Shown piece by piece: positions 1 through 15,275 of a DNA stretch of 15,275 nucleotides. Both the position numbers and the translations under genes were made by a program. How positions within the stretch are numbered: position 1 is the stretch's first letter; every line of letters begins with the position of its first letter. Location of the stretch: IMG/VR virus record IMGVR_UViG_2778261031_000003; one strand, given 5' to 3'. The notes below the pieces were generated by a model. That model saw only the letters and a program-made list of their open reading frames with translations. It did not search any database and was not told the DNA's origin. This DNA comes from a virus (taxonomy: Duplodnaviria; Heunggongvirae; Uroviricota; Caudoviricetes).

Positions 1-13
1 GACTTCCCTCTCC

Positions 14-48
14 CCCAAATAAAAAGGCCTGCGATTACCAGCAGGCCT
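14..48 (-). terminator. Rho-independent terminator downstream of ren
   Basis: Inverted repeat aggcctgc (25-32) / gcaggcct (41-48) with an 8-nt loop; on the minus strand it is followed by a TTTTTATTT run (plus 16-24), about 25 nt past the ren stop. Confidence 0.55.
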
Positions 49-73
49 GTTATTAGCTCAGTGATGTAGATGG

Positions 74-364
74 TCATCTTTTAACTCCATATACTGCCAA
101 TACCCGTTTCATCGCGGCACTCTGGCGACACTCCTTAAAAATCAGGTTCGTGCTCATCTTTCCTTCCCGTTCTTCCCTGGTAGCAAACCGGTAATACACC
201 GTTCGCCAGACCTTACCTTCGATAACCAGAAGACCTGCCCGTGCCATTTTAGCCGCGGCCTGATTTATGCTGGTTACTGTTGCGCCTGTTAGCGCGGCAA
301 CGTCCGGCGCACAGAAGCTATTATGCGTCCCCAGGTAATGAATAATTGCCTCTTTGCCCGTCAT
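74..364 (-). CDS. ren: Ren protein (lambda-type, 96 aa)
   Basis: 96-aa ORF matching recalled lambda Ren almost residue for residue (MTGKEAIIHYLGTHNSFCAPDVAALTGATV...); start overlaps the stop of P. Confidence 0.9.
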   Translation of the reverse strand: MTGKEAIIHYLGTHNSFCAPDVAALTGATVTSINQAAAKMARAGLLVIEGKVWRTVYYRFATREEREGKMSTNLIFKECRQSAAMKRVLAVYGVKR

Positions 365-1062
365 ACACTTGCTCCTTTCAGTCCGAACTTAGCTTTGATT
401 TCTGCGATCTTCGCCAGAGCCTGTGCACGATTTAGAGGTCTACCGCCCATGACAGGAAGTTGTTTTACTGGTTCAGGGATCGCCTCACCACGGTTAATTC
501 TCGCAGTCATATGGACAAGCTCATCTGCGGCCTTACGGCGTAATTCCGCATCAGTAAGCGCATTGGCCCGCATGTTCTGATACAGGTTGGTAATCAGCCA
601 GTAGTGCGCGTTTGATTTCCACGGATAAGACTCCGCATCCGGATACAGGCCTCGCTTCCGGCAATACTCGTAAACCATATCAACCAGCTCGCTGACGTTT
701 GGCAGTCCGGCGGTAACGGATGCTTCTTCCCGGCACCATGCAACAAACTGCCCGGGTGATGGCAGAAATGGTCGATTCTGCCGACGGGCTACGCGCATTC
801 CTGCGTTAACCTGTTCCATCGTGGTGATCCCGTTTTCCCGAAAAGCCAGAACCCACTGGCGACGGATTTCGTTCAGTTCGTTCTGGTCACGGTTAGCCAG
901 ACTCGCCGGGAAAGTTGCCAGTAACTGGCTGAACACACCGTTGATGATCTGCGCTACCTGCTGTACCTGTGGCTTTTCGTCGTACTGTTCCGGCATGTTG
1001 TTGGCGATCCGACGCATCTGCTCACGGTCAAAGTTAACCATCTGTGCGGCGATGTTTTTCAT
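361..1062 (-). CDS. P: Replication protein P (DnaB-loading, lambda-type, 233 aa)
   Basis: 233-aa ORF matching recalled lambda P (MKNIAAQMVNFDREQMRRIANNMPEQYDEKPQ...); 4-nt overlap with the O stop, as in lambda. Confidence 0.95.
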   Translation of the reverse strand: MKNIAAQMVNFDREQMRRIANNMPEQYDEKPQVQQVAQIINGVFSQLLATFPASLANRDQNELNEIRRQWVLAFRENGITTMEQVNAGMRVARRQNRPFLPSPGQFVAWCREEASVTAGLPNVSELVDMVYEYCRKRGLYPDAESYPWKSNAHYWLITNLYQNMRANALTDAELRRKAADELVHMTARINRGEAIPEPVKQLPVMGGRPLNRAQALAKIAEIKAKFGLKGASV

Positions 1063-1958
1063 AGATCCACCCCGTAAATCCAGTCTGTGTTTGTCAGGTC
1101 GAGTTTTGGTTTGCTGGCTGTCACGACTGCCTGTTGCTTGTTACGGTTGATTTCGAGCTGGGTCCACTTGTCGCGGAGTTTGGCCGGACTCAGCACGTTA
1201 CCGGACCAGAAGTTGTCCTGGCAGGCCCAGCGGAAAAGCACACACATATCGCGGTGGTTACGTCCGTCACGTTCACGCATCAGGCGGATATCGTTAGCCC
1301 ACCCTGCAAAATTCGGTTTTCTGGCTGATGGCGCGATGGTCTTCACCATGTCAAACATCCACTCTGCGGCGGTCAGGTCTTCTGCCGTCCCCCACTTGCT
1401 GCCGCTCTGAATTGCAGCATCCGGTTTCACCACAGAAAGGTCGTTTTCTGGCTGGTCAGAGGATTCGCCAGAATTCTCTGACGAATAATCTTTTCTTTTT
1501 TCTTTTGTAATAGTGTCTTTTGTGTCCCCCTGTTTTGAGGGATAGCAATCCCCCAATTTGAGGGATGTTTTATCCCTCGTTTTAGGGGATTTTCCCTCGT
1601 TTTGAGGGATGCACCATTCTGAGATGTTTTTGTTTGGTCCAAACATGCCGCCTTGCTGCTTGATAATATTCATTCTGACGAGTTCTAACTTGGCTTCATT
1701 GCACCGTTTGACAGGTAACTTTGTAATCTCGCTAAGTTGAGAATCGGTGATTCTGTCCATTGGTTTATTCCACCCATAGGTTTTACGCAGAATGGCAAGC
1801 AGCACTTTAAACTGTCGCTTGGTCAGATCTGCGCCTGAATAAGCCTCAAGCAGCATATTTGATAGTCTGGCGTAACCATCATCGAGATCTGCCACATTAC
1901 GCTCCTGTCCGGCAAAGTTACCTCGGCCGAAGTTGAGTATTTTTGCTGTATTTGTCAT
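1059..1958 (-). CDS. O: Replication initiator protein O (lambda-type, 299 aa)
   Basis: 299-aa ORF matching recalled lambda O (MTNTAKILNFGRGNFAGQERNVADLDDGYARLSNMLLEAY...); contains the ori iterons internally, as in lambda. Confidence 0.95.
   Translation of the reverse strand: MTNTAKILNFGRGNFAGQERNVADLDDGYARLSNMLLEAYSGADLTKRQFKVLLAILRKTYGWNKPMDRITDSQLSEITKLPVKRCNEAKLELVRMNIIKQQGGMFGPNKNISEWCIPQNEGKSPKTRDKTSLKLGDCYPSKQGDTKDTITKEKRKDYSSENSGESSDQPENDLSVVKPDAAIQSGSKWGTAEDLTAAEWMFDMVKTIAPSARKPNFAGWANDIRLMRERDGRNHRDMCVLFRWACQDNFWSGNVLSPAKLRDKWTQLEINRNKQQAVVTASKPKLDLTNTDWIYGVDL
1488..1612. other. ori-lambda: four direct iterons (O-binding sites) plus adjacent AT-rich unwinding region, inside the O gene
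   Basis: Reverse complement of the lambda ori region: repeated tccctcaaa / cgagggat iteron units between about 1531 and 1612, next to the A/T-rich stretch aatcttttcttttttcttttgtaatagtgtcttttgtg (about 1488-1525). Confidence 0.9.
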
Positions 1959-1990
1959 AATGACTCCTGTTGATAGATCCAGTAATGACC

Positions 1991-2284
1991 TCAGAATTCC
2001 ATCTGGATTTGTTCAGAACGCTCGGTTGCCGCCGGGCGTTTTTTATTGGTGAGAATCGAAGCAACTTGTCGTGCCAATCGAGCCATGTCGTCGTCAACGA
2101 CACCCCATTCAAGAACAGCAAGCAGCATTGAGAACTTTGGAATCCAGTCCCTCTTCCACCTGCTGATCTGCGACTTATCAACGCCCACAGCTTCCGCTGT
2201 CTTCTCAGTTCCAAGCATTGCGATTTTGTTAAGCAACGCACTCTCGATTCGTAGAGCCTCGTTGCGTTTGTTTGCACGAACCAT
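1991..2284 (-). CDS. cII: Transcriptional activator CII (97 aa)
   Basis: MVRANKRNEALRIESALLNKIAMLGTEKTAEAVGVDKSQISRWKRDWIPKF... matches recalled lambda CII; ATG (reverse complement) at 2282-2284. The longer track ORF (to 2344) is an upstream extension. Confidence 0.9.
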   Translation of the reverse strand: MVRANKRNEALRIESALLNKIAMLGTEKTAEAVGVDKSQISRWKRDWIPKFSMLLAVLEWGVVDDDMARLARQVASILTNKKRPAATERSEQIQMEF

Positions 2285-2363
2285 ATGTAAGTATTTCCTT
2301 AGATAACAATTGATTGAATGTATGCAAATAAATGCATACACCATAGGTGTGGTTTAATTTGAT

Positions 2364-2396
2364 GCCCTTTTTCAGGGCTGGGATGTGTAAGAGCGG
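2364..2396 (-). promoter_or_regulatory. nutR-like N-utilisation site (boxB hairpin 2364-2378, boxA about 2380-2396)
   Basis: Plus strand gcccttttt cagggc is the reverse complement of lambda boxB GCCCTGAAAAAGGGC; adjacent tgtgtaagagcg is the reverse complement of boxA CGCTCTTACACA. Lies between cro and cII, as nutR does in lambda. Confidence 0.75.
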
Positions 2397-2403
2397 GAAT
2401 GTC

Positions 2404-3758
<1,355 letters not shown>

Positions 3759-3808
3759 TCCCCACCTCAATCTCGATAACCAAAAAACAAACTATTTTCC
3801 GTTTAAAA

Positions 3809-3882
3809 ACAATGGAGTTTGTTTTTCATGCCCCTTTTTACAATATTTCTTGTTTACAACATACAATCTTTCTTGTAATTTT
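3809..3882 (+). promoter_or_regulatory. 434-type left operators OL with pL
   Basis: Three 14-bp ACAA-N6-TTGT sites: acaatggagtttgt (3809-3822), acaatatttcttgt (3840-3853), acaatctttcttgt (3863-3876); candidate -35 tttaca (3854-3859) and -10 taattt (3876-3881) oriented toward N. Confidence 0.7.
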
Positions 3883-3921
3883 AAGCCATCAGCAGGACGC
3901 ACTGACCACCATTGAAGGTGA

Positions 3922-3952
3922 TGCTCTTAAAAATTAAGCCCTGAAGAAGGGC
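3922..3952 (+). promoter_or_regulatory. nutL (boxA variant tgctcttaaaaattaa, boxB gccctgaagaagggc at 3938-3952)
   Basis: Near-exact match to recalled lambda nutL; boxB is a 5-bp stem with a GAAGA loop. Confidence 0.85.
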
Positions 3953-4110
3953 AGCATTCAAAGCAGAAGGCTTTGGGGTGTGTGATACGAAACGAAGCAT
4001 TGGCCGGAAGTGCGAATCCGGATTAGCTGCAAATGAGCCAATCGTGGGGTGTTTTCGTTCAGGACTACGACTCACACACACCACCAAAGCTAACTGACAA
4101 GAGAATCCAG

Positions 4111-4434
4111 ATGGATGCACAAACACGCCGCCGCGAACGTCGCGCAGAGAAACAGGCTCAATGGAAAGCAGCAAATCCCCTGTTGGTTGGGGTAAGCGCA
4201 AAACCAGTTAACCGCCCTATTCTCTCGCTGAATCGCAAACCGAAATCACGAGTAGAAAGCGCACTGAATCCGATAGACCTTACGGTGCTGGCTGAATACC
4301 ACGAACAGATTGAAAGCAACCTGCAACGTATTGAGCGCAAGAATCATCGAGTTTGGTATAGCAAGCCAAGTGAGTTCGGTATAACTTGTCAAGGAAGACA
4401 AAAGGTTAAAGGGAAATCCATTCCATTGGCATGA
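4111..4434 (+). CDS. N: Antitermination protein N (107 aa)
   Basis: MDAQTRRRERRAEKQAQWKAANPLLVGVSAKPVNRPILSLNRKPKSRVESALNPIDLTVLAEYH... matches recalled lambda N, including the arginine-rich N-terminal motif. The track ORF start at 4033 is an upstream extension. Confidence 0.9.
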   Translation: MDAQTRRRERRAEKQAQWKAANPLLVGVSAKPVNRPILSLNRKPKSRVESALNPIDLTVLAEYHEQIESNLQRIERKNHRVWYSKPSEFGITCQGRQKVKGKSIPLA

Positions 4435-4442
4435 GGTACGTA

Positions 4443-5312
4443 ATGAAGAAAATTGATTACAAGTCCATACCAAAACCAATAGACTCAGCATCAGAGCGAA
4501 AAAAACACAAAAAAGAGGCTGAAAAATTAGCAAATTATATCAGTTTTATTAGAAACAATGCTCACGGCGATGGCGACAGGAAGTTGCTTTCAGATGCCCG
4601 GACCCAAGCGTTCAGCATACTTCGTAAGCAGATGCAATATCGTCTTCATCCAGGCTACATAATTGAAATTCGCCCGACTGAAAGACAATTGTTCTTATTA
4701 AACTCTGTCTTTGACTTTGTAAACGTAGTTGGAGATCTTATCGACAGGTCTGTAGATAAGGCTCCTGATACAAATAGTTTTCTTCTAACAAATAAAGAAT
4801 ACTTATATGGTAAATTTGGTATAAACGGATGGCAAAAATATGTACGATTCTTACGTGCATTCGTTGATGCGTATAAAAATTCCGACATGATTTATACATA
4901 TTTGCCTGGTGGTAATAATTGTACGCTTTCGGCAGACAATAGAATATTCATACCTATACTTGGTCTTGGGCTGATTAATGCAGTAAATGAAAGAGATGTT
5001 ATAATTGTTAAGCAGTGGCGAAAGCATGAGGGATATAGATATCTGCCATGCTTTGATATATTAAAAATACAGAATAAATTCTATGTGAAAATTAAATATA
5101 AAGAAGATGTTTTCTTCCTCAGAAAAAACAAAGATCTTTTACAAGAACTTTCTGGGACAATAGATGTCATCGTAGGTTCTAGGTTTATAAAAGAACTGAA
5201 AGAAAGCAGGTCTTTCTCTCGTGTAGAGATAAGCGAGTCAGAGTTATGGGGTATATCAAATAATCCTGTAAACCACGCTCACCAACGAAATCCAAACAAA
5301 AAGTGGTCATAA
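4443..5312 (+). CDS. Hypothetical protein (about 290 aa), AT-rich cargo gene A between N and cIII; candidate phage-exclusion/defence protein
   Basis: Long ORF with gaggt SD 7 nt upstream of the ATG at 4443. An alternative start at 4431 overlaps the N stop as ATGA. Very AT-rich and lysine/asparagine/isoleucine-rich; no lambda counterpart recognised. Confidence 0.7.
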   Translation: MKKIDYKSIPKPIDSASERKKHKKEAEKLANYISFIRNNAHGDGDRKLLSDARTQAFSILRKQMQYRLHPGYIIEIRPTERQLFLLNSVFDFVNVVGDLIDRSVDKAPDTNSFLLTNKEYLYGKFGINGWQKYVRFLRAFVDAYKNSDMIYTYLPGGNNCTLSADNRIFIPILGLGLINAVNERDVIIVKQWRKHEGYRYLPCFDILKIQNKFYVKIKYKEDVFFLRKNKDLLQELSGTIDVIVGSRFIKELKESRSFSRVEISESELWGISNNPVNHAHQRNPNKKWS

Positions 5313-5335
5313 CCCGCTCAGGCGGGTTTCATTTT
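5313..5335 (+). terminator. Intrinsic terminator after cargo gene A
   Basis: cccgc (5313-5317), loop tcag, gcggg (5322-5326), then tttcatttt. Confidence 0.5.
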
Positions 5336-5454
5336 CACGCAAACAATAGAATAAACACTGCACTGTGTATTCATTCCAACGAGTGAATACACGGAGCAAT
5401 GTCGCTCGTAACTAAACAGGAGTCGACTTGTTCTGATTATTGGAAATCTTCTTT

Positions 5455-5480
5455 GCCCTCCAGTATGAGGGCGATTTTTT
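5455..5480 (+). terminator. Intrinsic terminator immediately upstream of cargo gene B
   Basis: gccctc (5455-5460), loop cagtat, gagggc (5467-5472), followed by gatttttt. Confidence 0.7.
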
Positions 5481-5500
5481 ATCTGTGAGGATATGAATAG

Positions 5501-5869
5501 ATGTCAAACATCAAAAAATACATCATTGATTACGACTGGAAAGCATCAATAGAAATTGAAATCGACCATGACGTAATGACAGAGGAAAAACTTTACCAGA
5601 TTAATAATTTCTGGTCAGACTCTGAATACCGACTCAATAAACACGGCTCTGTATTAAATGCTGTATTAATCATGCTGGCGCAACATGCTCTGCTTATAGC
5701 AATTTCAAGCGACTTAAATGCATATGGTGTTGTGTGTGAGTTCGACTGGAATGATGGAAATGGTCAGGAAGGATGGCCTCCAATGGATGGTAGCGAAGGA
5801 ATAAGAATTACCGATATCGATACATCAGGAATATTTGATCCAGATGATATGACTATCAAAGCCGCCTGA
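5501..5869 (+). CDS. Hypothetical protein (122 aa), cargo gene B, acidic C-terminal region
   Basis: ORF with gagga SD about 9 nt upstream of the ATG at 5501; hydrophobic central segment and a D/E-rich C-terminus; no recognised lambda homologue. Confidence 0.65.
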   Translation: MSNIKKYIIDYDWKASIEIEIDHDVMTEEKLYQINNFWSDSEYRLNKHGSVLNAVLIMLAQHALLIAISSDLNAYGVVCEFDWNDGNGQEGWPPMDGSEGIRITDIDTSGIFDPDDMTIKAA

Positions 5870-5941
5870 GCGCGGCGTTACCGCATACCAATAACGCTTC
5901 ACTCGAGGCGTTTTTCGTTATGTATAAATAAGGAGCACACC

Positions 5942-6106
5942 ATGCAATATGCCATTGCAGGGTGGCCTGTTGCTGGCTGCCCTTCCGAATCTTTACTTGA
6001 ACGAATCACCCGTAAATTACGTGACGGATGGAAACGCCTTATCGACATACTTAATCAGCCAGGAGTCCCAAAAAATGGATCAAACACTTATGGCTATCCA
6101 GACTAA
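5942..6106 (+). CDS. cIII: CIII protein (54 aa; FtsH/HflB inhibitor)
   Basis: Manual translation gives [54 protein letters not shown], matching recalled lambda CIII. Below the ORF-track size cutoff; aggag SD upstream. Confidence 0.85.
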   Translation: MQYAIAGWPVAGCPSESLLERITRKLRDGWKRLIDILNQPGVPKNGSNTYGYPD

Positions 6107-6239
6107 ATTCACTATCGCCACTTTTATTGGCGATGAAAAGATGTTTCGTGAGGCCGTCGACGCTTATAAAAAATGGATATTAATACTGAAACTGAGATCA
6201 AGCAAAAGCATTCACTACCCCCCTTCCCTGTTTTTCTAA
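6075..6239 (+). CDS. kil: Kil (host cell-division inhibitor), about 54 aa here
   Basis: [43 protein letters not shown]... matches recalled lambda Kil; starts 31 nt before the cIII stop, as in lambda. The track ORF start at 5949 is an out-of-frame extension over cIII. The C-terminus appears a few residues longer than my recollection of lambda Kil. Confidence 0.7.
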
Positions 6240-6589
6240 TCAGCCCGGCATTTCGCGGACGATATTTTCACAGCTATTTCAGGAGTTCAGCCATGAACGC
6301 TTATTACATTCAGGATCGTCTTGAGGCTCAGAGCTGGGCGCGTCACTACCAGCAGATCGCCCGTGAAGAGAAAGAGGCAGAACTGGCAGACGACATGGAA
6401 AAAGGCCTGCCCCAGCACCTGTTTGAATCGCTATGCATCGATCATTTGCAACGCCACGGGGCCAGCAAAAAAGCCATTACCCGTGCGTTTGATGACGATG
6501 TTGAGTTTCAGGAGCGCATGGCAGAACACATCCGGTACATGGTTGAAACCATTGCTCACCATCAGGTTGATATTGATTCAGAGGTATAA
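6173..6589 (+). CDS. gam: Gam (RecBCD inhibitor, 138-aa long form; short form would start at the internal MNAYY)
   Basis: [74 protein letters not shown]... matches recalled lambda Gam. Confidence 0.9.
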
Positions 6590-6594
6590 AACGG

Positions 6595-7380
6595 ATGAGT
6601 ACAGCACTCGCAACGCTGGCTGGGAAGCTGGCTGAACGTGTCGGCATGGATTCTGTCGACCCACAGGAACTGATCACCACTCTTCGCCAGACGGCATTTA
6701 AAGGTGATGCCAGCGATGCGCAGTTCATCGCATTGTTGATCGTCGCCAACCAGTACGGCCTTAATCCGTGGACGAAAGAAATTTACGCCTTCCCTGATAA
6801 GCAGAACGGCATCGTTCCGGTGGTGGGCGTTGATGGCTGGTCCCGTATCATCAATGAAAACCAGCAGTTTGATGGCATGGACTTTGAGCAGGACAATGAA
6901 TCCTGCACATGCCGGATTTACCGCAAGGACCGTAATCATCCGATCTGCGTTACCGAGTGGATGGATGAATGCCGCCGCGAACCATTCAAAACCCGCGAAG
7001 GCAGAGAAATCACGGGGCCGTGGCAGTCGCATCCCAAACGGATGTTACGTCATAAAGCCATGATTCAGTGTGCCCGTCTGGCCTTCGGATTTGCTGGTAT
7101 CTATGACAAGGATGAAGCCGAGCGCATTGTCGAAAATACCGCATACACTGCAGAACGTCAGCCGGAACGCGACATCACTCCGGTTAACGATGAAACCATG
7201 CAGGAGATTAACACTCTGCTGATTGCCCTGGATAAAACATGGGATGACGACTTATTGCCGCTCTGTTCCCAGATATTTCGCCGCGACATTCGCGCATCGT
7301 CAGAACTGACACAGGCCGAAGCAGTGAAAGCTCTTGGATTCCTGAAACAGAAAGCCTCTGAGCAGAAGGTGGCTGCATGA
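6595..7380 (+). CDS. bet: Bet (Red-beta single-strand annealing protein, 261 aa)
   Basis: [72 protein letters not shown]... matches recalled lambda Bet. Confidence 0.95.
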
Positions 7381-8057
7381 CACCGGACATTATCCTGCAG
7401 CGTACCGGGATCGACGTGAGAGCTGTCGAACAGGGAGATGATGCGTGGAACAAATTACGACTCGGCGTCATCACGGCTTCAGAAGTTCACAATGTGATAG
7501 CAAAACCCCGCTCCGGTAAAAAGTGGCCTGACATGAAAATGTCCTACTTTCACACCCTGCTGGCTGAGATTTGCACCGGTGTGGCTCCGGAAGTTAACGC
7601 TAAGGCGCTGGCCTGGGGAAAACAGTACGAGAATGACGCCAGAGCCCTGTTTGAGTTTACTTCCGGCGTGAATGTTACTGAATCCCCGATCATCTATCGC
7701 GACGAAAGTATGCGCACCGCCTGCTCTCCCGATGGTTTATGCAGTGACGGCAACGGCCTTGAGCTGAAATGCCCGTTTACCTCCCGGGATTTCATGAAGT
7801 TCCGGCTCGGTGGTTTCGAGGCCATAAAGTCGGCTTACATGGCCCAGGTGCAGTACAGCATGTGGGTGACACGAAAAGATGCCTGGTACTTTGCCAACTA
7901 TGACCCACGAATGAAGCGTGAAGGCCTGCATTATGTCGTGGTTGAGCGGGATGAAAATTACATGGCGAGTTTTGACGAGATGGTGCCGGAGTTCATCGAA
8001 AAAATGGACGAGGCACTGGCTGAAATTGGTTTTGTATTTGGGGAGCAATGGCGATGA
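7377..8057 (+). CDS. exo: Exo (lambda exonuclease / Red-alpha, 226 aa)
   Basis: [64 protein letters not shown]... matches recalled lambda Exo; 4-nt overlap with the bet stop. Confidence 0.95.
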
Positions 8058-8236
8058 CGCATCCTCACGATAATATCCGGGTAGGCGCGATCACTTTCGT
8101 CTACTCCGTTACAAAGCGAGGCTGGGTATTTCCCGGCCTTTCTGTTATCAGAAATCCACTGAAAGCACAGCGGCTGGCTGAGAAGATAAATAATAAACGG
8201 GGAGCTGTATGCACAAAGCATCTCCTGTTGAGTTAA
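8054..8236 (+). CDS. Small lambda-like early-left ORF (60 aa; orf60a-like by position and size)
   Basis: ATGA overlap with the exo stop (8054-8057); [60 protein letters not shown]. Size and position fit the lambda ORF immediately downstream of exo; name assignment is from memory. Confidence 0.6.
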
Positions 8237-8400
8237 GAACGAGCATTGAGATGGCACATAGCCTCGCTCAAATTGGAGTCAGGTTTGTGCCAATACCAGT
8301 AGAAACAGACGAAGAATTTCATACGTTAGCCGCATCCCTTTCACAAAAGCTGGAAATGATGGTGGCGAAAGCAGAAGCAGATGAGAGAGACCAGGTATGA
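8209..8400 (+). CDS. Small lambda-like early-left ORF (63 aa; orf63-like)
   Basis: 63-aa ORF overlapping the previous ORF by 28 nt, the same arrangement I recall for lambda orf60a/orf63. Confidence 0.55.
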   Translation: MHKASPVELRTSIEMAHSLAQIGVRFVPIPVETDEEFHTLAASLSQKLEMMVAKAEADERDQV

Positions 8401-8480
8401 CAACCACTGAATGCATTTTTCTGGCAGCGGGCTTCATATTCTGTGTGCTTATGCTTGCCGACATGGGGCTTGTTCAATGA
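8397..8480 (+). CDS. Hypothetical 27-aa hydrophobic peptide (MTTTECIFLAAGFIFCVLMLADMGLVQ)
   Basis: ATGA overlaps at both ends (8397-8400 with the upstream stop, 8477-8480 with the downstream start) suggest translational coupling; predicted single transmembrane helix. Very short, so coding status is uncertain. Confidence 0.35.
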   Translation: MTTTECIFLAAGFIFCVLMLADMGLVQ

Positions 8481-8692
8481 CACCTCAGCAAGAAAACGCC
8501 CTTCGCAGTATTGCCCGTCAGGCTAATTCTGAAATCAAAAAAGCCAGACAGCAGTTTCCGGATAAAAACGTCGATGACATTTGCCGTAGCGTACTGAAGA
8601 AGCACCGCGAAACGGTAACGCTGATGGGATTCACACCGACTCATTTAAGCCTGGCGATCGGCATGTTGAACGGCGTCTTTAAGGAACGGTGA
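8477..8692 (+). CDS. Small lambda-like early-left protein (71 aa)
   Basis: MTPQQENALRSIARQANSEIKKARQQFPDKNVDDICRSVLKKHRETVTLMGFTPTHLSLAIGMLNGVFKER; ATG at 8477. The track ORF start at 8411 is an extension. Family assigned by position in the b-region, from memory. Confidence 0.55.
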   Translation: MTPQQENALRSIARQANSEIKKARQQFPDKNVDDICRSVLKKHRETVTLMGFTPTHLSLAIGMLNGVFKER

Positions 8693-8711
8693 ACATGAAA
8701 AGCAAAATCAT

Positions 8712-8740
8712 CAGGGAGCTACAGGCTCCTTTTTTATTAT
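8712..8740 (+). terminator. Intrinsic terminator-like hairpin plus T-run
   Basis: ggagc tacag gctcc followed by ttttttatt (about 8714-8740), downstream of the small-ORF chain. Confidence 0.5.
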
Positions 8741-8790
8741 TCGCATTTACCCTCAAGCGTATTAACCAACAATTCAGGGATTAATGAAAG

Positions 8791-9009
8791 ATGGCAGACA
8801 TCATTGATTCAGCATCAGAAATCGAAGAATTACAGCGCAATACAGCAATAAAAATGCGTCGTCTGAACTACCAGACTGTATCCGCAACTCATTGTTGTGA
8901 GTGTGGCGATCCGATAGATGAGCGAAGACGCCTGGCTGTTCAGGGTTGTCGGACTTGTGCGAGTTGCCAGGAGGAGATCGAACTTAAGAACAAACAATGG
9001 GGACTGTGA
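8791..9009 (+). CDS. TraR/DksA-family C4-type zinc-finger protein (72 aa)
   Basis: Two CxxC pairs (CCECGDPIDERRRLAVQGCRTCASCQ) with the spacing and short acidic N-terminal helix typical of phage/plasmid TraR-like proteins. Confidence 0.7.
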   Translation: MADIIDSASEIEELQRNTAIKMRRLNYQTVSATHCCECGDPIDERRRLAVQGCRTCASCQEEIELKNKQWGL

Positions 9010-9056
9010 TGGCCTCAAAGCAGCAAATTTCAACATCGTCCAACTGAGGTGTAAAA

Positions 9057-9335
9057 ATGTTCAGAATCATTTTTCCTAACACCTGGTACGTCGACCACCA
9101 CGGCACTCCCTGCAAAATCCTGCGTTCTACCCACAACAAAGTTCACTACATCCGAAAAGGCAGAACATGTATCGCCAGCATGTTCCGCTTTAATCATGAC
9201 TTTGAACCTGTGAATAAAGCTGATGCAGATCGGATAGCAGAAGAGATCGAAACGGCAGAACACATTAAGAAGTTACGTGACATGCGTTCAAAAAGCAGAG
9301 GTAACCATGGAATCATACAGCCTCACACTCGATGA
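9057..9335 (+). CDS. Hypothetical protein (92 aa) upstream of xis
   Basis: ORF ending 29 nt inside the xis start; no recognisable family by eye. Confidence 0.4.
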   Translation: MFRIIFPNTWYVDHHGTPCKILRSTHNKVHYIRKGRTCIASMFRFNHDFEPVNKADADRIAEEIETAEHIKKLRDMRSKSRGNHGIIQPHTR

Positions 9336-9678
9336 GGCCTGTCAGTTTCTTAAGATATCCAGACCAACCGCCACCAACTGGATACGAACAGGCCGCCTAC
9401 AGGCAACACGTAAAGATCCAACCAAGCCAAAATCTCCTTACCTCACAACACGGCAAGCCTGCATTGCGGCGCTTCAGTCTCCGCTGCATACTGTCCAGGT
9501 GAGCGCGGGTGATGGCATAACAGAGGAAAGAAAATGTCACTCTTCCGCAGAAATGAAATATGGTATGCCTCGTATTCGCTCCCGGGCGGGAAACGAATTA
9601 AGGAATCTCTTGGCACAAAGGACAAGCGGCAAGCTCAGGAGTTGCACGACAAGCGAAAAGCAGAACTCTAGCGAGTAG
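9307..9678 (+). CDS. xis: Excisionase (P22/DLP12-type Xis)
   Basis: [70 protein letters not shown]... matches recalled P22-type Xis; ATG at 9307 preceded by the track ORF extension from 9277. The frame runs 145 nt into the int reading frame before its TAG at 9676-9678. Confidence 0.75.
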
Positions 9679-10697
9679 AAAAGCTAGGGGATTTACCTGA
9701 TGTCACTTTTGAAGAGGCCTGCCTAAGATGGCTTGAGGAAAAAGCTGATAAAAAATCTCTCGATTCAGATAAAAGCCGGATTGAGTTCTGGCTTGAACAT
9801 TTTGAGGGTATAAGGCTTAAAGATATCTCGGAGGCAAAGATTTACTCTGCTGTAAGCAGAATGCATAACAGAAAGACGAAAGAAATATGGAAACAGAAAG
9901 TTCAGGCCGCCATCAGGAAAGGTAAAGAACTGCCTGTTTATGAACCAAAGCCAGTATCAACTCAGACAAAGGCAAAGCATCTTGCCATGATAAAGGCCAT
10001 TCTCCGTGCTGCAGAACGCGACTGGAAGTGGCTGGAAAAAGCGCCTGTCATCAAGATACCAGCGGTCAGAAACAAGCGAGTCAGATGGCTGGAAAAGGAG
10101 GAAGCAAAACGCCTTATTGATGAGTGCCCCGAACCACTGAAATCTGTCGTCAAGTTTGCGCTGGCAACTGGTCTGAGAAAGTCGAACATCATAAATCTGG
10201 AATGGCAACAAATCGACATGCAGCGACGAGTTGCCTGGGTGAATCCAGAAGAGAGCAAATCAAACCGCGCCATTGGTGTGGCGCTGAACGATACCGCCTG
10301 TAAAGTGTTGCGTGATCAAATAGGCAAGCATCACAAATGGGTGTTTGTACATACCAAGGCGGCTAAGCGAGCAGATGGAACATCAACGCCTGCGGTCAGG
10401 AAGATGCGCATCGACAGCAAGACATCATGGCTATCAGCTTGTCGTCGTGCAGGAATTGAAGATTTCCGTTTCCATGACCTCAGACACACCTGGGCAAGCT
10501 GGCTGATTCAGTCAGGCGTCCCATTATCAGTGCTTCAGGAAATGGGCGGATGGGAGTCCATAGAAATGGTTCGTAGGTATGCTCACCTTGCGCCTAATCA
10601 TTTGACAGAGCATGCGAGGAAAATAGACGACATTTTTGGTGATAATGTCCCAAATATGTCCCACTCTGGAATTATGGAGGATATAAAGAAGGCGTAA
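9534..10697 (+). pseudogene. int: Tyrosine integrase, P22/DLP12 (IntD)-type, 388 codons with an in-frame TAG at codon 46 (9669-9671)
   Basis: Translation from the ATG at 9534 gives [45 protein letters not shown][28 protein letters not shown]..., continuing in the same frame into the 278-aa track ORF (9861-10697), which holds the catalytic C-terminus ([10 protein letters not shown]...VRRYAHL). Recalled P22 Int has W at the position of the stop. Confidence 0.8.
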
Positions 10698-10712
10698 CTG
10701 ATTGAATTGTAA

Positions 10713-10789
10713 TGGCGCGCCCTGCAGGATTCGAACCTGCGGCCCACGACTTAGAAGGTCGTTGCTCTATCCAACTGAGCTAAGGGCGC
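10713..10789 (-). tRNA. argU: tRNA-Arg (anticodon UCU), argU-like; prophage integration target
   Basis: Reverse complement reads GCGCCCTTAGCTCAGTTGGATAGAGCAACGACCTTCTAAGTCGTGGGCCGCAGGTTCGAATCCTGCAGGGCGCGCCA: cloverleaf-compatible, anticodon loop CT-TCT-AA, 3' CCA encoded. The int stop lies 16 nt from the tRNA 3' end. Confidence 0.9.
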
Positions 10790-11031
10790 GTTGATACCGC
10801 AATGCGGTGTAATCGCGTGAATTATACGGTCAACCCTTGCTGAGTCAATGGCTTTTGATCTGGTTGCTGAACAAGTGAACGACCGCGTCTGATTTTCTGA
10901 TTTATTTCGCTATAGTGGCAAACAAACGCACACCGCTGCGCGTCTGAATCAAGAAAACCCGTATTTTCATGTATCAAAGTACAATTTACCGCCCTAACGG
11001 AAAATTGTCCGCTCCTATGAGACTGGTAACT

Positions 11032-11664
11032 ATGAAACCAACGTCGGTGATCATTATGGATACTCATCCTATCATCAGAATGTCTATTGAAGTTCTGTTG
11101 CAAAAAAACAGTGAATTGCAGATTGTCCTGAAAACGGATGATTACCGCATAACCATCGATTATCTCCGAACCCGTCCTGTTGATTTAATCATTATGGATA
11201 TAGACTTGCCCGGAACAGACGGTTTTACCTTCCTGAAAAGGATCAAACAAATCCAGAGCACAGTGAAAGTGTTATTTTTATCATCGAAATCAGAATGCTT
11301 TTATGCTGGCAGAGCGATACAAGCTGGTGCTAACGGTTTTGTCAGTAAATGCAATGATCAGAATGATATTTTTCATGCCGTTCAGATGATCCTCTCCGGA
11401 TACACGTTTTTTCCTAGCGAAACGCTTAACTATATAAAAAGCAATAAATGTAGTACGAATAGTTCAACGATCACTGTGCTATCTAATCGTGAAGTGACCA
11501 TATTACGTTATCTGGTTAGCGGATTATCTAATAAAGAAATTGCCGATAAGTTATTACTTAGCAATAAAACAGTTAGTGCGCATAAATCTAATATTTATGG
11601 CAAGCTAGGTTTGCATTCAATTGTAGAGCTTATCGACTACGCCAAATTATACGAATTAATATAA
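11032..11664 (+). CDS. fimZ: LuxR/FixJ-family two-component response regulator FimZ (210 aa)
   Basis: Receiver domain (IIMDIDLPGTDGF) plus C-terminal LuxR-type HTH (LSNREVTILRYLVSGLSNKEIADKLLLSNKTVSAHKSNIYGKLG); matches recalled FimZ and its position between argU and the sfm operon. The track ORF start at 10969 is an extension. Confidence 0.85.
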   Translation: MKPTSVIIMDTHPIIRMSIEVLLQKNSELQIVLKTDDYRITIDYLRTRPVDLIIMDIDLPGTDGFTFLKRIKQIQSTVKVLFLSSKSECFYAGRAIQAGANGFVSKCNDQNDIFHAVQMILSGYTFFPSETLNYIKSNKCSTNSSTITVLSNREVTILRYLVSGLSNKEIADKLLLSNKTVSAHKSNIYGKLGLHSIVELIDYAKLYELI

Positions 11665-11666
11665 TA

Positions 11667-12182
11667 TTAATTATAATTGATCATAAATATCGCATCCGCT
11701 TTCGCCACACCTGGCCGAACACCGCTGGCTAACGCTCGATAATTGGCAAAAAAGTTTAGTGTGACATTGCCATTTGCATCTACTTCCTCAGTCGGGCTCG
11801 CCTCCCCCAGTGCGAGCCGGGAGCGATCGCTATTACGTAATTCGATGGCGACGGTTTGTGCCATTGCGGGATCATCCAGAGCCAGCAGGTTGGTATCGGA
11901 TGCCGGCGTTCCCGTAAATAAAATCGCAACTGAACCCGGAGGACATCCCTCCAGCCGCAGGCTAAAAGGGACGAGTGCCGTGGTATCGCCAGCGTTCAGT
12001 AATTGTGTCGTAGGCCATCTGCCTAAATCTACCGTCTTATCAATATCCGCTGTGTTTACGGTACAGGAGAAATCAACAACGTTACCGTGCAAATTGATAT
12101 TAATCGTTCCTAAAGGGTCAGCTGCCCATCCACTGGAACTCCACAGTAACCCGCAGAAACAGCTAAAGAGTACTCTTCTCAT
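11667..12182 (-). CDS. sfmF: Fimbrial minor subunit (SfmF/FimG-like, 171 aa)
   Basis: ATG (reverse complement) at 12180-12182 gives MRRVLFSCFCGLLWSSSGWAADPLG... with a signal peptide and pilin-domain features. The 236-aa track ORF is an upstream extension. Confidence 0.8.
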   Translation of the reverse strand: MRRVLFSCFCGLLWSSSGWAADPLGTININLHGNVVDFSCTVNTADIDKTVDLGRWPTTQLLNAGDTTALVPFSLRLEGCPPGSVAILFTGTPASDTNLLALDDPAMAQTVAIELRNSDRSRLALGEASPTEEVDANGNVTLNFFANYRALASGVRPGVAKADAIFMINYN

Positions 12183-12192
12183 TCTCCGTACC

Positions 12193-13170
12193 TCATTGAT
12201 AATCGACGCGTAAATACCCCAGCGCGCTAAACGGCCCCTCGGTCGGTTTTTGACCGGTAATACTGATAGGCCAGGCGCGAAGTGTGACATTGGCTGCCGC
12301 AGCTGCATCCAGACGGAAAGGAATAACGCTATTGAGATCGTTAGGCGTAATCGGCGTATCGTTCTGATCGGCGACAATAAAACCTAAATCCTGATTGTCC
12401 GACACCATCGCCTGACCAGAAACGGCACTGGCTTCCAGACGCATTGTTAAATAAGCCTGCGCAGCAACATTCGTACATTTGACCGCAATGCTCTTGGTTT
12501 GCGGCATGACGCCAGCTGGTCGATTCCCCGGCCCTGCCGCACTAAATAACGATGCGCCGATATCACCAAAATCAAATTCAACAATCTGCCCGGCATTTAA
12601 TTCGCAGTTTTGCGGCACTTCAACCCGGCCACCAAAACTAATGGTATAAACAGGTGTAACCAACGGATCGTAAGGCGTTGATGTCACATACACGGTAAAC
12701 ATCACCTGTCTGGGGATCTCCACCATGTTAATAAAGGGACGAATAACCTTTAAACGAAATATTAAACGAGAATCCATCACCCCGAATGGAAGGTTTTGCG
12801 AAACGTTAGGATCTGTTCCCATCCGAATATAATTTTGCGGGGGGAACTGAATATCCATCACACTATCAACCAGACTCATCGCACCTAATAGATAATCATG
12901 TAATTGCATATATTTATAATTATCGATAGTTTCCTGAACAATAAAGTTGGTGACATAACTACGGTATGTATAATTCACCAGCGTACCGGGTGGACAAATT
13001 GCTGAGACACCTACCCAGCCGGATTTTTCCGGTAAAACAACAATCTGCCCTGGCTGGTTATTGGTGCTATTAAAGATATTTGAGAGATCATAGTGTTCAT
13101 CTTCTGCTACGCCAGTACTATTTGCACAAACAGTAGCCCAGGATATGTTTGCCAGACACAAACATGCCAT
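12193..13170 (-). CDS. sfmH: Fimbrial adhesin-like protein (SfmH/FimH-like); start codon uncertain
   Basis: Open frame of 376 codons overlapping the usher 3' end. The first in-frame ATG after the usher stop is at 13168-13170 (MACLCLANISWA...); a TTG lies at 13174-13176; a fuller signal peptide ([26 protein letters not shown]) lies upstream but has no canonical start codon. Confidence 0.7.
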   Translation of the reverse strand: MACLCLANISWATVCANSTGVAEDEHYDLSNIFNSTNNQPGQIVVLPEKSGWVGVSAICPPGTLVNYTYRSYVTNFIVQETIDNYKYMQLHDYLLGAMSLVDSVMDIQFPPQNYIRMGTDPNVSQNLPFGVMDSRLIFRLKVIRPFINMVEIPRQVMFTVYVTSTPYDPLVTPVYTISFGGRVEVPQNCELNAGQIVEFDFGDIGASLFSAAGPGNRPAGVMPQTKSIAVKCTNVAAQAYLTMRLEASAVSGQAMVSDNQDLGFIVADQNDTPITPNDLNSVIPFRLDAAAAANVTLRAWPISITGQKPTEGPFSALGYLRVDYQ

Positions 13171-13211
13171 CGCCAATAATAATCTGCAGATTATCTTATT
13201 GATAATTTCCT

Positions 13212-15275
13212 TTATGAGCCAGGATGTGTGCAAACTGCCGAAATAACAGTGACGGCTTGCTGTAAGCTTTGCTTCGGCAATACATAGTGCGCAATGCAGC
13301 GTGAGTTCGCGCCGTCTCCCCACTGAACCAGTAATTCACCAGACAATGGCGCACCACTTAAATAAACTTGCCCGTCATCACCCACCATACTGGTTATTCC
13401 GGTACTGTTTTCCCGTACCAGTGATCCAAACGGCACCGGTTTTCCGCCCTGGGTAACGGTAATGAGCGCCCGCACGCCTATGCGGGTATCAAAATTGGCA
13501 CGAACCAACGCGCCTTGCGTCGGCACAACGCTGCTAATATTTTTTTCAACATCGATGGAATTCCCCATCGTATTGGTATCAAGCGCGATACGGTTATACC
13601 GATAAACCGTGGCATACGGCATCACCGCATAGCCGCGCCAGTCGGTTAAAATGCCAGTTTGATTTTCAATGCGTACACCGCCTGCGCCAGGTGCTTTAAT
13701 CAAAACATTGGTATCCCCTAAAGGCTGGCTCAGCGTTATGCCATTTTCATGCCCGACCACACCGCCAGACAGCTGCCAGTTAACGTCATGTTGATCGCGG
13801 TCGTAGTTATACCCGACCCCCAGCGTACCGTAAGCGGCCTGCCAGTTTGCCGTGGCGCTGCCCGTGTACCCATTATTCGAGGTATCACCCTGGCTTACGT
13901 GATAACTCAGGTTGTGGCCTTCCAGTAAGGTCCCACCTACACCTGCCAGCCAGCTATTTTGCCCGTTGCTGTTACGGTTGGCGTTAAAGGAGGCATAAGC
14001 GCGGTCGAGCGCATTTTCCCGGGTGTAGCGACGTTTGGTCAAAACATTGAAAGGCACTGAAACATTAAGTCCGACAATACGTTCGTTATCGGGGATCCCT
14101 ACAGATTCATTCCACGAAAATGAGAGCGAATAACTGATGCCAACCCAGCTGCTGGTATACCCCACCTGATACCACGTATCTGAATCCGAAGTATTCCAGT
14201 ATTTTTGATGGGTACCAGAGATATAAAGCGAGCCAAAGTCATTAAGTGATTGTGAAATATTTAACTGCAAACGGTCTTTACGGCTAAAGCGTAAATTGTG
14301 GTAATTCACGATTATCGGTTCATCGCGATGCTCACCGTCGTAATCGTAATCATATTCGTACCCCTCCATTCGACGATACGCAACATCATCAAGGGTATAA
14401 AAACCTTGTGTCGAATAGCGGTAACCCATTAACTGAAAATTGGTGCCGAAGGTGTTCATTGATTTCGCATAGAGGAAGCGAATGGAATCCCCCTCATGAC
14501 GACTGTCGTCGGCTAACTGACTGCGCGCATGCGTTACATCCAGCGACACTGCGCCCCAGTTCCCGAGGTTGCGCCCCAGCCCTAACAAAAAGGCGGTGTA
14601 ATTGGCAGATAATTGCGTCCCGCCGTAGGCAGTAAATTCCTGTGGTAAACCACCGAGTGCCGTGCCCTGAAAAAAGAAAGGTGATGATTGCTGACTATTA
14701 CCGCTACGAAAATCGCCCGCCGTCAGATCAAATTTGAAACGCCCTTCGCGTTGTAAAATTGGCACTGTTGAATACGGAATTGTGTAATTCTGCTGATTGC
14801 CATCGCGCTCGTCGATGGTGACGTCCAGATCGCCATTTGAAGATGTCGGGTGCAAATCTGTAATTTCAAAAGCGCCGGGGGAAACATAGCTTTGATAGAT
14901 AATAAAACCATTTTGCCGAATCGTTAGCTGGGCCGCCGTACGGGCAATCCCACGTACCGTTGGGGCAAACCCTTGCTGGCTATCAGGATACATATTATCA
15001 GAAGAATAAAGCCGTACACCACGAAATCCAACGCCATCGAAAATATCACTTCCTGTATTGCCGTCTCCCATTACCAGTTCACTTTTCAGCGGAATAATGG
15101 CGCGCTGTACCCAGGTGCCAATATTATTCCACTGTTCTGAATGATATCCATTTCCGCGAAAATAGTTCCAGGAACCATTGTTGCGTAAACGCCACGGGGG
15201 CTTTGTTGAATAAATCGAACTTTTGCTGAGTTGAAGGATCAGATCACGTATCTTCCCGACAACGCAGACCGTTCC
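13212..15275 (-). CDS. sfmD: Fimbrial outer-membrane usher (SfmD/FimD-like), N-terminally truncated by the window edge
   Basis: The frame stays open from the stop at 13212-13214 to the window end (manual translation of 15072-15275 shows no stop: ...[39 protein letters not shown]...). 688 codons in the window; ushers are typically about 850-870 aa. Confidence 0.85.

Follow-up and report, generated by a model that had tools for sequence, protein, structure and literature searches.

The Nun arrest peptide on a predicted TnpB-like REC lobe in an early gene of a phage 434-type prophage

The Nun protein of phage HK022 is the textbook phage blocker of RNA polymerase translocation and has been treated as a one-off that is built on an RNA-binding arginine-rich motif (ARM). 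Nun comprises 109 to 112 amino acids (PDB 6ALG; PHROG 5632), and its ARM binds the lambda boxB RNA. The REC lobe of TnpB, in turn, holds the duplex of the TAM DNA and a portion of the guide RNA scaffold, and binding of this scaffold also requires the RuvC domain. TldR proteins act as RNA-guided, DNA-binding repressors; their RuvC domain persists in an inactivated form, and their guide RNA is adjacent. Cryo-EM analysis of Nun/TEC has shown that only residues 87 to 109 of Nun are ordered and that these "contain all known determinants" of arrest (PMC5386594). The key contacts are made by N97, H98, H100, R102, K106, K107, and W108, and N103 makes none (PMC5386594).

Here, the Nun peptide is found on a wholly different targeting domain, predicted to be related to TnpB/Cas12, in an early gene that we term gene A. 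We lean towards the reading that the N-cIII interval of the corresponding prophage holds two unrelated genes, of which gene A encodes a Nun-type transcription-arrest factor with a TnpB-derived targeting domain; the idea of this interval as a two-gene defence island, put forward in a preliminary description, is hereby corrected. The window, i.e., the whole stretch of 15,275 nucleotides that was analyzed, is the early region of a phage-434-type prophage, with 97.8% DNA identity to phage 434 and an identical gene order. Its relevant features are as follows.

3938..3954, + strand: nutL boxB hairpin GCCCTGAAGAAGGGC, according to the nutL annotation in the 97.8%-identical phage 434 record.
4111..4434, + strand: antiterminator N of the lambda type (Pfam N36, E=1.8e-26; 434 annotation).
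4443..5312, + strand: gene A, 289 aa, orthologue of phage 434 gp48; alternative upstream ATG at 4431.
5311..5335, + strand: intrinsic-terminator-like hairpin directly 3' of the gene A stop; the same element follows nun in HK022.
5453..5482, + strand: second terminator, hairpin and T-run, 19 nt upstream of gene B; common to lambda and an annotated terminator in 434.
5501..5869, + strand: gene B, lambda ea10 (DUF2528), 122 aa (Pfam PF10800; PHROG 646; same slot in lambda).

The preliminary description was correct in placing two plus-strand ORFs between N and cIII, at 4431/4443-5312 and 5501-5869, and in noting their low G+C content relative to the flanks: gene A has 35.2% and gene B 38.5%, as compared to 48.1% for N, 52.4% for bet, 52.0% for exo, and 46.5% for the whole window, and in 60-nt windows gene A averages 21/60 with a minimum of 9/60. 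Both of the start sites that it had considered for gene A are present, namely, an ATGA at 4431-4434 that overlaps the stop codon of N, by which the gene might be coupled to N, and an SD-led ATG at 4443, 9 nt past the N stop codon and preceded by GAGG at 4434-4437; the latter start is backed by the homologues and by the phage 434 annotation. The terminator noted directly before gene B was also recovered, and its lambda counterpart is the 3' end of the LPR1 sRNA region, which is located between ral and ea10 (bioRxiv 10.1101/2024.10.31.621285). Both genes had been taken for horizontally acquired cargo replacing the ea10/ral/sieB slot of lambda. DNA identity to lambda is 92.4% over 3887-4424 (the N region) and 98.2% over 5341-6300, and the non-lambda DNA of the interval is limited to 4425-5340, where it takes the place of the sieB-ral segment. 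Replacement applies to sieB and ral, but ea10 is present; gene A alone represents non-lambda cargo here, and its status as horizontally exchanged AT-rich cargo is supported, whereas gene B is lambda's own ea10. The N/nut usage of this phage is of the lambda type, and pL drives the transcription of gene A immediately after that of N. A terminator was also looked for in the stretch from cI-hex to N and none was detected, so that gene A may in addition have low-level expression in the lysogen.

Neither ORF had been assigned to a lambda gene or domain, but gene B matches PF10800 with an E value of 6.6e-46 over profile positions 1-104 of 104 and differs from lambda Ea10 (P68658) by two substitutions only, 120/122 residues being identical. 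It is an ordinary lambda early gene, located where lambda has it and preceded by the same terminator. Gene A, in turn, had been regarded as undescribed and devoid of a familiar domain. It corresponds to phage 434 gp48 (UMO75312.1), with 96.9% amino acid identity at the same locus, which is labelled "Nun C-terminal peptide-containing protein" in GenBank record OL657226, and it matches PHROG 12139 (function unknown; E=3e-203). There is no substantive difference between gene A and these entries, which note only the Nun C-terminal peptide. A literature search returned no papers on 434 gp48 and none dealing with both TnpB and Nun. Gene A and its homologues had no match in Pfam, NCBIfam, or PADLOC scans, and with a cut-off of E<=1 neither gene A or gene B nor any of seven homologues matched a model of PADLOC-DB.

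Of the ~330 phage records with a match to the N-gam region (4000-6300), 2 contain gene A. It was also detected in 93 of the 5426 E. coli genomes (~1.7% of the complete genomes), and phage 434, another bearer, is a classic laboratory phage. An intact ORF is present in 83 of these 93 genomes, in which two allele groups are separated by ~10 synonymous and 9 non-synonymous codon differences. Members with identities of 37-97% have a conserved length of 288-290 aa. The homologue in locus L004 is located directly after N, and that of L005 (P0005) occupies the first slot, i.e., the N/nun slot itself; neither of these two loci has a DUF2528 neighbour. Relatives of the family are located on plasmids and ICEs.

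Gene A is a three-part chimera, and its parts, together with the DNA that it has in common with HK022, are listed below.

4443..4643, + strand: aa 1-67, basic N-terminal helical hairpin (AF2 model), present in the Nun-tailed phage subgroup only.
4650..5102, + strand: aa ~70-220, predicted TnpB/Cas12-type REC lobe, a WED beta-barrel with a four-helix REC insertion.
5268..5309, + strand: aa 276-289, VNHAHQRNPNKKWS, the same sequence as residues 96-109 of HK022 Nun, which form its peptide for RNA-polymerase translocation arrest.
5267..5379, + strand: DNA block common to HK022 (95.6% identity), spanning the nun 3' end, stop codon, terminator, and downstream sequence.

All 14 terminal residues of gene A are identical to those of Nun, including the seven contact residues named above, and the mosaic junction between HK022 and the window is situated exactly at the Val96 codon. 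Upstream of this junction the similarity ceases: H93 and R94, which mediate upstream-DNA contacts in Nun, are not conserved and are replaced by S and N, the PHROG 5632 (Nun) match is limited to gene A aa 274-293 (numbered from 4431) versus profile positions 93-112, and the match to the PDB Nun entry is limited to residues 263-289. No boxB-binding ARM was found in gene A, the N terminus of which is lysine-rich; a similarity of its segment AEKLANY to AEKQAQW of lambda N and EKRIAY of Nun was considered and dropped, as these residues vary in the homologues. Homologues that are 37-68% identical overall conserve the tail, with synonymous changes in its codons, and 11 of its 14 residues are kept, again with synonymous codon differences, in those of 37-48% identity. 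Within the family the residues V, N, H, A, H, R, K, K, and W are invariant, and the positions matching Nun Q101, N103, P104, and N105 vary. A search for other tail bearers, using the 51-aa C-terminal segment of Nun as the query, revealed that the tail is modular, since the Nun ARM also carries it, as does an ARM of the lambda-N type (P0026-28).

In the AF2 model the N-terminal hairpin consists of helices 16-38 and 43-65, with a pLDDT of about 90. It is missing from 9 of 9 short homologues, which also lack the Nun tail, and hairpin and tail co-occur perfectly across the family, which suggests, as judged from the sequences, that they form a co-adapted unit. The conservation pattern further indicates that the tail and the domain that carries it are under selection. 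For the central part, the predicted order of one strand (beta1), four helices, and then six strands with one helix equals the published WED/REC topology, and the modelled core fold is that of a TnpB-like REC lobe (WED plus REC). This link is based on predicted structures from shallow alignments of 9-16 sequences, and it was a homologue that gave the best fold match, the AF2 model of gene A itself having a pLDDT of 64 and sub-threshold fold matches only. At the sequence level the resemblance to TnpB is only marginal: the alignment of 10 TnpBs with gene A using hhalign gave P=0.0077 and was collinear (69-261 versus 2-234), but 2 of 60 block-shuffled controls scored equally. A sequence search of solved structures retrieved the Nun tail only when gene A was used as a single sequence, and nothing when a profile was used.

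The predicted core corresponds to the REC lobe of TnpB/Cas12 proteins (IS200/IS605 OrfB; ISDra2 TnpB, PDB 8H1J), with which gene A would share the order of WED beta1, the four-helix REC insertion, and the remaining WED strands with a flanking helix. Unlike TnpB, gene A, which has half the size of TnpB or less, continues after the WED domain for only ~70 aa, comprising helices followed by a disordered tail, which leaves no room for a RuvC domain. Neither RuvC with its D-E-D triad nor a TNB/zinc ribbon was found in gene A, nor was there a Pfam OrfB_IS605 or OrfB_Zn_ribbon match, and a TnpA neighbour and IS ends are missing at the family loci examined. Conserved flanking DNA that could encode a guide or omega RNA was sought in comparisons of L007 with L011 and of the window with L004 or L005, and none was detected beyond the ORF; Rfam gave no match either, and in view of the few loci compared a divergent RNA could escape. 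Like gene A, TldR proteins, including those encoded by prophages, derive from TnpB, were domesticated in temperate phages, and presumably affect transcription. Gene A differs in that RuvC is absent altogether and in the presence of the RNAP-inserting peptide.

Both nun and gene A are located at the start of a lambdoid pL operon and are followed by the same terminator and flanking DNA, and the two proteins share a modular logic of a targeting part and an arrest tail. Instead of the Nun ARM, the targeting part of the larger gene A protein, which has no ARM homology, would be the TnpB-like WED/REC lobe with the helical hairpin. Furthermore, Nun fills the N slot as the first pL gene, whereas gene A is the second, after a bona fide N, and coexists with a lambda-type N and nut, which HK022 Nun does not. 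By analogy to Nun, gene A is probably a targeted transcription-arrest factor. The REC-lobe module, possibly with the basic hairpin, would anchor the protein on a transcription unit by way of a specific motif in the DNA or an element of the nascent RNA, and the C-terminal peptide, which in HK022 Nun enters the active-site cleft of RNA polymerase, would then block translocation. Given that RNA scaffold binding in TnpB needs RuvC, a lone REC lobe may fail to bind RNA. As the window phage itself uses a lambda-type N and boxB, the target is most likely not lambda nut; a Nun-like action on nut would be self-harming in a lambda-nut phage that co-expresses N, and the analogy to Nun is therefore incomplete. 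A competing phage or mobile element, or else a specific host or phage transcription unit, is the likelier target. Exclusion is probably the role of the arrest activity. The exclusion-type role that had been proposed for the interval is plausible in the case of gene A because its tail is the arrest peptide of the known superinfection-exclusion protein Nun.

Several other explanations were weighed. The preliminary description had proposed that genes A and B constitute an anti-phage defence system of two components, in a sensor/effector or toxin/immunity arrangement, and the two genes are indeed adjacent, on the same strand, AT-rich, and located in the slot that holds sieB and ral in lambda. However, ea10 was found in ~330 phage records, among which only the two 434 records also contain gene A, and the homologues in L004 and L005 are devoid of a DUF2528 neighbour. 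In addition, two terminator-like hairpins and the lambda sRNA-encoding region separate the genes, the mosaic boundary at 5341 splits them evolutionarily, and PADLOC has no match for either protein. A functional pair of this kind is consequently very improbable, and a toxin/immunity pairing of gene A with ea10 was rejected in view of the co-occurrence data. An even smaller chance is given to gene A being a decaying IS200/IS605 tnpB remnant, i.e., a functionless pseudogene fragment. A TnpB-like N-terminal fold devoid of the nuclease half and a low G+C content would agree with decay, but the constant length of the family, the conserved position in the pL operon, the largely intact ORFs, and the absence of a TnpA gene, IS ends, or a RuvC remnant do not, and the codon differences between the E. 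coli allele groups are consistent with constraint.

The two further alternatives accept a functional gene A. It is unlikely, though worth considering, that the arrest tail serves the development of the phage itself, either as an N antagonist or timing device at its own pL/pR sites or in the shut-off of a host operon. Gene A and N share a transcript from pL, with the two terminators located past gene A, homologues are found adjacent to N or at the N position, and the hybrids of N ARM and Nun tail occur in the N slot. Yet the sole characterized bearer of the tail is an exclusion factor (PMC5386594), and lambda and most lambdoid phages lack gene A, the distribution of which (2/~330 phage records; 93/5426 E. 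coli genomes) is typical of accessory "moron" functions and not of core regulation. Rather less probable is the notion that the tail is a passive recombination scar and that gene A acts independently of RNAP, for instance by binding DNA or RNA as a repressor or roadblock in the manner of the nuclease-dead TldR proteins, or through an unrelated activity. The 95.6% DNA identity to HK022 from the Val96 codon through the terminator points to a recent exchange, so that the identity of the tail to that of Nun is by itself no evidence of selection; the short, tail-less family members are presumably functional, and there is precedent for TnpB-derived repressors in temperate phages (bioRxiv 10.1101/2023.11.30.569447 and 10.1101/2025.07.22.666180). 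On the other hand, every phage-type member down to 37% identity keeps the tail, the invariant positions coincide with the Nun contact residues while the codons diverge synonymously, and the tail is always accompanied by the N-terminal hairpin.

If site-specific arrest by gene A is true, the Nun mechanism would be extended to new targets, domesticated TnpB would have a third fate, after nuclease and repressor, and a compact design of a targeting lobe plus an arrest peptide would emerge. Beyond this, we tentatively propose, as a possibility well short of even odds, a joint reading in which gene A and its relatives constitute an unrecognized class of sequence-targeted RNAP arrest factors. According to this proposal, the REC lobe would read a DNA motif or RNA, conceivably with a trans-encoded guide, and deliver the Nun-type peptide; the arrest peptide would be a mobile module that was grafted onto the Nun ARM, the lambda-N ARM, and the TnpB lobe; and HK022 Nun could have originated from an N-type ARM fused to the 3' end of a gene-A-like gene. 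Given the arrangement of N and gene A, a simple deletion would allow such a fusion of an ARM to the 3' end, and the origin of Nun becomes testable through gene A. As regards the locus itself, the prophage integration site adjoins tRNA-Arg, and the hairpin at 5311-5335, right after the gene A stop, had been missed in the preliminary description.

The prophage in the window is a near base-for-base match to phage 434: the complete 434 genome (OL657226) aligns with window 4000-6300 over the full length at 97.8% identity, and the interval of interest sits in the early-left operon. The 434 annotation gives the early region, from its right end leftward, as ren, P, O, cII, cro(434), cI(434), hex, oL/pL, nutL, N, gp48, terminator, ea10, cIII, kil, gam, bet and exo. 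Homology to lambda DNA covers 3887-4424 (92.4%) and 5341-6300 (98.2%), and therefore only 4425-5340 is non-lambda DNA, standing in for the sieB-ral segment. The main features are as follows.

4443-5312: gene A, 289 aa, orthologue of 434 gp48
5501-5869: gene B, 122 aa, between gene A and cIII
9861-10697: integrase, 278 aa and possibly short, at the prophage end
10713-10789, minus strand: tRNA-Arg(UCU), past the integrase

Also past the integrase are genes for a LuxR-type response regulator, two fimbrial subunits and an usher (9861-15071 being prophage end plus flank). The DNA beyond the integrase is host, and the flank resembles the argU-fimZ-sfm neighbourhood of E. coli. Window 5929-5987 matches the lambda cIII thermoregulator element (Rfam RF01804, 88.5 bits).

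Both ORFs of the preliminary description are present, and their low G+C content was borne out: 35.2% for gene A, with a lowest 60-nt value of 9/60, and 38.5% for gene B. By comparison, N stands at 48.1%, bet at 52.4%, exo at 52.0% and the whole window at 46.5%. The ATGA at 4431-4434 does overlap the N stop codon, and homologues as well as the 434 annotation back a gene A start at ATG 4443 behind GAGG. The terminator noticed ahead of gene B was located at 5453-5482, and a further terminator-like hairpin (5311-5335) lies immediately 3' of gene A.

The proposal that ea10 had been replaced in this slot was wrong, since gene B itself is lambda ea10. The match to Pfam DUF2528 is full-length (E=6.6e-46), 120 of 122 residues are identical to lambda Ea10, and the gene occupies the ea10 position of lambda. 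According to bioRxiv 10.1101/2024.10.31.621285, what ea10 does is still incompletely understood. Co-occurrence data contradict the suggested two-gene defence system, and genes A and B do not form a pair. Of about 330 phage records that match the query via ea10-cIII-kil-gam, only two, both of 434, contain gene A; ea10 is thus common without gene A. Conversely, neither P0004 (48% identity) nor P0005 (42%), both gene A homologues from lambdoid early-left operons, has a DUF2528 gene in its neighbourhood. Two terminators and the mosaic junction at 5341 separate the two genes, and PADLOC gave no match for either. In lambda, the Hfq-bound sRNA LPR1 is made from the same intergenic region, between ral and ea10 (bioRxiv 10.1101/2024.10.31.621285); window 5395-5482, which is 98% shared with lambda and ends at the terminator before ea10, corresponds to it.

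The gene A family is tiny, with 5 clusters among 5.8 billion proteins and 14 matches among 1.8 billion representatives. Phage-type members (288-290 aa) have a basic N-terminal helical hairpin (aa 1-67) and a C-terminal tail like that of HK022 Nun, whereas short members (213-248 aa; P0011-P0016, P0019, P0020 and P0022, at loci L007-L012) have neither. The short members reside in plasmid- or ICE-like neighbourhoods with ParB, anti-restriction, RadC, SNase and ParD genes, and their conserved C-terminus, G[KR]x[VI]xGGxxxxGKKR, aligns with the first half of the Nun tail. Homology between the two types is clear across gene A residues 72-278 (hhalign Prob 99.9%, E=2.8e-33; phmmer E=5.5e-9).

The better structure model was obtained for the short member P0011 (pLDDT 77, about 88 at residues 1-155), with a predicted order of one strand and four helices, followed by six strands flanked by one helix. 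In the REC lobe of TnpB, the TAM DNA duplex is gripped in the cleft between WED and REC, and the WED domain also helps bind the omega-RNA scaffold. The predicted order matches the published WED/REC topology (PMC10097598): residues 1-12 and 117-176 make up WED, a seven-stranded barrel flanked by a helix, and the four helices of REC interrupt it after beta1. The family shares this predicted topology but differs from TnpB in lacking RuvC and the TNB zinc ribbon, no look-alike of which was detected in the approximately 70 residues left after WED/REC. Ten real TnpBs aligned collinearly with the family (P=0.0077), a marginal result given that 2 of 60 block-shuffled controls were equally good. Because sequence similarity is marginal, we infer the kinship with TnpB at the level of the fold, from predicted structures.

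The C-terminal 14 residues of gene A, VNHAHQRNPNKKWS, are identical to HK022 Nun 96-109, and its sole PDB sequence match is Nun within the RNAP elongation complex (6ALG). In the RNAP complex Nun is ordered only at 87-109, a stretch holding all known arrest determinants: N97, H98 and H100 touch the rudder, the RNA and the template strand; the C-terminal carboxylate is the partner of R102; K106, K107 and W108 touch DNA and the beta subunit; and no important contact comes from N103 (PMC5386594). Across the family, the tail residues that never change are exactly V, N, H, A, H, R, K, K and W, and the equivalents of Q101, N103, P104 and N105 vary. The tail peptide is under purifying selection, and its presence is more than recent transfer, because 11 of its 14 residues are kept in members at only 37-48% overall identity and the tail codons of loci L004 and L005 (those of P0004 and P0005) differ at synonymous sites. 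Recent transfer has taken place as well: HK022 and window DNA are 95.6% identical from the Val96 codon (5267) through stop codon and terminator and beyond, up to the HK022 IS903 insertion. Beyond gene A, the tail occurs on two further targeting modules: the ARM of Nun and an ARM of the lambda-N type.

Window 5267-5379 = HK022 locus (L003) 2500-2612: shared HK022/434 block, junction exactly at the nun Val96 codon
L026 5001-5267 (also L027 and L028): P0026-P0028, 88 aa, in the N slot of lambdoid prophages

These three proteins start MDAQARRREKRKEKQEEW and finish VVNHAHQRNRNKKW. They look like N/Nun hybrids: their arginine-rich motif is of the lambda-N type (MDAQARRREKRKEKQEEWKRQNP, Pfam N36) and their C-terminal half is that of Nun (EDVMHRVVNHAHQRNRNKKW). 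They show the arrest tail to be mobile as a module. With N next to gene A, as in this prophage, one deletion that starts inside an N-type gene and stops at the 3' end of a gene-A-like one would yield a Nun-like protein, a possible route to the origin of Nun. Proteus and Providencia ORFs of 37-46 aa (P0030-P0033) finish in the same tail.

One conserved protein unites a predicted nucleic-acid-recognition lobe and an RNAP-arrest peptide, and its gene immediately follows N (window, L004) or takes the N/nun slot (L005). We infer that gene A is an arrest factor of the Nun type whose targeting domain is new and derived from TnpB. The targeting part would tether the protein to particular transcription complexes, and the tail would then block RNAP translocation. 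The target probably differs from nut, because the phage has its own lambda-type N and boxB (GCCCTGAAGAAGGGC, 3938-3952) and a Nun-like attack on nut would defeat the phage itself; it may be a specific operon, or else a competitor's DNA motif or RNA element. As the terminator scan detected no plus-strand terminator between cI-hex and N, low-level expression in the lysogen by read-through is conceivable, as reported for HK022 nun.

The tail could be a passive scar on gene A, but its conservation pattern speaks against this. Gene A could likewise be a decaying tnpB fragment; against decay, its length and position are conserved, alleles differ at approximately 10 synonymous versus 9 non-synonymous codons, and it is intact in 83 of the 93 carriers among 5426 complete E. 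coli genomes. It could also regulate transcription of its own phage rather than exclude other phages. In some E. coli genomes the copy of this prophage region has decayed (L013, O145:H28 RM13516; L015, EC190486; hit H90), with a gam frameshift in one and gene A truncated by an IS1 insertion in others.

Gene A is already in databases as 434 gp48, PHROG 12139 and many "hypothetical protein" entries, and the 434 annotators had noted the Nun peptide in gp48. We found no paper on gene A or 434 gp48, nor one connecting TnpB and Nun. What appears to be new is the predicted TnpB-type fold, the lack of RuvC, the selective keeping of the residues through which Nun makes its contacts, and the way the tail has spread as a module; the interest of gene A rests on its predicted function. 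Further along the same pL operon, window 8791-9009 encodes a 72-aa DksA/TraR-type zinc-finger protein, labelled "zinc finger domain protein" in 434, which is another potential binder of the RNAP secondary channel.

Follow-up and report, generated by a model that had tools for sequence, protein, structure and literature searches.

The spacer in front of ea10 in this prophage very probably holds the prophage's own copy of the lambda small RNA PreS (LPR1), a small RNA module of the pL operon. The window (the whole 15,275-nt stretch of DNA that was analysed) had received a first-pass annotation from the sequence alone, in which this spacer was read as possibly encoding a small RNA. That suggestion is borne out: the RNA encoded there is an orthologue of LPR1/PreS, and positions 5394-5481 agree with lambda at 86 of 88 nt. 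The element is real but already known, having been described in 2024-2025 (Silverman et al., bioRxiv 10.1101/2024.10.31.621285, then Mol Cell 85:4678, 2025). Even so, the bare sequence had been enough to point out a genuine regulatory RNA gene, one that escaped notice for about 40 years in the best-studied phage and is still passed over by genome annotation. Beyond the 2024 preprint, our additions are modest: a covarying hairpin at the 5' side of PreS, diverged P22-like variants, and the complementarity to the dnaA-dnaN junction retained by those of the variants that were examined for it.

Genomic setting of the spacer

In its gene content the window is a lambdoid prophage; its immunity is of the 434 type, and its pL operon lies on the + strand. 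The annotated records of lambda, 434 and 21 identify the region as the early-left (pL) operon (+ strand here), and the order along the window is cI, nutL, N, gene A, spacer, ea10 and cIII thermosensor, followed by kil, gam, bet and exo. The 434-type cI lies at 2725-3357 (+). The nutL boxB element (AGCCCTGAAGAAGGGCA, 3937-3953, +), the site where N loads on the pL transcript, matches the annotated nutL stem-loop of phage 434 exactly. The antiterminator N follows at 4033-4434 (+; Pfam N36, E = 2.9e-26), and the records of phage 434 and E. coli AR_0369 give it the same name. Beyond the spacer lie ea10 (gene B of the first-pass annotation; Pfam DUF2528, E = 6.6e-46; lambda ea10), with its ribosome-binding site GAGGA at 5487-5491 and its reading frame at 5501-5869 (+, ATG at 5501), and the cIII thermosensor (Rfam RF01804, 5929-5987, +).

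Gene A (4431-5312, +) occupies the slot held by ral in lambda. It encodes 293 amino acids of a family to which no function is assigned (phrog_12139, E = 3e-203; CPT_434_48 in phage 434), with a Nun-like C-terminal peptide, and has neither a Pfam nor a PADLOC match. Its start overlaps the stop codon of N (ATGA, 4431-4434), an arrangement that suggests translational coupling. In residues 274-293 (...NPVNHAHQRNPNKKWS) the protein matches the C-terminal peptide of Nun, the termination factor of HK022 (phrog_5632, E = 4e-5), while the rest of it matches phrog_12139 only. A Nun-like, RNA-polymerase-arresting tail on a larger protein encoded beside N may serve an exclusion function. Elsewhere in the window, a perfect 10-bp palindrome with a 6-nt loop at 2759-2784, between divergent cI-type (+) and cro-side (-) frames, is probably a 434-type operator. 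At the end of the pL-side arm, a tRNA-Arg(UCU) gene (10713-10789, -) adjoins an open reading frame of 278 amino acids (9861-10697, +), probably marking argU as the site of prophage attachment, the integrase being short or truncated.

When the segment 5250-5560 was compared with phage genomes by BLAST, 327 records matched. Phage 434 spans the entire segment at 97.1% identity; lambda and many Stx phages match 5341-5560 at 97.7% identity, the lambda part being 34064-33845 (lambda position = 39405 - window position). The spacer, 5341-5500, corresponds to the intergenic region between ral and ea10 of lambda and is 97.7% identical to it. Homology with lambda begins at 5341, directly past the gene A terminator.

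Comparison of the spacer with lambda PreS

In lambda, LPR1, since renamed PreS, is an RNA of about 88 nt that is trimmed to a stronger species of about 68 nt on northern blots, and it is located between ral and ea10 with its 3' end at tL2a (bioRxiv 10.1101/2024.10.31.621285). It is detected within 10 min of the cI857 shift and is absent in lysogens, its expression requiring RecA-dependent cleavage of CI (bioRxiv 10.1101/2024.10.31.621285). The RNA binds Hfq and has dozens of targets, mostly of the host; it raises dnaAN-gfp about 4-fold and lowers alaS about 2-fold, both effects being backed by compensatory mutations, and in structure probing it exposes the dnaN ribosome-binding site (bioRxiv 10.1101/2024.10.31.621285). 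Deletion of the seed or of the whole gene reduces phage yield 2-4-fold in an Hfq-dependent manner and leaves less lambda DNA after UV, as measured by qPCR (bioRxiv 10.1101/2024.10.31.621285). The text of the 2024 preprint makes no mention of a 5' hairpin or of how the 5' end of PreS arises, and the full deletion made by its authors left the hairpin described below in place.

The cloning, deletion and T7 primers of these authors, together with their nucleotide numbering, allow the ends of PreS to be placed in the window at 5394-5481 (+) for the form of about 88 nt. In their primer table the 5' end, GAGCAATGTCGC..., falls on window position 5394 and the 3' end, ...GGGCGATTTTTT(A), on 5480/5481. 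Primers and numbering put the +1 nucleotide at GAGCAATG (5394), and the numbering of the alaS duplex (nt 42-56 = GAUUAUUGGAAAUCU) agrees with this. Their full deletion corresponds to 5394-5480 and their seed deletion to about 5429-5445. The processed form of about 68 nt (LPR1-S) would occupy approximately 5414-5481 (+), its 5' end following from the reported northern size only. Within PreS the window departs from lambda at 5423 (C to T) and in the terminator loop at 5464 (G to A). The seed (UUGUUCUGAUUAUUGGAAAUCUUCU, 5428-5452, +) is identical to that of lambda, including the sites of mutations M1 (5433-5435) and M2 (5443-5445). The predicted duplex of the seed with the E. coli dnaA-dnaN junction, its sequence taken from the authors' primers, amounts to -29.7 kcal/mol for the window and -29.5 kcal/mol for lambda, against about -12.6 +/- 2.7 kcal/mol for shuffled seeds. 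The position is kept as well: PreS lies in the pL operon, 5' of ea10, ends at tL2a, and the order nutL-N-cargo-PreS-ea10-cIII is preserved. The window contains no second copy. PreS has no Rfam family; with Rfam 15, only the cIII thermosensor and a tRNA pass the gathering threshold in the whole window, and the best matches within 5200-5650 remain far under it (RyhB, 18.5 bits against 55).

An RNA directly before the ea10 ribosome-binding site could instead be a cis-acting or antitoxin-like regulator of ea10 or of gene A, as the first-pass annotation had proposed for gene B, and some LPR1 partners in RIL-seq are encoded by lambda itself (bioRxiv 10.1101/2024.10.31.621285). We regard this as highly improbable. 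The lambda orthologue acts in trans and Hfq-dependently on dnaN and alaS, and the validated targets are host genes. A scan of the whole window revealed no convincing duplex of extended complementarity between the seed and ea10 or gene A: the best non-self duplex, at -26.8 kcal/mol (background -13.9 +/- 3.5 over 1520 windows), has large internal loops and lies far from both genes. The flanking genes differ between phages while the RNA stays, and no defence or toxin model of PADLOC matches either neighbour. A toxin-antitoxin reading of the two flanking genes fails in the same way, both being ordinary pL-operon slots, filled by a 434-type gene and by ea10.

The spacer had also been described as free of open reading frames. 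This holds for frames of at least 40 amino acids; there is, however, an ATG-initiated frame of 29 codons at 5399-5488, which spans the RNA and has GGAG just 5' of it, so a peptide of 29 amino acids might be encoded instead of, or besides, the small RNA. That GGAG is just 2 nt from the ATG, translation would have to cross the terminator hairpin, and at 5423 lambda and the window would encode different amino acids. Diverged types B, C and E, described below, have ATA in place of the ATG, so the frame is not conserved, and we give a peptide product hardly any credence.

Terminators and expression of ea10

The spacer lies between two intrinsic terminators, which the first-pass annotation had put at 5313-5335 and 5455-5480, in both cases within 2 nt of what was found here. 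The terminator after gene A (5311-5335, +) consists of a 7-bp stem with five G-C pairs (5311-5328) and an interrupted U-tract, TCATTTTCAC; its fold has a free energy of -11.8 kcal/mol (z = -3.7). The second, tL2a (5453-5480, +), recognized by a fold scan and from phage annotations, has a stem of eight pairs at 5453-5474 with the loop CAGTAT, followed by T6 at 5475-5480. Its G+C-rich hairpin and U-tail form an Hfq-type 3' module at the 3' end of PreS. The records of phages 434, 21 and HK106 mark a terminator at the same site; in lambda (tL2a, about 33952-33925), the stem and U-tract are identical to those of the window at the homologous position, while the loop differs by one base. Luk and Szybalski (1983) reportedly recognized tL2a as the first terminator site within the tL2 cluster of lambda's pL operon. 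Silverman et al. equated it with the 3' end of LPR1 (bioRxiv 10.1101/2024.10.31.621285).

The ribosome-binding site of ea10 lies 6 nt past the U-tract of tL2a. In lambda, RNA polymerase carrying N from nutL reads through the pL terminators, tL2a included. A consensus scan detected no sigma-70-like promoter between gene A and ea10, nor one upstream of 5394. The anatomy of the operon thus indicates that ea10, behind tL2a, is reached by N-antiterminated pL transcription. N-antitermination and an internal promoter had both been offered as ways of expressing gene B; the former is upheld by the position of tL2a in the pL operon with nutL and N upstream, and the latter found no sigma-70-like site in its favour. 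The terminator at 5311-5335 implies that PreS itself requires read-through to be made, and its lytic-only, RecA-dependent expression fits the need to read through past gene A's terminator.

A hairpin at the 5' end of PreS

A perfect 9-bp repeat, GTGTATTCA/TGAATACAC, is present at 5365-5373/5384-5392, exactly where an inverted repeat had been reported (5365-5392), and as RNA it is longer. The RNA fold extends it to a 14-bp stem, 5363-5376/5381-5394, that includes two G·U pairs and is capped by a CAAC loop, and to which two further G-C pairs can be added (5360/5397 and 5361/5396). The resulting stem-loop of 14-16 bp, H0 (5360-5397, +), carries PreS +1 to +4 (GAGC) on its 3' strand, where they pair with GCAC at 5360-5363. 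The repeat is not the body of the small RNA: PreS starts directly 3' of it, the overlap between the two being limited to PreS +1 to +4. Upstream of H0 is an A-rich leader of the PreS module (5341-5359, +), conserved and with a GAAUAA motif at 5349-5354; it starts where lambda homology starts.

Taken by itself, a perfect 9-bp repeat is not beyond chance in 15 kb: three such repeats with a loop of at most 12 nt were observed in the window against 0.77 +/- 0.99 in shuffled sequences. The significance of H0 comes from its fold energy and from the comparative data rather than from the bare repeat. The fold has a free energy of -20.2 kcal/mol (z = -6.7), and none of 200 shuffles was as stable.

Comparative analysis of the hairpin

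Copies were gathered with the conserved 5' segment of PreS as the pattern, yielding at least 120 IMG/VR loci and 26 genome-contig matches, to which phage records were added; the resulting alignment, A2, comprises 101 distinct sequences. H0 occurs at one position in four stem versions: that of lambda (GUGUAUUC), that of mEp043 and ST64T (UAUAGCAG), that of ES18 (UAAUGCGG) and that of L060 (UAAUGACC). Its base (GCAC...G.GAGC) and tip (AUU...AGU) are conserved across all of them. In A2, 98.5% of the cells of the 16 H0 pairs are paired, eight pairs are altered on both sides, and up to five pair types occur at a single position. When the partners are slid against each other, pairing falls to 32-52% for the whole structure. 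RNAalifold recovered the stem independently. The covariance and fold comparison across homologous loci that had been recommended as a check shows the H0 stem kept by pairing in related phages. In the variant L080, the A·A mismatch and the U·G at the base of H0 are replaced by Watson-Crick pairs, in which PreS +2 and -1 (a G) take part.

The H0 cells contain 204 G·U combinations against 2 A·C, and this excess identifies H0 as an RNA read from the + strand. By the same asymmetry, a DNA palindrome and a minus-strand RNA were ruled out as readings of H0. The four versions represent few independent events, but each stem replacement swaps about eight consecutive pairs with pairing kept. At least three such replacements have affected the eight base pairs in the middle of the stem, while base and tip stayed constant. 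Such a pattern would imply selection on shape together with some pressure for stem diversity. H0 types and PreS body types assort independently.

These data also bear on whether PreS is a transcription unit of its own, with a promoter that overlaps H0 and is silenced in lysogens by a protein bound to the palindrome as operator. The edge of the palindrome coincides exactly with the 5' end at 5394, and PreS is off in lysogens and on after induction, both of which would fit. However, no sigma-70-like -10 or -35 element precedes 5394, and no -10-like hexamer recurs at a constant distance in all four H0 versions. A protein-binding site should keep its sequence; here the sequence changes and the pairing stays, with the G·U bias of a + strand RNA. 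The requirement for RecA-dependent CI cleavage is that which pL would have as well. A promoter at H0 is in our judgement quite unlikely.

Side observations were made at several loci. In HK022 (L004, 100-143 and 1201-1312) an IS903 element sits inside H0; both halves contain the same 9 bp (window 5371-5379), the overlap that target duplication by IS903 should leave, and the insertion parts PreS from its 5' arm and from pL. Just 5' of H0, the motif (C)GAATAA is found in most contexts, with GAGTGA in the ES18 type. Its TAA is the stop codon of the upstream gene in Sf101 and mEp043, and the motif resembles an RNase E site (GA|AUA).

Diverged variants and distribution

Beside the lambda type, A, four diverged types of PreS body (B-E) were found in ES18, ST64T and other P22-like or unclassified phages (L006, L007, L030, L052, L060, L094, L114, L130 and others in A2). 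Types B, C and E have an altered seed (GUUCUGGUUAAUCGAAAAAUC...); an additional small hairpin (AUCAUCCCUUGAU or a near match) and a terminator of its own are present in every one of types B-E. For types B, C and D the predicted duplexes with the dnaA-dnaN junction are -34.8, -34.3 and -29.9 kcal/mol, against -15 to -16.5 +/- 3 kcal/mol for shuffles, and the complementarity reaches further upstream. Diverged variants that match dnaN suggest that a boost to the host sliding clamp is widespread among lambdoid phages. The survey in the preprint counted matches of at least 92% identity only (bioRxiv 10.1101/2024.10.31.621285).

Within PreS, RNAalifold prefers GAGC/GCUC and AACAGG/CUUGUU, with one compensatory pair. 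The minimum-free-energy stem of lambda PreS, GUCGCUC/GAG.CGAC, is broken in the diverged types and was set aside. So was a long-range helix, AGAAUAA/UUGUUCU, by which the precursor would keep the seed hidden: folding predicts it for the lambda-type context and not for the 'CGAATAAGCAC' contexts, where GCGA/UCGC takes its place.

PreS has different neighbours in different phages: ral, gene A or others on its upstream side, and on its downstream side ea10, a gene like Sf6 gene 33, the superinfection-exclusion gene of ST64T, or cIII directly. The left borders of homology lie at 5341, 5350, 5360 and 5394, the right ones at 5480-5500. Compared across phages, the PreS unit behaves as a mobile cassette in a fixed slot. 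The region was found in 2239 of 5426 complete E. coli genomes (41%), in up to six places per genome, 20 of the places being on plasmids. Among the 40 records listed, none has an annotated RNA feature under PreS and one shows an overlapping CDS. Alignment A2 could seed an Rfam model.

Some of the genome-contig matches (L133, L135, L137, L143, L155 and others) come from assemblies of Pseudoxanthomonas, Shewanella, Bradyrhizobium, Pseudomonas, Bacillus relatives and others; coverage is low and several contigs are of about 48.4-48.5 kb. These look like contamination with lambda control DNA, not real prophages. Overall, the genome-contig matches are mostly lambda contamination, plus four chance matches.

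Proposed maturation and function of PreS

Transposing the lambda experiments to the window on the strength of near-identity, an Hfq-bound RNA of about 88 nt (5394-5481) would end at the tL2a hairpin and U-tail and be trimmed to about 68 nt, appearing only after the repressor is inactivated. Its single-stranded seed (5428-5452) would pair with the dnaA-dnaN junction and open the dnaN ribosome-binding site, raising DnaN, and would pair with alaS to lower its expression. As in lambda, PreS should support phage DNA replication and yield, and loss of the seed should lower both. The anatomy of the operon, read together with established lambda biology, suggests that PreS is cut out of the pL transcript. 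N-modified RNA polymerase coming from nutL would pass the gene A terminator; transcripts that stop at tL2a, or read-through RNA trimmed back to tL2a, would supply PreS, and transcripts that continue past tL2a would serve ea10, cIII, kil, gam, bet and exo.

From the comparative evidence we infer that H0 is part of the module and of the precursor, and delimits the 88-nt PreS on its 5' side. Its most likely role is that of a processing or insulating element in PreS biogenesis. By analogy with DicF, an RNase III-type cut at the 3' base of H0 may give the 88-nt form, and a second cut, of RNase E type, the 68-nt form, in which the seed would be freer. The duplex that fits into RNase III is of about 22 bp; the enzyme makes staggered cuts, the positions between them being well paired, with an in vivo preference for a G-C pair there. 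In the lambda-type context the H0 duplex covers 22 positions, 82% of them paired, with G5365-C5392 between the putative cuts. Duplexes in the other contexts have 14-16 bp, and the mEp043-type H0 has a mismatch and a G·U between the putative cuts, with no G-C pair there. The shorter stems and the mEp043 pairs make RNase III a candidate, not a conclusion.

The main alternative to RNase III processing is a protective or insulating role, in which H0 is chiefly a stability element rather than a cleavage site. It might be a 5' stem-loop guarding a longer PreS precursor after the leader is cut at GA|AUAA, or a 3' hairpin shielding the upstream cargo mRNA from exonucleases. The conservation of (C)GAATAA just 5' of H0 in most contexts would agree with this, as would the upstream genes of Sf101, mEp043 and BP-4795, which end at or beside the motif and have no terminator of their own, and the shortness of the stem for RNase III. 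The reported species, on the other hand, are of about 88 and 68 nt, not about 125 nt, and the upstream message already has a terminator hairpin at its end in the window, in 434 and in the lambda-type context. On balance we consider a mainly stabilizing function unlikely, although a good deal less so than a promoter at H0.

A more specific proposal, which we put forward tentatively and hold to be somewhat more doubtful than probable, treats H0 as an obligatory part of a portable cassette made up of the GAAUAA leader, H0, the PreS body and tL2a. In this cassette H0 would hold the 5' end of PreS in a duplex and direct a DicF-like maturation by RNase III and then RNase E, and the diverged P22-like cassettes would still target dnaA-dnaN. 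If true, the cassette would give the same small RNA behind any cargo gene of the pL operon. H0, having been spared by the published deletion, offers a handle on the excision of PreS from the pL transcript.

Comparison with other small RNAs of lambdoid prophages

Hfq-bound RNAs of lambdoid prophages were reported by Tree et al. (2014), and none of their EcOnc RNAs maps to the PreS site of Sakai prophage Sp5. One of them, EcOnc20, maps in Sp5 upstream of N (NC_002695, Sakai, 1255628-1255753, -) and appears to be the pL leader and nutL region rather than a separate small RNA gene; EcOnc22 maps in the tail genes of Sp15. Martinsohn et al. (2008) name ea10 only as an insertion site for constructs, and the text of the 2026 preprint on the Pas small RNAs contains none of the names PreS, LPR1 or ea10.

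AgvB and AsxR (EcOnc01/02) resemble PreS in being Hfq-bound small RNAs at fixed slots of lambdoid prophages, but they occupy the moron slot downstream of pR', measure 51-60 nt and sponge host small RNAs. The CA-rich leader had prompted their consideration as the identity of the spacer RNA, which their position downstream of pR' rules out. StxS of the Shiga-toxin phages and the lambda 6S RNA are made, like PreS, where an antiterminator-controlled transcript meets a terminator (tR' and Q in their case, tL2a and N here). They differ in belonging to the late operon, in starting at the promoter pR' with no need of 5' processing, and in being unrelated to PreS in sequence.

DicF, from the dicBF operon of the Qin prophage, is like PreS a small RNA that lies within an early operon under repressor control in a lambdoid prophage. 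It lacks its own promoter; its 3' end is formed by termination, its long form by RNase III and its short, active form by RNase E. The two RNAs share no sequence similarity, PreS gives no match to the Rfam DicF model, and the targets differ, ftsZ and manX for DicF against dnaN and alaS for PreS. The closest known system is PreS of lambda itself, with which the window shares the locus, both ends, the seed, tL2a and the predicted dnaN pairing; upstream of PreS, lambda has ral where the window has the 434-type gene A.

Follow-up and report, generated by a model that had tools for sequence, protein, structure and literature searches.

What does the short open reading frame (ORF) at positions 8791–9009 encode, and can its product still play a role in the prophage that carries it? 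We addressed this question using the whole 15,275-nucleotide stretch of DNA, hereafter the window. The ORF lies on the + strand, begins with ATG, ends with TGA, and encodes a protein of 72 amino acids (MADIIDSASEIEELQRNTAIKMRRLNYQTVSATHCCECGDPIDERRRLAVQGCRTCASCQEEIELKNKQWGL). Reading the sequence upstream, we noted AGGGA at 8776–8780 (+), ~11 nt 5′ of the ATG, as a possible weak Shine-Dalgarno motif. Taken together, the profile, alignment, and conservation evidence makes it very probable that this ORF is the orthologue of lambda orf73, residing in a lambda-like E. coli prophage at the DLP12 site (argU), and that its product is a TraR-family C4 zinc-finger protein that binds RNA polymerase and acts as lambda Orf73 does. 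Coding in the other strand or in another frame was rejected, as neither the antisense ORF at 8830–9036 (−) nor the overlapping ORF at 8918–9079 (+) matched a PHROG family. A non-coding RNA reading was rejected as well: an Rfam scan of the entire window at the gathering threshold found nothing in 8700–9060, its only matches over the whole window being the cIII thermoregulator and argU.

The family assignment comes from three profile matches. The protein scored 37.3 bits against Pfam PF01258 (Prokaryotic dksA/traR C4-type zinc finger; gathering score 24.9, E 2.8e-9), matched PHROG 54 (“DksA-like zinc-finger protein”) over its full length (residues 1–70, E 3.6e-26), and covered positions 1–64 of the 64 in TIGR02419 (phage/conjugal plasmid C-4 type zinc finger protein, TraR family; E 2e-14). 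The last of these is a near miss by curated standards, since the 53.9 bits obtained with this model (C4_traR_proteo) lie below the NCBI cut-off of 59.7. Judged by sequence comparison, these matches and the match to lambda Orf73 are far beyond chance. A preliminary description of this DNA had proposed a TraR/DksA-like zinc-finger protein, to be checked by a search against the DksA/TraR zinc-finger profiles; that search returned significant matches, and the PF01258, TIGR02419, and PHROG 54 results bear the proposal out. Narrower models did not fit. With 25.8 bits against a cut-off of 108, the protein fell far short of the F TraR equivalog NF010268; membership was rejected on this curated cut-off, and the 72-aa protein is a homologue of F TraR and not its equivalent. 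The YbiI model NF008243 gave 42.8 against a cut-off of 96.

A phmmer search of PDB sequences gave its best matches to E. coli YbiI (2kgo) and to F-plasmid TraR as it occurs in complexes with RNA polymerase (5w1s, 6n57, and others). F TraR could be aligned end to end with the protein. In this alignment the DxxDxA motif near the N-terminus (D3-I-I-D6-S-A8) places D3, D6, and A8 on D3, D6, and A8 of TraR, the arginine pair R46/R47 falls on the equivalent R48/R49, and C35, C38, C56, and C59 fall on C37, C40, C58, and C61. These four cysteines form a putative zinc site, C35-x2-C38-x17-C56-x2-C59, in the canonical TraR spacing. The protein carries six cysteines in all (35, 36, 38, 53, 56, and 59); the additional C36 and C53 align with TraR positions 38 and 55, and lambda Orf73 has extra cysteines at the matching positions. 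The four-cysteine arrangement given in the preliminary description is thus right for the canonical spacing and wrong for the total, and the spacing, which it had named as a possible point of failure, is identical to that of TraR. The size is also that of the TraR family (~70–75 aa, with a lone N-terminal helix): 72 residues align end to end with the 73 of TraR, and a low-confidence structural model places a helix at residues 5–28.

The same residues stand out when homologues are compared. In an alignment of 48 sequences, with homologues 61–94% identical, D3, D6, A8, C35, C56, and E64 are invariant, and C38, C59, R46, R47, and C53 are kept in at least 90%. The proportions for the motifs are similar in a set of 93 full-length homologues, 89 and 91 of which retain R46 and R47, respectively. 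AlphaFold2, run with the 48-sequence alignment, gave a model of low confidence (pLDDT 64.8, pTM 0.32), which shows a long helix at 5–28, a short helical turn at 44–47 amid coil, and a helix at 57–69 that includes the invariant E64. This predicted succession of helix, turn in coil, and helix is consistent with the three-part TraR layout and is not decisive. When the model was compared with the PDB using Foldseek, TraR (6n57_M; E 0.018, TM 0.39) came first and YbiI second, followed by DksA and DksA2, none of them significant. For lambda Orf73, a published AlphaFold model reached a pLDDT of 93 and an RMSD of 4 Å to RNA polymerase-bound TraR, a deviation ascribed to differing helix angles in the free form, and the protein has also been modelled on TraR within RNA polymerase (PMC8614690).

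Orthology with lambda Orf73 is indicated by both identity and position. The lambda RefSeq record NC_001416 leaves orf73 unannotated; a 73-aa ORF (MADIIDSASEIEELQRNTAIKMRRLNHQAISATHCCECGDPIDERRRLVVQGCRTCASCQEDLELISKQRGSK) is found there between ea22 and orf61, on the complement of about 30396–30617. The window protein is 87% identical to it over 71 aa (E 3e-47), and its gene likewise follows exo-orf60a-orf63-orf61 in the pL operon. The two genes are separated by 10 synonymous and 9 non-synonymous codon differences; the latter fall at residues 27, 29, 30, and 49 and in the C-terminal tail (62–70), and none hits a motif. The 130 nt 5′ of the gene are 97% identical to lambda, including a terminator-like hairpin described below. 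The gene is also widespread. The protein is 100% identical to that of Shigella phage SfI, relatives are encoded in 513 phage records, and DNA similar to 8700–9060 occurs in 3317 of 5426 complete E. coli genomes (~61%), in up to five places per genome. RefSeq names the protein “TraR/DksA family transcriptional regulator” (WP_000763385.1). E. coli HKUOPY1 may serve as an illustration, with copies in different lambdoid prophages: one lies at argU (9092–9310 of the compared stretch), and a second (genome 418772–421772) lies beside a frameshifted integrase, near an annotated 112-nt tRNA-Ser.

The lambda orthologue has been characterised experimentally. The purified protein binds RNA polymerase, and at rRNA and r-protein promoters lambda Orf73 is as efficient an inhibitor as TraR, in vitro and in vivo, and ppGpp is not needed for this inhibition; induced Orf73 complements a dksA-null strain and slows host growth (PMC9239242). 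Phage yield after induction is 3–4 fold higher with Orf73, and this effect is abolished by D3A/D6A (PMC9239242). Three tested host promoters, thrABC, argI, and rpoH P3, are activated weakly if at all, and the tested lambda lytic promoters are unaffected (PMC9239242). The mimicry of TraR may be only partial. In the cryo-EM structures of TraR with RNA polymerase that this study cites, the N-terminal helix of TraR occupies the secondary channel and brings DxxDxA close to the active site, its zinc domain contacts the rim helices and β′ Si3, and its C-terminal helix contacts β Si1 (PMC9239242).

All of these contact motifs are found in the sequence of the 72-aa protein, the C-terminal helix as a prediction, and on this ground we assign it the same mechanism. 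In the proposed model, the protein would consist of a single N-terminal helix with DxxDxA, a small zinc globule built on four cysteines, and a helix at the C-terminus, and it would bind RNA polymerase directly, not DNA. The N-terminal helix would enter the secondary channel, bringing D3 and D6 close to the active site, R46/R47 in the zinc domain would touch the rim helices and β′ Si3, and the C-terminal helix would touch β Si1. By homology, the protein is expected to act without ppGpp. Following prophage induction, orf73 would be transcribed with delayed-early timing as part of the N-antiterminated pL operon, and its product would slow host growth and divert resources, raising phage yield a few-fold. 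The molecular reading offered in the preliminary description, that of TraR-type binding to RNA polymerase, thus finds support by analogy in the motifs and in the experiments on the 87%-identical lambda protein (PMC9239242).

The physiological role of Orf73 is disputed. Another group has described a lower yield together with effects that favour lysogeny (cited in both PMC8614690 and PMC9239242). The same biochemistry could therefore serve mainly a pro-lysogenic or cell-cycle function, blocking the initiation of host replication or biasing the choice between lysis and lysogeny, in place of increasing lytic yield. We regard this as a serious alternative, if a rather unlikely one. Deletion of orf73 lowers post-infection host survival and lysogenisation efficiency (literature summarised in PMC8614690), earlier work implicates orf73, ea22, ea8.5, and orf55 in blocking host replication initiation (cited in PMC9239242), and dnaA is inhibited when Orf73 is highly expressed (PMC9239242). 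However, the effect on dnaA mRNA is weak or absent at single copy, and both D3A/D6A and an in-frame deletion cut phage yield 3–4 fold after induction (PMC9239242). Moreover, the partners ea22, ea8.5, and orf55 of lambda are all missing from the window. With ea22 absent, the “conserved block” orf60a-orf63-orf61-orf73-ea22 of the literature is incomplete here.

The operon around the gene resembles that of lambda. A nutL boxB with the exact lambda sequence (GCCCTGAAGAAGGGC; 3938–3952, +) marks where the pL operon of orf73 begins; it lies ~4.85 kb upstream of orf73 and on the same strand. N (PF11438; 4033–4434, +) and the cIII thermoregulator RNA (Rfam RF01804, 88.5 bits; 5929–5987, +) also lie upstream on this strand. 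They are joined by gam (6173–6589), bet (6595–7380), and exo (YqaJ/lambda exonuclease; 7377–8057, +), the last being the upstream boundary of the exo-xis region. Homologues of orf60a (DUF1317; 8048–8236, +), orf63 (DUF1382; 8209–8400, +), and orf61 (long form; 8411–8692, +) then lead to orf73, so that the order gam-bet-exo-DUF1317-DUF1382-orf61-orf73 is the same as in lambda. Directly 3′ of orf73, in the place of lambda ea22/ea8.5, is a DUF4222 gene (9057–9335, +), which is the one gene between orf73 and an excisionase-like HTH ORF (phrog_2907; 9307–9678, +) with intD beyond; the location next to the xis-int module that had been described at the outset is therefore correct. In the other direction, cI (2725–3357) has both its HTH and S24 peptidase domains, and a nutR boxB, again with the exact lambda sequence, is found at 2364–2378 (−), with cro, cII, O, P, and ren beyond. 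The lambda-type antitermination and cIII control elements look intact.

Immediately upstream of orf73, in the interval that separates it from orf61, is a terminator-like hairpin of 8 pairs (8713–8731, +). It reads AGGGAGCT-ACA-GGCTCCTT, followed by a TTTTTTATTATT tail (−10.2 kcal/mol, z = −1.9), lies 60 nt 5′ of the ATG, and is identical in lambda, where we know of no named terminator at the equivalent position. Several terminator-like hairpins are found between pL and orf73. A crude consensus scan for sigma-70-like promoters found none on the + strand in 7900–9800. Given the hairpin 5′ of the gene, orf73 would be reached mainly by N-antiterminated transcripts from pL, and we infer that it is a delayed-early gene of that operon. 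This agrees with the published timing in lambda, where Orf73 is made from pL 5–20 min after induction (PMC9239242).

Several other features of this region deserve mention. A GC-rich hairpin of 9 pairs (8118–8140, +) lies within the DUF1317 coding sequence of the orf60a homologue; its position presumably corresponds to that of lambda tL3 near 31262. The orf61 homologue matches PHROG 303 (phrog_303) over its full length, as in Stx phages. RefSeq gives a 216-nt version of this gene in related strains, and lambda's own orf61 is truncated by a frameshift, the remainder being readable in another frame (3213–3395 of the compared lambda stretch). For the long form, the literature predicts a homeodomain-like fold. 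Overlapping the stop codon of N is an ORF of 293 aa (4431–5312, +) with a full-length match to PHROG 12139 (unknown function) and no Pfam match; its last 20 residues weakly match the Nun-like transcription termination factor family (E 4.3e-5). Finally, a 158-aa ORF (3282–3758, +) directly follows cI in the slot of lambda rexA/rexB. It matched only phrog_2651 (unknown function) and could be an exclusion or defence gene.

The intD-type integrase gene of the prophage (9534–10697, +) carries an in-frame amber codon, TAG at 9669–9671, which changes W46 to a stop; E. coli PSS-10 reads TGG at these positions, and this is the sole difference across 9280–9900. The element ends at argU (tRNA-Arg tct; 10713–10789, −) and adjoins fimZ and the sfm fimbrial genes, which is the DLP12 site. 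Probably, then, intD is now a pseudogene, with the prophage probably locked at argU. Because of the amber codon, the prophage may be unable to excise, and a full lytic cycle from this copy of orf73 is uncertain; the identity of orf73 is unaffected. One could thus imagine that an intact orf73 merely hitch-hikes in a decaying, locked-in prophage and has no meaningful expression. Besides the amber codon, this would fit with the progressive decay seen at the argU site in related strains, such as PSS-10, in which gam is truncated and bet/exo are lost, and with the several terminator-like hairpins that separate pL from orf73. We nevertheless find this distinctly improbable, as the reading frame is unbroken and its product matches the phage SfI copy exactly, and cI, N, nutL, nutR, cIII, gam, bet, and exo all look intact. 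Since the immunity and early-left regions look intact, SOS induction should still lead to N-antiterminated transcription from pL across orf73, even in a prophage that fails to excise. By analogy with lambda, we infer that this copy would behave as lambda Orf73 does and would continue to be expressed from this prophage.

Two further points of the preliminary description concern the location and nature of the gene. It had been placed in the accessory slot of the b region. In lambda, the b region is the segment between J and attP; the gene studied here is located between exo and xis, which puts it in the exo-xis region of the early-left pL operon, on the strand of nutL and N and 3′ of both, and the b-region placement was rejected. 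The gene had also been called a host-modulating moron. A moron in the strict sense has its own promoter and terminator and is expressed from the repressed prophage. This was rejected too, as the crude scan found no promoter-like site nearby on the + strand and the single terminator-like hairpin close to the gene precedes it, although “host-modulating, non-essential accessory gene” is a fair description. That the gene is such a strict moron, benefiting the lysogen (the word moron having come from the preliminary description), or that its product is a sequence-specific DNA-binding regulator, as its small zinc finger and the zinc-finger/homeodomain-like fold of the exo-xis protein Ea8.5 (PMC8614690) might suggest, is barely credible, because TraR-family proteins act without DNA binding (PMC9239242), all the RNA polymerase contact motifs are conserved, the 7900–9800 interval offers no promoter-like site on the + strand, the terminator-like element is upstream and not downstream, and lambda Orf73 is a pL product with the timing given above.

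Within the reading of the protein as an Orf73-type factor, the two extra cysteines differ from each other. C53 is retained in 86 of the 93 full-length homologues; C36 is retained in only 31 of them and is replaced elsewhere by E, A, I, S, or V. The counterpart of C53 is a valine in both F TraR and YbiI; in the present protein, C53 yields the run C53-x2-C56-x2-C59. This pattern in the alignments suggests that C53 is under selection in the Orf73 clade. The authors of the lambda study remarked on the extra cysteines, drawing no difference in conservation between them, and suggested both as a possible cause of the weak activation by lambda Orf73 (PMC9239242). As C53 is kept here and is a valine in F TraR and YbiI, it could be a selected functional feature of Orf73-type proteins, serving as an alternative zinc ligand or as a redox-sensitive switch that tunes the contact of the globular domain with β′ Si3. 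We put this forward as a speculative idea that is improbable as it stands; if true, it would explain why lambda Orf73 inhibits promoters yet shows little or no activation of the host promoters tested. The conservation of C53 but not C36 across the clade is the sole point of this analysis that is mildly new.

Indeed, the gene is already known: it is annotated in RefSeq, is identical in phage SfI, and has a lambda orthologue characterised both biochemically and genetically (PMC9239242). As a discovery it matters little, and the value of the work lies in a clean annotation. From a biological perspective, a widespread prophage gene would, by analogy with lambda, encode a protein that mimics the stringent response without requiring ppGpp. 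Expression of orf73 could be turned on by SOS induction, possibly even in prophages that are no longer able to excise.

The protein can also be set beside the closest known systems. E. coli YbiI (2KGO) is the best PDB sequence match for the zinc-finger core (E 1.2e-5), but it is a chromosomally encoded protein of 88 aa and the match is limited to residues 31–67. DksA has the C4 zinc-finger domain PF01258 in common with the protein, and it too uses the secondary channel to bring a DxxDxA motif to the RNA polymerase active site; however, DksA is longer (~150 aa), has this motif at the end of a coiled coil, and depends on ppGpp, whereas the protein described here has 72 aa and a single predicted N-terminal helix. 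Assignment to DksA proper was rejected on length; the motif lies at residues 3–8, and a coiled coil cannot fit. F-plasmid TraR belongs to the same length class, with a three-part layout like the one predicted here and with matched D3/D6/A8, C4 site, and R48/R49, and it provides the mechanistic template of ppGpp-independent binding in the secondary channel. It differs in sequence (identity ~30%; 30% in the Foldseek structural alignment), lacks the two extra cysteines, and is encoded in a tra operon, whereas this copy of orf73 belongs to a phage pL operon. In addition, unlike TraR, lambda Orf73 does not activate promoters of its own element (PMC9239242). Lambda Orf73 itself agrees with the window protein in all six cysteines, in the DxxDxA, ExxRL, and RR motifs, and in the place of its gene within the pL operon. 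The differences are a length of 73 aa against 72 here, nine residues (27, 29, and 30 in the linker, 49, and the tail at 62–70), and the neighbourhood: in lambda, ea22 is downstream of orf73, whereas here that place is taken by the DUF4222 gene, in a prophage that sits at argU with a DLP12-type intD.

Follow-up and report, generated by a model that had tools for sequence, protein, structure and literature searches.

The argU end of a lambda-like prophage

The DNA analysed here (the window, 15,275 nt) carries a lambda-type early region comprising ninB, ren, P, O, cII, cro, cI, N, cIII, kil, gam, bet and exo, which lies upstream of an excisionase gene (xis, 9307–9678, + strand) and an intD-type, P22-like tyrosine integrase gene (int, 9534–10697, + strand). 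The tRNA-Arg(UCU) gene argU (10713–10789, − strand), identified by ARAGORN and by the RefSeq annotation of the identical region, lies 16 nt past the int stop codon and is the integration target of the prophage. This is the locus occupied by DLP12 in K-12. The 3′ part of argU forms a 47-bp attachment-site repeat, whose int-proximal copy spans 10711–10757 (no strand assigned). The far end of the prophage lies outside the window and was seen in the complete genome of Escherichia coli EM18-18-42, where an exact 47-bp direct repeat is found between ompT and envY. The locus has the layout of a tRNA-targeting module, with int beside a tRNA gene and a second copy of the 3′ part of that gene at the other end of the element. 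Free phage genomes are homologous to the window up to about 10757–10764, and the host genes fimZ, sfmF, sfmH and sfmD follow past argU.

The early-region genes are called as complete ORFs both in the contig GCA_002229465.1 NLMX01000069.1 and in a RefSeq relative, which bears out the statement of an earlier reading made from the letters of the window (the sequence-only reading) that the rest of the early region looks intact. At the opposite edge of the window, the last 77 nt (15199–15275) are the start of an IS903B-type (IS5 family) element that interrupts the fimbrial usher gene sfmD. This insertion is missing from EM18-18-42 and from strains whose flank is 100% identical.

Two plus-strand ORFs lie directly beside known early genes. 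Immediately downstream of N, 4443–5312 encodes a 289-aa protein (phrog_12139) with no Pfam or PADLOC match, which ends in ...VNHAHQRNPNKKWS and whose last 20 residues match the C-terminus of a Nun-like termination factor (phrog_5632, E = 4e-5). Judged by this match, the 3′ end of a nun-like gene may form a mosaic joint here, or the product may have borrowed the RNA-polymerase-arresting tail of Nun. Directly downstream of cI, 3354–3758 encodes a 134-aa ORF (phrog_2651), again with no match in Pfam or PADLOC; because lambda has rexAB at the same position, this ORF is a candidate accessory or exclusion gene.

The xis gene encodes a 123-aa protein with an HTH_17 domain (Pfam E = 1.2e-8), which is 78% identical to the 116-aa Xis of the P22-like phage L in an end-to-end alignment. 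The overlap between xis and int is 145 nt, as against 124 nt in phage L, and the two genes form an Int/Xis excision module, with the directionality-factor gene just upstream of the integrase gene and running into it. PGAP marks just the first 66 nt of xis (10008–10073 of record L001) as an ‘incomplete HTH’ pseudogene, in genomes with either version of the int codon described below, and this 66-nt call is probably an annotation artefact repeated across very many E. coli genomes.

An amber codon at position 46 of the integrase

Translation of 9534–10697 opens with ATG at 9534 and reads MSLFRR...KRKAEL through 45 codons (9534–9668) before reaching TAG at 9669–9671, which is codon 46; 341 sense codons then follow in the same frame up to TAA at 10695–10697. 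The gene is accordingly a 387-codon pseudogene, as the translation, the similarity to P22 Int and the PGAP annotation all indicate. The surrounding 1.6-kb block (9300–10900) is at least 99.9% identical to the intD–argU region of many E. coli genomes. Against the corresponding region of E. coli 720632, in which intD is annotated as intact, the sole mismatch in a 1,501-nt alignment is G to A at 9670. This alignment holds no indel, which makes the lesion a nonsense substitution rather than a frameshift: a G-to-A transition that turned the Trp46 codon TGG into amber TAG. The interrupted frame, its continuation to the normal stop and the single TGG-to-TAG change had all been proposed in the sequence-only reading, and each is confirmed here.

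Since xis and int overlap, xis codon 122 begins at base 9670, and the same transition produces G122S in Xis, a point not made in the first reading. The substitution sits in a 7-residue C-terminal tail that is absent from P22-type Xis (that of phage L), which makes an effect on Xis function unlikely, as far as the sequence comparison can tell.

The restored protein, with Trp at codon 46, is a P22/IntD-type integrase. It aligns with P22 Int without gaps over 378 residues at 72% identity, and with the integrases of three other temperate phages at 81–86% identity. Trp46 is present in all of these, being invariant in five phage integrases, and the statement in the earlier reading that P22 Int has tryptophan at this site proved right. 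Both Met1 and Trp46 are also invariant in 39 aligned family representatives from Salmonella, Citrobacter, Klebsiella, Cronobacter and Escherichia. More than 6,000 relatives came up in a database search; among the 120 closest clusters listed, lengths are 383–387 aa save for two shorter, partial entries. Members of the family therefore use the same Met start, and the idea named in the sequence-only reading as a refutation, that such integrases normally begin downstream of this position, does not hold. The window gene shares the start, the length and the colinearity with P22 Int that mark the subfamily, yet its frame is interrupted at codon 46: it is a member by descent and a pseudogene by state.

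The catalytic part of the protein lies wholly beyond the stop. Residues 184–355 of the restored Int (window 10083–10598) match Pfam PF00589 (Phage_integrase) with E = 5.2e-47 and 160 bits, against a cut-off of 27.1. The longest post-stop ORF, 278 aa from Met110 (9861–10697, + strand), contains the complete catalytic domain (E = 6.7e-47). The active-site motifs TGLR215, H314-D-L-R317 and R-R-Y349-A-H are intact in frame downstream of the amber codon and align to LRH...RYAH of HP1 integrase (1aih) and to box I of lambda Int, and by this homology catalytic roles were assigned to R215 of box I, to H314-x-x-R317 and, as the nucleophile of box II, to Y349. PDB sequence searches matched the catalytic domain only (HP1 Int and XerA/C/D); residues 1–160 gave no PDB sequence match in either single-sequence or 5-sequence profile searches.

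For the N-terminal region that precedes the stop, residues 3–45 gave a sub-threshold match to Pfam DUF6538 (17 bits against 27). An AlphaFold2 model, built from a 39-sequence alignment at 78–81% identity, places strands at residues 2–6, 9–15 and 21–26 and a helix at residues 31–46, with low confidence (pLDDT 57.7, pTM 0.36). These three predicted strands and the helix presumably recall the arm-binding domain of lambda Int, low as the confidence of the model is, and by analogy with lambda Int residues 1–45 would be an arm-DNA-binding module. A direct hhalign comparison of IntD with lambda Int aligned box I alone, at a probability of 1%, and placed IntD residue 196 opposite lambda residue 193, which gives a rough register only.

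Occurrence of the allele and decay of its carriers

A 61-mer around the site occurs in 1,639 of 5,426 complete E. coli genomes. The exact TGG version is found in 1,551 of these 1,639, and the TAG version in one. That one genome is E. coli EM18-18-42 (chicken meat, Laos), in which the int block and the window show 100% identity and RefSeq/PGAP labels intD ‘pseudo, internal stop’, which supports the core of the sequence-only reading, namely a P22/IntD-type integrase hit by a nonsense mutation. For this genome, Nanopore reads were assembled with Flye, and Pilon was used for polishing with Illumina reads (PMC8350485).

Beyond the window, the TAG allele was found in at least 10 other sequence records that were checked, which span NCBI draft genomes, ENA metagenome assemblies, Logan raw-run assemblies, IMG/VR and the hybrid complete genome, and which come from differing groups, assemblers and data types. 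Because the mutation also alters Xis, the Xis-S122 sequence identifies the allele specifically; an exact look-up with it returned 17 contigs from NCBI, ENA and Logan, including two metagenome assemblies from ENA and two run assemblies from Logan, and all eight places returned for them carry TAG. One of the 17, the contig GCA_002229465.1 NLMX01000069.1, equals the window at 100% over 15,253 nt and is evidently its source. A scan of IMG/VR with a TAG-specific 35-mer gave one match, UViG_2778261502_000010, which carries the allele, and the same 35-mer was found in none of the GTDB species-representative genomes or JGI metagenome contigs.

Could the true base at 9670 nevertheless be G, and int intact? 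The occurrence of TAG in just one of 1,639 complete genomes would fit a sequencing or assembly artefact, as would the two 1-bp homopolymer deletions of the EM18-18-42 prophage, which are typical of long-read assemblies. Against this, the same base recurs in the varied records listed above, the int segment is single-copy in EM18-18-42 and, by our own reading of the sequence, the change at 9670 lies outside homopolymers, Dam sites (GATC) and Dcm sites (CCWGG). The presence of the allele in many independent assemblies excludes a base-call error for practical purposes and led us to reject assembly error; we regard an artefact as extremely improbable.

The carriers do not form one clone. The allele spans at least seven distinguishable prophage or flank backgrounds: one carrier (L024) has 42 differences from the window across 4.4 kb of host flank, and L026 and EM18-18-42 differ from it at about 80–100 sites, mostly in the phage early region, with 106 differences in EM18-18-42 outside 9004–11651. 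In eight of ten carriers, int is otherwise identical to the common wild-type haplotype. The other changes are P330T, at an invariant residue, in L027, and L133P in L029 (Logan ERR8574424_244).

Several carriers have decayed further. L029 lacks window 7187–8075, that is, the 3′ end of bet together with exo (junction at L029 5488–5495), and has a different immunity/replication region, of YdaS/YdaT type, which shows mosaic exchange around the same int allele. The IMG/VR carrier (L012, IMGVR_UViG_2778261502_000010) has a 5.2-kb deletion corresponding to window 4095–9301, from N through the gene before xis (junction 1391–1396), which fuses the region just upstream of N to xis–int, with the loss of N, cIII, kil, gam, bet and exo. 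The EM18-18-42 prophage is about 45 kb long and bounded by the exact 47-bp argU 3′-end repeat. It shows an apparent −1 frameshift in quuD, the Q antiterminator gene (A4 to A3), an apparent −1 frameshift in the portal gene (G5 to G4) and a second Trp-to-stop change, TGG to TGA, in a tail-fibre assembly gene (3680–4062, 12198–13798 and 32494–33069 of record L003, respectively). The 1-bp indels of this genome may be real or may be residual Nanopore errors. Apart from IS elements and genes interrupted by them, two control 50-kb stretches of EM18-18-42 were free of pseudogenes due to frameshifts or stops. nfrA and nfrB, host genes lying right beside this prophage, are also apparently frameshifted.

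Such secondary decay fits a grounded prophage under relaxed selection. Whether the inactivation is as recent as the sequence-only reading suggested can be answered in part: most carriers have no other change in int, which speaks for a young lesion, and the allele already occurs in at least seven backgrounds, several of them further decayed, which speaks against a very recent one. We infer that the shared allele reflects descent and recombination. Most simply, a single and relatively recent origin of the stop was followed by inheritance, while the flanks recombined and the grounded prophage began to erode, although recurrent mutation and shared descent are not formally separable, since the TAG haplotype is otherwise the commonest wild-type one.

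Other lesions of intD are common in E. coli. The 278-aa C-terminal intD product occurs in 216 blocks of a public assembly index, and the ten such places inspected (L013–L022) revealed ten other 5′ lesions of intD, including loss of the start codon (ATG to ATA), L54 TTA to TGA, a frameshift, IS5-like and IS3-like insertions and several deletions. Inactivation of the argU integrase is thus a recurrent event in E. coli, and with at least ten independent 5′ lesions the gene appears to be a frequent target.

Probable loss of excision and comparison with known systems

In lambda and P22, excision requires Int together with Xis acting on attL and attR, so a prophage without Int is grounded and inherited with the chromosome. 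In suppressor-free E. coli, translation of the window gene would end after 45 residues, within the N-terminal module, and no functional Int would be made, the core-binding and catalytic parts all being encoded past the stop. By analogy with these phages, the amber prophage would have lost excision, even though xis is intact and the att repeat is intact in the carrier EM18-18-42. We consider it very probable that the allele is a real loss-of-function form of int in a lambda-like prophage at argU, and that the prophage cannot excise precisely. Integrase or att mutations are known to ground prophages (PMC6379469), and in K-12 excision of the prophage Qin, whose integrase is inactive, was not detected, whereas excision does occur, at a low rate, in DLP12, which has an intact intD (PMC3105296).

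Three routes by which excision might persist have to be weighed against this loss-of-function reading, and the least improbable supplies Int in trans, from another prophage or a superinfecting phage of the same specificity, so that the prophage would not be locked at all. P22/IntD-type integrases abound among E. coli prophages and free phages, some genomes hold up to two copies of the segment, and xis and the att sites are intact. EM18-18-42 has one copy of the int segment, though, and even if excised its prophage carries the apparent frameshifts in the Q antiterminator and portal genes; we think such rescue unlikely. More doubtful still, at very long odds, is read-through of the amber codon, whether thanks to a suppressor tRNA of the host or a phage or to natural near-cognate decoding, with enough full-length Int made for excision and the stop acting as an attenuator. 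Low-level read-through of UAG is known in E. coli, the intact xis and att repeat would give such an Int something to work on, and most carriers lack a second int lesion. In EM18-18-42, the one carrier in which these supE loci were read, the anticodons of glnV and glnX are wild-type CUG, so that it has no supE there; argU is the sole tRNA gene in the window, and none is annotated in the EM18-18-42 prophage. Trp46 is moreover invariant, so that Gln, Tyr or Lys in its place may fail to restore function, the two carriers with extra nonsynonymous changes in int (one at the invariant P330) and the others that lost neighbouring phage genes fit relaxed selection, and the allele is rare and not the family norm. 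Programmed recoding of the stop was rejected, given that 1,551 of 1,639 E. coli copies and all 39 representatives lack the stop, and that neither an extra tRNA in the window nor supE in EM18-18-42 was found.

Reinitiation past the stop, the escape route named in the sequence-only reading, fared worst. The ORF from Met110 does hold a complete catalytic domain and could in principle yield an N-terminally truncated, active recombinase able to excise the prophage. Codons 47–109, however, contain no in-frame ATG, GTG or TTG, and the first candidate, ATG at 9861, lies 190 nt past the stop and is preceded by tttactctgctgtaagcaga, without a properly spaced Shine–Dalgarno sequence. Its product would lack residues 1–109; with them would go the entire N-terminal module and, if the rough register with lambda Int is followed, approximately half the core-binding domain. 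Fragments of lambda Int without the arm-binding domain keep cleavage and topoisomerase activity and lose arm-dependent attL × attR recombination; the P22 att sites are likewise reported to use arm-type sites (Smith-Mungo et al. 1994). We judge reinitiation to be highly improbable, even beside read-through.

The loss-of-function reading leaves a lesion that is real and ordinary: the pseudogene is already annotated in RefSeq and is mechanistically nothing new. It represents a textbook first step of domestication, in which one point mutation has hit int while xis, the att site and the early genes are still intact, and the sister copies show the later steps of deletion, frameshift and further substitution. 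Prophage-prediction tools may score the element as intact, with precise excision and a normal phage yield unlikely unless Int is supplied in trans. The carriers form a possible small natural time series for the rate at which a grounded prophage decays, which is of modest use; beyond annotation, the allele matters little. The occurrence of the allele in at least seven backgrounds could mean that a grounded prophage is mildly favoured, and on this basis one may speculate that the amber codon is more than a passive casualty. A grounded argU prophage would keep immunity and cargo such as ompT, appY and the porin gene without the risk of excision and would spread by homologous recombination, or the 45-residue peptide would bind arm-type sites and hinder an incoming Int of the same specificity. 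We give this idea very little credence.

The closest known systems are DLP12 IntD and the free argU lambdoid phages (Escherichia phages 2G7b, ev243 and PhiR68_2), whose int genes are 99.8–99.9% identical to that of the window at the nucleotide level and share its argU adjacency, its xis–int overlap and its protein length of 387 aa. They differ at codon 46, which is TGG in these intact genes and TAG in the window; DLP12 is moreover a 21-kb remnant, whereas the amber prophage is lambda-like and of full size, with about 45 kb in EM18-18-42. In P22, too, xis overlaps the 5′ end of int, and the phage inserts itself at the 3′ end of a tRNA gene, as in the window, with thrW as the target instead of argU; its int is intact and its 116-aa Xis lacks the tail that holds G122S. 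The classical int amber mutants of lambda and P22 show lysogeny or excision only under suppression or with Int in trans. Those laboratory alleles were obtained by selection, whereas the allele described here is natural and has been inherited by several wild strains. A parallel in terms of fate is intQ of the grounded K-12 prophage Qin, in which an inactive integrase and the loss of excision were followed by gene erosion (PMC6379469; PMC3105296), the same course as we propose here. Compared with Qin-like grounded prophages, erosion in the window is at an early stage, the single stop codon being the sole lesion seen in an early region that otherwise reads as intact.
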